Shown piece by piece: positions 1 to 64,000 of a stretch of DNA of 64,000 nucleotides. Both the position numbers and the translations under genes were made by a program. Under the pieces are notes generated by a model, which worked only from the letters and a program-made list of their open reading frames with translations, did not search any database and was not told where the DNA came from. The stretch's first letter is position 1. Each line of letters opens with the position of its first letter. Origin of the DNA: Promethearchaeota archaeon (lineage in GTDB: Archaea; Asgardarchaeota; Lokiarchaeia; Sigyniarchaeales; SOKP01); contig SHMW01000011.1 of the NCBI GenBank assembly GCA_008080735.1, forward strand, positions 23,085-87,084, read 5' to 3'.

Positions 1-2
1 GT

Positions 3-122
3 TTTGTGATTGGAGACCGCGTTTCAACAAGCAAAAATTGGAAATTAAAAACAAAAATTATGAACAAAATAAGCAATTGGCTTAAGACAGCACGAATAAT
101 TCGCTTAGAATTTGTAGGATAA
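3..122 (+). CDS. partial CDS, 3' end of an unknown gene cut by the window edge
   Basis: Frame open from nt 3 (FVIGDRVSTSKNWKLKTKIMNKISNWLKTARIIRLEFVG) to TAA at 120-122, followed by AT-rich intergenic DNA; frame choice uncertain. Confidence 0.3.
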   Translation, partial: FVIGDRVSTSKNWKLKTKIMNKISNWLKTARIIRLEFVG

Positions 123-319
123 TTGATTTTATTTATATTTTTTACTTAAACCTCAAATATCTTTCATTAATCACGTATGAATAATATAACTATAATATAA
201 AGCTCATTTTCAGAATTGCAAATGACTATTATCAAATCAGAAAATATTAAATAGAATAAAGGAAAATCATATTTTATAATCCAAATTTTAACAATAAAAA
301 ATTAAATATCATAGATATT

Positions 320-1870
320 ATGTCACAAAGCTTACAAACCACTGAAACCAACGAAGATTTTGATGTGATAATAATCGGTGCTGGATTGGGGGGTTTAGGC
401 GCCGCTTGTCAATTAGGACTAAGCGATAAGAACGTTCTCTTACTGGAAAAGCATAATGTTCCTGGGGGATTTGCCACTTCATTTGTACGTGGGCGATTTG
501 AATTTGAAGGAGCGCTCCATATGCTAAGTGATATTGGAACACCTGAGGATCCCGGTGCTTTATATAGGTTTTTTAAACGAATTGGGTTAGTTCCCGATCT
601 TTTAAAGTTTAAACATATACCCGAATATTATAGAAGTATATTCTATGATGGGTACGACACAGTTATTCCATATGGAGTTGAAGAGTATTTCAATAAGTTG
701 TTAGAGTTATTTCCAAGTGAAGAGGATGGTATTAATAACTTTAGAGAAATATGCGAAGCAATCTATAACGGAATTCAATATATTGGTAGTCGTAGGGGGA
801 AGGTCTCGCAGAAAGACATTATCAAAGACCATCCGTGGATCGCAAGAGTCGTGGGACTAACCTTACAAGATATATTTGATAAATGCTTTAATAATAAACG
901 ACTTATTTCAGTTATCTCCCAGCCTTGGGGCTTTTTAGGGCTCCCTCCCTCAAGATGTAGTGCATACTCATTTCTCGGAATGACAATGAGCTATTTAGAC
1001 AAAGGTGGAGCTTTTCCAGAAGGTAGATCTCATGCATTAACCAGTGGTATGGTTAAATGTTTCCAGAAAATGGGGGGAACAGTAAAATTTAATGCTTTAG
1101 TAAGTAAAATTTTGTTGAAAAATGATAAAATATACGGAGTAGAATTGCTTGATGGTAAACGATTTCATTCAAAAGCAATAATCTCAAATGTGAATCCGAT
1201 TTGTACGATAATGCAATTATTACCGGATGGAACTATTCCAGAAGGTTATAAAAAAAAAATATATGCACCAGAAATAGGCCCTTCTGGATTTTCTGTATAT
1301 ATGGGTCTTAACGCGTCACCCCAAGAATTAGGGCTTAAAGAACATGAAACATTTATTAATAAGGATGATGATCTTGACGCAGCCTACGATAGTTTTAGGA
1401 AAATCAGAGATCCTAGATATATTGTTGCGGCATGTTATAATAATATAGATCCAACAATTTCTCCTCAAGGAACTTCACAATTAGTTCTAACCACCCTACA
1501 AATGGGAGATGAATGGCAAATCATCGCACCCGATCAATATCACAAAATCAAGGATAATTATGCTGATAAAATGATCCAGATGGTGGAAAATACTATTCTT
1601 CCGGACATCAGACAATATATCGAAGTAGCTGAAGTCGCCAGCCCTCTTACATATTATCGGTATTCAAAAAATTATAACGGAGCTATATATGGCTATCATC
1701 AAGACGTTTATAATAGTCCGATGATGAGATTAAAGAGCAAAACACCAATTAAAGGGCTCTATTTAGCGGGAGCATGGACAAATTTCGGAGGCGGTTTTTC
1801 TACATCTATATTGGGAGGCAGAGTCGCAGCTGGATTATATTTAAGTGATAATAAGGAGGGAGAAATTTAA
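320..1870 (+). CDS. phytoene desaturase/retinol saturase-like FAD-dependent oxidoreductase
   Basis: N-terminal Rossmann motif IIIGAGLGGL..LLEKHNVPGG; C-terminal GAIYG and TPIKGLYLAG motifs of the CrtI/CrtISO family. Confidence 0.85.
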   Translation: MSQSLQTTETNEDFDVIIIGAGLGGLGAACQLGLSDKNVLLLEKHNVPGGFATSFVRGRFEFEGALHMLSDIGTPEDPGALYRFFKRIGLVPDLLKFKHIPEYYRSIFYDGYDTVIPYGVEEYFNKLLELFPSEEDGINNFREICEAIYNGIQYIGSRRGKVSQKDIIKDHPWIARVVGLTLQDIFDKCFNNKRLISVISQPWGFLGLPPSRCSAYSFLGMTMSYLDKGGAFPEGRSHALTSGMVKCFQKMGGTVKFNALVSKILLKNDKIYGVELLDGKRFHSKAIISNVNPICTIMQLLPDGTIPEGYKKKIYAPEIGPSGFSVYMGLNASPQELGLKEHETFINKDDDLDAAYDSFRKIRDPRYIVAACYNNIDPTISPQGTSQLVLTTLQMGDEWQIIAPDQYHKIKDNYADKMIQMVENTILPDIRQYIEVAEVASPLTYYRYSKNYNGAIYGYHQDVYNSPMMRLKSKTPIKGLYLAGAWTNFGGGFSTSILGGRVAAGLYLSDNKEGEI

Positions 1871-1871
1871 T

Positions 1872-3059
1872 ATGATGGAAGATATCAAGAAATTTCGAGA
1901 GGTCGAAAAGCAAAAAAAATGGCGTGAGGAGGTCCAAGAAATACCTCCATATATCGATAAATTCGATCGATTAAACAAGAGAATACATCCGGAATCGCAA
2001 GAATTAAGGTTAACCGATATCAAGAAATTATCTCCCAACACTAAACTATATCGCTTCGTTTCGAATAATCCAAATAATCCATTAGCGGTTTTTAGAGCAG
2101 GTCAATATATCGGATTGAATGTAAATATTAATGGTGTGAGAACTGTCCGTCCATATTCAATTGTATCTTCCCCGAATCAAGCGGCATATTATGAATTGGG
2201 AATAAAGAGAAAAGAAGGTGGATTTGTAAGTCACTATCTTCTTGATTATGCTAAATTAGGTGATATATTTCAAGCAACAGAACCAATGGGTCAATTTCAT
2301 TATAATTCGCTTTTTCATGGAAAAGATCTGGTTTTTATCGCCGGTGGATGTGGAATTACACCATTTATGTCAATGATACGATATTTTACGGAATTGGATA
2401 ATGATATAAATATAGAAGTACTTTATGGATGTTTAAATGAATTGGATATCTTGTTTCGAGAAGAATTGGACGATCTTAGCACAAGGAGAGAAAAATTTGA
2501 TATCAAATACGTGTTATCCGAAGCACACTCAGAATGGGGTGGACTTTGTGGGTTTATTACAAAAGATATCATCGAACATAACATCAAATCATTTAAAGAG
2601 AAGTTCTACTATATCTGTGGAAGTAAGGATATGTATGAATTTATTTTGAAGGAGTTAGAGCGATTATTAATTCCACGTCATCATATTATTTTTGAAGCCT
2701 TCGGAGTACCTGATGACGTTAGTAAAATAATGGGATGGCCACAGTCTCTAAATTCTTCAAATCTTTTCCAGATAACTATAGAATATATTGATGAGGGTCA
2801 AAACAAAGAAACAATATTTGAAGCAAATAGTACAGAGCCGCTTCTGAATAGTATTGAGCGTCAGAAAGATCTTCCTATTTCAATTAAAAGCGGATGTCGT
2901 TCTGGGATATGCGCATTATGTAGGACAAAATTGCTTTCTGGAGAGGTATTTGTTCCACCAGATGTAACTATTAGAGAAGTCGATAATCAATTCGGGTATA
3001 TCCATCCATGTGTTTCATATCCAATCTCAGATTTACACTTAGACCTGAAGATGATATAA
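1872..3059 (+). CDS. FAD/NAD-binding ferredoxin reductase with C-terminal 2Fe-2S domain (PaaE/Hcr-like)
   Basis: RPYSI, FIAGGCGITPF, YICG and CRSGICALC...C motifs; start moved to ATG 1872, after GGAGGG and the previous stop. Confidence 0.85.
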   Translation: MMEDIKKFREVEKQKKWREEVQEIPPYIDKFDRLNKRIHPESQELRLTDIKKLSPNTKLYRFVSNNPNNPLAVFRAGQYIGLNVNINGVRTVRPYSIVSSPNQAAYYELGIKRKEGGFVSHYLLDYAKLGDIFQATEPMGQFHYNSLFHGKDLVFIAGGCGITPFMSMIRYFTELDNDINIEVLYGCLNELDILFREELDDLSTRREKFDIKYVLSEAHSEWGGLCGFITKDIIEHNIKSFKEKFYYICGSKDMYEFILKELERLLIPRHHIIFEAFGVPDDVSKIMGWPQSLNSSNLFQITIEYIDEGQNKETIFEANSTEPLLNSIERQKDLPISIKSGCRSGICALCRTKLLSGEVFVPPDVTIREVDNQFGYIHPCVSYPISDLHLDLKMI

Positions 3060-3127
3060 AATAAGGTAAAAAAAGAATTTTTTCATTCTCTCTTCATTTT
3101 TAGTATGCTTTTCAGGTAATAAGAAAT

Positions 3128-3535
3128 TTAAAGGAATTCCGTATCTATATTTTGTAAAGAGTTTACAATTTCTTGGGCTGCTCTCGTTGCTCTCATTAAT
3201 TTTGCCATGTTTCCCGTTAACTTTAATTTTCCACTCATTACTCCTTGTATGGTGTCAAGCTCACCTTTGGCCACTTTAACAAAATTATCGTAGGGTCCCG
3301 CTAAAATAAATTCACACTCCGGATTATCTCCTTCTTTAATAATATGCGTTCCGGTACACTCACCTTTATGAAGTCCTAAAAAAAATTTCACATCATGATC
3401 TAAAGGGCCACTTGGCTCCACATGTACTAACATATCACCCGTCCACCAAGCAGCAGCTTCTTTATACGCGGGATTATTATTGATAGCCTTACCAAATTCC
3501 TTAACCCACTCCTCACTCAATATTTTGACTGCCAT
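3128..3535 (-). CDS. SCP2 sterol/lipid-binding domain protein
   Basis: LSEEW..N..Y N-terminus and C-terminal MSGKLKLTGNMAKLM signature of SCP2 domains. Confidence 0.85.
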   Translation of the reverse strand: MAVKILSEEWVKEFGKAINNNPAYKEAAAWWTGDMLVHVEPSGPLDHDVKFFLGLHKGECTGTHIIKEGDNPECEFILAGPYDNFVKVAKGELDTIQGVMSGKLKLTGNMAKLMRATRAAQEIVNSLQNIDTEFL

Positions 3536-3656
3536 TTTATTCCATCACATAAGTAAAATATTATTCTAAAGGAATTTTTGTCGTGATTCTATTTAAAAGT
3601 ATGTTAATCCATTAAAAAAGAAAATAAAAAACCAAAAAAGAAAGTAAAAAGGTAAG

Positions 3657-5507
3657 TTATATGTTATCTAAATCCAATTCTTCCAGTTTTTCCGGACTTG
3701 GATACCCTGTTTCTGGATCCCAGTCTCTCACTTGAAAATATAGTTTTTTCAATTTTTCAAAATCAGGAGTTTTTCCCGCAGAACCTCCCTCTTCTAAAGG
3801 TTTTAACAGAATCTGGGGTAATTTTTCATCCTCTGGTGTCAACCCCATTTTCAGATTAAAGAGGCGTTTCATTGTATAAATTCTCTCTCCAGTGGTTTTT
3901 ATCCGTTCAATATCAAATTCTAAACCAGTTGCAGTTTCAATCACCTTGGCAACCATATCCGGCGGAGGATTACTGAAAATACACAGCACGAGGGAATTAT
4001 AAAGAGAACGATAATCATACTCAATAGCACAATTTTTTGCCATTATCTCATCATCGCTATATTTATCTACCAATTCGATTCCTAAATCTTGAAATGGGAG
4101 TCCTAACAACACCATATACATATCACACGCACAATGGCAAGGACCTCGAGTTGTACCAACAGAATAAGCTAAAGCCATTCCCCATGTATGGCGCAGATCA
4201 TGATAAGGGACTTCTTGTCCGATTGCAGTCGCTATCTCATCTTGGGATATACCAAATTTCTCACCAACCGCATCCGACCCTTCAGCTAAAATGTCCCCAA
4301 AACCCTCCCTAAAAACCATCTTCTTTACCATTTCTAAAGCAGGTTCAATCTCTCCCCATTCTGGTTCAAGACCATCAATATCATCGGAAGATATCTTGCC
4401 ATTGTTATATAGATAATATACAAATGCGATTGTACCTCCTCCACTTATAGTATCAATTCCATAATCATTACATAATGTATTCGCTTTTACAATAGATTTA
4501 AGATCATCGTTTAAAATCAATGAGCCGAAACTGACTATTGTTTCATATTCTGGAGCTTCCACTTCCCCTTCAAAAGCATACTCTCCCTCAGCTACGGACG
4601 CCTTATGAGCACAACCAATTGGACAAGAATAACAAGGATATTGCTTAGTGTAGATCATTTCCGAAGCGGTTGCACCAGAGATATTAAATGCACCATCCCA
4701 CTCTCCTTGCGTCCAATATTTAATCGGAAGTTCACCCTCCATATTATATTTGTCTACACCACCGGGAGTTCCCAGCATTCCGAACATTTGTGTGGTGAAT
4801 GAACTGTTAACATTATCGATCATTTCACTCACTGCTTCTTTATATTGATCTGGCTTTGCAGCTTCGAATTTCTTCTTTGGACCTCTGACAGCAATCGCTT
4901 TCAATTTTTTGGATCCCATTACCGCCCCGATCCCAGTTCTCCCCGCAGCTTTCTCCTCTGAGGCGATGGTGGCAAATTTGATTAAATTCTCGCCCGCTTG
5001 CCCGATACATGCCACTCTTGTTAAATTGGTTCCAGAATCTTCTTTAATAATATCATGGGTTTCTAAGGTTCCTTTGCCCCATAAATGGGAAGCGTCTTTC
5101 AATTCTGCTTTTTCCTCTGTTATATTAAGATAGACAGGTTCATCAGAGGCACCTTTTATGATAATCCCATCATATCCAGCTTTTTTTAATTCAGGTCCAA
5201 AATAACCTCCACAGTTAGCTTCACCCCAAATGCCTGTGTAAGGTGATTTTGAACATACCGTAAATCTCCCAGAGGTAGGAGCATTGCTTAAACACAATGG
5301 ACCAGTCATAAACATTAGAATGTTATCTGGGCCTAATGGATCGGTTTCTTCTTCAATGAAATCATAAAGATATCGTACAGCATATCCCGCAGCTCCCAGA
5401 AAATCCTTCGCAATCTCTACGTCGAGCGGAATTTCTTTTATCTCCTTGGATGTTAGGTCTATTTCTAAAATCTTCCCTATAAATCCTTTTATATCCACAT
5501 AAATCAC
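3657..5507 (-). CDS. aor: tungsten-dependent aldehyde:ferredoxin oxidoreductase family protein
   Basis: GKILEIDL, KSPYTG, AAGRTGIGAVMGSKKLKAI, CYSCPIGC, PEYET and DTIS motifs; the start may be GTG at 5498. Confidence 0.9.
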   Translation of the reverse strand: MIYVDIKGFIGKILEIDLTSKEIKEIPLDVEIAKDFLGAAGYAVRYLYDFIEEETDPLGPDNILMFMTGPLCLSNAPTSGRFTVCSKSPYTGIWGEANCGGYFGPELKKAGYDGIIIKGASDEPVYLNITEEKAELKDASHLWGKGTLETHDIIKEDSGTNLTRVACIGQAGENLIKFATIASEEKAAGRTGIGAVMGSKKLKAIAVRGPKKKFEAAKPDQYKEAVSEMIDNVNSSFTTQMFGMLGTPGGVDKYNMEGELPIKYWTQGEWDGAFNISGATASEMIYTKQYPCYSCPIGCAHKASVAEGEYAFEGEVEAPEYETIVSFGSLILNDDLKSIVKANTLCNDYGIDTISGGGTIAFVYYLYNNGKISSDDIDGLEPEWGEIEPALEMVKKMVFREGFGDILAEGSDAVGEKFGISQDEIATAIGQEVPYHDLRHTWGMALAYSVGTTRGPCHCACDMYMVLLGLPFQDLGIELVDKYSDDEIMAKNCAIEYDYRSLYNSLVLCIFSNPPPDMVAKVIETATGLEFDIERIKTTGERIYTMKRLFNLKMGLTPEDEKLPQILLKPLEEGGSAGKTPDFEKLKKLYFQVRDWDPETGYPSPEKLEELDLDNI

Positions 5508-5747
5508 TTTTATTTCTAAATTTAATGAAACTAAATTCTTTACTATATTAGTATGTTGTTTTATTGTTATTTTTTTTGTTTAAAAAATTATCTAGAAGAG
5601 ACATCCCTCGAAATATCTTTAATTTTTAAGGAAGGAATAATCTTCATCAGCAAATCTTTGAGTTACAAAATTTAAATTTAATAGAATGCCATTATAATTT
5701 AACAATTAAATTTTATAAAATTAACACGAAGAGGAGTAAAAATTCAA

Positions 5748-6944
5748 ATGTGGTATTTTTATTCGCCAAATATTATTTATGGGGAAGATGCTCTTGACTT
5801 CATGGAAAATATTAAGGGAAATAAATGTTTTATTGTAACTGATAAGATTCTCGAAGAACTCGGGTACTTAAAGATATTAACTGATAAATTAGATGAGTTG
5901 GGAAAAGAATATGAAGTTTTTAGCGAAGTAGAACCAGATCCTAAGGCAGATGGCGTGCTAAAAGCTAGAGAACAATGCATTGAATACGCTCCAGAGTTAA
6001 TCATCGCCCTTGGAGGAGGTTCTGTTATGGATACCGCCAAGACGGCTTGGGCTCTCTATGAATTTCAGGATATGACTTTAGATGACCTTCATCCGTTTAA
6101 TCCTCAATTATATCAAGTTGGCGAGAAATCAGATCTGGTTGCGATTCCTACAACCTCTGGGACTGGAGCGGAGACGACCTTTGCGGTTGTTGTGTCAGTT
6201 GAGGAACAAGGGATGTGGAGAAAATCAATTCAAGCTCATAAAGGATTAATTCCCACCTTTGCTATTGTCGATCCTAGGTTTCCAGCAGGTATGCCTCCAA
6301 AATTAACCGCAGATACAGGCTTTGACGCATTAGCACACGCACTTGAAGGGATGGTTTCTAGTTGGAAGAATGAATTCAGTTATGCGTTAGGGTTGAAGGC
6401 AATTGAAATGATCTTTGAATATTTGCCTATTGCCTATAGAAACGGTGATAATATGGAAGCGCGAGATATGATGCACCAAGCTGCCACGATGGCAGGTCTT
6501 GCATTCGGAAATGGACAAGTACATATCGGTCATACACTCGGGCATAGTTTAGGTACAATCTTTCACACATCTCATGGCCGGGCTGTTGGTATTTTTCTCA
6601 AATACGTGACTCAATTTTGTCTCAATAATCCTGATGGGAATGAATCTGTAAATATTTATTCCAAAATGGCGAAACAATTAGGATGGGCGAACTGGGATGA
6701 TCCGGATGAGAAGGCGGCCAATTCCGTAATTGATAAAATAAAAGAATTAGAAGAAAAGGTCGATATACCTCATAGTTTTAAAGGCGTTGGTCTCTCTAAA
6801 GATAAATATGAGGAAAACATAGATAATATGGTGCAACTCTGTTTTATGGATGCAAGCGGTACGATGGCTCCAAGATCACCCAATAAGGCGGATTTTGAGA
6901 AACTGTATCGGTATGCCTATGAAGGAAAGGATGTAGATTGGTAA
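5748..6944 (+). CDS. iron-containing alcohol dehydrogenase
   Basis: ALGGGSVMD, IPTTSGTGAE, DALAHALE and H..GH..G....HG metal ligands; RBS GAGGAG upstream. Confidence 0.92.
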   Translation: MWYFYSPNIIYGEDALDFMENIKGNKCFIVTDKILEELGYLKILTDKLDELGKEYEVFSEVEPDPKADGVLKAREQCIEYAPELIIALGGGSVMDTAKTAWALYEFQDMTLDDLHPFNPQLYQVGEKSDLVAIPTTSGTGAETTFAVVVSVEEQGMWRKSIQAHKGLIPTFAIVDPRFPAGMPPKLTADTGFDALAHALEGMVSSWKNEFSYALGLKAIEMIFEYLPIAYRNGDNMEARDMMHQAATMAGLAFGNGQVHIGHTLGHSLGTIFHTSHGRAVGIFLKYVTQFCLNNPDGNESVNIYSKMAKQLGWANWDDPDEKAANSVIDKIKELEEKVDIPHSFKGVGLSKDKYEENIDNMVQLCFMDASGTMAPRSPNKADFEKLYRYAYEGKDVDW

Positions 6945-7020
6945 TTTAGTAAATAATTTCAAGTCATTCTCTCTTTTTTTTAACCACAAATAGATATTTC
7001 TTTTTAACCTAAATGCATTT

Positions 7021-9282
7021 TTAATAAGACTTTTTTATCGGGATTGAAATATAGAAAGTAGATCCTTGATTTCTTCCTTGAGACTCCATCCAGATTTTAC
7101 CCCCATGAAGTTCAATTAATTCTTTCGAAATATACAAACCTAATCCCGAACCATTAATTTCTAAGTCTAACCCTTGGCCATAGCGCTCTATTTTTCCGAA
7201 TTGAGTAAATAATAATTTTTTTTCAGCCTCAGTGAATCCAACTCCGGTATCATTTATTGATATTATATAGTAATCATCTTTTTTTTCCGATTTTATGCAA
7301 ATTTCTCCATTTTCAGGAGTATATTTTATTGCATTTGATATCAAATTATTTAAGACTTCATAGATCTTTTCTTTTTCAAAATAAGTTTCAAGTTTATTGT
7401 GTAAATCTAGCTGGATCTTTTGACCCCTCTTCTCTGCTAGGGGTTTTAATTCTTTTATAGTATATTTTATTAAAAAAACCAAATCCTCCTTTTCTTGATT
7501 GAGTTTAATTTTTCCAGATTCTAACTTAGAAGCTTCAATTAATTCTCTAACTAAATCTTCCAATCGTTTAGTTCCCTCCTTTATATTATGAGCAATCTTT
7601 AATATATCGTATGAAAGCTCATCTTGATATACCTCGAGTAAAAAGTCTGCATATCCCTTAATAGAGATTAAAGGAGTCTTAAGTTCATGAGTAATTCTCC
7701 GCAAAAAATCCGATTTAAGCTTATTGACTTTTTCCAACTCTTTTTGAATATTCTTTTTATCGGTTATATCGACAATAGTCACAAAAGAGGCATCTCTACC
7801 TTTATATGTAATATCTTTATAGAAAATATCAATCCATTTTACTTCACCAATGGAGGTGACCCCCCGAAATTCATAATGATTTCTTGCTTTTTTAGGATTG
7901 GTTTTTCTCAGTAGCATTTGTTTTTTAACATATTCTAAATCATCTGGATGGATATATTTTTGAAAATCACTTGCTCTTTTATCCATCAAATCTTTCAGAT
8001 CAAATTCAAATATATCTGCCCATTTTTGATTTACATATTTTATAGTATTATCTTGGACTATTTGAATTCCAGTTGAAGATTGTTCTGCGAGGCTTTTGAA
8101 TAAAATTGCTGTTTCTTCCAAATCTTGTTCCATTAACTTTCTATCTGTGATATCAATTAAAATAATTAGATTGGCTTCTTTTTCATCATAAAGTATTTTC
8201 TTCGTTTGACTTTCAACCCAAAACACCTCCCCTTCATTATTTACTATTCTAAACTCATAGGGTTCAAACTCTTTCGAATCATTCGCCGTTCTTTTAGTGT
8301 ATTGGCCCATTACTTTATCTCTGTCATCAGGATGGATGAATTCGGACAGAGTTCCGATATCAAAATGTTCCACTTGTGTTTCTTTAAGTCCTCCAAATTC
8401 TAATGCTTTTTTATTGATGAACTTTAGCTCTCCATCTTGAACAATTTGGATTCCAAGAGAAGATTGTTCAGCTACTTTTCGAAATTTTTCCTCCGACTCT
8501 TCCAATCGCTTCTTAATATACTTTTTCTCAGTTACATCTATTACCATACCTATATATTTGGAGATCTCTCCATTCTGATTGAAAACTGGAATCGCATGGT
8601 CTAATATATGTCGAGTTTCTCGCGTCTTTTTATGTATAATTCGAAATTCACTATTGTAATTCTCTTTATTTTTAAACGCTTTAAGATAATCATCTACAAA
8701 TCTCCTTCTATCTTCTGGATGCACTATTTTGAACATTAACCTGGGATCATCACAAAATTCTTGAAGTGAATATCCCGTCCATTTTTCAAACTTTTTTGAC
8801 ATAAATTCTATGGTTCCATTCACATCGGTGTAAACAGAATATACAGCGAGAGGGAGGTTTTGAATGAGGCTCCGATATTTTCCTCCGACCTCAAAGAATC
8901 GGTTTTCTAATTCTTTTTCTTTTTTAATGCTTTTGGTAAACATTAAAACGTAATCTTGAGGTAGAAATTCGTAATTGATCTGAAGAAATTCTTCTTTTTC
9001 GATGGTGAGAGGTTTATAGGGTAGTTCTTCTTCAATAGAAATTTTCTTATCAAGGCATCTCTTTAAATTACGTAGAATATGTGGTTTATCTTTAAAAATT
9101 ACAGTGGCTTTCTCTCCTTTAATCTTTTTAATTTTTTGATTAGTCAGCTCGATTGCGGATCTGTTGTAATTAGTTAAAATAAAATCTTCCTGCCATCTTT
9201 TCCAAATAAAGCAAGGTAAAGGGATGGCATTAAATAGAAATCTCATTTTTTCTGGTTTATCGAATAATGAAGATTCATCCAT
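7021..9282 (-). CDS. multi-PAS sensor histidine kinase (cytoplasmic)
   Basis: Three HP(E/D)D PAS/PAC repeats, H-box HELKTPL, N-box NAIKY, G-boxes DTGVG and GSGLGL. Confidence 0.93.
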   Translation of the reverse strand: MDESSLFDKPEKMRFLFNAIPLPCFIWKRWQEDFILTNYNRSAIELTNQKIKKIKGEKATVIFKDKPHILRNLKRCLDKKISIEEELPYKPLTIEKEEFLQINYEFLPQDYVLMFTKSIKKEKELENRFFEVGGKYRSLIQNLPLAVYSVYTDVNGTIEFMSKKFEKWTGYSLQEFCDDPRLMFKIVHPEDRRRFVDDYLKAFKNKENYNSEFRIIHKKTRETRHILDHAIPVFNQNGEISKYIGMVIDVTEKKYIKKRLEESEEKFRKVAEQSSLGIQIVQDGELKFINKKALEFGGLKETQVEHFDIGTLSEFIHPDDRDKVMGQYTKRTANDSKEFEPYEFRIVNNEGEVFWVESQTKKILYDEKEANLIILIDITDRKLMEQDLEETAILFKSLAEQSSTGIQIVQDNTIKYVNQKWADIFEFDLKDLMDKRASDFQKYIHPDDLEYVKKQMLLRKTNPKKARNHYEFRGVTSIGEVKWIDIFYKDITYKGRDASFVTIVDITDKKNIQKELEKVNKLKSDFLRRITHELKTPLISIKGYADFLLEVYQDELSYDILKIAHNIKEGTKRLEDLVRELIEASKLESGKIKLNQEKEDLVFLIKYTIKELKPLAEKRGQKIQLDLHNKLETYFEKEKIYEVLNNLISNAIKYTPENGEICIKSEKKDDYYIISINDTGVGFTEAEKKLLFTQFGKIERYGQGLDLEINGSGLGLYISKELIELHGGKIWMESQGRNQGSTFYISIPIKKSY

Positions 9283-9623
9283 TATAAAACCCCTGATTCC
9301 TTTTATTCTACAAAAATTAAATGTAAATAATCTGCAAAAATAGTACCACTTATTATTTTTATAACCTTTCTTTTAAGAGGATTTAATTACTAATTTAGAG
9401 AATTTTTATAAAATTCTTTTTTTAATGGTTTCATAAATATAGCAAAAAAAATGATTACATTTATAAAGCAAACTGATCACTATCGTAACTTAGATTATTT
9501 ATCTCACTATTATAGATTCAGATATTTTTTTAATCAGCTATCGACTTAATTTATACTTCCAAAGGTTCTCTAGTAGAGATAATTCTGAATGGATAAAGTT
9601 TAGTGAAGAAATTTCATTACCAT

Positions 9624-10273
9624 ATGAATTTTAAAATAATTGATCCTGTTCTTAATTTAGAGCACCCCAGCGTCCAGAACGTATTAAATATTGCACAAGA
9701 TATTTTAGATCAGAATTCCGAAATTCCGAAATAAATGAGATTCTTTTTTCTGGGTTTATAAATGCGGTACAGCATATGAGTAAGGAAGTTATGGATGTAG
9801 GAGGATTATTGGATATAAACATGGAAAAAGGTATAATGATTTTACACCATTCTCGCAATATTACCGTTGGATTAGTAGCTTCAAAATCGTCAAAGTTACT
9901 GAGAGAATCTTTATTAAAATTTTCAATGGATTTTGAAACTAAATTTAAATTTGAATTAAATCAATCAATTAAAGAGATGAATGCTTATAGCGGTGCTTGT
10001 GAGCTAATCGAGAAATATTTTTCAAACTTTCCATATCGAATTTTTACAAACAAGAAACAACCCTTATTACTTTCGGGAAAATTTACTCAGATTCCTAAAG
10101 AATTGGACGAGAGGATAAAAACTACATTTCCTGATGAAAAAGAGTATGAATTCATTAAATCGGAATTACTTAAAGTTCCTCTCTATACTTATTCGGAATT
10201 TGAAAATTTATACAATGAATTACAAGATGAGATGAAAAAAATTCCTAAAAAAGAATTTCACTTTCTGGATTGA
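9624..10273 (+). pseudogene. longin/roadblock-like domain protein, apparently frameshifted near the 5' end (in-frame part 9776-10273)
   Basis: Domain-like sequence EILFSGFINAVQHMSKEV begins upstream of the first in-frame ATG (9776). ATG 9624 joins this frame if one copy of the tandem AATTCCGA (9714-9729) is removed. Confidence 0.5.
9714..9729 (+). repeat. 8-nt tandem duplication AATTCCGA x2
   Basis: Read directly: aattccga aattccga. Confidence 0.9.
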
Positions 10274-10368
10274 GAAACCAATTGATATGATAATCATTTT
10301 TCAGTTTATAAAATACCAAAAATGTATAACTAAAAATCCGAAAATAATAATCAAAAAAAAAAAAATGA

Positions 10369-10818
10369 TTAGATTGGTTTAAAATATTCAATATCCGTGA
10401 TCTTTTTCTGACGTCGATCTTTAAAGACAGCTTCAACTCGCATACCCTTTTTAAATTTCTCATGATCAGATTCATTGATAATATGCACGAATCCTGTATC
10501 GGCACCGTCCAGAACAATGATTGCGTATCCAAAGGGCGGTTTTAAAGGCATAACATCGGTTGAGTGGTTGATAATTGTAAATCCTTCAACGGTTCCTTGC
10601 TTTCCTACTTCCGTCCACTCTTCCATTTTTTCAAAACACTCAAAACATACCATTTTTGGAGGAACATATACCTTTCCGCATTTTGGGCATTTCACACCCA
10701 TGATTTTATCTTCCTTTCCGATAGCTTCCATAAATCTCTCAACATAATCACCCGCTGTATGCTTATAAGGAACCTTAATTCTTCCTCTATATATTTTTTT
10801 CTCCTTTTCTTCACTCAT
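10369..10818 (-). CDS. Zn-ribbon/OB-fold DUF35 (ChsH2-like) thiolase partner
   Basis: CPKCGKVYVPP..CFEC, GTVEGFT and GMRVEAVF motifs. Confidence 0.92.
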   Translation of the reverse strand: MSEEKEKKIYRGRIKVPYKHTAGDYVERFMEAIGKEDKIMGVKCPKCGKVYVPPKMVCFECFEKMEEWTEVGKQGTVEGFTIINHSTDVMPLKPPFGYAIIVLDGADTGFVHIINESDHEKFKKGMRVEAVFKDRRQKKITDIEYFKPI

Positions 10819-10834
10819 TTTTATTTACCTCCTT

Positions 10835-11320
10835 TTATTCCTCCCTGATTATTTCAAAATACGGAATATCTCCTAAGGTCCCTTCCATCTCGTCTTTAAA
10901 GACTGCTTTCACTCTCTGACCGATTTTCATTTTATTATGGTCCTTTTCATTGATAAAATGCATAGTATAAGTATCTGCACCGTCTAATTGAAAAAGTCCA
11001 TATCCATATGGAAATGGTCTCATCCCTCCTGTTTGAGGATCTACAAATGGATAATTTACAACTGTAAAGCCTACTAAAGTACCAGTAGGAGGAACCTCAA
11101 CCATATCATCCGCAGTCATACGAACTACACATTCTGCACATACACCACGTGGAGGAAAATGCATTTTTCCACATTTAGGACATTTACTTCCAAGTAATTT
11201 CCGTTCCTTCTTAAGTGTATCAAAAAATTTTACCGATAATTTTCCTATCGCATATTTATATGGAAGGTCAGTCTTCCATCTTATTTCAAATGGTTTTTCT
11301 TTTTCATTTTTTTTTCCCAT
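10835..11320 (-). CDS. Zn-ribbon/OB-fold DUF35 (ChsH2-like) thiolase partner
   Basis: CPKCGKMHFPPRGVCAEC and IGQRVKAVF motifs. Confidence 0.92.
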   Translation of the reverse strand: MGKKNEKEKPFEIRWKTDLPYKYAIGKLSVKFFDTLKKERKLLGSKCPKCGKMHFPPRGVCAECVVRMTADDMVEVPPTGTLVGFTVVNYPFVDPQTGGMRPFPYGYGLFQLDGADTYTMHFINEKDHNKMKIGQRVKAVFKDEMEGTLGDIPYFEIIREE

Positions 11321-11327
11321 TTTTTAA

Positions 11328-12521
11328 TCACCCCGGTGGTTCATTGCCTAATATAGCTAATTCGGTCCATAATGAGCCTCCAAATCCCATCGCGAGCGCC
11401 TTTTCTGCATCTGGCACTTGTCGCTTTTCTCCCCGATCCATAACTTGTAACGCAGCTTCCGCTATTCGAACCAAAGCAGTTGCACCAATCGGATTAGTAC
11501 TTAAAACTCCTCCTGAAGGATTGACAGGTAATTCGCCGCCCATTTGAGTGATGCCTTCTCTGAGAATTTCACCACCTTTACCAGGTTCAGCAAAACCCAA
11601 AGCTTCGGTCCAAGATAATTCTGCCCAAGACGTTGGTTCATATACTTCTGCCACGTCTAAATCTTTTATTGGATCTTTTATCCCCGCCTTTTTATAAGCT
11701 TTTTTAGAGGCAAATGTGGCTGTGGGTAAATCATACATCTTATCATCGCATCCAAAGGTATAATAATGTGCAGTTGCAACGGAATGGAACCATGCTGGAT
11801 TATCTCGGATCTTTTTAGCTTCACTTTCTTTAGCATAAACCACGGCACATGCGCCCTCGCTTTGAGGACAACAATCGTGGAGTCGTAATGGGTAAGAAAT
11901 CGTTTGAGAACCCATTACATAATCCAAGGTAATATTAGGCATTTGTAAATGCGCAAAAGGATTATTCGCAGCATTACTACGATTTTTCACTGTGACCATT
12001 GCTGCTGTCTCAGGGCTCACATTATATTCATTCATATACATATTCGCCATAAGCGCAAGCGGTCCCAATGCACCTGCAAGGGAAGGGCGCTCCCACACAG
12101 GATCAAAAGCAGTAATGATACCAGTCGTTGCACCGCCTTCATTTAATTTCTCCCAGCCTACCACTAGCACTTTATCGTATATACCCGAGGCTACATTATA
12201 ATATCCACTTATCCCCAAGGAACTCCCCGTTGTACCACCAGTTGCGATTTTCACAACTGGTTTCATAAACCCGGGGGCAGCATCAATTCCACACCACATC
12301 TCTGAGAAGTTAATACCTTCGAAATGATCCATTTGGCATCTAACGTCGATAAGACGTTAAATGTTACCTATTAGAATAGCATCAATGTCTTTAGGCTCCA
12401 ATTGAGCATCATCTAAAGCCATTTTTACTGCTTCATAGACCATTTCGGGGATATTCACATCCCTCCGTTTACTTCTGAACTTGGTTTGTCCGATTCCTAC
12501 TATTCCTACTTTTTCTGGCAT
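11328..12521 (-). CDS. SCP2-thiolase-like / Ltp3-like protein, split gene: exon 1 12521-12363, exon 2 12332-11328; 387 aa after splicing
   Basis: Exon 1 encodes MPEKVGIVGIGQTKF...DIDAILIGN (53 aa, a thiolase N-terminus), with RBS GGAGGTGA and a TAATG overlap with the upstream gene. Exon 2 encodes MDHFEG...VNPSGG. The two are in the same frame, separated by 30 nt containing TAA. Confidence 0.88.
12333..12362 (-). other. putative 30-nt bulge-helix-bulge mRNA intron
   Basis: Intron AUUUAACGUCUUAUCGACGUUAGAUGCCAA. Central helix GGUA/UGCC, 3-nt bulges ACA and AAA, 9-bp intron stem. Removal at the canonical sites deletes the in-frame stop and keeps the frame. Confidence 0.82.
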
Positions 12522-13678
12522 TACTTTTCACCTCCAAAAATTAATACACAATTGCCCTGAGAACAGATTCCATTCATCCCATTTGCAAGTCCGAGATTTG
12601 CATTGGGAACTTGGCGTTTTTCAGCTTTTCCCATCAATTGAAGCGCGATCTCTGCCACGCGAATTAATCCATTTGCCATCGTGGGATTACTTGAAAGAAC
12701 ACCACCCGAAGGATTTACGGGTATGGACCCGTTCATTTCAGTTTCACCGCTATCAATAAAATTGCCTCCTTGACCTTTCTTGCAAAAGCCGAGTGCCTCA
12801 TAACTCATTAATTCATGGGTTGAAAATGCATCATAGACCTCTGCCAAGTCCAATTCTTTCTTAGGATCTGTGATTCCCGCCATTTTATATGCTTCCTTCG
12901 CTGCTCCTTCTAATCCTATCAAATCGCTCATATTTCTATGTCCTAAGTAATATGCATCTGTACAACTTGCATAACCCTTTAACCATACGGGACTATCTGT
13001 TAACTCATTTGCCTTCTCTTCATTTGCTAATAACATTGCAACCGCACCATCAGAAAACGGTGGAAAATCTAATTCTTTCAAGGGAAATGCGACCATCGGA
13101 GAATTCAATACATCCTCTAAGGAGACCGCCTCTTGAAGATGGGCATAAGGATTCGATAAGGCGTTTTTTCGATTTTTCACAACAACCTTTGCCGCCTGCT
13201 CTTCTGTCACTCCATACTTAGTCATATACATATTTGCCATCAGCCCCGCCGCAGAGATTTGGTCAAGACCAAGATGTCTTTGGAAAAACGGGTCGAAAAT
13301 ACTATTATTGATCAGATATTGGTCACCCTCTGAACATTTAGTATGGGACACCACCAAGACGGTATCATATTCTCCGGAAAGCACTCGCATAGCACCATAT
13401 ACATATGCAAAGGCGCCATCTCCCGATACTCTTGATTCTGCCTTTCGTACGGATCCAACAGCATCTTGTATCGCCATATTTGCTATCGTTCGACCATCGT
13501 TGAAATCATTAGAGCTGGAAATGACACATCCAACATCATCATTGGTTATTCCCAATTGATTATGCAACTCTTTTACCACCTCAAATACAAGCTCCGATAT
13601 GGTCAATTCGATCTTTTCCTGCTCATATTTAGATTGTGAAACACCACATATTGCTACGTTTCCTTCCATGACTTTCAC
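12521..13678 (-). CDS. SCP2-thiolase-like / Ltp4-like protein
   Basis: VAICGVSQ, KNRKNA..NPYAH, SDGAVA, EVYDAF and VNPSGG motifs; probable true start is ATG 13669. Confidence 0.9.
   Translation of the reverse strand: MKVMEGNVAICGVSQSKYEQEKIELTISELVFEVVKELHNQLGITNDDVGCVISSSNDFNDGRTIANMAIQDAVGSVRKAESRVSGDGAFAYVYGAMRVLSGEYDTVLVVSHTKCSEGDQYLINNSIFDPFFQRHLGLDQISAAGLMANMYMTKYGVTEEQAAKVVVKNRKNALSNPYAHLQEAVSLEDVLNSPMVAFPLKELDFPPFSDGAVAMLLANEEKANELTDSPVWLKGYASCTDAYYLGHRNMSDLIGLEGAAKEAYKMAGITDPKKELDLAEVYDAFSTHELMSYEALGFCKKGQGGNFIDSGETEMNGSIPVNPSGGVLSSNPTMANGLIRVAEIALQLMGKAEKRQVPNANLGLANGMNGICSQGNCVLIFGGEK
12528..12535 (-). promoter_or_regulatory. Shine-Dalgarno site for exon 1 of the split thiolase
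   Basis: GGAGGTGA on the minus strand, 6 nt before ATG 12521. Confidence 0.7.
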
Positions 13679-13757
13679 TTTTAATATATAATTTAATTTA
13701 TGTAATTTTGTTATTAATTGGAATTTATAGTAAATACTTTAATATGCAACTCAGAAA

Positions 13758-13771
13758 TATTTAAAGCTTTC
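13758..13771 (-). promoter_or_regulatory. candidate BRE-TATA promoter of thiolase cassette 1
   Basis: Minus strand GAAAGC TTTAAATA about 80-90 nt upstream of the gene; the AT-rich context lowers specificity. Confidence 0.35.
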
Positions 13772-13890
13772 ATCCAGTTTTTATTTAATTTTGATCAAAT
13801 ATCATAGATTATCTAACAAATAATATAGGACGCTTGAATATCAGCTCAATTCTCACTAAACAGAACTTCTAATTTTGAATAAGGATTTTT

Positions 13891-13916
13891 TCAAAAACGA
13901 AAATCAAAAACGAAAA
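13891..13916 (+). repeat. 13-nt tandem repeat TCAAAAACGAAAA x2 directly before a TATA-like TTATAAATA
   Basis: Read directly; lies upstream of the crotonase gene. Confidence 0.7.
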
Positions 13917-13990
13917 TTATAAATAAACTAAGAATTAATGCTATTTCACCAGTCATTAGTAGCATTGAAAAACAATAATAACTCATTAAT

Positions 13991-14812
13991 ATGAATGTCG
14001 AAGATTTTGAAGATGTAAAATATGATAAAGAGGATAACGGTATTTGCACCGCAATGATAAGCAGACCAGAGAGGAGAAATGCGGTTTCTTATGTGACCTT
14101 CCTTGAAATATATACCGTATTAGAAGATATGGAACAAGATAAAAACGCAAAAGTTTTAATCATTACGGGGGATCCCAAGGGAAATGCTTTTACCTCGGGA
14201 GGTTATTTTGAACCAAATTTTTTCGAAAAAGTACATAAGGATATAAGGGCGGAAATTAACTTAATGGATATTGCCCAAAAGCGCACCTGCATGAGATTTT
14301 GGGAATTCTCTAAACCGGTAATCGCTGCAATTAACGGGATGGCAATTGGAGGGGGCATCTCTATGCCTTTAGCAGGTGCCGATCTGATCTATATGGCAGA
14401 AGATGCGTGGTTAGGGTTCTATTTTTCAAAACGAGCCATAATTGGAGAATTTGGGATGAATTTTCTTTTACCCTTCTATTTGGGATTCCAAAAAGCGAAA
14501 GAAATCCTGTATTTCGGAAAAAAAATAACTGCCAAACAGGCATATGAACTAGGTTTGGTCAATAAAGTTCTCCCTACAGATGAATTAATGTCTTTTACTC
14601 GTACACAGGCTTTAAAGCTGATACCGCCGAAAGCTCCTACTAAGTCTATTAACTTAATGAAAAAAATTATGCATAATTATTTTAGACCTATATTGGACCA
14701 GACTCTTGATTTAGAAAATCGCGGTTTAAGGAAAACGTTCCGTTCGAAAGATTTTAGAGAATCAATGAATGCTTTGAAAGAAAAACGAGAACCTCATTTT
14801 ATTGGAAAATAA
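13991..14812 (+). CDS. enoyl-CoA hydratase/isomerase (crotonase) family protein
   Basis: RPERRNA, KPVIAAINGMAIGGG, A.ELGLVNKV and EKREPHFIGK motifs. Confidence 0.92.
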   Translation: MNVEDFEDVKYDKEDNGICTAMISRPERRNAVSYVTFLEIYTVLEDMEQDKNAKVLIITGDPKGNAFTSGGYFEPNFFEKVHKDIRAEINLMDIAQKRTCMRFWEFSKPVIAAINGMAIGGGISMPLAGADLIYMAEDAWLGFYFSKRAIIGEFGMNFLLPFYLGFQKAKEILYFGKKITAKQAYELGLVNKVLPTDELMSFTRTQALKLIPPKAPTKSINLMKKIMHNYFRPILDQTLDLENRGLRKTFRSKDFRESMNALKEKREPHFIGK

Positions 14813-15114
14813 AATATTTAGCTTCAGATTTTATCCCTTTTTATATTTGAAGATATAAATCTTTATAGTTTTATTTTATAAAAAGAATTATTTAGATCTG
14901 AGCTTACTATCTGGAATTAATTCAAAAATTTCTCATTTTCGTAATCTTTTCGATATAATCTTGGAATACTCTAAAGAGTGTGTTAATTTTATACTAAAAA
15001 CTAAAAGAATCAATAATAAACCATATTTATATGGAAATAACTTTCGATCTCGATCGATAAGATGAAAATTTATATAGGAAACTATCAATATTAATTGTTA
15101 CAAATTGATTAAAA

Positions 15115-16857
15115 GTGAAAAAAATGACACAAGAACAAACATCTAAATATGCCCAAAGATTTTGGAAAAAGAATTGGGACGAAGGATTGGAAGACTTAGC
15201 CTATGAGGAATATAATAAAACATTTCTTGAATTCATTTCACCAACTTTTCAAGATTTCCCCAATGTTATGGCGTATGCTTACTTAGGTATCGAACATACA
15301 TTCAGAGAACTGGATGAGTTCTCTAATAAATTTGCGAATATGCTCTTAGATCAAGGATTTAAAAAGGGAGATATAGTAGGAATTAATCTTCCCAATACTC
15401 CCGAATATCTCATTTCGGTAATTGGGACTCTTAAGGCAGGGTGTATAGTCTCTGGGATCTCTCCTCTATTATCTGCAGTACAAGTTCAATATCAGCTAAA
15501 TGATTTAGGGGCAAAAGACAAAAAAGTTGCTTTAGTTACTCTTGATGCCGCATTCGAAGCAAATATAATGAAGATCGCAAACAAAATTGAACGCACTGAG
15601 CTTATTATTACAACGAGTGTTGCTGGCTTTTTGCCAGGGTGGAAACGATTTTTAGGTAAATTATTGGGGAAAGTGCCAAAAGGGAAAGTCGTCCCTATCC
15701 CCGGGAAGACTGTATTTGATTTTCATAACGATGTATTGGCAAATTACCCCTCAATAAGTGTAAATGTTGATTTGACTCCAGATGATGTGGGATGGATACA
15801 ATACACAGGTGGAACTACTGGTCCGCCCAAGGGTGCGATGCTTACACATAGAAATTGTGTACATAATATAAAATCAGTCACTACATGGTTACATTGGAAA
15901 CGGAACCAAGGCATCTTGTTATCTGGGTTTCCAATGTTCCATATCGCGGGGCTTACACTGGCAGAAGCCGGTCCTTCATTGGCAATCCCCCAAATTTTAA
16001 TTCCAAATCCACGAGACACCGCCCATATTGTTGAAGAGATGAAAAAATATGATGTCACCAATTTGGTTAATGTCCCGTCTCTATATCAGATGTTAATGAA
16101 AGAAGAAGAATTCCAAGAAATGGATCACTCTAATTTAGGTATATGTATCTCAGCAGCAGCGCCTTTTCCCAAAGAATCTCAAGTTGAGTTGGAAAAAATC
16201 ATCGGAAAAGAAAAACTATTAGAACTTTACGGAATGACAGAGACCTCCCCTGTTAGTACGATGAATCCAGCGAGAAAAGAGAAAAAGCTTGGAACTGTAG
16301 GAATGCCATTTTTAAATGTAGAATGCAAAATCGTTAATCCCCAAACCAATGAATTAGTTCCCATTGGAGAAGCGGGTGAAATATGTATCGGTGGCCCATT
16401 AGTTATGAAGGGATATTATAATAAACCAGAAGAGACCAAAAACGCGATTGATTCAGATGGTTTCATGCATACGGGGGATGTAGGTATTATGGACAAAGAT
16501 GGATATATTCGAATTGTTGATAGGACAAAAGATATGATAAACGTGGGAGGATATAAAGTATTTTCGAGTAAAGTTGAGGATGAACTATCAAAACACCCCG
16601 CCATTGATATGATGGCATTAATCGGCATTCCTCAGCCAGATAGACCGGGTTCGGAAATCGTCAAGGCCTATATACAAATCCATCCTGATTATCAATATCA
16701 AAGTGAAGACTCATTGAAGAAAGAAATCTTGGAATATGCTAATGAAATATTGGCTCCGTATGAAATTCCCAAGGAGATCCAATTCACAAAAGAGATTCCC
16801 CTCACGGCCGTAGGAAAAATTGATAAAAAAGTTCTTCGAAAAGAAGCAAGTGAATAA
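15115..16857 (+). CDS. long-chain acyl-CoA synthetase (AMP-binding)
   Basis: YTGGTTGPPKG, YGMTETSP, TGDVG, DRTKDMI and PLTAVGKIDK motifs; probable start is ATG 15124. Confidence 0.93.
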   Translation: MKKMTQEQTSKYAQRFWKKNWDEGLEDLAYEEYNKTFLEFISPTFQDFPNVMAYAYLGIEHTFRELDEFSNKFANMLLDQGFKKGDIVGINLPNTPEYLISVIGTLKAGCIVSGISPLLSAVQVQYQLNDLGAKDKKVALVTLDAAFEANIMKIANKIERTELIITTSVAGFLPGWKRFLGKLLGKVPKGKVVPIPGKTVFDFHNDVLANYPSISVNVDLTPDDVGWIQYTGGTTGPPKGAMLTHRNCVHNIKSVTTWLHWKRNQGILLSGFPMFHIAGLTLAEAGPSLAIPQILIPNPRDTAHIVEEMKKYDVTNLVNVPSLYQMLMKEEEFQEMDHSNLGICISAAAPFPKESQVELEKIIGKEKLLELYGMTETSPVSTMNPARKEKKLGTVGMPFLNVECKIVNPQTNELVPIGEAGEICIGGPLVMKGYYNKPEETKNAIDSDGFMHTGDVGIMDKDGYIRIVDRTKDMINVGGYKVFSSKVEDELSKHPAIDMMALIGIPQPDRPGSEIVKAYIQIHPDYQYQSEDSLKKEILEYANEILAPYEIPKEIQFTKEIPLTAVGKIDKKVLRKEASE

Positions 16858-16996
16858 AACTTTAAATCTATTTTTTTTTTATTTTTGTTAATATCGCATT
16901 ATCATTCTCACAGTGGTGAGTGAAGAGATTTTTAAATATCTCTGGAAGAAATACAAAAATGATGGATAAAACTTTGACAAGAAATAGTATTGGAGG

Positions 16997-17206
16997 GTGG
17001 CTATGAAAAAATCGTGGAAATTCATTATCTATACTATTTTATTCGTATCTCTTTATCTTATTTTTGAAATTTTCTTGGATATCACAATTTTTCCTCGCAA
17101 TGAAGATCTAGTCGTTATTTTTGCCTTTATCCTCTTTCTAATTTTACGTCTTTTAATAGTGGCTATATTTATCTATTTATTTTATCGAAATTATATAAAA
17201 GGGTAA
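16997..17206 (+). CDS. small two-TM membrane protein
   Basis: Two hydrophobic segments; RBS GGAGG upstream; probable start 17003. Confidence 0.6.
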   Translation: MAMKKSWKFIIYTILFVSLYLIFEIFLDITIFPRNEDLVVIFAFILFLILRLLIVAIFIYLFYRNYIKG

Positions 17207-17400
17207 TTAATTTTTATTTCAATTTATTTTTACGCAATATTCTGCCTTTTTCTCCTTCTCAATTTTTATATTAATACGAAATCGAATATGAATGGTGATA
17301 ATTTTTTTAAAATTTAAATAGGTAGTCAGAGAATATTTTATTTAACATATATACAAATAATTCAAATATTTGTAAATCCAAAAATAAAGAGTGAGAAAAT

Positions 17401-18291
17401 ATGGTTCACAGAACAGATAATTTGGTAATCTCTGCGGCACTTGCTGGTGCGGTTACCCGAAAAGATCAAAATGAAGCAGTTCCCTATACTCCTGAGGAAT
17501 TTGGAGATGAAGCAAAAAGATGCTATGATGCGGGAGCCGCAATTGTGCATATTCATGCCAGAGATGAACAAGGATTACCAACTCCAGACTTAGATATCAT
17601 TCGAGAAACTTTAGAAAATATTAAAAAAAAAGCCCCCGACATTATAATTAACCTTAGTACTGCTATAAGTATTAATGCAACCGATAGGGAGAGGATTAAA
17701 CCTGTACGCACCTTTAAACCACCTTTAGCCTCTTTAAATACGAACTCCATGAACTTTTCAGTTGCAAACTGGAAAACAGGAGAAGTTGTAATGGCTGCCG
17801 ATAATGTATTTACAAACACCTTCAAGACAATCCAACGATTTGCCAGCTATATGCAAAAAGCGGGAACTAAGCCCGAAATGGAGATATACGATATGGGTGG
17901 ATTGTATAATATGCTACTTCTGGATAAGCAAGAGGGCATGTTTGATCATCCATTACATTTCCAATGTGTGTTTGGTGTTTGCGGAGGTATCCCTTTCACG
18001 CCAATGAATTTTGCCCACTTCCTTAGTGTCATGCCTGAGGATGCGACATGGAGCGTATGTGGTGTCGCGAATCAACAGTTTCAAGCGGCTCTGTCAGCAA
18101 TCGGATGGGGTGGTCATGTCAGAGTTGGTTTAGAAGATAACATCCGGATGCCGAATGGAGATCTAGCAAAAGGGAGTTGGGAACAAGTTGCCTGGGCGAA
18201 GCAAATGGCGGAAAAAGCAGGTAGAAATGTAGTTCAAGGAGAAGAAGCACGTAAGGAGTTCAATATCAAAAATAAAGAAGTTACCCTCTAA
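17401..18291 (+). CDS. beta-keto acid cleavage enzyme (BKACE / 3-keto-5-aminohexanoate cleavage family)
   Basis: VPYTPEE, AGAAIVHIHAR, KPEMEIYD and GGHVRVGLEDN motifs. Confidence 0.92.
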   Translation: MVHRTDNLVISAALAGAVTRKDQNEAVPYTPEEFGDEAKRCYDAGAAIVHIHARDEQGLPTPDLDIIRETLENIKKKAPDIIINLSTAISINATDRERIKPVRTFKPPLASLNTNSMNFSVANWKTGEVVMAADNVFTNTFKTIQRFASYMQKAGTKPEMEIYDMGGLYNMLLLDKQEGMFDHPLHFQCVFGVCGGIPFTPMNFAHFLSVMPEDATWSVCGVANQQFQAALSAIGWGGHVRVGLEDNIRMPNGDLAKGSWEQVAWAKQMAEKAGRNVVQGEEARKEFNIKNKEVTL

Positions 18292-18412
18292 AAAAAATCT
18301 TATTATCATTTATTTTTTTTAATTTAATCTCATTTTTTAGAAGTATTCGTCTAATTAACTGCTAAGTTATAAAGAATTAGAAATAAAAAAAATAAAATAT
18401 TATCTTAAAAAT

Positions 18413-18892
18413 TTAGATTTCTTCGAAATAGAGAATATCTTTTATTACCCCCTCTCGTCGTTCTTTTGGTTTTAAAACCGCTTTAACTTTCGCTCCAATA
18501 TGATCTTTATCTGGGTCTGTGGTCTTTATGATTCCTAACATCGCTCCATCTGTTTTTTCTATATCGATGAGAGCCACCATTTTTGGAGTTTTCATCTTTT
18601 TACCATGTGCGTTAATCGTTGCAGTTGTGAATAATCGTATAGTCCCTTGTGCGGGAACTTCAGTCCAATTTTCATCTGGAATTTCCACGAAACAATCTTC
18701 GCAATAAAGTCGAGGTGGGAAAAAGATTTTCTCACATTTTGGACATATGGTGGCAAGAAATGAATCATTTCCTTTCAAATGCTTAAAGAATTTATCACCC
18801 GCAACACCACTAGGATAAAGATAATCTGCTTGCATGTTTCCTCTCCAATGCGTTGGAGCCGTTGGATCGGTCTGTTTTTCTGTGAAAGTCAT
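18413..18892 (-). CDS. Zn-ribbon/OB-fold DUF35 protein
   Basis: CPKCEKIFFPPRLYCEDC, IGAKVKAV and REG..KDI motifs. Confidence 0.9.
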   Translation of the reverse strand: MTFTEKQTDPTAPTHWRGNMQADYLYPSGVAGDKFFKHLKGNDSFLATICPKCEKIFFPPRLYCEDCFVEIPDENWTEVPAQGTIRLFTTATINAHGKKMKTPKMVALIDIEKTDGAMLGIIKTTDPDKDHIGAKVKAVLKPKERREGVIKDILYFEEI

Positions 18893-18894
18893 TA

Positions 18895-19434
18895 CTATTC
18901 ACCTCCTCTTAACGGTTTGAAATATTTGATATCTGTTATTGAACCTTCTCGCTCCTCTTCTGGCTTCCAAACTGCTTTAACTTTCATGCCGATATGAATC
19001 TCATCTTTAGACATCTCTCCGAAATAATGCATAAAACCCATCGGATCAGGACGAGCACCATCTATTGAAATTACACCGATAAGGATTGGGTCCTCAATAC
19101 GATTCGCGTTCGGGTCTAAGTATGAGATTGAATAGGTATTAATCGTTCCCGTATCCTTTAATTCAACCCAACCTTCAGTTGGTCCATAACAATATTCACA
19201 GAAGCTTCTGGGTGGGGTAATAACTCTATCACATTTATGACAATTGACCCCCAAGATTTTTCCTTCTTTAAGCCCTTGTAGGAATTTTGAATACGCAGGT
19301 CCTAAACTCCAACTATATTGGATTTCGGGTTCCCACCATGTATAAGTGATATTTTTTTGGTAAATATCCTTTGTACCTACATGTGTTCCAGGAGCATATG
19401 GAGGACTACTTTTATTATCTTCTTTTTTTTCCAT
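18895..19434 (-). CDS. Zn-ribbon/OB-fold DUF35 protein
   Basis: CHKCDRVITPPRSFCEYC and IGMKVKAVWK..REGSITDI motifs; start corrected to ATG 19434 (RBS GAGGTGA), since the longer ORF overlaps the upstream gene. Confidence 0.9.
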   Translation of the reverse strand: MEKKEDNKSSPPYAPGTHVGTKDIYQKNITYTWWEPEIQYSWSLGPAYSKFLQGLKEGKILGVNCHKCDRVITPPRSFCEYCYGPTEGWVELKDTGTINTYSISYLDPNANRIEDPILIGVISIDGARPDPMGFMHYFGEMSKDEIHIGMKVKAVWKPEEEREGSITDIKYFKPLRGGE

Positions 19435-19439
19435 TTTTT

Positions 19440-20603
19440 TCACCTCTTTAATACCATAACGGTTGCCATTTGCATTATATCTCCCCAAGCTTGACCAACT
19501 CCGATTCTTGGGTCTCCAGGGATTTGTCTTTTTCCTGCTTTCCCAGCTAATTGCCAATATAACTCGCAAACCTTTTGTCCCATGGTTGCTGCGATCGGAT
19601 TCCCTACACCAAGTAAACCACCTGAAGGACAAATAGGTAAATCTCCATCTCTCTGGGTTACCCCTTCTCGCGTGAGGATTGGGGCTTCTCCTTTATCACA
19701 GAGCAGAAGTCCTTCCATATGATGAAGTTCTTTATAATCAAACGGATCATATGGCTCAGCAAAATCGATTTCGCGACGAGGGTTAACAATTCCCGCCATT
19801 TTATATGCCATTTTCGCAGCGAGGGAAACATAACGAGGAAAATATAGATCACGATTAGTCCACATGGTACTATCTATATTATATCCCACTCCTTCTACCC
19901 AGATGGGGTCATCAGTATATTGGTTCACGACATCTTCAGAGCAAAATATTAAAGCTGCTGCCCCGTCACTCGGGGGACTGATATCTAATCTTTGAACGGG
20001 CCATGCCATCATTTCAGAATTTAACACGTCATCGACGGTTATATTTGGATCTGCCAATTGCGCGCAAGGATGACCTACAGCATTTCGCTTATTCTTTACG
20101 GCTACTCGAGCAATATCTTCTTTCTTGATATTATGCACGGTCATATATCGATTCATCTCCATCGCGAAAAGCCATACTAAATTTGGATTAAGTGGTCTGT
20201 CAATGACGGGATCCCATATATGTCTAAATGCAGTTTGAGGGTGCGGATAACACGAACCCATTTTTTCCTCAGCTATCACCATACATATATCTGCAACACC
20301 GGAAGCTACATGCCACCATCCAGCAATAGGGGCAAATACTCCAGTCCCTCCACCGTTGAACACTCTTACATAAGGCTTTCCTGCCCCTCCAGCACCATCA
20401 AGTAAATTTTCACCTTTCATGTGGATACCGTCAAAAGCATCTGGAGCACTTCCCATTACTATCATATCGATATTTTTCTTTTCAATGCCTGCTTCTTCCA
20501 TTGCCATTTTTGCTGCTAAAAAGGATAATTCTTTTCCCGTCTCTTTTAATCGTCTTCGAAAGAGTGTCATTCCCGCTCCAATTACAGCTACATCTTTTTT
20601 CAT
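19440..20603 (-). CDS. SCP2-thiolase-like / Ltp3-like protein (387 aa)
   Basis: VAVIGAGMT, GSAPDAFDG, KNKRNA, SDGAAA and PSGGLL motifs. Confidence 0.92.
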   Translation of the reverse strand: MKKDVAVIGAGMTLFRRRLKETGKELSFLAAKMAMEEAGIEKKNIDMIVMGSAPDAFDGIHMKGENLLDGAGGAGKPYVRVFNGGGTGVFAPIAGWWHVASGVADICMVIAEEKMGSCYPHPQTAFRHIWDPVIDRPLNPNLVWLFAMEMNRYMTVHNIKKEDIARVAVKNKRNAVGHPCAQLADPNITVDDVLNSEMMAWPVQRLDISPPSDGAAALIFCSEDVVNQYTDDPIWVEGVGYNIDSTMWTNRDLYFPRYVSLAAKMAYKMAGIVNPRREIDFAEPYDPFDYKELHHMEGLLLCDKGEAPILTREGVTQRDGDLPICPSGGLLGVGNPIAATMGQKVCELYWQLAGKAGKRQIPGDPRIGVGQAWGDIMQMATVMVLKR

Positions 20604-20618
20604 TTATTTTTTCACCTC

Positions 20619-21860
20619 TTAACCTCTTGTAAATATTGCCACTGCTCCACTTCCTGAGGGAATACCTCGCCAAGACTGAGCAAGTCCAATCTCTACATCA
20701 TTTATTTGTCTTCTTCCGGCTAGTCCTTTAAGTTGTAATACAATTTCAAGCGATTTTTGAAGTCCCGTTGCCTCTAAACAGTTACCTATACCTAAGGATC
20801 CTCCCGATGGATTTATTGGAAGAGAACCTTGAATTTCCAGAGCGCCTTCATCAAGTAATTCTTTCGCCTCTCCTTTTCTAGCTAAGCCCAATGCTTCAAG
20901 ATGCTGTAATTCTTTATAAGTGAATCGATCATCGATCTCCGCCACTTGGATTTCTTTTCGAGGATCTACTATTCCCGCCATTTTATAAGCCATCTGAGAG
21001 GCATCTTTTGCATACTGCGCTTCCATCCCTCTTGTAGCCAGCCAAGGAGTTTCTGAACTCCAACCGAATCCAGAAAGATAAATAGGTTCAACTCCCAATT
21101 CTCGGGCGAATTCTTCGTTCGCTAGCACAAAACAAATAGCACCATCCACATTTGGACTGATATCTAATCGTTTAAGTGGTTTAAAACAGTATTCAGATTT
21201 CATTACATCGTCCACACTTATCTTTGCCTCATAATCAGCATAGGGAGTAAAATATGCATTCTTTTTATTCTTCACCGCTACTTTAGCACATTGTTCTTCA
21301 GTAGTATCAGTATTTCTTAAATAATGTTGCATTTCTAATCCCGCTAAGAAATACGGATGCATACGTTCCTCCTCATCAGTGCTTCCAACGAGAGGTTTCG
21401 GACTCTCTTCGCTATAAGAGGGCGAACCAGCATAATTTGGACGTTCTACAGGCCCGCTCACGGGACGATCATATAGAGGGTCAAATGCATGGAGCATTAC
21501 ATCTCCATAAGTGAGTAAATCTGATACTTTACTGTGTGCTTCGATTGAAACGACATTCATTAAACCTGTTTGTATTTGCATATAGGCATTTCCTAATCCA
21601 TAAATTCCATCGCCACAAACAGTGCAGCAAGGTCGCAAAAGAGCCCCGATCTGATCAGGGACAAATTCATCAAAGATACTAAATCCTTCCCAGTAATCCT
21701 CGGCACATGTTATAAAGCTGTCAATATCTCTTCTAGGATCAATTCCCGCATCCACATATGCCTTATTACATGCCTCATACATAATATCTTTCCAACTCAT
21801 CCCCGGTGTCATACTATTAAAGTCAGTATGACCAATTCCAATTACACATACTCGTGTCAT
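20619..21860 (-). CDS. SCP2-thiolase-like / Ltp4-like protein with an internal ~31-aa insertion
   Basis: VCVIGIGHT, KNKKNA, VDGAIC and INPSGGSL motifs; 413 aa versus about 385 aa for the paralogues. Confidence 0.9.
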   Translation of the reverse strand: MTRVCVIGIGHTDFNSMTPGMSWKDIMYEACNKAYVDAGIDPRRDIDSFITCAEDYWEGFSIFDEFVPDQIGALLRPCCTVCGDGIYGLGNAYMQIQTGLMNVVSIEAHSKVSDLLTYGDVMLHAFDPLYDRPVSGPVERPNYAGSPSYSEESPKPLVGSTDEEERMHPYFLAGLEMQHYLRNTDTTEEQCAKVAVKNKKNAYFTPYADYEAKISVDDVMKSEYCFKPLKRLDISPNVDGAICFVLANEEFARELGVEPIYLSGFGWSSETPWLATRGMEAQYAKDASQMAYKMAGIVDPRKEIQVAEIDDRFTYKELQHLEALGLARKGEAKELLDEGALEIQGSLPINPSGGSLGIGNCLEATGLQKSLEIVLQLKGLAGRRQINDVEIGLAQSWRGIPSGSGAVAIFTRG

Positions 21861-22189
21861 GTATTTTTCACACTTTTTTTGACAATATTTTTTTATCTTT
21901 TAATTTTCAATATATAGATAAAAGATTGATTGAAGAATCTAATAAAGCTTATTGTGGGATAAATTCCGCTTTTCAATAACTTAAAAATTAAACTGATTTC
22001 TTTATGAATTAAAGTTGGTTCTTATATTGAGACCCAAGGAAAAAAAACATTCTTCTATCTCTGAATTGAAACGCAATTTTACCGATTTTCAGATATTTTA
22101 TAAAACAATTAGCTATAAATAGTTGAATCCTTCTAAGTTAATATGTAGATATATTTCTAAAATACAGACAAAACAATTTGAGATAAAAA

Positions 22190-23536
22190 ATGGATACAAG
22201 ACTTTCCGAATTTAGAGAAATTCGGATTACTAAGTATGTCCCGGAACTCGATATCTTGAATAATCCCATATTAAAAGCAAATGAAAAGAGATTTTTAGAG
22301 GACTTTTATGAATTTTTAGAAAATGATTTAGACGAGGATTTAAGAAAACTTGAGGAGCTCAATTATCACGTAGAAGAACCGATAGAGGATAAAAAGCAAG
22401 AAATTGTGATTGGAATTATGAAAAAACTCTCCGATCATGGTTATTATAGCACAATAGGGACGGAAGATCCTGAGTATGAACTTGGTCCTATCATGAGAAA
22501 TGCACTTATCGCTTATGCTTTATGTGGAGGAAGATGGTCGGATTATTCTGAACGTTACATTGCGGGGAATTGGAGTATTGAAATGGGTAGGCTTGCGGGG
22601 GGCACCTTATACTGTAACCCAGTAAATTATAAAGCGAATACCTATCAAAAAGAGAACTTTTTATATCCTGTTTCCAAGGAAGGAAATATTGGTGCGTCAG
22701 CAATGACAGAATTTAATGCGGGAAGTGATATTTTTGATATGGAACTACGCTTAATGGAAGAAGATGATACCGTTGTAATTAAAGGCAAAAAAGTTTTTAT
22801 TACAAACGGCTTAATTGCCAATTTCATCATAGTATATGGTCGTTTGAATAGCGGACAATTAGGCGCAGTTATAGTACCGACTGAGGATCTCTCTTTAAAT
22901 GATTTTCGGGCAGCCAGAGTCTATACATATGGAATGAGGGATGCCTTCGTAAGTCGCTTAATCTTTGATAGAACGAAAGTTCCAAAAGAAAATCTTCTAC
23001 GTGGAAACGGGATTGATATAATGTTTCATCAATTGACTGAAGAACGCTTAGTGATAAGCGCAGAAGCATTGGGAGACGCGATGAAAAAGATACTATTTTC
23101 CCATACATGGGCTTCACATAGAGAACAATTTGGGAAACGACTACATCAATACCAAGTTATACGATTTCCAATAGCGGAAAATATTCGGCAATTGAATTTG
23201 TTACTCTCAGCATTATTTCAGTATGCAAGAACCCTAGATGAGAAACCTGAATTAGTGAGTTCGAAAATAATGGCAGCCAATACAATGGGATTAAAAATAC
23301 AAACTACCGAATTAGCGTTCGAGAGTGCGCAGCATTGTTTCAGAACGATGGGAGGACGTGGGTTTATTCGCCAATATTCTAACCAAATCGGACTTTTGGA
23401 CCCATATTGTATGATACATGGTGGTGGTAGCAACTATGTTCTGGAGGACAGCGAGTCCCGACGATTCTTCAAAACCCGACCTACAAAGCCCGAGAGAACT
23501 GATGTGTTTCCAAGAATAGATTTATTTTTCGAATAA
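22190..23536 (+). CDS. acyl-CoA dehydrogenase family protein
   Basis: AMTEFNAGSD, GKKVFITNG, REQFGK.L..YQ and MGGRGF motifs. Confidence 0.9.
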   Translation: MDTRLSEFREIRITKYVPELDILNNPILKANEKRFLEDFYEFLENDLDEDLRKLEELNYHVEEPIEDKKQEIVIGIMKKLSDHGYYSTIGTEDPEYELGPIMRNALIAYALCGGRWSDYSERYIAGNWSIEMGRLAGGTLYCNPVNYKANTYQKENFLYPVSKEGNIGASAMTEFNAGSDIFDMELRLMEEDDTVVIKGKKVFITNGLIANFIIVYGRLNSGQLGAVIVPTEDLSLNDFRAARVYTYGMRDAFVSRLIFDRTKVPKENLLRGNGIDIMFHQLTEERLVISAEALGDAMKKILFSHTWASHREQFGKRLHQYQVIRFPIAENIRQLNLLLSALFQYARTLDEKPELVSSKIMAANTMGLKIQTTELAFESAQHCFRTMGGRGFIRQYSNQIGLLDPYCMIHGGGSNYVLEDSESRRFFKTRPTKPERTDVFPRIDLFFE

Positions 23537-23635
23537 ATCAACTTTCTTTTTCTTAATTCACCTATAAATCTCCACTTTTACTATAAATTATCACAGAAGT
23601 ATATTTTAAATAGAATTTTTTATAGCTTATATATA

Positions 23636-24613
23636 ATGGAATTTTCATATAACTTCGAAAGTCTTGATATTACAAATATTATCGAGGATTACAAGGGAAA
23701 GCAATTAGATGATTTATTTGAGACTCAGAAGGTAATTGAAAATGGATTAGGCGAATTTTTAGAGATTTCACGGGAGTGTGGCGAAATTAATCCTATAACA
23801 TTGAATCTAAAGGCCTCTCGAAGAAGAATTCTCTGCAATCTCAAAACAGTCTATAATATCGGTGAAATTACTGAAAAGAGGTTTATCAATAAGGGTGTTA
23901 AAACACTCTATGATTTACGGTATAATATACGTTTTAGAGAAGCTGCAAATGAGATGCTTTCTCTAATACAACGCAAAGATTTTCATAACCTTAACAGAAA
24001 TAAATATGTCTATGATTTAGATACCTCTTTTTGCTTTGATCAAGATGAGTTGCTATTTTTTGATATTGAAACGTTAGGGATATATGATAGTCCAATTATA
24101 ATCATTGGTTTAGGATATTATAATAAAGAAGCATATCATATCCTCCAATTATTTGCAAGGGGGTTAGAAGAAGAAATTGCTCTATGTGAACATCTGAGAG
24201 CGGAAGTCTTGCCACGATTTAAATGCTTTGTTTCTTATAATGGAAAAAGTTTTGATATTCCATATTTAGCGAATCGATTTTTATATTATTTTGACGAAAA
24301 TCCGATGATTTCCGAAGGAGATACTCCATATAAAGATTTTAATACGAAATTTGGTCATATAGATCTCTATCATAATTGTCGACGAAAATTCAAAGGGAGA
24401 TTTCCAGATTACACCCTCTCGACAATCGAAAAAGAACTGCTCAATTGGGAACGAGAGAATGAATTAGCAAGTAATTTAGTTGGAATATGTTATAAAAAAT
24501 ATTTGAAAGATCCGAAGAAATATATTGGATTAGTTAAAGAATGCATTGATCATAACTATTTTGATATTCTTTCACTTCCATTAATCTATAATAAATTGTT
24601 GGAATGCGTCTAA
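23636..24613 (+). CDS. YprB-like RNase H-fold (DnaQ-like) exonuclease
   Basis: FFDIETLG, SYNGKSFDIPYL, HIDL and HN..DI motifs. Confidence 0.85.
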   Translation: MEFSYNFESLDITNIIEDYKGKQLDDLFETQKVIENGLGEFLEISRECGEINPITLNLKASRRRILCNLKTVYNIGEITEKRFINKGVKTLYDLRYNIRFREAANEMLSLIQRKDFHNLNRNKYVYDLDTSFCFDQDELLFFDIETLGIYDSPIIIIGLGYYNKEAYHILQLFARGLEEEIALCEHLRAEVLPRFKCFVSYNGKSFDIPYLANRFLYYFDENPMISEGDTPYKDFNTKFGHIDLYHNCRRKFKGRFPDYTLSTIEKELLNWERENELASNLVGICYKKYLKDPKKYIGLVKECIDHNYFDILSLPLIYNKLLECV

Positions 24614-24650
24614 TTTATAATAGGTTATATACTTCTCTAATTTGATATAA

Positions 24651-25853
24651 ATGTATGAGAAGAGAAATGAATACGATTTTACCATAGAAACACTTAATTC
24701 TGTGAAATCAAAATTAGATGAGAAACTTGCAGCCAAATTGAAATCTAAACGAGTTTTTTTGGCTATTGATGGGTTTATAGATTCTCTTTATTCACTCATA
24801 AAATCTCGAAAGACTGCTGAAGATTATAAGAAATTTTCCACGATTAAAGAATTCGCCGATCGATTATATACTATAGCTGGAAGTTCAGGAAATATAGAAT
24901 TACACCTAAAGAAGAAAACTTCTGGTGGGTTTGTTCCCAATAATGGGAAAGCCTTAAGTTCATTAGGAGTCAATCTTTTCTTATTTGGAGCATTAGGAAT
25001 TCCCGAAACAAAAAATGTTTTCTCATCACTAATAAATAAATCAAATGTGGATATTTGCTCTATCGCCAATCCGGGTAAAACTATCGGTTTAGAATTCTCG
25101 GATGGCAAAATTATGCTCTCTGATTTTAAAGGACTATTTGAGATATCGTGGGATACCATACAATCACGGATAAAAAGTGATAATCTAATCAAGGAGATAG
25201 AACACTCAGATGCAATCGGATTTGGATATTGGTCTCTCAACAGTAGTATGACAAAGATCTGGAAAAAATTTAATAAAGAAGTCTTTCCATCCTTATCAAA
25301 TTTAAATAAAAAATTCTTTTTCATAGATTTAGCGGATGTTAAAAAGCGCAGCTCTTCTGATATTTTAGAAATGCTTGATGTTGTAAAAAATTTAGAAGAC
25401 CAAATTCCAGTGCTTATGAGCCTTAATGATCAAGAGGCCATAGATATTTCGAAGACTATTGATGATGTCCCCTCAATTGATCCTAAGAAAGAAAAATTCA
25501 AGGGTTTTATCAACGCGGGAAATGATATCAATAATAAATTGAATTTATCTTATTTAGTAATACATTCTCCACACTTCGCAACAATTTCCTTAAAAAATAA
25601 TGAAGGCCATTATTGGATTACCGAAGGCTACACCGCGCATCCTTCATTTACAGTTTCAGCAGGTGATCATTTTCTTTCTGGAGTGGTTGCCGGATTATTG
25701 GGAAGATTAACTCCACAAGAAGCCATTTTGGTTGGGAACGCTTTAACGGCAATTTTTGTTCGAATTGGCCGATCTCCAAGATTTAGTGAACTTGCACAAT
25801 TCATTTCAAAATATATTCATTATATAGACCAAGATGATCCTCAGTTCCCGTAA
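24651..25853 (+). CDS. PfkB/ribokinase-fold protein
   Basis: C-terminal TVSAGDHFLSG anion-hole motif, GG...N motif and N..EA. Confidence 0.75.
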   Translation: MYEKRNEYDFTIETLNSVKSKLDEKLAAKLKSKRVFLAIDGFIDSLYSLIKSRKTAEDYKKFSTIKEFADRLYTIAGSSGNIELHLKKKTSGGFVPNNGKALSSLGVNLFLFGALGIPETKNVFSSLINKSNVDICSIANPGKTIGLEFSDGKIMLSDFKGLFEISWDTIQSRIKSDNLIKEIEHSDAIGFGYWSLNSSMTKIWKKFNKEVFPSLSNLNKKFFFIDLADVKKRSSSDILEMLDVVKNLEDQIPVLMSLNDQEAIDISKTIDDVPSIDPKKEKFKGFINAGNDINNKLNLSYLVIHSPHFATISLKNNEGHYWITEGYTAHPSFTVSAGDHFLSGVVAGLLGRLTPQEAILVGNALTAIFVRIGRSPRFSELAQFISKYIHYIDQDDPQFP

Positions 25854-25921
25854 ATAGATAGTTAGATTCATACTTAAGATCTATTAGACAAATCTTAATT
25901 ACAGAGAATTCATTTAAACAC

Positions 25922-27604
25922 GTGATAAATATGGAAAGTAGACTATTTGATCAATCTTGGAATGTAAAGAATCGAGAAAATATTAAAACTAGATTAAAAG
26001 AAACTGAGTATGATGTGATAGTCATTGGAGCAGGTATAACTGGTGCAGGTGTAGCTCGAGAAGGTGCTATGAGAGGGCTTAAGATTGCTTTAGTGGACAT
26101 GCAAGACTTTGCGGCGGGAACATCCTCAAGAAGTTCCAAGTTAGCTCACGGTGGGATACGCTATCTTTCCCATGGTGAGATGGACTTAGTGAAAGAGGCA
26201 ACAACAGAGCGAAATTGGATGCAAGCTCATATTCCACACTTAATTCGTCCGATTCCCTTCTTATTTGTAAATTGGGAAGGAGGAAAATATAATGAACGTT
26301 CTATAAAATCAGCGGTAAAAATTTATGACTTTTTGAGCGATAAGGATCAAGAATTTAAAAATTATAAACAACATCAATGGTACTCAGCAGAAGAAGTCTT
26401 AGAATTGGAGCCTAAAATTAAGAAAGAAGGTAATAAAGGAGGTGCGGTATATTATGATTGTAATGTGGACGATGCACGTCTTACAATCGAGACTTTAAAA
26501 GAAGCAGTCATAAGAGGAGCAGATATTATTAATTATTGTGAAGCCGTTGACTATAGTATAGAAGATGGTAAGATTACGGGTGTGAAATGTAAAGATAGAG
26601 AAGATGGTGAAGAATTTGAAATTAAAGGTACATTAGTAGTAAATGCGACGGGGATTTGGAGTGATGATTTATTGAATGTATATCCAGATGAAGTTCCCGA
26701 ACCTTTAATAAGACCTACTAAAGGCGTTCATCTTACTTATAAGCGTGAGGATGTGGGAAATGAAATGGCAACTATTATCACTTCTATTACTGATGAGCGA
26801 GCTTTTTTTGTCCTTCCAAGAGGCGACTATACCATAATAGGAACTACTGATACAGATTATAATGATGATTTAGCGAATCCATATTGTAATAAAGATGATG
26901 CGGATTATTTAATTAAATCTGTTAGATATTACTTTCCAGACGCCAAACTAGAATACAAAGACTATTTGTTAGAAACATACGCAGGAATACGACCTTTAGT
27001 AAAGGAAAAAGGAAAATCAGAAAGCGATGTATCTCGAAAACACGTCATCTTTTTTAATGAAAATGGACTGTTAACAATTGCAGGAGGGAAATTAACAACG
27101 TGGAGAGCGATGGCAGAAGATTTATTCAATGAAGTTGAAGAAAAAAATATCTTTCCCGATATCGAGCGAGAAAAAGGATTTTCCAAGCAAAAATTTGCTA
27201 TCGCTCTAGAAAAAGACGATTGGGAAGAAAAACGCAAGGAATATAACATAAATATTGATGATAAAGTGGCTGACCATCTCTATATGCAATATGGGCTTGG
27301 AGCACTCGAAATACTTAAATTAATTGAGGAGAATCCGGACTTAAAAGATCCTATAGTTGATGAGAATGAATTCATTAAAGCAGAAGTACTTTATTCGCTC
27401 CGTTATGAAATTACACCGCATCTAATCGATGTCTTTTGCCGCAGAACAGAAATGAGTCTTTTTATAAATCATAAGAAACAATTTGAGGCGGCAAAAACGG
27501 TCGCAGATATAATGGCAGAAGAATATTCATGGAACGATGCGAAAAAAGAACAGGAAATACAACAATATATTGATTATGTAAAAAAAACCGTGGAATTTGT
27601 TTAA
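25922..27604 (+). CDS. glpD: FAD-dependent glycerol-3-phosphate dehydrogenase/oxidase (GlpD/GlpA)
   Basis: IGAGITG, DFAAGTSSRSSKLAHGGIRYL, DDARL, GTTD, AGIRPL, SRKH and GGKLTTWR motifs; probable start 25931. Confidence 0.92.
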   Translation: MINMESRLFDQSWNVKNRENIKTRLKETEYDVIVIGAGITGAGVAREGAMRGLKIALVDMQDFAAGTSSRSSKLAHGGIRYLSHGEMDLVKEATTERNWMQAHIPHLIRPIPFLFVNWEGGKYNERSIKSAVKIYDFLSDKDQEFKNYKQHQWYSAEEVLELEPKIKKEGNKGGAVYYDCNVDDARLTIETLKEAVIRGADIINYCEAVDYSIEDGKITGVKCKDREDGEEFEIKGTLVVNATGIWSDDLLNVYPDEVPEPLIRPTKGVHLTYKREDVGNEMATIITSITDERAFFVLPRGDYTIIGTTDTDYNDDLANPYCNKDDADYLIKSVRYYFPDAKLEYKDYLLETYAGIRPLVKEKGKSESDVSRKHVIFFNENGLLTIAGGKLTTWRAMAEDLFNEVEEKNIFPDIEREKGFSKQKFAIALEKDDWEEKRKEYNINIDDKVADHLYMQYGLGALEILKLIEENPDLKDPIVDENEFIKAEVLYSLRYEITPHLIDVFCRRTEMSLFINHKKQFEAAKTVADIMAEEYSWNDAKKEQEIQQYIDYVKKTVEFV

Positions 27605-27692
27605 TTTTCTACTTTAATTTTTTTAAAATTGGACTCTAGAAAAATAATAAATTAATAATCCTAATTATTCATATAATAATCAAAAAATATTT

Positions 27693-28364
27693 GTGATTCG
27701 AATGGTATTCCAAATTGATTATACAAATTTGATTTTAATTCCGATGGCAAGATTGGGAGCATTATTCTTGCTTTTTTTAGGGATTATATGGATTGTATAT
27801 GGTGTATATGAAGGAAGACGCCGCGGATCTTACAAAGATCGCAAAGTGGAAGATTGGGATTTTAAAATTACCCGTTTCCTCAAAGCTTTAACCTATTTAG
27901 GATTTGTGGTTGGGGCCATAGCTATAATTTCTGGTGCTGCCCAATTGATCCTTAATGAACCACCTATTATGACGAAAAGTGACTTTATTGGGGATCATAG
28001 AAACATTTTTACAGCGGTTTTATTAATTGTTCTAGGCTTATTTACCTTCTTAAAACCTCTCAATGATCTCCCAATCGCCTCAATAATAGGATTAGCAGTG
28101 GCAACAATCGCAGTTATTTTCATTTCACTAATGATCCCCCAAGAAGCATTAGAAATCATTGATGTGTTTATAGATTATAGAATAGTATTAGTGATAATTT
28201 TTATTATCATTTTTGCGGTCGCCGCACTAGTAATTAAATTTTACATCGGAGGTTTAATGGCCCTCAGTAAGGTCATTTCATGGCCACCCTTAGCGATTGG
28301 AATTGCGATTTTCTGTTTCTTGCAATCCTTCCTTCTATTAACTGCTGGATTCTCTCTACTCTAA
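27693..28364 (+). CDS. hypothetical multi-pass membrane protein
   Basis: About six hydrophobic helices. Confidence 0.75.
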   Translation: MIRMVFQIDYTNLILIPMARLGALFLLFLGIIWIVYGVYEGRRRGSYKDRKVEDWDFKITRFLKALTYLGFVVGAIAIISGAAQLILNEPPIMTKSDFIGDHRNIFTAVLLIVLGLFTFLKPLNDLPIASIIGLAVATIAVIFISLMIPQEALEIIDVFIDYRIVLVIIFIIIFAVAALVIKFYIGGLMALSKVISWPPLAIGIAIFCFLQSFLLLTAGFSLL

Positions 28365-28391
28365 TAATTTAAATTATTTTTTTCTCATTTT

Positions 28392-29504
28392 TTATAAAAA
28401 AGAAAATTTGTGTGAAGGATTTTTCTTAATTTTACCGATAATGTCATTTTCAAGATTATAATTACAGTTATTACACCTTTTCTCGTTTGTTATGTTTACT
28501 TCTGAAAATCTATATCCATCCCGTTTGATTAAAAGCTGTCCGCAATTTGGACAATAGGTATTGGCACCTTTTTCGTGCCGTGCGTTTCCAACATAGGGAT
28601 AAAATAATCCTGTTTCTTTTGCGATGTTATAAGCCATATCTAAAGTCCTCAAAGGTGTGCGGTCTTGAGATGGCATCTTATAATCGGGATGATAAGCAGA
28701 AAAATGAGTTGGTGTATCTTTCCCTAAATTCTCAACGACCCATTCACAAAGATTTCTAATATCTTCCTCATCATCATTTAAATCAGGTATGATCAAATTC
28801 GTCACTTCGACATGAATTTCCCCTTCCTTAAATCTTTTTGCTGTATCTAAAACAGGTTTAACTGATTTTACACCACAAATTTTTTTATAAAAATCGTCCG
28901 TCATCCCTTTTATGTCTATATTCGCTGCCCCAATTCCGATATCTATTAATTCTTCAGTTGCTTCTGGAGTGGAAAACCCATTCGTGACTAAGATAGTTTG
29001 AATCTCTTCCTCATGTAATAATCGTGCTGTGTCTATAATCCATTCATGCCATATTAAAGGTTCATTATAAGTATATGCCAATGTTTTAGCTCCGCTCTTA
29101 TTCACTTTTTTTACTAATTCTTTAGGTTTCATTTCTACTAAAGACATTTCCCGATTTCGATAATCCTCAAAATCATAGCTACCTTTATCACCATCTTCAG
29201 ACGGCGTTGCTTGACTAATAGACCAGTTTTGACAATGCAAACATCGAAAAGAACACCCAATTGAGGCAACGGAATAGGCAGTATGTCCCGGCCAAAAATT
29301 ATACAATGGCTTTTTCTCAATTGGATCTAAACTCCCTTGGGAAATCATTGAGCCATAAATAAGGGTAAATAATTCCCCCTCTATATTTTTTCTTGTTCTA
29401 CAGAAACCCACTTTTCCGGGAGTAATAACACATTCATTCGCGCATACATGACATTGGACTTTATTCTCCTCTAGTTTTTCCCATAATCGTGCTTTGACTT
29501 TCAT
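28392..29504 (-). CDS. amrS: AmmeMemoRadiSam system radical SAM enzyme (PflA-like)
   Basis: CHVCANEC..C.TR, DPIEKKPL, CSFRCLHCQNW, YTYNEP and TYCPNCG motifs. Confidence 0.9.
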   Translation of the reverse strand: MKVKARLWEKLEENKVQCHVCANECVITPGKVGFCRTRKNIEGELFTLIYGSMISQGSLDPIEKKPLYNFWPGHTAYSVASIGCSFRCLHCQNWSISQATPSEDGDKGSYDFEDYRNREMSLVEMKPKELVKKVNKSGAKTLAYTYNEPLIWHEWIIDTARLLHEEEIQTILVTNGFSTPEATEELIDIGIGAANIDIKGMTDDFYKKICGVKSVKPVLDTAKRFKEGEIHVEVTNLIIPDLNDDEEDIRNLCEWVVENLGKDTPTHFSAYHPDYKMPSQDRTPLRTLDMAYNIAKETGLFYPYVGNARHEKGANTYCPNCGQLLIKRDGYRFSEVNITNEKRCNNCNYNLENDIIGKIKKNPSHKFSFL

Positions 29505-29625
29505 ATCAACCTACCTCTTAACTAAATATTATATTTTCAATTTTTTAAGAATTAATAATATAAATTATTAATTTAGAATATATGTGATCTCTAGATGCTA
29601 AATCTATTAACTGAGATGATGAATT

Positions 29626-30555
29626 ATGAGTTCTCAAGAACAGAATGAATTATCCGAAGAAAAAATCAAACAGATGATCAAAAATAAACAAAAAAAGTTA
29701 CAAGAATTAGAGAAAGGATCTGAATATATAAAGGAATTAAGCGATATTGCCTTACTTCAATTAGAATTGGAGCAATATGAAAAGTCTGAACAAAATTTAT
29801 TAACTTGCTTCGAACACTTCCAAAAACAAAAAGATAGACTCGGACAAGCATCAGTATTAGGTATTTTAGGAACGTTATATTATAAGAGCGCTAATTATAA
29901 GAAATCTATCGAAACTTATGAGAAGGCTTTAAAGATTTATAGAGATTTAAGCCAAATTCAAGAACGAATTATGTGTTTGAAAGGAATTGGGAATGCATAT
30001 ATTAAACTAAATAAGTTGGATAACGCTTCTGATACATTTTTTAAATGTGCGGATATTTCTTCTAAAAATAAAGCTATGTATGATTTTTTAGATTGTTTAG
30101 GAAATCTGATCTTTATTTTTGAAAAAAAAGAAGAATGGGAGGTAATATTTGAATTATATAATAAATCTCTAAAAGCCTTTCAGAAAATTAAAGACAAAAA
30201 GGGGATTATTACCTCCTATTTTAATTTGGGAATAATAAAAAAGAATAAAGAGCAAAAATATTCTGAAGCATTATCTTATTTTAAAAGAGGCACCAATTTG
30301 GCAATTGATGGAAACTATTCTGAATTAATATTGAAAGGTCTCTCATATATAGGAGAGTCGTTTTATTATCTGGGCAAAATTAAAGAAGCCAAGGAGCAGT
30401 TTATCAGGGGATTGCATTTAGCCGAAAAAATAAATGCGGGGAACGCTATCCAACAATTTAAAATTCTTTTAAATTCATTTGGACTGAATGAGCAAGAAAT
30501 TCAAAAGGAGCTAGAAAGTTTTAGAAGCAAGAGAGCAAATAAAACAAAATCCTAG
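29626..30555 (+). CDS. tetratricopeptide repeat protein
   Basis: Repeated LG..Y...Y..A helical units. Confidence 0.85.
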   Translation: MSSQEQNELSEEKIKQMIKNKQKKLQELEKGSEYIKELSDIALLQLELEQYEKSEQNLLTCFEHFQKQKDRLGQASVLGILGTLYYKSANYKKSIETYEKALKIYRDLSQIQERIMCLKGIGNAYIKLNKLDNASDTFFKCADISSKNKAMYDFLDCLGNLIFIFEKKEEWEVIFELYNKSLKAFQKIKDKKGIITSYFNLGIIKKNKEQKYSEALSYFKRGTNLAIDGNYSELILKGLSYIGESFYYLGKIKEAKEQFIRGLHLAEKINAGNAIQQFKILLNSFGLNEQEIQKELESFRSKRANKTKS

Positions 30556-30642
30556 CTATCAGAGACTTTTAATTATACACGTATATTTTTAAATAGGTAA
30601 AGTTCTATCTTATTTTTAAGAACGTTCTGCGGAAGATATAAA

Positions 30643-32070
30643 ATGAAATTATGTCCATATTGCGATAAACCAATTGAATCTCAATGGCGCTTTTGCCATC
30701 ATTGTAATAAACCTCTCATTTCAGACTTGGAACACCGCCGCTCTAATAACAGACCAGATAGTGCTTATTTTACTGAGTATACTTCTTATGAGGGATATGA
30801 CTATGAATCAGAGGAACATTTTGATGTAAATGTTCTTGAAGATAAAAATATTGATGAAAAAATTAGTCAGGTTGATCAAAAAATTAACCAATCATCATAC
30901 GGAGATAATATCGGTGATTTATATCTGGAAAAAGCGGGTTTATACTACAAAAAAAGAGATTTATCAAAATCACTAAAAGAATTGGAACTTGCTTTAGAAA
31001 CTTTCGACCACGAAAATGATCAAGAAAAAATTGCCATTACTCACAACGAAATCGGTCTTTTAAAAGAGGAGATGGGATATTTTGATAATTCAATTTACCA
31101 TTTCGATATTGCTATAAATATATTGAAAAATATAGAAGACAATATTAAATTGATCCAGGTGTATAATAATATCGGAAATGCATATTATCAGTTAAAAGAT
31201 ATCGAAAACTCATATAGTTTTTATCAAAAAGCTATAAAATTGGCTGAAGAAGAGAATATGAGATATGAGGAAATAAAATCATCGAGTAACATTGTAGAAG
31301 TTTTATTTGTTTTACAAGATTTTGAACGTATCAAAAAAATCCTAAAAAAAAATTATGAATTTTTCAGTCAGCATAATGATATCTTTGGCTTAATTAACAC
31401 CTATTCTAAATACGGAAAATTGAATTTTTATTTGGGAGAGAGTTACTATGAAAAAGCGTATGAGTATTTGAATAAGGCATTGAATTTGGTCAAAAAGGTT
31501 GAATCTCAAATATCTGTTTACTCAAAATCTCGTATGCAATGGGAAATCTTTCTTTTTATGGGAAAGATTGATATCTTATGGAATCGTTTACAAAAGGCAG
31601 AAAATTATCTTTTGAAAAGTTTAGAATCAATACGAACATTTGAAATTGAAGAAGATAACATCAAAGAAAGCATTATATTAGAAGCTCTCGGTAATCTTTA
31701 TGAAATGCAGAATGAGCATAGTAAAGCTATAGAATATTACAATTTATCAAGTGATATTTATTATAAGTTTGGGGAGGATTTTAAAACCGCAGAATTAAAA
31801 AGAAAAATTGCTCGGATTTATCAAAACTCCCTCCATAACAATATGGAAGCCATTGATTTCTATGAAAATGCATTAGAGGTCTTTGAAAAATTAGAATATT
31901 TCAAAGAAATGGCACAAATCTATGATTCCTTAGGTGATCTTTATATTGATAGAGGCTTAACTGAAATTGCTCTCAACAATTTTGAACAAGCTAAATTTTA
32001 TTATCAAGAAATTAAAGACAATTATCACACTGAATTGGTTGATGGGAAAATAAAGTCATTAATTCAATGA
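30643..32070 (+). CDS. zinc-ribbon plus TPR protein
   Basis: N-terminal CPYC..FCHHC followed by multiple TPR units. Confidence 0.85.
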   Translation: MKLCPYCDKPIESQWRFCHHCNKPLISDLEHRRSNNRPDSAYFTEYTSYEGYDYESEEHFDVNVLEDKNIDEKISQVDQKINQSSYGDNIGDLYLEKAGLYYKKRDLSKSLKELELALETFDHENDQEKIAITHNEIGLLKEEMGYFDNSIYHFDIAINILKNIEDNIKLIQVYNNIGNAYYQLKDIENSYSFYQKAIKLAEEENMRYEEIKSSSNIVEVLFVLQDFERIKKILKKNYEFFSQHNDIFGLINTYSKYGKLNFYLGESYYEKAYEYLNKALNLVKKVESQISVYSKSRMQWEIFLFMGKIDILWNRLQKAENYLLKSLESIRTFEIEEDNIKESIILEALGNLYEMQNEHSKAIEYYNLSSDIYYKFGEDFKTAELKRKIARIYQNSLHNNMEAIDFYENALEVFEKLEYFKEMAQIYDSLGDLYIDRGLTEIALNNFEQAKFYYQEIKDNYHTELVDGKIKSLIQ

Positions 32071-32099
32071 GAAATAGTTACTATCTTATCAAAACGGAT

Positions 32100-32741
32100 T
32101 CAATCCAAGAGAAAATCGTCTTTTGTATAAGTCTTTTTACCGTATTCCTCGAAGCCAAGAGACTTAATAAATCCATAGGATACCTCATTATCCTTGTAAA
32201 CTTCGCAGCGCAATTCATTGACATCTTCTTCCTTGAAATAATTCCAGGCTGCTATACCTAATATAGTACCTAATCCTTTCCTTTGGTATCGTGGCAGCAC
32301 GCCCAGACCCGCGATCACGCCGATCTCGTTATTGTGACCTTCTCTGTCTAATATTATGAAACCTCCATCACTTCCATACACTTTCGCAATGAGAATTTCG
32401 GTTTCCGGATATTCATGAATTTTCTTCAGCGACTCCAACTCTATGGGGCGAAATGGCTCGTTCGCGGTCATCCAAGCCCGATTATGAATCTGCATAATTG
32501 TTTCTAAATCTTCCTCCTTCGCTTTCCGTATTTTAGCGTTCAAGAAATTTTTTTCCACTCGCTTTTTAATCTCTTCTTCAAATTCTTCTGTTATTTTCTC
32601 CACGGGTAGTTTCATCTGAATATAAGTTAGCCCCTCTTTCTCAGCTTTCTCTTGCAAATTTTCTTCTGTACACGCAGCATCAAAACTCAGAAAGAAATTT
32701 CTGATCCGTTTTTGCTTTAGATTATCTCTTAATTCTGGCAT
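32100..32741 (-). CDS. GNAT family N-acetyltransferase
   Basis: GVLPRYQRKGLG motif A and N..S..F...LGF motif. Confidence 0.88.
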   Translation of the reverse strand: MPELRDNLKQKRIRNFFLSFDAACTEENLQEKAEKEGLTYIQMKLPVEKITEEFEEEIKKRVEKNFLNAKIRKAKEEDLETIMQIHNRAWMTANEPFRPIELESLKKIHEYPETEILIAKVYGSDGGFIILDREGHNNEIGVIAGLGVLPRYQRKGLGTILGIAAWNYFKEEDVNELRCEVYKDNEVSYGFIKSLGFEEYGKKTYTKDDFLLD

Positions 32742-32811
32742 TTTAGAAATCCACTCTTATAGTGCTAAAAAATGAATACTCCCATAAAAAATTAGGTTAA
32801 TAATGCTAAAC

Positions 32812-33483
32812 TTAGTCCTCAAAATCTTCTTTTCGATATCTCTTCACACCGAATTCTTCGAATCCCAATCCTTTAATAAATCCATATGAGACTTCATTAT
32901 TTTTATAAACTTCTGCTCGCAACTCTTTAACATGTGGATGATTTTCCTTGATAAAGTTCCAACACGCCATTCCAACAATTGTTCCTAAACCCTTGCGCTG
33001 AAACTTTGGAATTACACCTAAACCCGCAAAAATCGCGTATTCTTTATTCGGTCCCTCGAAATCTAAAATTGCGAAGGCGGCGTCTCTGCCATATATTTTT
33101 CCAATTAAAAAAATAGTATCGGGATCCTTAAATATCTTATCCAGCGTATCAACATCTATTGGTCTGAAGGGAGTATTGCTGGTCAACCAAGCTTGGTTAT
33201 AAATATCCTTAATTATGTCCAAATCTTTCTCTTCAGCTTCACGAATATTAGCGCGTATGATTTTATTCTCAATTTTATTTCTTAAGTTATTTTCAAATTC
33301 ATCTGTGATTCTCTCGACAGGTAGCTTTAGTTGAATGTATTCCATTCCCTCTTTTTCAACTTTTTGTAATTCCTCAGAAATTTCACCTTTTTCTTTCTTT
33401 TCTGTTTCCAGAGTATGAAAGAATGCGCGTATCCTATTTTTTTTAAGTTCTATTTTTGATACGGGTGTCATATCCAAATCCAT
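32812..33483 (-). CDS. GNAT family N-acetyltransferase (tandem paralogue)
   Basis: GVIPKFQRKGLG motif; colinear with 32100-32741 over its full length. Confidence 0.88.
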   Translation of the reverse strand: MDLDMTPVSKIELKKNRIRAFFHTLETEKKEKGEISEELQKVEKEGMEYIQLKLPVERITDEFENNLRNKIENKIIRANIREAEEKDLDIIKDIYNQAWLTSNTPFRPIDVDTLDKIFKDPDTIFLIGKIYGRDAAFAILDFEGPNKEYAIFAGLGVIPKFQRKGLGTIVGMACWNFIKENHPHVKELRAEVYKNNEVSYGFIKGLGFEEFGVKRYRKEDFED

Positions 33484-33490
33484 GTATTTT

Positions 33491-35140
33491 TTATTTTATA
33501 TATTTATTGATATCTGCGCGAATTGCTTGATCAATATTCTCGTCAATAATATTTTTATTTCTGAGCATTGCCAAGCCTTTTTGCAATTGCTTTTCTATTG
33601 TGGGGTCATTGAGCAGATTTTTATTTTCACTTGCAAATTCAAAATTGGATCGAATTCTCATATCATCCTCAATCTTTTCATTGATGAAATCCCTTAAACC
33701 CACTAACGCCTCAGATGCCTCTTTATATAAACCCGAAGAATCTTTTGAATTAACTAAAACATAACCTGGAAAGACGATTTTCATATATTCTTCCATCATA
33801 TCCTCATCTTCAATAAACATCGCATAAAAAGGCATATAAATCCATTGAATCGGTTTAGCAAATAATTCTTTCTCATTATCTTCTAATGACCACTTTTTAA
33901 GATCTTCTGCCTCTTTAAGACAATCTTGTTTTTTTTGAAAAATTATTTTTTTAATTTGGTTGAACAAATCCTCAATTTTTTGCTTTTTCTGGGAAATTTC
34001 TTGGATTTTTTGCTCTTTTTCTGATTCGAATTTTGAAATTTTCTGGTCTCGAGTTAATAATTTCTCATCTAAATTCTCCTTGATATCTTTTAGTTTATTT
34101 TGTGCCTCCAAATCGATTTTTGAAGCTTGTTGTTTGATTTCATCGAAATTTTGTTTTATTTCGGAAATATCAGATTTTAAATGAGAGATATTCTCATCTA
34201 AAAAGGAAAATTGAGCTTCAATGCTCGGAATTAAATTTTCAAAGGATTTCCTCTTCAGAACATCTGCATTACTGTAGAATCTATTTTTTTTTAGTATCTC
34301 TTCAAAATGTTGATCTAATGTTGTGAATTTTGTAGCCAAATTGTCGATTAAGCGCTTTTTCTCATTCAATTTCCATTGTTCTATCTTATCCTCTTCTAAT
34401 TCCAGCTTTTCCTTTACTTGTTCACCATCAATTGCTTGTGATGTTTTTTTTATTTGAGATTTATAGCGTGATTCCACATCTTTAAGCTCAACATTTAGGT
34501 CAATTAACCATTTATCAACCTTCTCTCCTATCAATCCGACTTGACTTTTCCATCTTTGTGCATTACCTTTAAGAGTATCTATTATTCCTCGATATTTCTC
34601 AGAGAGATCTAAGGCTTGTTCAGTTGTTAATGAAGTATCTAATGGCATATATCCCTCTATAGGCGCGTATTGCAGCTGAGATATAAGCATATCGAGGGTG
34701 GACAAGAATTCTGGATTTACAAGTGATTGAATTTCAAAAGCTTGATATTCTGATTCCTCATCTTTACTTAATTCCTCTGCCTCTTGATCTTTATAACTCA
34801 ACACATCGATAATTCGTTCCAGTTGTTCTATATGCGATCGATTATCAATATTTCTTAAAATATGACCTATTAAAGGTTGCCGTGGAGGATTGGTAAACTT
34901 TCCTTTTTTAGAAAAAATCTTTACTCCATCGAGGATAATATGAGTAGAAATCACTCCAGGAATGGATAATAAGGGCCATAATAACCTAGAAAAAGAAAGT
35001 ATTTTATGATTACTCTCTAAATCTTTCGCTAGTAAATGAAATGCGAACGTTAATTCATCATCATCTTGCAGAAAGGGGATTTGAGTTCCTTCCTTCATAA
35101 ATAAGGGTAATATGTATTGATTTCCGTGAATAGTTGACAT
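33491..35140 (-). CDS. hypothetical protein with a long central coiled coil
   Basis: 549-aa ORF; K/E/Q-rich heptad region of about 240 aa between two globular-looking ends. Confidence 0.75.
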   Translation of the reverse strand: MSTIHGNQYILPLFMKEGTQIPFLQDDDELTFAFHLLAKDLESNHKILSFSRLLWPLLSIPGVISTHIILDGVKIFSKKGKFTNPPRQPLIGHILRNIDNRSHIEQLERIIDVLSYKDQEAEELSKDEESEYQAFEIQSLVNPEFLSTLDMLISQLQYAPIEGYMPLDTSLTTEQALDLSEKYRGIIDTLKGNAQRWKSQVGLIGEKVDKWLIDLNVELKDVESRYKSQIKKTSQAIDGEQVKEKLELEEDKIEQWKLNEKKRLIDNLATKFTTLDQHFEEILKKNRFYSNADVLKRKSFENLIPSIEAQFSFLDENISHLKSDISEIKQNFDEIKQQASKIDLEAQNKLKDIKENLDEKLLTRDQKISKFESEKEQKIQEISQKKQKIEDLFNQIKKIIFQKKQDCLKEAEDLKKWSLEDNEKELFAKPIQWIYMPFYAMFIEDEDMMEEYMKIVFPGYVLVNSKDSSGLYKEASEALVGLRDFINEKIEDDMRIRSNFEFASENKNLLNDPTIEKQLQKGLAMLRNKNIIDENIDQAIRADINKYIK

Positions 35141-35257
35141 TTTTACATTTTCTCCCTACTAGTTATTTCAATATTTTTTATATAGGAATTTACCATTAAA
35201 ACTCTTTCTATCAATGGAATTTAAAAATAAAAAATAGAATGAATCATATGGAATTTT

Positions 35258-36121
35258 TTATTTCAACGCTTCAAAGCTATTTCCGATAACAATCAATATT
35301 AATGAAAGAAGTATTAATAAGGGTGGGACGAATGATTGGACGTTTGGCCAATTAAGCGCTTCGAATAGGCCTCGAGCTATTCTTCCTATATAATAAATTA
35401 AAAAACCAATTCCATTCAATACATAGGATCTCCTGAGAACACCGAAGGTTTTCCAGCCCAAATAGAGAAATATAAACGGAATTATTGCGATGAATAGAGG
35501 TTGAAAAATAAAATTGAACATAAAACGACCTACGGGATACTCGAATCCAAAAAGATTAATAACCTCGTTAGGAACTCCATATTTAACAGAAACAGATTCT
35601 TCGATTAATAACGCATCTGGTAAGGTAAGAGCTAAAATACTGATAATTATAGGAAATAGCATTAATAATGCTCTCAACAGATACTTTACATATCTCTTAT
35701 TTGCATATATGAAATCCATTATCTTATTATCGGTCTTTTTTATCGGTTCTTTTTCAAATTGTGTGTCTGGGGGGAATAATAAAATCCCAAGCATTCCCAT
35801 TAAACATGTTGTTGCCATCCAAGTTGAGAATGTTGCCGCACGGTAGGTAAGCATCAAGAGACTAACAACTAAGATATCATCACCTAATTCCTCAATGTAA
35901 AAATCATGGATAATAAAAAAAACTCGCGATATCGCTAATGCAATAAATAATAATGAAAAGAAGAACCAATAGGGTTTTTTGGATAATCTGAATCTCATTA
36001 TCAGGAAATACGAAAAGATCAAGAAATAATAACCCACAATAACCATATAGAGACCTAACTCTATCGAATTATAAAATGTAAAATTTTCTAACAGATCATC
36101 TTGAAATAGGGTAAGTATCAT
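35258..36121 (-). CDS. hypothetical ~7-TM membrane protein
   Basis: About seven hydrophobic helices. Confidence 0.75.
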   Translation of the reverse strand: MILTLFQDDLLENFTFYNSIELGLYMVIVGYYFLIFSYFLIMRFRLSKKPYWFFFSLLFIALAISRVFFIIHDFYIEELGDDILVVSLLMLTYRAATFSTWMATTCLMGMLGILLFPPDTQFEKEPIKKTDNKIMDFIYANKRYVKYLLRALLMLFPIIISILALTLPDALLIEESVSVKYGVPNEVINLFGFEYPVGRFMFNFIFQPLFIAIIPFIFLYLGWKTFGVLRRSYVLNGIGFLIYYIGRIARGLFEALNWPNVQSFVPPLLILLSLILIVIGNSFEALK

Positions 36122-36364
36122 ACCAATTCAACCTTTCCTTTAACATTTAAACAAATTTTAATTATCTTATCTAATTAACATTATTTATATATTTTTATTT
36201 CATTTCCCTATTATTTAATTTTATTGTTTTTATCTGTGAAAAATAGGAACTTCTCCACTTTCTAAAAATTCTAAAAGTTTGCTATGTTCTAAATAATATA
36301 GTTCAGCTATTAATGTCTCTATGAAAGTTTTAACTAAAATTAGTATTTTAAAAAAGGATTTATA

Positions 36365-37867
36365 ATGAAGATTAAAGATAATATCGAAACTTTTAATAGT
36401 TTAATCAAACGTCGAGGATTTATTTGGGGCCCTTCTCCTGAGATTTATGGAGGATTAGCTGGGTTTTATTCTATGGGTCCCGCGGGGATGGCCGTTAAGA
36501 ATAATGTCCTTTCGATTTTCAGAAAAGAGCTAAGATCTTATGGATTTGAGGAGGTAGAATGCCCCACAATAATGCCAGAAGTTGTTTGGGAAGCGTCAGG
36601 TCATTTGGAACGTTTTATTGACCCAGTTTTAAAATGTAAGAGATGCAGTTCTGTTTATAGAGCAGATAAATTTTTAAAAGATGAGTTACCTGACTTAATG
36701 ATAGACGGGCTCTCATTTGCGGAGATGGAAGCTTTATTAGAAAAAAATGAAATAAAATGTCCAGATTGTGAGACTAGGTTCGAAAAAATCGAAGAATATA
36801 ATTTAATGCTCAAAACAAAAGTTGGAGTTGATAATATTGCATATTTACGACCCGAAACTGCCACAACAACATATCTTCTTTTTAACCGATTAGATCAAGT
36901 AATGAGACGCCGATATCCTATAAAAGTATTTCAATATGGGAAAGCCTATCGGAACGAAATCTCTCCCCGACAAGGGGTCTTGAGAATGAGGTCCTTTGAT
37001 CAATTTGAACTTCAACTATTCATCAGCAAAGAACAAGAATTTAATTTTGAAGAATTTGAAGAAGTTAAAGAGAATGAATTGCCTCTATTAGATTGGGAGC
37101 TTCAGGAACAAAATATCGATAAACCAAATAATAGAAGTTTAGAAGATGCGATTGAAAAAGGAATGTTAAAAAAACCTGCGTACGCGTATTGCCTTTTTCT
37201 TGCCCATTATCTTACGAAAAAGTTAGGATACCCCGATGAGGTAATTAGATATAGACAACACAGTCCCAATGAGCGAGCGCATTATGCGGATGATGCATGG
37301 GACTTAGAAATTTACACAGAACAATATGGGTGGGTGGAAATCTGTGGTATCCATGATAGGACAGATTATGATTTAAAACGTCACGGAGCGTTTTCAAATC
37401 AGAATTTTGAAGTGGCTATGGGTTCAGATCCAAAAGAAAAAGAGGTACCCCAAATTTTGGAGGTAGCATTTGGAGTTGACAGAATTATTTACACATTACT
37501 TGAAACCAATTTTACTGTTGAAGAAGAGAGAATTAATTTGAAGTTGAAGAATTATCTCGCTCCAAACGTGGTAGCAGTATTCCCTTTAGTAAAAAATAAA
37601 GAAAATATTCGTAATTTAGCATTAAAAATTCACAATGATCTCCAAGATCATCTAATAAGCTCTTTTTATGATGAATCTGGATCGATCGGTAAGCGTTACA
37701 GGAGACAAGACGAATTAGGAACACCCTACTGTATCACAATTGATTATGACTCTTTAGACGATAATGCGGCTACAATACGAGATAGAGATACAATGGATCA
37801 AACTCGCGTTAAGATTCCAAAAATACCTGAAGTAATCAGAGAGAAATTGCTCAAAAGTAAACTATAA
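36365..37867 (+). CDS. glyS: glycine--tRNA ligase (archaeal/eukaryotic alpha2 type)
   Basis: RRGF..EIYGG, ASGH, LRPETA, RNEISPR, FGVDR and SIGKRYRRQDELGTP motifs. Confidence 0.95.
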   Translation: MKIKDNIETFNSLIKRRGFIWGPSPEIYGGLAGFYSMGPAGMAVKNNVLSIFRKELRSYGFEEVECPTIMPEVVWEASGHLERFIDPVLKCKRCSSVYRADKFLKDELPDLMIDGLSFAEMEALLEKNEIKCPDCETRFEKIEEYNLMLKTKVGVDNIAYLRPETATTTYLLFNRLDQVMRRRYPIKVFQYGKAYRNEISPRQGVLRMRSFDQFELQLFISKEQEFNFEEFEEVKENELPLLDWELQEQNIDKPNNRSLEDAIEKGMLKKPAYAYCLFLAHYLTKKLGYPDEVIRYRQHSPNERAHYADDAWDLEIYTEQYGWVEICGIHDRTDYDLKRHGAFSNQNFEVAMGSDPKEKEVPQILEVAFGVDRIIYTLLETNFTVEEERINLKLKNYLAPNVVAVFPLVKNKENIRNLALKIHNDLQDHLISSFYDESGSIGKRYRRQDELGTPYCITIDYDSLDDNAATIRDRDTMDQTRVKIPKIPEVIREKLLKSKL

Positions 37868-37999
37868 TTTTTTTCAAAAAATATACTCTATATATTTTCC
37901 TATCCTCTGTGTCTAGCAGAAAAAATTTTAATAATGCGCATTTTTTAGAAACATAATATCTTTTATTAAATTCATATCAAAACTAAAGTATTTTTATCG

Positions 38000-40678
38000 A
38001 TGAGACTCAAAAACGGTCGATATCTGTCAAGAACTAATATACGACGAAGAAAATTGTATATATTATCAATTTTATTGAGTTCGATCATTATTTTTAACTT
38101 CATATTATCAAGTTTTATCAATTCTTCCCCTCTCGATTCTTTTGATAAGGGAGCCCGGGACGAAAATACATATTTTGCTCCAAAAACGCAAGATGTCCCA
38201 TCTGATGTATTCGATGATCCCTATACGGAAAATTTTGATGATATTTGGAACTTTTTTGAGTTAAATTTCAAATCGGATTTTGCACCATGGATTATAGATA
38301 CATACTATAGAGAAAGCGATAGTGATGGTGGTACAATAATAGATGATCTCGTCTATTCACTTGAAAATCTATTGCTTTACAATACTTTGAAAAAATACAA
38401 TCAAAGTCTTAGTTCCAGTCAAATTTACGATGCTTATCTTGATTTAAAGTCAACTAATCTATGGTATGAAGGGGAAGGGCAATATGGTTATGGATTTATC
38501 GAATCAGTCGATACCGCAACAGGCACCAGAAATACCAAGAGGAATTTGATTGACAATCTTATGCCTATTATTCTTTTAGTTGATAATATGCCAAGTTCTC
38601 CATCAACGGAATATAAAAATCACATTATCCAGATGCTTGACTTAATTAATTCCACAGATTTTTGGAACACAACAAATGGATATTTCTTGGATTATAATTC
38701 ATCTACGGGAGATATTTATGCGCAAAGCAATTTATATGCTGTCTTAGCGACCTTAAAAGTCTCTCAAAAAACCAATTTCGATCAAGATATACGAGACCAA
38801 GCTTTTCTTTTGGCGAATGAGACGATGAATACTTTAAATGAATACTTTTGGGACACGAGCGATTATGGCTACTATAATAGTAGTGATCAGAGTCTGACTA
38901 GTTTTAACACTACAAAAGATTTAAAGACAAATGCCCTTGGTATTCTAGCCTTAATAGAAATGTGGGTAGTAACGGATAATTCTGAATTTTTAACAAATGC
39001 CACTCTCTTATTCGAGACAATTTATACTAGTAATTTAAAGAATGGCAATCTCTATCGAACATCTGTAGATAGTTGGGGCGGTAGCTGGACTTCAATTGTT
39101 GATCTTGATTATAATGCATTTATGATGATGGCTCTTCTCAAATTGTTTGATATATCTGCTAATCTTTCCTATTACAATAATGCCACTGCAATATATGAAG
39201 AATTCCAGAGTGTTTTTTACGATTCTACTAATAAGGCGTATAATAAAACAGATAGTTCTTCAAACAAAAATCTGCTTTCCAACTTAAGACTCACCGAAGC
39301 CTACCTAAAAGCATATGAGCTATATCAGAAGACATCACTTTCCAGCCTATTCAATAAGAGTGGCTCTCCTCCCGAATTCATATTTAACGAGGAAGATTTA
39401 GTTACGATTGCTAACTATACTTTTACCTCAAATGGAAATACATGTAATATTCCGAGTGCGAGCATAGGGTATCAGTTTGTATATCCAAATGGAACTTGGT
39501 TCCATGAAGAGATTCGCACGACAAACGAAAATGGGACCGACATATTTAGTTTTTCGATAAATGAATCATTACCGATTGGACAGGATTATTTTGTGTATAT
39601 CTGGGCGAATTCAACCTATTTTGCATATACAGACACCTCTATGGAATTTACGGTTTCTTCCGGCATTAATTATATTTCTGGATTGGAGGATTTAACCTAT
39701 TTATTCCAAGGAGAGCGAAGAAATATAACCATCACGTTTAATAATACCCGAGAAGAGGATGTAAATCTCACATTTTCCGTCGAAACCGAGAACGGAATAT
39801 CTTCTAATTCACCTAAACTTAAATTCCTAAACTCCTCAGAATTGAACGACCTATGGATTAACTTTTCTATTATCAGTACAGCGGAATTAGGACCTACCAA
39901 TTTTTATTTTCTGTTACAAAATGGGAGTACCTTATTTCTAAATTATACGGTAGAAGTGGAAATTAGAAATTCGCTCTATCTCTCAAGAATTGCATATGAT
40001 CAAAAGGTGGTTGAAGGAGATATCTTTTATATATCTATAAATTTGGAAAACTTTTTGGTAAATGAGACTCAATCATTTAATCTAAGTTTTGTAGGGGATT
40101 ATATTGACAATTTTAAGAAAGAATACTCTCTCTCAAAAGGAGAATTTATTACTATTTTCAAAAATCTTAACCTCTCAGAGGTGATTAATGAAAATTCTAT
40201 TACTGTACAAATGCTTATTTCTAAATCTTCCATAACTTTTTATAATCAGTCATTTACTCTTCAAGTGCTTAATAAACTAGAAGTCATACAAGCTTCATTT
40301 CCTTCCAGTGTTGCTCAATCATCTTCAGCCCAGTTTGTATTCAAAATTAGAAATAACAAACGTACCACTGAAGCTTTTTCGCTTTATATTAATAACCAAC
40401 TAATACAAACTGAGCTAAATGAGTTAGTTCCGGGTGAAAATAGAATTCAAACAGGAATTGTCCCAACTATTAACCCCTATGACTTTAGTATAAAATCATA
40501 CCAAATAGTAATAAAAGACGCGGAAGGGAATGAGCAACTAAGCTTTTATTGTGAGATTCAAGTAGTTCTATCGATTATGAATCTCATTCTATTTTATGTA
40601 GTGCCGATCATTATTCCAATTGCGATAGTATTATACTTTAAAAATAAAGAGATGAAAACCAAACTATTAAGGAGATAA
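38000..40678 (+). CDS. membrane-anchored extracellular protein (alpha/alpha-barrel-like region plus beta-sandwich domains)
   Basis: N-terminal TM/signal, repeated F(W/Y)D..GY-like motifs, many N-x-S/T sequons, C-terminal TM with basic tail. Confidence 0.75.
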   Translation: MRLKNGRYLSRTNIRRRKLYILSILLSSIIIFNFILSSFINSSPLDSFDKGARDENTYFAPKTQDVPSDVFDDPYTENFDDIWNFFELNFKSDFAPWIIDTYYRESDSDGGTIIDDLVYSLENLLLYNTLKKYNQSLSSSQIYDAYLDLKSTNLWYEGEGQYGYGFIESVDTATGTRNTKRNLIDNLMPIILLVDNMPSSPSTEYKNHIIQMLDLINSTDFWNTTNGYFLDYNSSTGDIYAQSNLYAVLATLKVSQKTNFDQDIRDQAFLLANETMNTLNEYFWDTSDYGYYNSSDQSLTSFNTTKDLKTNALGILALIEMWVVTDNSEFLTNATLLFETIYTSNLKNGNLYRTSVDSWGGSWTSIVDLDYNAFMMMALLKLFDISANLSYYNNATAIYEEFQSVFYDSTNKAYNKTDSSSNKNLLSNLRLTEAYLKAYELYQKTSLSSLFNKSGSPPEFIFNEEDLVTIANYTFTSNGNTCNIPSASIGYQFVYPNGTWFHEEIRTTNENGTDIFSFSINESLPIGQDYFVYIWANSTYFAYTDTSMEFTVSSGINYISGLEDLTYLFQGERRNITITFNNTREEDVNLTFSVETENGISSNSPKLKFLNSSELNDLWINFSIISTAELGPTNFYFLLQNGSTLFLNYTVEVEIRNSLYLSRIAYDQKVVEGDIFYISINLENFLVNETQSFNLSFVGDYIDNFKKEYSLSKGEFITIFKNLNLSEVINENSITVQMLISKSSITFYNQSFTLQVLNKLEVIQASFPSSVAQSSSAQFVFKIRNNKRTTEAFSLYINNQLIQTELNELVPGENRIQTGIVPTINPYDFSIKSYQIVIKDAEGNEQLSFYCEIQVVLSIMNLILFYVVPIIIPIAIVLYFKNKEMKTKLLRR

Positions 40679-40680
40679 AA

Positions 40681-42336
40681 ATGAAACTGAATAAGAAACA
40701 TATAGCGTGCGCAATAATTCTTTTTTCAATATTTACAGGATTTTTGTTATGCCAACCTAATACAATCGATAAATCATCATATCACTCTGAAAAAATTAAA
40801 ATCTCTCAGAAGACCACAATCAGTGCTGAAAATATTTATGTGAATGATACGGTTGTAACCGCACTTTTTGATCAGGTTTTTATTGAAATCAATACAACAG
40901 AATTATCATATGCCAATTATTCTAAAGTAAAATTTCAGTATCCAGGAGGGTCAAGTGATGTCTTTGATATGGAACATAAAACAGGTGAAAACTTTACATA
41001 CACCTATACTCCCCCCTATTATGTTCCAAACGGGACAACGATGATTACTTTTCAAGTATATAATGAATCGGGTGTCTTAATAAATACGGACCCAGTTCAA
41101 ACCGAATTATTCATCTATTCAAATTATTATGCGGCAGATTTTCCTCCCAATTATGATAATGAAGGATACTTAAATGAAACGCTTAATGTGAAAATCCTCA
41201 TCGATAATATATCTGCCTACGAACCACAGAGAAATTTTAGCTACCAAGTCTCAATCGTGAATAGCACCGATCCGAGTTTACAAACCACAATTAAATATAT
41301 TCCAGGAGACGATATTGAGGGATTCAGCTTGTTTCTTAATGAATCTTTGTTTACCCAAGTAAACAAACATTATTATGTAAAAGTTAATCTTACGGACGAG
41401 GGTAGCGGAAGAACTGAACCGACCTATTTCCGATTTAAAGTGTTGAATTATAATCCTGAAATTCTCGAAAGCACATTATCCATACCTGATGAGATCTACA
41501 GAACTATAGATTTCGATATTTCGATTAATGTTTCCGATATTGAATCGGCAATTCAAGATATAAATGTTTCTGCCCAATTAACAACTCCTTTAGGACAAAA
41601 GCTTGGGCAAGTAGAGGAATCGGAAAATCCAGATAATAATTTTACATTGACATTAAATGTTGCTAAAAATAGACCTATTGGGCAATATCTTCTAAATATA
41701 ACGGCAATTGACCCTGATGGAGGGCTGAGTTCGTTTATCCATTACATCACTATCCTTAATTTAAGTCCTGAGATTAAAAATTTTTGGATTAACGGATTAA
41801 GCCCAGCTCAGCAAATATCGATATTCTATGGGGACGACATTACGTTTACTTTTGACGTATCTGATGAAGATAGTGATATTGAGTATGTTACTGTCTCACT
41901 CTTAAACGAAAATGACGAATGGTTTAATACCACTAAACTTTACACTCCCGCAAATTTCGAAATTGCAATCCGCTCCATTGATTTGGTGAGAGGAACCTGG
42001 AATGTATATATTTCCGTCACGGATTCAGATGATTCCACTACTTCCCTCACTTCTGATATTGGACAAGCACCCAAACAAATAAGAATAGTACCAGATGCCT
42101 TAGGATTAATAATGCCCTGGATAACATTAATAGTTGGCTTAATTATCGGACTTTTAATGGGTATCGCGCTGGCATATAAACTCATTAAACGAAAACCAAG
42201 CACCCAACCTGCCAAACAAAAACCATCGAAAAAAGCTCCATCCAAGCCACAAGAAAAAGCACCGACCCAACCTGAAGAAAAACCCAAAGAAAAAATGGAA
42301 AAACCGACGCAAAAAAAAATCAAGAGAAGATTGTAA
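40681..42336 (+). CDS. membrane-anchored extracellular Ig-like repeat protein
   Basis: Signal peptide, N..P.I...DxD beta-rich repeats, C-terminal TM and K/P/E-rich tail. Confidence 0.75.
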   Translation: MKLNKKHIACAIILFSIFTGFLLCQPNTIDKSSYHSEKIKISQKTTISAENIYVNDTVVTALFDQVFIEINTTELSYANYSKVKFQYPGGSSDVFDMEHKTGENFTYTYTPPYYVPNGTTMITFQVYNESGVLINTDPVQTELFIYSNYYAADFPPNYDNEGYLNETLNVKILIDNISAYEPQRNFSYQVSIVNSTDPSLQTTIKYIPGDDIEGFSLFLNESLFTQVNKHYYVKVNLTDEGSGRTEPTYFRFKVLNYNPEILESTLSIPDEIYRTIDFDISINVSDIESAIQDINVSAQLTTPLGQKLGQVEESENPDNNFTLTLNVAKNRPIGQYLLNITAIDPDGGLSSFIHYITILNLSPEIKNFWINGLSPAQQISIFYGDDITFTFDVSDEDSDIEYVTVSLLNENDEWFNTTKLYTPANFEIAIRSIDLVRGTWNVYISVTDSDDSTTSLTSDIGQAPKQIRIVPDALGLIMPWITLIVGLIIGLLMGIALAYKLIKRKPSTQPAKQKPSKKAPSKPQEKAPTQPEEKPKEKMEKPTQKKIKRRL

Positions 42337-42399
42337 GGAATAGTAAAGGAAATAAAAAATATTTAAATTATTTCTATTTGAACTTATTTTTTAAGCATA

Positions 42400-43311
42400 T
42401 TAGCCCATTACATCATGTAGTCTATATTGGAATTTGCCTAATTTACCCCCGTAATTGCCTGCAGAGATTCTCATAACTCCGGGTACTTTCACGGCTGCCT
42501 CAATACCCAATTTCATTGCGGTTTTGATCGCGGATTCAGTAGCACCATTTATTATAACCTCATATACGCAATTTTCTCCCTCTTTCAGCTCCGAATTGTC
42601 TATTTTGTCCTTAAGAGTTGGGCATAAAGGATCATTGGTGGATGCACCCAGAAAGTCATATTTTGAGCCAACTTTGGAACCAGAACGAGCCACGCCTCCA
42701 GGAAATGGGGCGATTACGTTCGGCACGTCTTTCATTGCTTTAACAGCCTTTTCTGCTGCAGCTAAAGTGGAACTCTGATCTTCCCCCATTATGAGAAAAT
42801 TTCCCCCAGCAATACCTTTTCCTGCTTTAAATAAACTCTGAACAATGAATTCTCCGTCCATCACAGGAATTTTCCAAGCTTCAAAATCAAACTTTCCTTC
42901 TACTTTCTCTTCAAATTTATCTCCAAAAAATTTTAACTTAAAGCCAGTCTTGACTTCAAACTCCTTTTCTGGATCTAATGATTCTTCCATTCCATCAAAA
43001 CACGCAGTCGTAGGACAAGTTAAAATACATTGACCGATGCGCCCTAACAATACCGAATCCACTTTCTTTTTATCATTGATAAAAAACATCAATGCGGCGC
43101 CAGGACGATTATCTGGGGTATCTTCGGGCGAAATATACACATCAAGTGCGGCCTCAGAATCACAATGAATCGTTGAAGTTCCATAACCAGTCGCTTCTCG
43201 AGCACAAATGTCTAACCACGTTTTATTGGCAGCAGTAACGATTACTCGGGCGAAATATCCGCCGAATGCTTCACAATAAGTATCTTCTATTTCTATGCCA
43301 TTTATCTCCAT
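42400..43311 (-). CDS. ftr: formylmethanofuran--H4MPT formyltransferase
   Basis: MEINGIEIEDTYCEAF, RIGQCILTCPTTA, GIAGGN, SGSKVGSKY and ISAGNYGGKLG motifs. Confidence 0.96.
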   Translation of the reverse strand: MEINGIEIEDTYCEAFGGYFARVIVTAANKTWLDICAREATGYGTSTIHCDSEAALDVYISPEDTPDNRPGAALMFFINDKKKVDSVLLGRIGQCILTCPTTACFDGMEESLDPEKEFEVKTGFKLKFFGDKFEEKVEGKFDFEAWKIPVMDGEFIVQSLFKAGKGIAGGNFLIMGEDQSSTLAAAEKAVKAMKDVPNVIAPFPGGVARSGSKVGSKYDFLGASTNDPLCPTLKDKIDNSELKEGENCVYEVIINGATESAIKTAMKLGIEAAVKVPGVMRISAGNYGGKLGKFQYRLHDVMG

Positions 43312-43458
43312 TTCATATCATCTCTATTCTTTTTTATAAAAAAGGATTACTATTTAATAAAACTTTGAAAAATTTAAATATAAAGTCTAAAAATATTCTT
43401 TAATAATATAAAATTATTATATTCTAATTTATCACCCAAAATTGATAAGGTATTAAAA

Positions 43459-44295
43459 ATGAGTGAAAATGTTTTAAACATTGGAGTGCTTAAAAATGGG
43501 ACTATTGGCTCCTCTGTTCTGTTATCTTTCCTTATAGACGAACGTGCGGAAGGAGAACGTGTTATCTTTCGAGAAGTAACCTCTGGACCGAAGATGCATC
43601 CACCAGAAGAATGCGTTGAAACAATGAAAAAGTTATTGGAATTCCAACCTGATTTAATCCTAATGTCTTCTCCTAATGCCGCATTAAAAGGACCAAAAGC
43701 AGCTCGTGAATTAGTTGGAGACATACCTGCCATTATAATTTCTGATGCTCCTGCCAAAAAGGCAATCGAGGAATTCAAAGAGAAAGGATTAGGATACATT
43801 ATCGTAGAATGCGACAGCATGATTGGAGCTCGACGACCTTTCTTAGATCCAATCGAAATGAGTGTATTCAATTCAAATTTACTCAAGGTCTTAGCAGTCA
43901 CCGGTGTATTCAATATCATCGTTGATGAATTGAACACCGTGATTATGGATATGTTAGAAGGGAAAACTCCAACGCTTCCTCAAATCGAAGTGGATGCAAC
44001 AACTGCTGTAGAAGCCGCGCGCTTTGCGAATCCATATGCCGAAGCGAAAGCTATCGCCGCATTTGAAATCGCATCAAAAGTATCCAAAATCACAGGAAAA
44101 GCATGTTTTGTCTTAAAAGAAAGAGAAGACTATATGCCATTACTTGCGGCGGCCCATGAGATGATGAAAACAGCGGCGGATATGTGTCAAGTTGCCCGAG
44201 AAATAGAAAAATCTAATGATACGGTTATCAGGCGACCTCACCGATCTTCGCAAGAACTTTTGGAAAAACGGGCCTTACACGAGAAAGAAAAATAG
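43459..44295 (+). CDS. mtd: F420-dependent methylene-H4MPT dehydrogenase
   Basis: G.IG.S..DERA, SGPKM.PE, SPNAAL.GP.AR, DSMIGARR.FLDP.EM, F.NPYA.AKA and R.PH motifs. Confidence 0.94.
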   Translation: MSENVLNIGVLKNGTIGSSVLLSFLIDERAEGERVIFREVTSGPKMHPPEECVETMKKLLEFQPDLILMSSPNAALKGPKAARELVGDIPAIIISDAPAKKAIEEFKEKGLGYIIVECDSMIGARRPFLDPIEMSVFNSNLLKVLAVTGVFNIIVDELNTVIMDMLEGKTPTLPQIEVDATTAVEAARFANPYAEAKAIAAFEIASKVSKITGKACFVLKEREDYMPLLAAAHEMMKTAADMCQVAREIEKSNDTVIRRPHRSSQELLEKRALHEKEK

Positions 44296-44432
44296 CTAAT
44301 TAAAATTTTAATATTAAATTTCTCTCCTATTTCTTTTACATTTTTTCTTATAGCGATACAAAAATGTTTTACGTCTGGAAATTATATTCAATATATAGCA
44401 ATTTTAGGAATGGAAAAACCATTAAAACGAAC

Positions 44433-45392
44433 TTATAAATTTTCGTTGTTCTTAAAATAGGATTTTAGATCTTCAAATTTTTCGCCTGATATGGTTTTCA
44501 TCACATCAAAAAATACATTCTCATCCTTATTTTTGGTGACTGCCATCAAAATCGCTTCATTTGCGACTTCCCTAATTAAAATATGAGCTGAGTCGCTCTC
44601 ATAAATAATAGTCGATAAATCGAGTGGGGAAATACTCGGTTTATTCATCAATTTCATAATCTTTTTATAAATTTGGTACATATTGGAGTCTAAAGTTCCA
44701 ATCTCAAACTTCATAAATTCTAATGGTTTTGATTCAAATTTCCCTAATGTTGAAGCAATCAAGAGTCCGTCTGGACGATTGAACAATAAGTATTCGGATA
44801 ATGTATCGATCTTGAATTGGTCTAATAAATGTCGAATCTTTCCTAAACGTTGCAAACTTAAGGTGGATTTCTGTATCTCATAATCTAAAATTTCTATGAG
44901 GCGATGTTGGGCAGTTCCTTCCTTAACTGAAACGGGAGTGAAATGAAGTTTTTCCTTCATATCCTCGTCAAGATTTTCAGAGAGCATTTTATAGAGGGTA
45001 TCCTCCTCTGACTCGGGTAGGTCGATTTTATTGAGCAATACATAAATACGGTCGATATGAGGACTAAATTCAAAAACATTCATCAGATATTTTTCAAATA
45101 CGTCCTTCACTCTCGGATCGCTCACGGTGGCGTCTACCATAAATACGGTAGTTGTAATCTCCGAGAATACGAGTTCCCGTTGCTTTTCAGAAAAATATCT
45201 CTTCATATAGACTTCTTGGCCTCCAGCATCCCACACATTGAGCTCCATGATCCCCCGAAATATGAAATTCTCTCTTGAGATGCCTTTAGTAGGTTTTAAG
45301 TTCACCACTTTCATAAAATTATAGCCTAAACACGTTGTGCGAAGCAAACTTGTCTTGCCACTTCCCGCAGGTCCGAATATAAGTGTTTTCAT
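44433..45392 (-). CDS. Rag/Gtr1-like small GTPase with C-terminal roadblock-like domain
   Basis: GPAGSGKTS, PT.G, WDAGGQ..YM..YF..QRE.VF and NKID motifs; C-terminal DGLLIAS roadblock-like segment. Confidence 0.85.
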   Translation of the reverse strand: MKTLIFGPAGSGKTSLLRTTCLGYNFMKVVNLKPTKGISRENFIFRGIMELNVWDAGGQEVYMKRYFSEKQRELVFSEITTTVFMVDATVSDPRVKDVFEKYLMNVFEFSPHIDRIYVLLNKIDLPESEEDTLYKMLSENLDEDMKEKLHFTPVSVKEGTAQHRLIEILDYEIQKSTLSLQRLGKIRHLLDQFKIDTLSEYLLFNRPDGLLIASTLGKFESKPLEFMKFEIGTLDSNMYQIYKKIMKLMNKPSISPLDLSTIIYESDSAHILIREVANEAILMAVTKNKDENVFFDVMKTISGEKFEDLKSYFKNNENL

Positions 45393-45772
45393 ACGTATTT
45401 CTCACCGAATTTTTACTAATACTAGTATGATGTTTTTTGTTTATAAATTTAATAATTCAATCGGTATTTAATTTTTTAGATTTCCCAAAAAAAATTGAGT
45501 TAATAAGCTGATATGAGATTTCTTATTCTCTAAAAAAAAAGAGGCAAGAGTTAATATAGGAATATCATTTGAATCAAAAAATCCAAAAATTACTTTCTTG
45601 AATCGGTGAAAATTTTTTAAATAGAAAAAGGGATTCAAGTTTTTTGCTATATTTTTAGGTTCGAAAGGGAATTTTGTTTCAGTTAGGAAGATGAGTAATG
45701 GTTAAATAATTCCAATAATTAAAAAAATACAAAAAATTACTAAAGGTAATTACAGCATTAGTTGTTGAAATT

Positions 45773-46303
45773 ATGGTAAAGCTTATTGATTTTATAAGAA
45801 ATGTGCCCGATTGGCCTGTTGCTGGTGTCCAATTCAAAGACATCACCACTCTGTGTTTGGAACCGCTTCCGTTTAAAGATTCTATAGATCGAATCGTCAA
45901 TCATTACAAGGATAAAGGAATTGATAAAGTAGCCGCAATCGAAGCTCGCGGTTATGTTTTTGGTGGAGCAATAGCCTATCTTCTTGATGCGGGTTTCATT
46001 TTAATTCGAAAAGAAGGAAAACTTCCCGCGGATTGTCATCAAGAAACCTATGAACTGGAATATGGGACAGATACGATCGAAATGCATAAAGATGCGATAA
46101 ACGAAGGAGATAATGTGTTATTATTCGATGATTTACTTGCAACTGGAGGAACCGCAGCTGCAGCAGCACGATTAGTAAAAAAGGCAGGTGGGAAGGTCGC
46201 CGGTATTTCTTTCATTATTGAATTGACTGGCAGTTTACACGGCAGAGACTTACTTACCGAGTACGATCTACTTTCCTTAGTAGAGATTCCTGTCGAAGAA
46301 TAA
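45773..46303 (+). CDS. apt: adenine phosphoribosyltransferase
   Basis: PDWP..GV.FKDIT, IEARG, RKEGKLP, LEYG and DDLLATGGT motifs. Confidence 0.96.
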   Translation: MVKLIDFIRNVPDWPVAGVQFKDITTLCLEPLPFKDSIDRIVNHYKDKGIDKVAAIEARGYVFGGAIAYLLDAGFILIRKEGKLPADCHQETYELEYGTDTIEMHKDAINEGDNVLLFDDLLATGGTAAAAARLVKKAGGKVAGISFIIELTGSLHGRDLLTEYDLLSLVEIPVEE

Positions 46304-46372
46304 TGATAAAAAAAAATTTTGTAAATAAATACGAAGAAAATTAAAAAAAATTTATTTTATTTTTTATCCTTT

Positions 46373-47245
46373 TTAAAGAATCGCACCTTGTAAAGACTGG
46401 TGGCATGGGCAATCTCGTTCTGTGTCTATCTTGGGAATTGTTAATTCTAACATCTGCTTAAGAAATTCTGCATTTTGAGCCATAGTTTCAAGTATTTCTT
46501 CCACATCAACAGCAAGAGCCTGGACTGGACCTCCGCATTTCTCGCACTTATCACCAAATTCTACTACGCCACAGTTCTCGCATTCTCCTGCCCATACGTC
46601 TAAATCAGTTACGGTCGCAATACAACAATAACATAACTCTTTTTCGGCAGCAAGGACAACCTCGGGATAGGTGGTCATTCCGATTATATCTCCTCCCCAC
46701 TGGCGAAACATAATTGATTCTGCACGCGTGGAAAAACGAGGGCCTTCTATACACACATACGTTCCACCTTTTTGAATATTAAGTCCTCCAATGCCTTGAG
46801 CGGTTTCATAAAACAAATTATTTAAATATGAACAATAGGGATCAGGCTGCCCAATGTGACATACTTGTCCTCCTTCATAGAAGGTGTCAAGACGTTTTTT
46901 AGTTCTGTCAATATATTGATCAACGAGGACAAATTTTCCTTTTTCATGTTCTTTACGTAATGATCCTACCGCAGAGGGAGAAATAATAATTTTTACCCCC
47001 AATGATTCCAACGCCCAAATATTCGCTCTAAAATTTAATTTGTGAGGTGGTATGGTATGTCCTGTTCCATGGCGAGATAAAAAGGCTACTTTTTTGCCTT
47101 TAAAATTGCCAAGTTTGATCGCATCCGAAGTGGGACCATAAGGTGTATACACTTTTATCTCTTCTACATCTTCTAATTCAAGATCAGAGCCAGTCCCGCC
47201 AATTATGCCGATACTTGCTGTATCATTTTGTTTGCTTGGTCTCAT
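46373..47245 (-). CDS. mtnP: S-methyl-5'-thioadenosine phosphorylase with a zinc-ribbon insertion
   Basis: IGIIGGTG, TPYG, RHG..H.IPPH, EGPRFSTRAES, GMT..PE and TDLD motifs. Confidence 0.92.
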   Translation of the reverse strand: MRPSKQNDTASIGIIGGTGSDLELEDVEEIKVYTPYGPTSDAIKLGNFKGKKVAFLSRHGTGHTIPPHKLNFRANIWALESLGVKIIISPSAVGSLRKEHEKGKFVLVDQYIDRTKKRLDTFYEGGQVCHIGQPDPYCSYLNNLFYETAQGIGGLNIQKGGTYVCIEGPRFSTRAESIMFRQWGGDIIGMTTYPEVVLAAEKELCYCCIATVTDLDVWAGECENCGVVEFGDKCEKCGGPVQALAVDVEEILETMAQNAEFLKQMLELTIPKIDTERDCPCHQSLQGAIL

Positions 47246-47482
47246 TTTTAAATCATATTTCAGTATGAGTTATATTTCTTTTTTATAGTAAATGTATAAA
47301 AAGTTTTTTGATATTTAAACTAATAAAAATCCATTAAAACTCAATTAAATTAATAATAAATAGAACTTCAAAGATATTGAGAGAATCATAGCTATATGAA
47401 TAAAATATAACCAAAAAAAATATTTTATTTAAAGTATTTTCCCTTTTAGAATTAAATAATAATAACATATGAAAGATAACCA

Positions 47483-48790
47483 ATGGCTAAAATCACATTC
47501 TTAGGAAGCTGTCGTGAAGTCGGAAGATCGGCAATCCAAGTTGAATCTAAAAACGGAGATAAATTTCTATTAGATTATGGTATTAGGTTTCGGGAAGAAG
47601 AAAGATTACCACAAAAATCAGATCTCACGCAATTAAAAGGAGTCGCGTTAACACATTGTCATGTGGATCATTCTGGCGCATTACCATATTTATATTTACA
47701 CGGTAAAAGCCCACCACTTTTTACAAACGGTCTCACATTGGACATAATCGACAATTTAATAAAAGATACGCTGAAAATCTCGAAATATCCCTATCCGTTT
47801 GGATTGAAAGAGATTGATAATATGAAACGGAATGCATATCTATTACCGATACGAGCCCGAAAGAAAGTCTCCGATAATTTTTATATAACATTTTACGATG
47901 CGGGTCATGTCCCTGGAAGCGTTTCTATATTATTAGAAGTGGATGGAAAAAAAATCCTCTACACTGGAGATTTTAACACCAAAAAAACCAATCTTGTAGA
48001 TTCAGCAAATCCACTGGATATTCCCGATATCGATGCCGTGATTGTCGAGTCTACTTATGCTTTACGAGAACATCCTCCAAGAGATCAATTGGAACAACGA
48101 TTTGTAGAAGATGTAATTGAGATTACTCAGAACGGGGGAACGGTGTTAGTACCAGCTTTTGCTGTCGCCCGCTCCCAAGAGGCGATTATGATCTTAAATA
48201 GACATCGATATAGAGAAAAAGTGTTCCTTGATGGAATGGGAAAACTAATAGCAAAGATTTATTTTGATTATCCGGAAGCATTAAAAAATCGGCATTTTTA
48301 TCGAAAAGCATTACGAAATGTGGATTTTGTTAGTAGGCGGAAAAAACGCTCTGTTGCCCGAAAATCAACAGGTGTCATCGTAACAACTTCTGGGATGTTG
48401 AAAGGCGGTGCCGCATTAGAATATATTGAGACAATCTTGAATGATCCGTATTCTGCTATCTATTTGGTTGGATATCAAGTTGAAGGTACTCCGGGAAGAG
48501 ATTTATTAGATACCGGCGTGTTTAGATTTCGAGAAAATGATAGACAGCGTAAAACTGGTTATGATATTAATATCAAAGCCCAATGTGAAGTCGATTATTA
48601 TGATTTTTCAAGTCATGCTGATGGCAAGGGATTACACACATATATGGATAACTTGACTTTTTCAAATGGGTCAAAAGAAGTGTTTTGCGTACATGGAGAT
48701 AGTGATTCTACCACGAAATTCGCAAGTGAATTAGTAGCAAAAGGATTTAATTCGGTCGCTCCAGAAACTGGAGAAACTTATGTGATATAA
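47483..48790 (+). CDS. MBL-fold beta-CASP ribonuclease (aCPSF-like)
   Basis: EVGRS, THCHVDHSG, AGHVPGS, YTGD, ESTY, SSHAD and VHGD motifs. Confidence 0.92.
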   Translation: MAKITFLGSCREVGRSAIQVESKNGDKFLLDYGIRFREEERLPQKSDLTQLKGVALTHCHVDHSGALPYLYLHGKSPPLFTNGLTLDIIDNLIKDTLKISKYPYPFGLKEIDNMKRNAYLLPIRARKKVSDNFYITFYDAGHVPGSVSILLEVDGKKILYTGDFNTKKTNLVDSANPLDIPDIDAVIVESTYALREHPPRDQLEQRFVEDVIEITQNGGTVLVPAFAVARSQEAIMILNRHRYREKVFLDGMGKLIAKIYFDYPEALKNRHFYRKALRNVDFVSRRKKRSVARKSTGVIVTTSGMLKGGAALEYIETILNDPYSAIYLVGYQVEGTPGRDLLDTGVFRFRENDRQRKTGYDINIKAQCEVDYYDFSSHADGKGLHTYMDNLTFSNGSKEVFCVHGDSDSTTKFASELVAKGFNSVAPETGETYVI

Positions 48791-48795
48791 ATAAA

Positions 48796-50307
48796 CTAGC
48801 TATTCGTTAATTGATCTTCAACTACTTTATCACAATTCTCAAGAAATATATCTATTTTTTGAGTGGGAACTTTCGTGCCAGCAGCAGGGGGATGCCCTCC
48901 ACCAAGAGCTATCAATTCAGATAATTCTAATGCCTTTCTAATCGCTTCGGACAGATTAACTCCTTTTTCGACTATCGATTTATCTGCCCGAGCAGAAACT
49001 TTAAAGATATCTTCATCTTTTCTTTTCGCATATCCAAAGATAGGCTTTTTTTTATTGATTATTTTGCTTTCATCAAATATAAGCATTGAGCATACCGTTC
49101 CAATGATACTTTCTGGAATAACATCTTCACCATAAAAATATTGGATATAATCCATCTCGTAAATCACTTCCTCTTCTTTGATCCAAGTGAGAGCCTTCAC
49201 TAGAGATTTTTTATAATCTTTCAAATTCTTTTTAGCTTGTTTATAAGCCTCCTCTCTGTCTCCCATTGCAATCGCAATGCCTATGGATGCATTATTTGTC
49301 CGTCCGCAAGCATTTAATACATTAGAAAACTCATTTATGTCTTGTAAATCCGAACCTTCATTCTCTCCATTTACCAAATATCTGTTTACTATTAGTTTAT
49401 TGATGATTTCGTAGGGTTCAATATCACGCTTTAGGGATATATATTCTATAATCGCGGAAGTTAATTTTTGTTTTTCTTCTTGGTTTAAGTCCATTAAGGT
49501 TCTAACATTTCCATCGGCATGCTTCATCAATATTCCCAATTGCTTTAAGAACTTTAACGTTTTATTTACATCTCCGCTCAATCCGGGTAAATTTATATCT
49601 GAAGAGTAAGCAATTGCCTCATTTAATGGTTTAATAGGAGAAAAATTAATGTCATCAACAATTTCAATTAGGTTATTCTCTTTTGCCTGTTCTACAATTT
49701 TTGCATTTATCCCCGTAAATGATTTATTCGGTCCTTGATTTTGAACATCTCCATTTGCTCCAATAAGGGCAATAACAGAAAGGTCTGTATTATGTTTGTT
49801 TAGGTGTTTTGCAAAAAGATAACACATTCCGGAGCCAGAAACCTCTACACTACCATCAAATCCATAAAAGTAAGGATTACAATGCCATTTTTTTGTCTCC
49901 ATATATATCCTTTTTATTGTATCGGATTGTTCTTTATCAGAGACACTATAAGGGAGATGATGGTCTAAGATGAGAAATGGGTTATCAATATTATCCTTTA
50001 GGTCTTGATACTGCCCGCTACCAAAATCAGAAAATATGATGAAATTGAGTTTATCTTCACATTGTTTTTTAATTTTTATTATTTCTTCTCGTTCTAACTG
50101 TTTCAATATGGTGATTTGAAAGGGCAAATCCTCCCGATATAGTGCTTTTCCCAATATTGCGCCTGCGGATAGTCCATCAGAATCAAGATGGGTGTATATA
50201 TTCACGGGGCCATTCAATTCTTCAATATTTTGGAGAAAATAGTCTTTTAATGATGCTAAGTCTGTATTTAGTTGGTTATATTTTTCCGTAAAATCGATCA
50301 TTATCAC
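48796..50307 (-). CDS. DHH family phosphoesterase (RecJ/GAN-like)
   Basis: HLDSDG, SDFGSG, LDHH, NACGR and GGGHPPAAG motifs. Confidence 0.92.
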   Translation of the reverse strand: MIMIDFTEKYNQLNTDLASLKDYFLQNIEELNGPVNIYTHLDSDGLSAGAILGKALYREDLPFQITILKQLEREEIIKIKKQCEDKLNFIIFSDFGSGQYQDLKDNIDNPFLILDHHLPYSVSDKEQSDTIKRIYMETKKWHCNPYFYGFDGSVEVSGSGMCYLFAKHLNKHNTDLSVIALIGANGDVQNQGPNKSFTGINAKIVEQAKENNLIEIVDDINFSPIKPLNEAIAYSSDINLPGLSGDVNKTLKFLKQLGILMKHADGNVRTLMDLNQEEKQKLTSAIIEYISLKRDIEPYEIINKLIVNRYLVNGENEGSDLQDINEFSNVLNACGRTNNASIGIAIAMGDREEAYKQAKKNLKDYKKSLVKALTWIKEEEVIYEMDYIQYFYGEDVIPESIIGTVCSMLIFDESKIINKKKPIFGYAKRKDEDIFKVSARADKSIVEKGVNLSEAIRKALELSELIALGGGHPPAAGTKVPTQKIDIFLENCDKVVEDQLTNS

Positions 50308-50469
50308 AATGTACCTTTTTGAAGATTCTTAGTAAATCTTATTATCTTAAGTTTAATAACCCTTCGCGAAATTTTAAAGTCCTAATTATTTTAGATATTG
50401 ATAATTTACCAAGCAAAAAATATAATAAGGATCATATCTAAAAAATTATAAAAAAACAATGTGTGAAAA

Positions 50470-51468
50470 ATGCATCACGTAAAAATTAATGAATTAGCTC
50501 GAGATATAGTTCACGAAATTATTAATAAGAAAGAAATCTATAAAGCTGAAGTTCATAAATTAGAGAATGGCGCAACAGTATTGGATATGAAAGATGCATC
50601 ATGGGAAGGTGGACGATTAGTTGGGGAGATCTGTATGGGGGGCTTAGGTAAGGTGAGCTTCTCAAATTGCGATATAGAAGGTCATTATTTACCAGTGGTG
50701 AACGTATACACCTCCTATCCGATAATATCTTGTATGGCTTCACAATTAGCTGGATGGAATGTTAAGCTAAAAAAAGAAGTAGAAAAAGATGGGGAGATCA
50801 AGAAAAAGAAAGTGTTCGAATCACTTGGTAGTGGTCCTGCACGTGCAAAGAGCAAAGTTGAAAAGAAATTATTCGAAGAAATTGATTATGAAGATGATTC
50901 AAATTGCGCAGTGATTGTTTTTGAAACCGCTAAATTACCAAATGAGGAAGTTATGGAGATTGTTGCCGACAAATGTGGTGTCGATGCGGGTGAAACTTAC
51001 GCGGTTTGCGCCCCGACAGCATGTTTGACGGGCTCTATCCAAGTAGCGGCAAGAATTGTGGAGACTGGAATTCACAAATTCCATGAAATAGACTTTCCAT
51101 TGGACATCATCCTTGATGGATTCGGTACAACCACCGTTGCCCCAATTGCGAAGGATGATTTTGCAGCGATGGGAAGAACTAATGATTCTTTAATTGCTGG
51201 AGGTTTCACCTACTATACCATTAAAGTCGATAAAGAAGAAGAGGAGGAAATCTTTGACCTTGTCAAAAAAGCACCCGCGAACACCTCACCCAGCTATGGA
51301 CAACCCTTTATGAAGGTATTTAAGGAAGTGGACTATAAATTCTATGATATTGATCCCGGGCTATTTGCTCCCGCAATTTATACGGTTACCAATGTGAAAA
51401 CAGGTCACAGTATTAAAGCTGGCTTTAAAAATGATGAATTACTTAAAGAATCTTATGGTTTAAGATAA
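50470..51468 (+). CDS. mch: methenyl-H4MPT cyclohydrolase
   Basis: ICMGGLG, SQLAGW, GSGPARA, APTA..GS.QV.AR.VE, MGRTND and FY.IDPGLFAPA motifs. Confidence 0.95.
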   Translation: MHHVKINELARDIVHEIINKKEIYKAEVHKLENGATVLDMKDASWEGGRLVGEICMGGLGKVSFSNCDIEGHYLPVVNVYTSYPIISCMASQLAGWNVKLKKEVEKDGEIKKKKVFESLGSGPARAKSKVEKKLFEEIDYEDDSNCAVIVFETAKLPNEEVMEIVADKCGVDAGETYAVCAPTACLTGSIQVAARIVETGIHKFHEIDFPLDIILDGFGTTTVAPIAKDDFAAMGRTNDSLIAGGFTYYTIKVDKEEEEEIFDLVKKAPANTSPSYGQPFMKVFKEVDYKFYDIDPGLFAPAIYTVTNVKTGHSIKAGFKNDELLKESYGLR

Positions 51469-51594
51469 TTTAACCCTTAAGGTATTTATTTCTTTTTATT
51501 TTATTATAGAAAGTTTGATTTTGACTTAATTATCGCTTAATTTTAATATAATTTTAACCCAAAAGCTTTTGAGATCCCATCATTATTTTTACTG

Positions 51595-52350
51595 ATGGGA
51601 AGAAAGAAAAGGAAAAAGCGTGGATTTCCAGTCGGAATTTTGGTCGATTTTGATGAGCAAATAATTCATATTTGGAAAATATTTAGCGAATCTGTAAAAA
51701 TCTATAGAACTATGCCTCTAAAAAGGAAATGGAAAAACGCTAGTGAAAAGGATTATTATCATTATTTTGAAGACTTATTAGATTTATTAAGACCTCCGAT
51801 TGAAAACGGACTGAGAAGCATTCTCCTTGTCTCTCCGAGAGATAAAGATTGGTCAGAAGCCTTTTTATCCCATATTACAAAACATCATCGTTGGTTAATT
51901 AATTCACGAGGACCAAATCAGGCTTTTTTTGGGAACATCTCTGGAAGTGCCCACAAGTTAAGTAGTATTGCTTACCTACTTGAAAAGGAAGATACAAAAA
52001 AGGTCTTAAAAGATCTTATTTCACAAGAAGGTTATTTTTTAATTAAACAATTAGAAAAAACCATTAATATAGAAAATCCCAATTACACAGTTTTATATGG
52101 ATTAAAGGAAATTGAAGAACGAGTATATGAAGGAGGTAAAAAAGATGATTCGGTATCTGAAGAAATTGATTATCTCCTCCTAACCGACCAATTTCTTGAG
52201 AATCATCCGCAGAAAAATCGAATATACAGATTAAAACAGATAGCAAAAAATAAGGGAATAAACACAAAAGTCATCCCAGAAGAAAGTACTGCTGGTGATC
52301 GTATAAGTCAATTTGGGGGAATTTTATGCTTTAAAGCAATAAAGTATTAA
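51595..52350 (+). CDS. pelota/eRF1 domain 2-3-like protein lacking the N-terminal domain
   Basis: YGLKEI, LLLTD and AGDRISQFGGI match eRF1/pelota domain 3; only 251 aa long. Confidence 0.7.
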   Translation: MGRKKRKKRGFPVGILVDFDEQIIHIWKIFSESVKIYRTMPLKRKWKNASEKDYYHYFEDLLDLLRPPIENGLRSILLVSPRDKDWSEAFLSHITKHHRWLINSRGPNQAFFGNISGSAHKLSSIAYLLEKEDTKKVLKDLISQEGYFLIKQLEKTINIENPNYTVLYGLKEIEERVYEGGKKDDSVSEEIDYLLLTDQFLENHPQKNRIYRLKQIAKNKGINTKVIPEESTAGDRISQFGGILCFKAIKY

Positions 52351-52393
52351 AATGAAATTAGAATATGAATGAATTGGTTTTTGAATATTCAAT

Positions 52394-53521
52394 TCAGATA
52401 TTAGTTAGTTCCTCTTGATATTTTATTACTTCCGCGTTCGAGATGTCTCTATCAAATTTGATTTCTTTTTGAATTCCTAGATACGCACATGCTAATTTGG
52501 CGGCCGCTGCGATTTCTGCTTTTTTCAAGGTTATCGAATATTCATCTCCGGGGTAATCTTCTCCACTAAAGGATGGCTTTTGGAATTTCTTCTCCTGGAT
52601 TTGAAAGGTTCGCTCCGATTTCATTTTGTGCAATAGTGAAGCCATCTTATCAGCAACTATGAATGCCAAATTATTCTTGGTGACTAATCGGGTGATGTTA
52701 TTTACATCAAAATAATTTAAACTTTCAAATTTTGCTCTAAGATAGCTCTTTAAATTCTCTGAATCTCGTTCACATTCAATTTCTGTCCAGTCGTGTATTG
52801 CCAATCTCCTTCTAAAGAAGATGAGCTCCCAATCAATCTCTAACTCTTTTAGAAGCTCAAGCAATTTATCATCATTCGGAATTTTCGATTCTATAATGAG
52901 GAAAAGTTGTAGCCCATAATATTTATGTTCTTGCTGGAGAAAGAACCCTCGCTGTTGCATGGAAGCGAGAATTTTAAGCTTTATAGAATATATATTATCG
53001 GATAGGTTCTTCTTCCCGCAGTTGAGATATATTACATTTCCCTCTTCATTAATATAATTACAATCAAGGAAACCTAAGATGCTCTCTTGATTTTCTTCAA
53101 TAAAACTCATTAGTCCCGTGAGCGTAGGCTTAACATCAAACTTAATCAGATCTGTCTCATCAATTGTTACATAATCTGTTTTACTTCCGCCAATCGATAA
53201 CTTTATGGTATTCAATTGAAGATCTTTTGATTCTCCAAATACCTCTTTTATAGCGTCATTAATTGGAAAAATTTCCTCTTCTAAGATTTTTATGTCTGCC
53301 ATAGAACTCTCATAAGGATCTGGATCGTTTAGCATTTTGTTTAAAACAGGGGCTTCAGAGGCGTCAACCTCAATATCATAATCCTTTGCTAGATCTCTGC
53401 GGACGATACAATAAGAGCGATTCTTTTTATTATACATTGAGAGCGATGTATTTGCATCAATAACTGCCCTAAATTTCTCGTCCTTTTTGCTATCTCGTTC
53501 GGAACGGGTTCGTCTCCTCAT
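52394..53521 (-). CDS. hypothetical protein
   Basis: 375-aa ORF with no competing ORF; no motif recognised. Confidence 0.75.
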   Translation of the reverse strand: MRRRTRSERDSKKDEKFRAVIDANTSLSMYNKKNRSYCIVRRDLAKDYDIEVDASEAPVLNKMLNDPDPYESSMADIKILEEEIFPINDAIKEVFGESKDLQLNTIKLSIGGSKTDYVTIDETDLIKFDVKPTLTGLMSFIEENQESILGFLDCNYINEEGNVIYLNCGKKNLSDNIYSIKLKILASMQQRGFFLQQEHKYYGLQLFLIIESKIPNDDKLLELLKELEIDWELIFFRRRLAIHDWTEIECERDSENLKSYLRAKFESLNYFDVNNITRLVTKNNLAFIVADKMASLLHKMKSERTFQIQEKKFQKPSFSGEDYPGDEYSITLKKAEIAAAAKLACAYLGIQKEIKFDRDISNAEVIKYQEELTNI

Positions 53522-53675
53522 CTATTTTATTCTCATTAATTTAATTTTTTATTCTCTATATTAAATAAAATACTATGATTTTATATTCTTATCTGAAATA
53601 AAACATACAAAAAATTGTCATTCTGTTATATTAATTATTAGTGAGTTTAGGATTTCTTATTTATAAAATAAGATA

Positions 53676-53855
53676 TTATTCTAATTCATCTTCCAAAAAA
53701 TAATGCCCATCTTTTTTAATATAGGTCGTTTCACTTCCGAAATTATTAATTACTCGATATTTGTTGTTGTTTTCTTCCACAACTTCAATCGAATATGGTA
53801 AACGTCTCTCTCTCACAATTTCCTTGGCGATCATATGCTTTTCTTCTGGATCCAT
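53676..53855 (-). CDS. small hypothetical protein
   Basis: MDPEEKHM... 59 aa with protein-like composition; start chosen at ATG 53855. Confidence 0.6.
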   Translation of the reverse strand: MDPEEKHMIAKEIVRERRLPYSIEVVEENNNKYRVINNFGSETTYIKKDGHYFLEDELE

Positions 53856-54138
53856 ATTTATCAAAATCTTTATTTCAAAAAAAATTTTATCCCTCATACT
53901 GATTTTTGTATTATTTAAGTTATGAATATATTATGATTTGATAAAAATTAGCTATAAAAATCAAAAAAATACCAAAATAACGTAAGAATAAATTATGGGT
54001 ATTTCCTCGATAGATTTCCGAGGAGATTTTTAGAATTATTAATTTTCAACTCTTTTTTTAATAAGATGCGAAACTATTTAATCAAATGGATGATTAAATA
54101 AAATTAGGTCTTATAAAAAACCTTGTGGGATTCTTATT

Positions 54139-55386
54139 ATGGTAAGAGATAGGCTGCAAATAGGTATGTTTAGCGCTATGTATAGCCAATTGAACGGATC
54201 TGCACATGCTGTAAGGTTCTTAAGTGAAGCGTTAGCAGAGCTTGGACATGATGTTCATATATTCGCACCACGAATAGAAAACGAAGAAGATAAACCTGAT
54301 CACATATATTATCATGACTTAGGGGGCGCCCGTGTGGCAAAGAAAACTGGATTTGTACTCAGTGTACCCTTACATAAAATATTCAATTGTGACTATAGCG
54401 ATTTAGACATTGCCCATATACAAACCCACGCTTCTATTGGCGCATTAGGCATTAATTGGTCTAAAATGCTAGGCTTACCGATGGTTGGATCCCATCATAG
54501 TCCAATGACATTTTATGCAGCCCAATACGTACCGCTAATTGGTAGAATTTTATCTAAAAATGATCTTATTTGGAGGTATGAACGTTTAATTATGGAAAAG
54601 TATGACCTCTGTCATGTTCCCACAAAAACGAAGAAAGAACTTCTTATGAATTATCGTTTTAAAGAACCCATTGTCGCACTTAGTAATGGAATAAGGGATT
54701 TTTATTTTAAAGAAATGAAGGAAAATGGGATTCGGGAAAAGTATGGGATTGATGGGAAAAAAGTCCTACTCTACGCATCTCGTTTATCACCAGAAAAGCA
54801 TCCAATTCAAATTATTAAAACTTTTTCAAAAATCCATAAACGCGTTCCAGATTCACATCTGCTTCTTGTAGGAAGCGAGGGGCCATCCACGGAAAAAGTT
54901 CAAAAAATTGTACAAAAAAGAAAATATCGAGATTACGTGTCTTATGCTGGTAGGGTACCTTTCAACGACCTTTTAAGATTATATAACGCTGCAGATGTTA
55001 CGTGCTTATGGTCTTGGGTTGAGGCTGAAGGATTAGTGCTTTTAGAAGCAATGGCACAAGGCACTCCAAATGTCGGGACAAATGGCAGTGGGATTGCAAA
55101 TGTGATAAGACATGGAAAAACGGGCTATTTGGCGAATAATTTAAAAGAATTTGAAGATTACGTAGTAAAATTACTCGATGAAGATGATCTTAGAGCTCAA
55201 ATGGGAAAGAACGCAAGAGAAGTAGCAGAAGAATATAGAATTAAAAAAGTAGCTCAGAATTGGGTAAAATTATACAACTTTACGAAAAACGAACTATTTC
55301 CATTACGATATTACAGAAAAGAACGAAGGAAGCGAGTAGAACTAACAAAGAATTTTATAAAAGATCTTCCTAATGTCTATTTCTAA
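54139..55386 (+). CDS. GT4 family glycosyltransferase
   Basis: NG, SRLSPEK and EAEGLVLLEAMAQGTP motifs. Confidence 0.92.
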   Translation: MVRDRLQIGMFSAMYSQLNGSAHAVRFLSEALAELGHDVHIFAPRIENEEDKPDHIYYHDLGGARVAKKTGFVLSVPLHKIFNCDYSDLDIAHIQTHASIGALGINWSKMLGLPMVGSHHSPMTFYAAQYVPLIGRILSKNDLIWRYERLIMEKYDLCHVPTKTKKELLMNYRFKEPIVALSNGIRDFYFKEMKENGIREKYGIDGKKVLLYASRLSPEKHPIQIIKTFSKIHKRVPDSHLLLVGSEGPSTEKVQKIVQKRKYRDYVSYAGRVPFNDLLRLYNAADVTCLWSWVEAEGLVLLEAMAQGTPNVGTNGSGIANVIRHGKTGYLANNLKEFEDYVVKLLDEDDLRAQMGKNAREVAEEYRIKKVAQNWVKLYNFTKNELFPLRYYRKERRKRVELTKNFIKDLPNVYF

Positions 55387-56174
55387 AAATTATATTTTTG
55401 CTTCACTATACGTAATCTAATTCGGCATTTATTACATAATAACGTAGATTTATTGTCTATCTTTTCAATTGTATCAGAATAACTCATCACACATAATTGG
55501 GTATCGCAATGCTCTGTTCCCAAGATCAAATGTCCGATCTCATGAATTATTTCTTTATTTAATCGTTCTTCAAATAATTTCTCATTACTGGCTCGGGCAT
55601 AAAAGGTTTCTCTCAATTTAAGCGTTGAAACAATACAAGATTGATGAGGAACATGGGCTTCTCCAATCAAGAAGATGATATTATTGTCGCTTGATGAATA
55701 AAGAGGTAAATCTGTAATTGCGATTATTTGATCTAAGTTATATTGCTCTTTTTTACTTATAATTAATTGATGAAATTTATTAGTTGGATGTAAACTTAGA
55801 AGTTCTGAGGATTCTTCGATATCTTTTAATTCTTTCATAATACCCTTCGAAAACACTTCAGTAGAAAAATCATAGGATCCGAGATGATGTATATGAAAAA
55901 AGAAGGAGGGAAAAATCTTCTCTAAATTCTCTAGGATACTCTGAAATAATATGGTGTCATTATCAAATTCTCCTATAAAAATAACCCCTAAATGGCTCGG
56001 AAACGAGATGGGAGTCGAATTTTTATCTAATCTGAACTCTTCTGTGGAAGATATGCCAATTTTATAGATAAAATGCTTAAAATCACTTAATTTCTTCTTT
56101 AGTTTTGATTTCTGACGGGAGAGTTTTTTTTGATATCTTCGAATTTTTCTTTGATATTTTCGGTAACGACTCAT
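55383..56174 (-). CDS. archaemetzincin-like Zn metalloprotease
   Basis: KEIIHEIGHLILGTEHC..CVMS..D.K...C..C motif. Confidence 0.88.
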   Translation of the reverse strand: MSRYRKYQRKIRRYQKKLSRQKSKLKKKLSDFKHFIYKIGISSTEEFRLDKNSTPISFPSHLGVIFIGEFDNDTILFQSILENLEKIFPSFFFHIHHLGSYDFSTEVFSKGIMKELKDIEESSELLSLHPTNKFHQLIISKKEQYNLDQIIAITDLPLYSSSDNNIIFLIGEAHVPHQSCIVSTLKLRETFYARASNEKLFEERLNKEIIHEIGHLILGTEHCDTQLCVMSYSDTIEKIDNKSTLLCNKCRIRLRIVKQKYNF

Positions 56175-56326
56175 AGAGACATCTTTGAATTAAGCCAAAT
56201 TTCTATTCTAATAAAAACAGTTTCGATATTTAGATTTAATGGTTTATAAAACTTTAATTTATTAAATAGATTTCTTTGATTAAGTTAAAGTGAAATATAT
56301 CTAATCATATTGTATTCTTATTTATT

Positions 56327-57373
56327 ATGTCAGAAGATGAACACGATGAGAATTCCATAGAATCCTACCCAGAAGAAGAGCGTGCTTCTCAAGAAGACTC
56401 AGAAGAAAAAGAAATTATTGAAAAAGATACAATACCCCATTTTTTTCCAACCTATAGAATCAATAGAAAGTTATATCCCATTCCCATAATCCTTGCGGTG
56501 GTATTTGCGGGAATCCTCGCATACTTTTCAGTTATTGCAGGGGTTAAGATTGAAGGAGGATATTTCTCAGAAGCGGAAGGCGGTGCTGCCGCTGGACTCT
56601 TGAATGGAATTATCTTTACTGCGATGGCTGTTGGCTCTGCATTTGTAATGATTTATTTTGTTAAGAAAAAAGGGATAGGAATTTTAAAATATGTATTTGG
56701 GTTTAGTATAGGATTTATAACCTTTTTCCAAACCTGGTTTTTTGCCGAAATTATTATGGTGGTCATCTTTAATCTGTTTCCATACACCGAAAATTTGCAA
56801 TTAATCTATAACATCGCGGATTACGCCATATTAGTTCCATCAATTGCCATTTTAAGCATTTATCTTTTGTATAAATATTTTACAACAGAAAATGTCAGAG
56901 TAAAAAACTTCATCATTTTATATGTAAGCTTTTTAACTGGGGCCATTTTAGGAGTTATAATGCCGCTCTGGACGACCTTGACCATACTCATTGGAATATC
57001 CTTATGGGATCTATTTGCAGTTCTCTATAAAAAGGGTCCGATTAAACAAATGATTGATCTTGCTTCAAATGAGCAGCAGCTGGATGAGGATATCAAACAA
57101 AAGCTTGAAAGCGGGGAAGTAGAATATGATACTTCTAAACTAGAGATAGGGATTGGCGATTTAGCATTCTATAGTATGCTAACTTCTGTTGCTCTAATCA
57201 TAACGGGTAATCTAATCATAATGGTCTTGGTGGCAATTGCAATTATCATTGGTACGGGTATCACCATACAAGGTCTTAAAAGAAATAAGATTCTGCCCGG
57301 TTTACCGATCTCCATATTCTTAGGAATCGCGACCATGCTCATTTCATGGGGGATCGCGACTTTTCTTGTCTAA
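56327..57373 (+). CDS. presenilin-like GxGD intramembrane aspartyl protease
   Basis: TM6 SLWDLFAVL, TM7 GIGD and PAL-like PGLP motifs; about nine TMs. Confidence 0.9.
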   Translation: MSEDEHDENSIESYPEEERASQEDSEEKEIIEKDTIPHFFPTYRINRKLYPIPIILAVVFAGILAYFSVIAGVKIEGGYFSEAEGGAAAGLLNGIIFTAMAVGSAFVMIYFVKKKGIGILKYVFGFSIGFITFFQTWFFAEIIMVVIFNLFPYTENLQLIYNIADYAILVPSIAILSIYLLYKYFTTENVRVKNFIILYVSFLTGAILGVIMPLWTTLTILIGISLWDLFAVLYKKGPIKQMIDLASNEQQLDEDIKQKLESGEVEYDTSKLEIGIGDLAFYSMLTSVALIITGNLIIMVLVAIAIIIGTGITIQGLKRNKILPGLPISIFLGIATMLISWGIATFLV

Positions 57374-57459
57374 AAACTTATTCTCTCCTAAGCACTGGAA
57401 ATATTTATATGGTTTTGATAATAGAATCTAAATTAAGTATTTAGAAAGGGAGCTCTTAT

Positions 57460-58653
57460 ATGAACCACAATTTACCTATCGAATATGTAGCAATAGTTGG
57501 TGTGGGAACGATGGGGCAAGAAATTGCTCAAGTGACCTTAATGGGAGGATATCACGTAACACTCTACGATATTAGTGAAGAGAGTTTGGCAAAAGCCGAA
57601 TCCTTTATTTTTCAAAATCTCACAAAACTCGAAGAAAAAGGAAAACTGCATGCTGAGACATCTGTTCGAGATCTGCTCGCGAACGTAAAGAAAGAAACAA
57701 GTCTTGAAGACGCTGTAAAGCAGGCGGATATGGTAATTGAAGCCATACCCGAAATAATGGAATTAAAGCAAAACCTTTTTCGAAAACTAGGAGATTTAAC
57801 CTCAGAGCATACCATCCTTGCTTCAAACACTTCAAATATGAAAATAACCGAAATAGCACAGAAATCCAACAAAGCAGATAAAATTGTTGGCATTCATTTT
57901 TTTACTCCAATTGTGATTTTACCCGCAATTGAGGTGATAAAGGGAGAGCATACCTCAGTAAAAACCATGGAAATCGCAAAAAAGTTTGCGGAGAGCCTCC
58001 CATGTCTTAGAGGCAAAAGGAAAATTATTTTAATCGAAAAAGAAACTCCTGGGTTTATAGTTAACCGTCTTACTGGAGTTAGCTTGGCTTATGTTATGTG
58101 GTTAGTGGAACAAGCTCTCGAAGATAATATTCCCTATGAACAGATTGATGCTGATGCAATTGCAATGCAAGGAGGGGGTCTCGGTCCATTAGCGAAATTA
58201 GACGTATTAGGACTCGATGTGATTATCCACAGTTTTAACTATTACGCTGGAACTCTTTCGAAGGAACTGACTGCCCCTGATTTTCTAAAAGATTTGGTAA
58301 ATAGTGGAAAGCTAGGCAAAAAAACTGGAGAGGGTTTTTATGAATGGACGGAAGATGGCCGACCAGACGCAGATTTTTCACAAAAAGCTGATATGTTTAA
58401 TCCAGAACTCTATATGGCAATCCAACTAAATGAAGGATGTCGGCTGTTAGAAGAGAGTGTAGCTCAAGGATATAAAGAAGTGGATGACGCTATTGTGGCA
58501 GCAATGAATATGCCAGGACCGTTCAGCGCGGGAAAACGAAATTATAAAAAATGGGTTCAAATGTTAGAAGAATTCGCAGAAAAATCGGAGATGTCGTATT
58601 TTCGACCGTGCGAGTTGCTTAAATCGGGAAAATTTCTTGAAATGAAAAAATAA
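57460..58653 (+). CDS. 3-hydroxyacyl-CoA dehydrogenase
   Basis: GVGTMG, IEAIPE, ASNTS, GIHFF.P, PGFIVNR and LGKKTGEGFY motifs; duplicated C-terminal domain. Confidence 0.93.
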   Translation: MNHNLPIEYVAIVGVGTMGQEIAQVTLMGGYHVTLYDISEESLAKAESFIFQNLTKLEEKGKLHAETSVRDLLANVKKETSLEDAVKQADMVIEAIPEIMELKQNLFRKLGDLTSEHTILASNTSNMKITEIAQKSNKADKIVGIHFFTPIVILPAIEVIKGEHTSVKTMEIAKKFAESLPCLRGKRKIILIEKETPGFIVNRLTGVSLAYVMWLVEQALEDNIPYEQIDADAIAMQGGGLGPLAKLDVLGLDVIIHSFNYYAGTLSKELTAPDFLKDLVNSGKLGKKTGEGFYEWTEDGRPDADFSQKADMFNPELYMAIQLNEGCRLLEESVAQGYKEVDDAIVAAMNMPGPFSAGKRNYKKWVQMLEEFAEKSEMSYFRPCELLKSGKFLEMKK

Positions 58654-58764
58654 TTACAAATTCTCAAATTTTCTTGTTATTATAAACTGAGTTTAAATAT
58701 TACAGATTATTTATTTTATATGTATTGATTCTTTCCAATAGTTTTTATTTGAAGGTGGTTAATT

Positions 58765-59049
58765 ATTTCCTCTCAAAATAAACATAATTCACTTACACCA
58801 GGAGCCCAAAAAATTATCACTTTTCTCAACGAAGAGTTAGGAATCAATAAACCTGTTGATATCCATGAAATCGTAGACCAAACTGAGTTATCGTGGACTT
58901 ATGTAAAAAAGATCTTGGAACAGTTTAAAGAAGAAGATTATGTCGGTTTTCATTTTGAAAAATTGGGCAATAGTTGGATCATCTGGAAAGATAGAGAGCA
59001 CGTGCTCAAGCAACCACGAAATACTTGTGGCAGATTTTTAGATGAGTAA
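58765..59049 (+). CDS. winged helix-turn-helix-like protein (absent from the ORF track; probable ATT start)
   Basis: Open frame 58753-59049: SSQNKHNSLTPGAQKIITFLNEE...IHEIVDQTELSWTYVKKILEQF...FEKLGNSWIIW. No ATG in frame; SD-like GAAGGTGG 6 nt before ATT 58765. Confidence 0.7.
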   Translation: MSSQNKHNSLTPGAQKIITFLNEELGINKPVDIHEIVDQTELSWTYVKKILEQFKEEDYVGFHFEKLGNSWIIWKDREHVLKQPRNTCGRFLDE

Positions 59050-59111
59050 TAAGATTTTTATTTCTGACCATAAGATAAAAAAAAAGAAAGCTACTTGTAC
59101 ATGAAAGATTG

Positions 59112-59375
59112 TTATGTTATTTCTTCTTTTAATTCCTCAAGGATCTTCATTATATTCCGGAGTTTAATAAAATGTGTTGATCCTAATACTATTAGGATTA
59201 CTGATGCTCCAATGAATACGCCTCCCATTATTCCGAGACTCAAATTATTGAGATTTATTATATTATTATAATACAAGATACCAATAATAAACCATATTAT
59301 ACCTAATAATATCTCTCCTACCGCACTCTTTCTCAAATTAGATAATTTTTTCTCTAATTCTTCAACTAGTTTCAT
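59112..59375 (-). CDS. small two-TM membrane protein
   Basis: Two hydrophobic helices flanked by charged ends. Confidence 0.65.
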   Translation of the reverse strand: MKLVEELEKKLSNLRKSAVGEILLGIIWFIIGILYYNNIINLNNLSLGIMGGVFIGASVILIVLGSTHFIKLRNIMKILEELKEEIT

Positions 59376-59635
59376 AAAATAATTTCTTACTGTTAGAAAT
59401 AAAATATATTATAATAAATCTCTATATGTGGATATTTAAATAAGTTTCTGAATTTACGTTTCTTTGGTTGGTTTCAATATTAATTCGTGGAATAATTCCA
59501 TATATATTTTAAACGAAAAGAAATAATAAAATAAGAAAAATGAAAAAATTAAAAAAAGAATACCACCGAAATACTTACCAATATTTCTTGATACTACAAA
59601 AGAATCAAAAATTTCATATTTGGAAAAAATATTTT

Positions 59636-60556
59636 TTATAGATTCTTTTCTACATCTTTTACACGACTCCTAAGCGTAACTTCGGTGATGCCTGCGATTT
59701 CGGAAATTTCTGCTTGCGTTTTGCGGTCGTCTGTAGGTTTTGCGGCCATGTAAAGTACAGAAGCAGCAAATCCTTTAGGATCTTTCCCTATTCGATTCAT
59801 GCCTCCTCTGGTCGATTTCTGAAGCAGAGTCAATGCCTCCTTCTGGGTATTCAACGATATACCCAAATCGTTCCCAAATCTGAAGACTAATTGTTCCGCG
59901 GTGACTGGTCTGTATTTGAGATTCAAATCAGGTAAGATTTCCTTGATAATCATTCCTAAGGAACGAATAATCGTGTGCCGAGAGGTCATGGAAGCATCAG
60001 ATACTTCCTCAAGCAATCGCGGAAATTCGTGTACTCGGATAGCCGCATATAATGCTGCGCCAATGAATCCATCAATTGATCGCCCCATAGTAAGCTTTCG
60101 CTTTGCTACTTCGGCATAAATTCTCCATGCGGTTTCTTCAATATATTCAGGAATATTTAATTTGGACACAAGCATCTTTAACTTTGGTTTCGCTTCCCAG
60201 AAATTTCGCTCGATGCTTGAGACTAATGATTGTTGAATTTTAGATAAACGTGAAAATAATGTTTTTTCCTTTGCACCCATTCGGTTTCCCTTCGAATCAA
60301 CTTTATCATTTGGTAAGATTGTTCGCGGTCCGAATCCTCGCCATCGAGGCTCTGTTCGTCGTCGCTTCTCTACTTCTTCTGCAGTATATGCGCGTCGTTC
60401 ATTTCCTACAATGTCTCGACCTGAGACCATCCCACAATTTATGCATACAGCATTTCCGTCTCGAGATTCGATACAAGGATTTTCACAGCAATTAACCTCA
60501 CTATGATCTTCTTCACACCGGTCTCTTTTGAGTCGTTTTCTATAGTCCATAGACAT
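59636..60556 (-). CDS. tfb: transcription initiation factor IIB (TFB) family protein
   Basis: Zn ribbon CC..VCINCG, ERN, GRS..AALY.A.R, GKDPKG.AA and TQ.EI...AGITEVTLR motifs. Confidence 0.92.
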   Translation of the reverse strand: MSMDYRKRLKRDRCEEDHSEVNCCENPCIESRDGNAVCINCGMVSGRDIVGNERRAYTAEEVEKRRRTEPRWRGFGPRTILPNDKVDSKGNRMGAKEKTLFSRLSKIQQSLVSSIERNFWEAKPKLKMLVSKLNIPEYIEETAWRIYAEVAKRKLTMGRSIDGFIGAALYAAIRVHEFPRLLEEVSDASMTSRHTIIRSLGMIIKEILPDLNLKYRPVTAEQLVFRFGNDLGISLNTQKEALTLLQKSTRGGMNRIGKDPKGFAASVLYMAAKPTDDRKTQAEISEIAGITEVTLRSRVKDVEKNL

Positions 60557-60912
60557 ATTATTCTACCAATTTTTCTTGTTATTTTTAATATATATCAAAC
60601 ATATCTTTTAAACCATTTGAAAGAGATGAGGGAATCTCAAAAAATTACCAATTTTTTAAAACCCCGAATCCCTCAAATTTGTCATGTTCGCATGGTATAT
60701 TTCATCATATACCAGTTAAACTCAATATATTATTGAACATGATCGTATTTATTTCTTACGCTTTTGGAATATAAAAGGTTTACGCTTTTCAAAAAAATAG
60801 GGGGAACACTTTCCCACGATTTCATCAAGATAATCATAGCTTAATTCTTGTACGTTTTTTTCCAATTTGGTGATATTTTTAATAAATGAAATTTATTCAA
60901 ATAAGTTTTCAT

Positions 60913-60930
60913 AGTGTGATTTTTCACACT
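60913..60930. promoter_or_regulatory. palindromic candidate operator AGTGTGA-N4-TCACACT
   Basis: Perfect 7-bp inverted repeat in the divergent tfb/frhB-like intergenic region, just upstream of a TATA-like TTTATTTAA. Confidence 0.5.
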
Positions 60931-61001
60931 TATTTTCGCAATTTATTTAACGAATTTTTAATTTCATTATTCAAGATATACTAACTCAAAATTGTGAAAT
61001 T

Positions 61002-61943
61002 ATGAAAGTAGAAAAATCAAGTCAAGATCTTGAAAGTGAAGTTATATTTGCTGGTTTGTGTATTCATTGTGGAAGTTGTAATGCATTCTGCCCACATATG
61101 GCATTTAGTGAAGAGACGGGGCAAGCTTATGTAGTCGATGAATGTGCTGAAACAGTTGGCTTATGTTATAATGCATGTCCACGCTCATTTTTACCTGTGA
61201 GTGAAATCGAAAAACGATTTTTCGGAGAGACCCGAGTTGATTTGGGAGTAGGGGTTTACAAGGACATTATCCAAGTTAAGTCCGCGAATAAAGATGAGAT
61301 CTTATTTAATCTTGTCCAAGCGGCATTTGATGAAGGCGCAGTAGAACATATGGTATTGGGAGAACAAAAAAGCAAGAAACCTCCTGTTGCTTTCCCTGTT
61401 GTAGTGGATGGCCCTAAAGACGCGAAAAAATATATCCCTTCAAGCACTATGGAAAATGCGGGTCCGTTAATTACGGGCATCGGACAAGCGTACTTAGATA
61501 AGAAAAAGAATGTGGGAATTATTGCGAATCCATGCCATCTTCAAGGCTTAGCAAAGCTACTTACCAACGATTTCAATACGGGCGCCCGAGAAACCGTCTC
61601 GCTTAAGATTGCATATGCGTGTTCTTCAGGTGGGATGGCAGGATGCCGCTATTGTACCGATTTCTCTGGAGAATTCTCAGATGTCTCATACTCTCCATGG
61701 GGTGCTCCAAAAGGAGAAGCCCTGCTCATCATTAGAACTGAATTGGGAAAGAAGGTTGTTGACGCCGCCGTAAAAAGTAAATTACTTGAAATAACTGAAA
61801 AGAATCCAGATCTGAGCGAAATGAAAAAATTCTTGAATAAGAAGCGCAAGAAAAATTTCAAGACGCTCATTGGAGATTCAATCATCGCAGCAAAATATCT
61901 GGAGCTAAACCTCGAAGAACTGGAAGAACTCCTCGGGGAATAA
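61002..61943 (+). CDS. coenzyme F420 hydrogenase/dehydrogenase beta subunit (FrhB-like)
   Basis: CIHCGSCNAFCP, LCYNACPR, PCH, GCRYCTDF..E.SD.S and IIRTELG motifs. Confidence 0.85.
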   Translation: MKVEKSSQDLESEVIFAGLCIHCGSCNAFCPHMAFSEETGQAYVVDECAETVGLCYNACPRSFLPVSEIEKRFFGETRVDLGVGVYKDIIQVKSANKDEILFNLVQAAFDEGAVEHMVLGEQKSKKPPVAFPVVVDGPKDAKKYIPSSTMENAGPLITGIGQAYLDKKKNVGIIANPCHLQGLAKLLTNDFNTGARETVSLKIAYACSSGGMAGCRYCTDFSGEFSDVSYSPWGAPKGEALLIIRTELGKKVVDAAVKSKLLEITEKNPDLSEMKKFLNKKRKKNFKTLIGDSIIAAKYLELNLEELEELLGE

Positions 61944-62082
61944 ACCCTCAAATTTGTTCATTCTCCTTACTTTATTTTTTTAATCTCTTTTATATATCTT
62001 ACCTTGTCTATTTAAAATTGAGGGCTATCAATATAACAAATTCCATAGAATTAGTTTAAGTTTAATAGCTCTTAGTTATACA

Positions 62083-62652
62083 TTAGAGTGAAATTTCTTG
62101 TTTATGAATAATTCTGTGAGTCAAATTCTCAAAAACTTCTTGTATATTATACCCTGTTTTTGAAGAAGTTTCAAAAAAGGCGTCAATGTTGTATTCTTCT
62201 TGAAATTCTTTCGCATCTTCTCGGCTGACGACGCGCTTTTCATCGCCGAGATCGTGTTTACAACCCACTAATACAAAGACGGGATTTGAATGTTCATCAA
62301 TAATGTTATACCACTCTTTCAAATTATTGAATGTGGATCGACGTGCGATATCATAACAGAGGAGCACGCCTTTTGCTCCTCGAGAATAATTAGGTAAGAA
62401 AAATCGGAATCGTTTCTCACCCGCAAAGTCCCATAATTGAAGGATGATCTTTTTATTCTTGATATTGACAGAATGTGTGGCTAAATCTGTACCGATGGTA
62501 ATCTTTTGTTCGATATATTTTCCCGTTAGTAAGCGCTTAACCAGTGTCGTCTTTCCGACCCCTCCATCACCGATAATACACACCTTGAATAAAAGTTTTC
62601 TCGAAGGAACTGTTTCTCTTGTCTCCTCACCATTCATATTGGAAGAACTCAC
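62083..62652 (-). CDS. Rab-like small GTPase
   Basis: FKVCIIGDGGVGKT, TIG.D, LQLWDFAGE.RF, CKHD and ETSSK motifs; no C-terminal Cys prenylation motif. Confidence 0.92.
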   Translation of the reverse strand: MSSSNMNGEETRETVPSRKLLFKVCIIGDGGVGKTTLVKRLLTGKYIEQKITIGTDLATHSVNIKNKKIILQLWDFAGEKRFRFFLPNYSRGAKGVLLCYDIARRSTFNNLKEWYNIIDEHSNPVFVLVGCKHDLGDEKRVVSREDAKEFQEEYNIDAFFETSSKTGYNIQEVFENLTHRIIHKQEISL

Positions 62653-62781
62653 TTAAATTTGCTTGTTGCTATTTAACTATTTATATAAAAAATGATATAA
62701 AAATTTTTTTAGCTATATTGCTAAAACGCCGAAATTCAGTATTTTTTTACAAATTATATAAATTAAAATCAAAAGTTAAAT

Positions 62782-63669
62782 TTATTCTAAATTTGACTCT
62801 TTTAAAAGCTTTTTATTAAGCATTCTTAGTTGTTCTAAAATGAGTAGACGCAAATTTTTAGGAACTTTATCTAGAAGTTCAAATAATTTATCGGGTTTTA
62901 TTTGATTGATATTTCTGTATACCAAATAGAGCAGTAATACGGTGATAAATGGGGAGGCAATCAATATCAAGAATACAAAATAGTGTAAATAGAGAGGTGG
63001 CGAACTCTCGAGACCAGACCCAGGGAGATCGTAGCTAAAGCCTGGCATTCCTCCAAAATATGTAAATAAAGTTAATATGAGATTTAAAAACGTGAGAGCA
63101 AGGAATGAATATAGACTAATATATGTAATATGTTTGAAAAAGTTGATGTCCAAGAATTCTATTAAGTTATCATAGACTTCGACTTTTCGGGTTAATTCTT
63201 CAGTTCCTCTCTCAATTTCAACTTTAATTTGACAATACTTCCAAATATCAATAAAAATCCAGAAAAAGGTAAAATTGTAGATAAATATAAAGAGTATGAC
63301 AAAGAAAACACTATAATTATCAATTAATTGAGGGTGATATAATGATTCTGCTCCAATCCAAAACAGGAAAATTTGTAAGAGCAAGGCAGAGAATATAAAT
63401 CGATTAGCATGTTTTCTTTCTGACCCTAATGGACTATAAGAGACAGGACTGTCTTGAAATTTGGTACGCCATTTATTTTCATCCACCAGTCTGAAAAAAA
63501 ACCCAATTAAAAATGTCATTAGTGGAAACAATAGTAACAAGAAATTATTCCATTCTTGCGAGATAGTAAATAGAAATAAACTTACGAATAAGATTAAATC
63601 TCTCATTGTTCGTTCAGAAAATATTTGTCTTATTGATAAGTATGGGGCGAGACTTTCTTGATTATTCAT
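62782..63669 (-). CDS. hypothetical multi-pass membrane protein
   Basis: About six hydrophobic helices. Confidence 0.75.
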   Translation of the reverse strand: MNNQESLAPYLSIRQIFSERTMRDLILFVSLFLFTISQEWNNFLLLLFPLMTFLIGFFFRLVDENKWRTKFQDSPVSYSPLGSERKHANRFIFSALLLQIFLFWIGAESLYHPQLIDNYSVFFVILFIFIYNFTFFWIFIDIWKYCQIKVEIERGTEELTRKVEVYDNLIEFLDINFFKHITYISLYSFLALTFLNLILTLFTYFGGMPGFSYDLPGSGLESSPPLYLHYFVFLILIASPFITVLLLYLVYRNINQIKPDKLFELLDKVPKNLRLLILEQLRMLNKKLLKESNLE

Positions 63670-63786
63670 ATTAGATACACGGTCTTTTAAAAGAATACAA
63701 ATTTTTATTTACTCTATTGTAATGCATTTGGAGTGCACATCTCTTTTGACCTCAACACTTTCGTGAATCGGTATTATTTAGTACTA

Positions 63787-63999
63787 CTACACATAGGCAG
63801 TTTGAGTCATTGCTAAAAAACTTTTGGGACTCATTTGATACCTTTGTGGCTTGATCTTGCTTTTGTTTACCCTTTCTTTCCTTTTTACCTCTTTTGTGGG
63901 GTGCCCGTTTGAGGGGGAAAACCTTATGGGTGGGGTTATGATAAATTTGGTAACCTTTTGCCTTGCTTGATCGGGTAGGCGTTTGCGAGGATTGGAAAC
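63787..63999 (-). CDS. partial CDS (basic C-terminal tail) entering from the window edge
   Basis: Frame VSNPRKRLPDQ...QTAYV-TAG is open; a second frame is also open, so the assignment is uncertain. Confidence 0.25.
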   Translation of the reverse strand, partial: VSNPRKRLPDQARQKVTKFIITPPIRFSPSNGHPTKEVKRKERVNKSKIKPQRYQMSPKSFLAMTQTAYV

Positions 64000-64000
64000 C

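What the first reader, a model, noticed from the sequence alone, without database searches (positions are those of the whole stretch)
12333..12362. Canonical bulge-helix-bulge intron inside a protein-coding thiolase-family gene
Seen in sequence: the minus-strand mRNA reads ...CUAAUA GGUA AC^A UUUAACGUC UUAUC GACGUUAGA UGCC AA^A UGGAU.... It has a 4-bp central helix GGUA/UGCC (12368-12365 with 12338-12335), two 3-nt bulges on opposite strands (ACA and AAA, both ending in A), a 9-bp intron stem with a 5-nt loop, and a short exon helix (A-U, U-G). Established: the archaeal tRNA-splicing endonuclease EndA cuts after the second nucleotide of each bulge, and RtcB ligates the exons. Applying that rule removes exactly 30 nt, including the only in-frame stop (TAA, 12359-12357), and joins ...IDAILIGN to MDHFEG.... 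The product is 387 aa, the same length as the paralogue at 19440-20603, whose matching segment is IDMIVMGSAPDAFDG. Exon 1 is intact, with an RBS and a TAATG overlap with the upstream gene. Inference: this is a spliced mRNA intron. The archaeal mRNA BHB intron I know as established is in crenarchaeal cbf5. One in a metabolic gene of an Asgard-like archaeon would be notable, including as a possible parallel to non-spliceosomal HAC1/XBP1-type splicing. I cannot verify novelty here.
Basis: partly seen in the sequence, partly recalled or inferred. Interest (0 to 1): 0.96.

Follow-up and report, generated by a model that had tools for sequence, protein, structure and literature searches.

The report
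tRNA-type mini-intron in Asgard thiolase gene
A 30-base insert that breaks a thiolase-like gene of an uncultured Asgard (Promethearchaeota) archaeon has the RNA shape that the tRNA-splicing enzymes cut. Eleven related genomes keep it at the same spot with compensating base changes and 43 lack exactly those 30 bases, so the mRNA is very probably spliced, which the papers I could search report for the coding part of only one archaeal gene (cbf5).

Summary
The minus-strand thiolase-fold gene 11328-12521 is interrupted in frame by 30 nt (12333-12362) carrying TAA. These 30 nt fold as a 4-bp helix, a 3-nt bulge, a 9-bp stem with a 5-nt loop, and a second 3-nt bulge.

Among 135 genomes of the same family, 11 carry a homologous 30-nt insert at exactly this site. 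The 43 other genomes in which the junction is readable read GGN AAY|ATG GAY, which is the junction predicted by the splicing-endonuclease cut rule.

- **Structure:** it shows compensatory changes (95% of cells paired against about 40% when slid).
- **Stops:** every insert keeps an in-frame stop.
- **Selection:** both exons are under strong purifying selection (dN/dS about 0.04).
- **Machinery:** the genome encodes a two-subunit EndA and two RtcB.
- **Other genes:** single-copy genes in the same genome (aIF2-gamma, DnaG, RNase HII) carry inserts of the same architecture.
- **Spread:** carriers are scattered on the gene tree and move with flanking exon tracts, so the intron spreads or is lost by recombination.

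"Canonical" is overstated: the outer exon helix is only 2 bp and is not conserved, so this is a relaxed HBh' motif.

This scan has reported similar mini-introns on other Asgard DNA. The papers I could search document only cbf5.

The parts
12363..12521 (-). Exon 1 of the thiolase-fold gene (53 codons, MPEKVGIV...DAILIGN). The ATG overlaps the upstream gene's TAA, and a GGAGGTGA ribosome-binding site lies upstream.
   Evidence: Pfam Thiolase_N profile positions 1-53. dN/dS among carriers 0.037.
12333..12362 (-). 30-nt BHB-type (relaxed HBh') mini-intron. It holds one base of the 5' bulge, a 9-bp stem, a 5-nt loop, the 3' strand of the central helix and two bases of the 3' bulge, and it contains an in-frame TAA at 12359-12357.
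   Evidence: It is exactly absent from 43 orthologues and present in 11.
12365..12368 (-). Exonic 5' strand (GGUA) of the 4-bp central helix. It includes the wobble base of the Gly codon.
   Evidence: third pair U-A, U.G or C-G. Gly codon is GGY in 10/10 carriers against 14/41 non-carriers, and independent pairs go 7:0.
12335..12338 (-). Intronic 3' strand (UGCC) of the central helix.
12339..12361 (-). Intron hairpin: 9-bp stem (12361-12353 with 12347-12339) and UUAUC loop (12352-12348).
   Evidence: Three stem pairs show changes on both sides.
11328..12332 (-). Exon 2 (334 codons plus stop, MDHFEGINF...). Its first A is the third base of the 3' bulge.
   Evidence: Pfam Thiolase_C_1. NCBIfam PRK08313 profile positions 57-387 of 389. 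dN/dS 0.048.
12521..13678 (-). Upstream paralogous thiolase-fold gene of the same operon (385 aa), uninterrupted.
10369..11320 (-). Two downstream DUF35/ChsH2-type zinc-ribbon plus OB-fold genes (10835-11320 and 10369-10818) of the same operon.

Best explanation
The 30 nt at 12333-12362 are an archaeal splicing-endonuclease (bulge-helix-bulge type) mini-intron inside the coding sequence of a thiolase-fold gene.

Proposed mechanism:
1. The pre-mRNA folds so that the exon bases GGUA pair with the intron bases UGCC.
2. A 3-nt bulge (ACA) then lies between this helix and a 9-bp intron hairpin. A second 3-nt stretch (AAA) lies just 3' of the helix.
3. [quoted passage not shown]
4. RtcB joins ...GGU AAC to AUG GAU..., giving a 387-aa protein. 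The 30-nt intron, which carries the only in-frame stop, is released, probably as a circle.

What is shown: the geometry, the exact agreement with intron-less orthologues, covariation, selection on both exons, and the presence of the enzymes. What is inferred: the cutting and joining themselves.

The intron is a single-site element that is polymorphic across the family. It is gained or lost by recombination between alleles, together with flanking exon sequence.
For: 1. **Exact junction.** 43 orthologues with a readable junction read GGN AAY|ATG GAY with no gap. 11 carry a 30-nt insert at the same point. The cut rule 'between the second and third bulge residues' is the published one (PMC2738675).
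2. **Structure conserved by compensation.** 95.3% of cells are paired against 33-41% when slid. Four pairs changed on both sides, and 0/500 shuffles reach the covariation score. RNAalifold finds the same helix-bulge-stem on its own.
3. **Exon wobble base in the central helix.** It is GGY in 10/10 carriers against 14/41 non-carriers. Phylogenetically independent pairs go 7:0, p about 0.016.
4. **Stops.** All 11 inserts keep an in-frame stop at codon 2 (TAA nine times, TGA twice), so they cannot be translated through.
5. **Not a pseudogene.** dN/dS among carriers is 0.037 for exon 1 and 0.048 for exon 2, at dS about 2.
6. **Machinery.** A catalytic-type and a structural-type EndA paralogue both pass TIGR00324 and match the C- and N-repeats of the fused form. 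There are two RtcB genes. Asgard archaea are reported to have the broad-specificity (alpha-beta)2 EndA with the L1 loop (PMC5829648).
7. **Same architecture elsewhere in this genome.** Inserts built as 4-bp helix, 3-nt bulge, 9-10-bp stem, 4-5-nt loop and of 29-32 nt interrupt conserved motifs of genes that are single-copy in this assembly. These are aIF2-gamma GHVDHG|K|TS (29 nt, shifts the frame, no start codon after it), DnaG, RNase HII GIDEAG|R|GPVLGPL and AMP phosphorylase DKHS|T|GGVPGNK.
8. **Not a dispersed repeat.** There is one copy per genome, always at this site, and the control pattern gives 0.
Against: - No RNA evidence.
- The outer exon helix is only 2 bp and is not conserved, so the 3' cut site lies in a relaxed context. 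The motif depends on a broad-specificity enzyme whose activity was not tested.
- Exon 2 happens to start with ATG, so separate translation of two pieces cannot be excluded for this gene from sequence alone.
- My motif-plus-ORF census of the genome was not enriched over shifted controls. The number of such introns in the genome therefore rests on motif-by-motif inspection, not on a statistic.
Confidence: 0.88

Rival explanations
1. Split gene. The insert is never removed. A 54-aa N-terminal peptide (ending ...GNI) and a 334-aa protein started at the ATG of 'exon 2' are made separately and assemble into a working thiolase fold.
For: Exon 2 begins with ATG in all orthologues. Both pieces are under purifying selection, which this model also predicts. 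Public annotation already calls a 54-aa and a 334-aa ORF.
Against: - The ATG is equally present in the 43 intron-less genes, so it did not evolve as a start codon.
- I saw no Shine-Dalgarno-like GGAGG/GGTGA word in the insert, whereas exon 1 has GGAGGTGA.
- The model does not explain the bulge-helix-bulge geometry, the compensatory changes, or the exon wobble base that covaries with the insert.
- Sister inserts in this genome shift the frame inside P-loop or catalytic motifs and are followed by no start codon, so the cell needs splicing in any case.
Confidence: 0.06
2. Translational bypassing (hopping). The ribosome skips the 30 nt, as in phage T4 gene 60 or the yeast mitochondrial 'byp' elements.
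For: There is a short insert with a stop codon right after the take-off region and a stable hairpin.
Against: - There are no matched take-off and landing codons. The codon before the insert is AAY, and the codon before the ATG is CAA or TAA.
- The geometry fits the endonuclease rule to the base.
- Inserts of the same build occur in many unrelated genes together with a rich tRNA-intron load (16 of 26 tRNAs that ARAGORN found have predicted introns). This points to the shared tRNA-splicing machinery.
Confidence: 0.03
3. Inactivating insertion or pseudogene, or an assembly or sequencing artefact.
For: There is an in-frame stop in a gene that has paralogues in the same window.
Against: - The same 30-nt insert occurs in 11 independently assembled genomes of seven genera, and in further metagenome protein clusters that start at MDHFEG.
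- dN/dS is about 0.04 in both exons among carriers, at saturated dS.
- The insert is far more conserved than synonymous sites: 0.80 against 0.46 identity, in 45/45 pairs.
Confidence: 0.02

Closest known systems
BHB intron in the cbf5 (pseudouridine synthase) pre-mRNA of Crenarchaeota (Watanabe 2002; Yoshinari 2006; Yokobori 2009, PMC2738675)
   Same: Both are introns inside an archaeal coding sequence. Both use a mostly relaxed BHB motif cut between the second and third bulge bases. Both hosts have a hetero-oligomeric (alpha-beta)2 endonuclease. Both introns are present in some lineages and absent from others.
   Different: - The gene differs (metabolic thiolase-fold gene) and so does the phylum (Promethearchaeota/Asgard).
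- The size and build are uniform here: 30 nt as 4-bp helix, 3-nt bulge, 9-bp stem, 5-nt loop.
- Presence is scattered over the gene tree, with 10 changes for 10 carriers, and there are recombination tracts. The cbf5 case instead shows one ancestral gain and a few losses.
- cbf5 splicing is confirmed by cDNA. This one is not.
tRNA introns of Asgard archaea (PMC11291895; bioRxiv 10.64898/2026.10.13.758758) and archaeal tRNA BHB introns in general
   Same: The recognition motif and the presumed enzymes (EndA, RtcB) are the same. The same lineage has an unusually high intron load. 16 of the 26 tRNA genes that ARAGORN found here have predicted introns.
   Different: The host RNA is an mRNA and the exons carry a reading frame. 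Neither paper mentions introns in protein-coding genes: one search found no 'mRNA' or 'cbf5' in the preprint, and one search found only tRNA introns.
BHB intron in the 5' UTR of Haloferax volcanii HVO_1309 (PMC7714728)
   Same: An mRNA is cut by the archaeal splicing endonuclease, confirmed in vitro.
   Different: That intron lies in the untranslated leader, not in the coding sequence, and in a host with a homodimeric enzyme.
HAC1/XBP1 unconventional mRNA splicing in eukaryotes (Ire1 plus tRNA ligase or RtcB)
   Same: Both are protein-catalysed, non-spliceosomal removal of a short intron from an mRNA, with RtcB-type ligation in metazoa.
   Different: The nuclease (Ire1) and the recognition motif (two 7-nt loops) differ, and that splicing is regulated by stress. 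There is no evidence of regulation here. This is an analogy only.
Mobile archaeal rRNA BHB introns with LAGLIDADG homing endonucleases (for example the Desulfurococcus 23S intron; from my own knowledge)
   Same: Both are BHB introns with patchy distribution and horizontal spread, with co-conversion of flanks.
   Different: The 30-nt intron encodes nothing. Any spread must use general recombination or a factor acting in trans.
Rickettsia palindromic elements: hairpin repeats inserted in frame into genes (from my own knowledge)
   Same: Both are short palindromic inserts inside coding sequences that do not destroy the gene.
   Different: Those elements are multi-copy, free of stop codons and translated. 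This insert is single-copy per genome and always carries a stop.

Membership tests
Archaeal splicing-endonuclease (BHB) intron | [quoted passage not shown] | tested here: met
   GGUA/UGCC lies between ACA and AAA. The helix is kept in 97.5% of cells across 10 carriers.
Archaeal splicing-endonuclease (BHB) intron | Cuts between the 2nd and 3rd bulge bases give the mature sequence | tested here: met
   The predicted junction GGU AAC|AUG GAU equals the uninterrupted sequence of 43 orthologues. The rule is taken from PMC2738675.
Archaeal splicing-endonuclease (BHB) intron | Strict hBHBh' form: both flanking helices (outer exon helix h and inner intron helix h') present | tested here: not met
   h' is a 9-bp stem (97.8% paired). 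h is only 2 bp, its A-U pair is missing in 4/10 carriers, and RNAalifold does not predict it. This is therefore a relaxed HBh' motif, a recognised non-canonical form (PMC5829648).
Archaeal splicing-endonuclease (BHB) intron | Host encodes an endonuclease type able to cut relaxed motifs, (alpha-beta)2 or epsilon2 | tested here: met
   Two EndA paralogues of 200 and 205 aa both pass TIGR00324. One matches the catalytic C-repeat and the other the N-repeat of the fused form. The subunit roles and the Tyr/His/Lys residues are my reading of the sequence. Activity was not tested.
Archaeal splicing-endonuclease (BHB) intron | Host encodes the 3'-phosphate RNA ligase RtcB | tested here: met
   Two full-length RtcB matches (570 and 556 bits).
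Archaeal splicing-endonuclease (BHB) intron | Intron absent from the mature RNA; excised, often circular, intron present | not testable with these tools
cbf5 intron lineage | Located in cbf5 at the codon of the catalytic Asp | tested here: not met
   The host gene is a thiolase-fold protein. The mechanism class is the same, but this is not the same intron.
Homing (endonuclease-encoding) mobile intron | Intron encodes its own homing endonuclease | tested here: not met
   The insert is 30 nt in all 11 carriers, with no ORF.
Homing (endonuclease-encoding) mobile intron | Horizontal spread with co-conversion of flanking exon sequence | tested here: inconclusive
   - G113 and its intron-less sister G122 differ at 19/1152 sites, and 6 of these lie within 28 nt upstream of the intron (P=4e-6).
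- At 8 of the 10 differences between -31 and +176, G113 matches G063, which lies in another genus and has an identical intron.
- The first 440 nt or so of G063 are G113-like.

This fits transfer by recombination, but it does not show an active homing mechanism or the direction of transfer.
Thiolase superfamily (SCP-x / 'thiolase domain-containing' PRK08313-like) | Thiolase N- and C-terminal domains contiguous in one polypeptide | tested here: met
   Exon 1 covers Thiolase_N profile positions 1-53. Exon 2 starts at position 57 of the 389-position PRK08313 model, so the two exons abut in the profile. Scores are below the curated cut-offs for the pieces taken alone.

The most novel reading that the evidence does not exclude
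This intron would be one member of a class of 29-32-nt, protein-spliced mini-introns that sit in many protein-coding genes of Promethearchaeota, including essential single-copy ones such as aIF2-gamma, DnaG and RNase HII in this very genome. In that case routine mRNA splicing by the tRNA-splicing enzymes is part of gene expression in the closest archaeal relatives of eukaryotes. The introns would also behave as mobile or quickly lost alleles that travel between lineages by recombination with their flanking exon sequence.
Probability: 0.7. Interest if true: 0.9.

Novelty: new member of a known kind. Interest (0 to 1): 0.8.

Why it matters
**Annotation.** Public records split this gene into a 54-aa 'hypothetical protein' and a 334-aa 'thiolase C-terminal domain-containing protein'. 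At least seven further metagenome clusters start at MDHFEG. Gene callers that ignore such introns therefore under-call and mis-call Asgard proteomes.

**Biology.** The papers I could search document endonuclease splicing inside an archaeal coding sequence only for cbf5. Finding it in a metabolic gene of an Asgard archaeon, beside interrupted essential genes, suggests that splicing of messages is routine in the lineage nearest to eukaryotes. It also gives a concrete set of substrates for testing this.

**Evolution.** The gene offers 11 carriers and 43 non-carriers with close sister pairs. It is a natural experiment on how protein-spliced introns are gained, lost and moved.

Tried and rejected
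**RNA evidence**
- A 38-nt word spanning the predicted spliced junction of this genome was not found in metagenome contigs.

**Genome-wide census by motif plus ORF fusion.** Three versions were tried: strict hBHBh' with 14-150 nt; relaxed with 22-45 nt; and the fixed helix-bulge-stem-loop architecture.
- Each gave about as many hits as position-shifted controls: 622 against about 594, 2572 against about 2610, and 295 against about 281. None can be used as a count.
- After adding coding-potential and ribosome-site filters, 80 hits remained. I could recognise only six of them as real by conserved motifs at the junction.
- The scans missed RNase HII and DnaG, which I found from leads in earlier notes.

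**False positives looked at and dropped**
- An HdrA|MvhD 'fusion' at C42:6465-6532 is an ordinary gene junction with a ribosome-binding site and an ATG.
- A 22-nt candidate in front of a P-type ATPase DKTGT motif has a weak fold and a junk upstream frame.

**Other checks**
- The 'TAA inside' the upstream paralogue of G017 is an in-frame substitution, not an insert.
- A 387-aa protein 98% identical to exon 2 (P0125) might have been a spliced transcript. Its contig carries convergent neighbouring genes and is 87-95% identical to the window, so I read it as DNA of a related intron-less strain.
- The intron sequence family was searched for elsewhere in this genome and in 135 relatives. It occurs only at this site.

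Full report
**What is in the sequence**

On the minus strand, a thiolase-fold gene starts at ATG 12521. That ATG overlaps the TAA of the upstream paralogue and follows a GGAGGTGA ribosome-binding site. The gene reads MPEKVGIV...DAILIGN and then I-stop (TAA 12359-12357). The same frame reopens at ATG 12332 and runs 334 codons to 11328.

The 30 nt between the two parts (12333-12362) and their flanks read GGUA-ACA-UUUAACGUC-UUAUC-GACGUUAGA-UGCC-AAA. This gives a 4-bp helix (one U.G), a 3-nt bulge, a 9-bp stem (one U.G) with a 5-nt loop, and a second 3-nt stretch on the other strand.

The single-sequence MFE fold (-17.2 kcal/mol, z = -2.1) draws a slightly different register, an 11-bp stem that swallows two bulge bases. 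RNAalifold on ten aligned carriers returns exactly the 4-bp helix, the 3-nt bulge and the 9-bp stem. The motif is therefore the relaxed HBh' form rather than the strict hBHBh' form.

**Organism and machinery**

The window is part of a 4.15-Mb, 33.6% GC, 93%-complete assembly. Its relatives are named Promethearchaeota or Promethearchaeia (Lokiarchaeia-type Asgard) MAGs.

The genome has two EndA paralogues of 200 and 205 aa. Both pass the TIGR00324 cut-off. One aligns to the catalytic C-terminal repeat and the other to the N-terminal repeat of the fused alpha'2 form. I read this as an (alpha-beta)2 enzyme. That is the type reported for Asgard archaea and the one that cuts relaxed motifs (PMC5829648). 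Two RtcB genes are present. Of the 26 tRNA genes that ARAGORN finds, 16 have predicted introns.

**Comparative test**

I searched the exon-2 protein in 135 genomes of the same family and fetched the loci.
- 51 full-length orthologues (79-96% amino-acid identity) could be read across the site. Ten carry a 30-nt insert at exactly this point, and 41 read GGN AAY|ATG GAY CAY with no gap.
- Two truncated copies are also intron-less.
- A pattern scan found an eleventh carrier. The scan matched once per carrier genome, always at this site, and the reversed control matched nowhere.

The junction predicted by the published cut rule, between the second and third bulge residues (PMC2738675), is thus the sequence that intron-less genes encode. 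A strict motif of this length at a fixed register occurs 4e-5 times per position in this genome, so the agreement is not chance.

**Structure conservation**
- On the alignment of ten carriers, 95.3% of cells form standard pairs, against 33-41% when the 3' partners are slid by 1-3 columns.
- Four pairs changed on both sides: C-G/G-C in this genome against U-A/A-U or U.G elsewhere in the stem, and U-A, U.G or C-G in the central helix.
- No shuffle in 500 reaches the observed covariation score.
- The exon base in that central-helix pair is the wobble base of a Gly codon. It is GGY in 10/10 carriers but in only 14/41 non-carriers. In phylogenetically independent pairs the change goes the same way about 7 times and never the other way (median p 0.016).
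- All eleven inserts keep an in-frame stop at their second codon: TAA nine times, TGA twice.

**Not a dead gene**

Among carriers, dN/dS is 0.037 for exon 1 and 0.048 for exon 2, at dS near 2 (dS is saturated, so the ratios are approximate). NCBIfam PRK08313 aligns exon 2 from profile position 57, and Pfam Thiolase_N aligns exon 1 to positions 1-53. The two pieces therefore abut in the family profile.

**How the intron behaves in evolution**

On a maximum-likelihood tree of the spliced coding sequences, the ten carriers need ten changes. This is no clustering at all, the same as shuffled labels. Every carrier's nearest relative is intron-less.

The inserts are clearly homologous. They are far more alike (mean identity 0.80) than third codon positions of their host genes (0.46), in all 45 pairs.

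Two carriers in different genera, G113 and G063, have identical inserts.
- G113 differs from its intron-less sister G122 at 19 of 1152 sites. Six of these lie within 28 nt upstream of the insert (P = 4e-6), and ten lie between -31 and +176 (P = 7e-4).
- At eight of those ten sites, G113 matches G063.
- The first 440 nt or so of the G063 gene are G113-like.
- The closest intron-less allele in public metagenomes steps from 94.6% to 87.2% identity at the site.

I read this as gain or loss by recombination between alleles, with co-conversion of flanks. Direction and mechanism are not shown, and the insert encodes no endonuclease.

**Context in the same genome**

Leads from earlier notes of this scan and my own scans turned up inserts of the same build in other genes. 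I checked them at the sequence level:
- aIF2-gamma, GHVDHG|K|TS, 29 nt
- DnaG, 32 nt
- RNase HII, GIDEAG|R|GPVLGPL, 30 nt
- AMP phosphorylase, DKHS|T|GGVPGNK, 30 nt
- an ABC ATPase, 32 nt
- a PorB-like enzyme, 30 nt
- one unnamed protein, 30 nt

The first four are single-copy in the assembly. Several shift the frame and are followed by no start codon, so the cell must remove them at the RNA level. This weakens the split-gene reading for the thiolase gene.

My automatic censuses were not enriched over shifted controls. I therefore give no genome-wide count.

**Rivals**
- **Split gene (about 6%).** Exon 2 starts with ATG, but so do all intron-less genes. I saw no ribosome-binding word in the insert. 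The model leaves the geometry and the covariation unexplained.
- **Ribosomal bypassing (about 3%).** There are no matched take-off and landing codons.
- **Pseudogene or artefact (about 2%).** Contradicted by selection and by recurrence in eleven assemblies.
- **Dispersed palindromic repeat.** Excluded.

**What is missing**

There is no RNA evidence. Other agents of this scan report environmental RNA with exactly spliced mini-introns in other Asgard genes. I could not check those notes and do not count them as evidence here.

**Comparison with what is known, and novelty**

The mechanism class is that of the cbf5 pre-mRNA intron of Crenarchaeota. Membership in the class 'splicing-endonuclease intron' is met for geometry, cut sites, covariation and enzymes. 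It is not met for the strict two-helix form, and it is untested for excision.

In the papers I could search, cbf5 is the only coding-sequence case, and a Haloferax 5' UTR is the only other mRNA case (PMC7714728; PMC2738675). Papers on Asgard tRNA introns do not mention protein genes. Searches for Asgard, Lokiarchaeia or Promethearchaeota together with mRNA introns found nothing.

I therefore rate this a new member of a known kind. It is of high interest because of the lineage, the metabolic host gene, the population-level mobility, and the interrupted essential genes beside it. This scan has already reported similar mini-introns on other Asgard DNA.

Noticed in passing
G000 contigs outside the window: C123:290-318 (L139), C77:17330-17361 (L141), C1:84833-84862 (L140), C49:14366-14395 (L137), C4:57717-57748 (L136), C59:6281-6310 (L138), C18:6895-6924 (L142): Seven more genes of the same genome carry 29-32-nt inserts of the same build (4-bp helix, 3-nt bulge starting with A, 9-10-bp stem, 4-5-nt U-rich loop) inside conserved motifs. 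They are aIF2-gamma (GHVDHG|K|TS), DnaG (GAIFGQ|TEGL), RNase HII (GIDEAG|R|GPVLGPL), AMP phosphorylase (DKHS|T|GGVPGNK), an ABC ATPase (LDEPT|T|GVD), a PorB-like TPP enzyme (NTG|I|QESGGTP) and one unnamed protein. The first four are single-copy in the assembly. Four of the seven came from leads in earlier notes of this scan.
   Followed up: partly
L134 (JGI 3300037504 contig) against window 8001-13700: The closest intron-less allele is 94.6% identical to the window downstream of the intron site but only 87.2% upstream of it. This step in identity at the site looks like a recombination breakpoint.
   Followed up: partly
L007:412-1266 (G017, gene upstream of the intron-bearing orthologue): The upstream paralogue of G017 has an in-frame TAA where this genome has a sense codon (HLHK*VSLDE against HLQEAVSLED), with no length change. 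It is a nonsense substitution, a sequencing error or possibly recoding, and not an intron.
   Followed up: partly
whole genome G000: ARAGORN finds only 26 tRNA genes in a 93%-complete 4.1-Mb genome, and 16 of them have predicted introns, several at non-canonical positions. This fits the heavily interrupted and partly undetected tRNA genes reported for Asgard archaea.
   Followed up: no
G000 C10:27830-29137 and C1:51843-53150 (L033, L034): There are two full-length RtcB paralogues (570 and 556 bits) in one archaeal genome. Whether one of them is specialised for mRNA or for tRNA substrates is open.
   Followed up: no
window 10369-13678 and about 18413-21860: The interrupted gene belongs to a four-gene cassette of two thiolase-fold genes and two DUF35 genes, and the window holds a second such cassette. 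Exon 2 reads KIATGGTTGSS, with no Cys, in a stretch that other readers of this scan place at the thiolase nucleophile loop. They liken the cassette to Ltp-type aldolases. I did not test this.
   Followed up: no
GenBank MFO7795492.1 / MFO7795491.1 and relatives: Public annotation of intron-bearing alleles lists a 54-aa hypothetical protein next to a 334-aa truncated thiolase. One 90%-identity protein cluster mixes 387-aa and 54+334-aa forms.
   Followed up: yes
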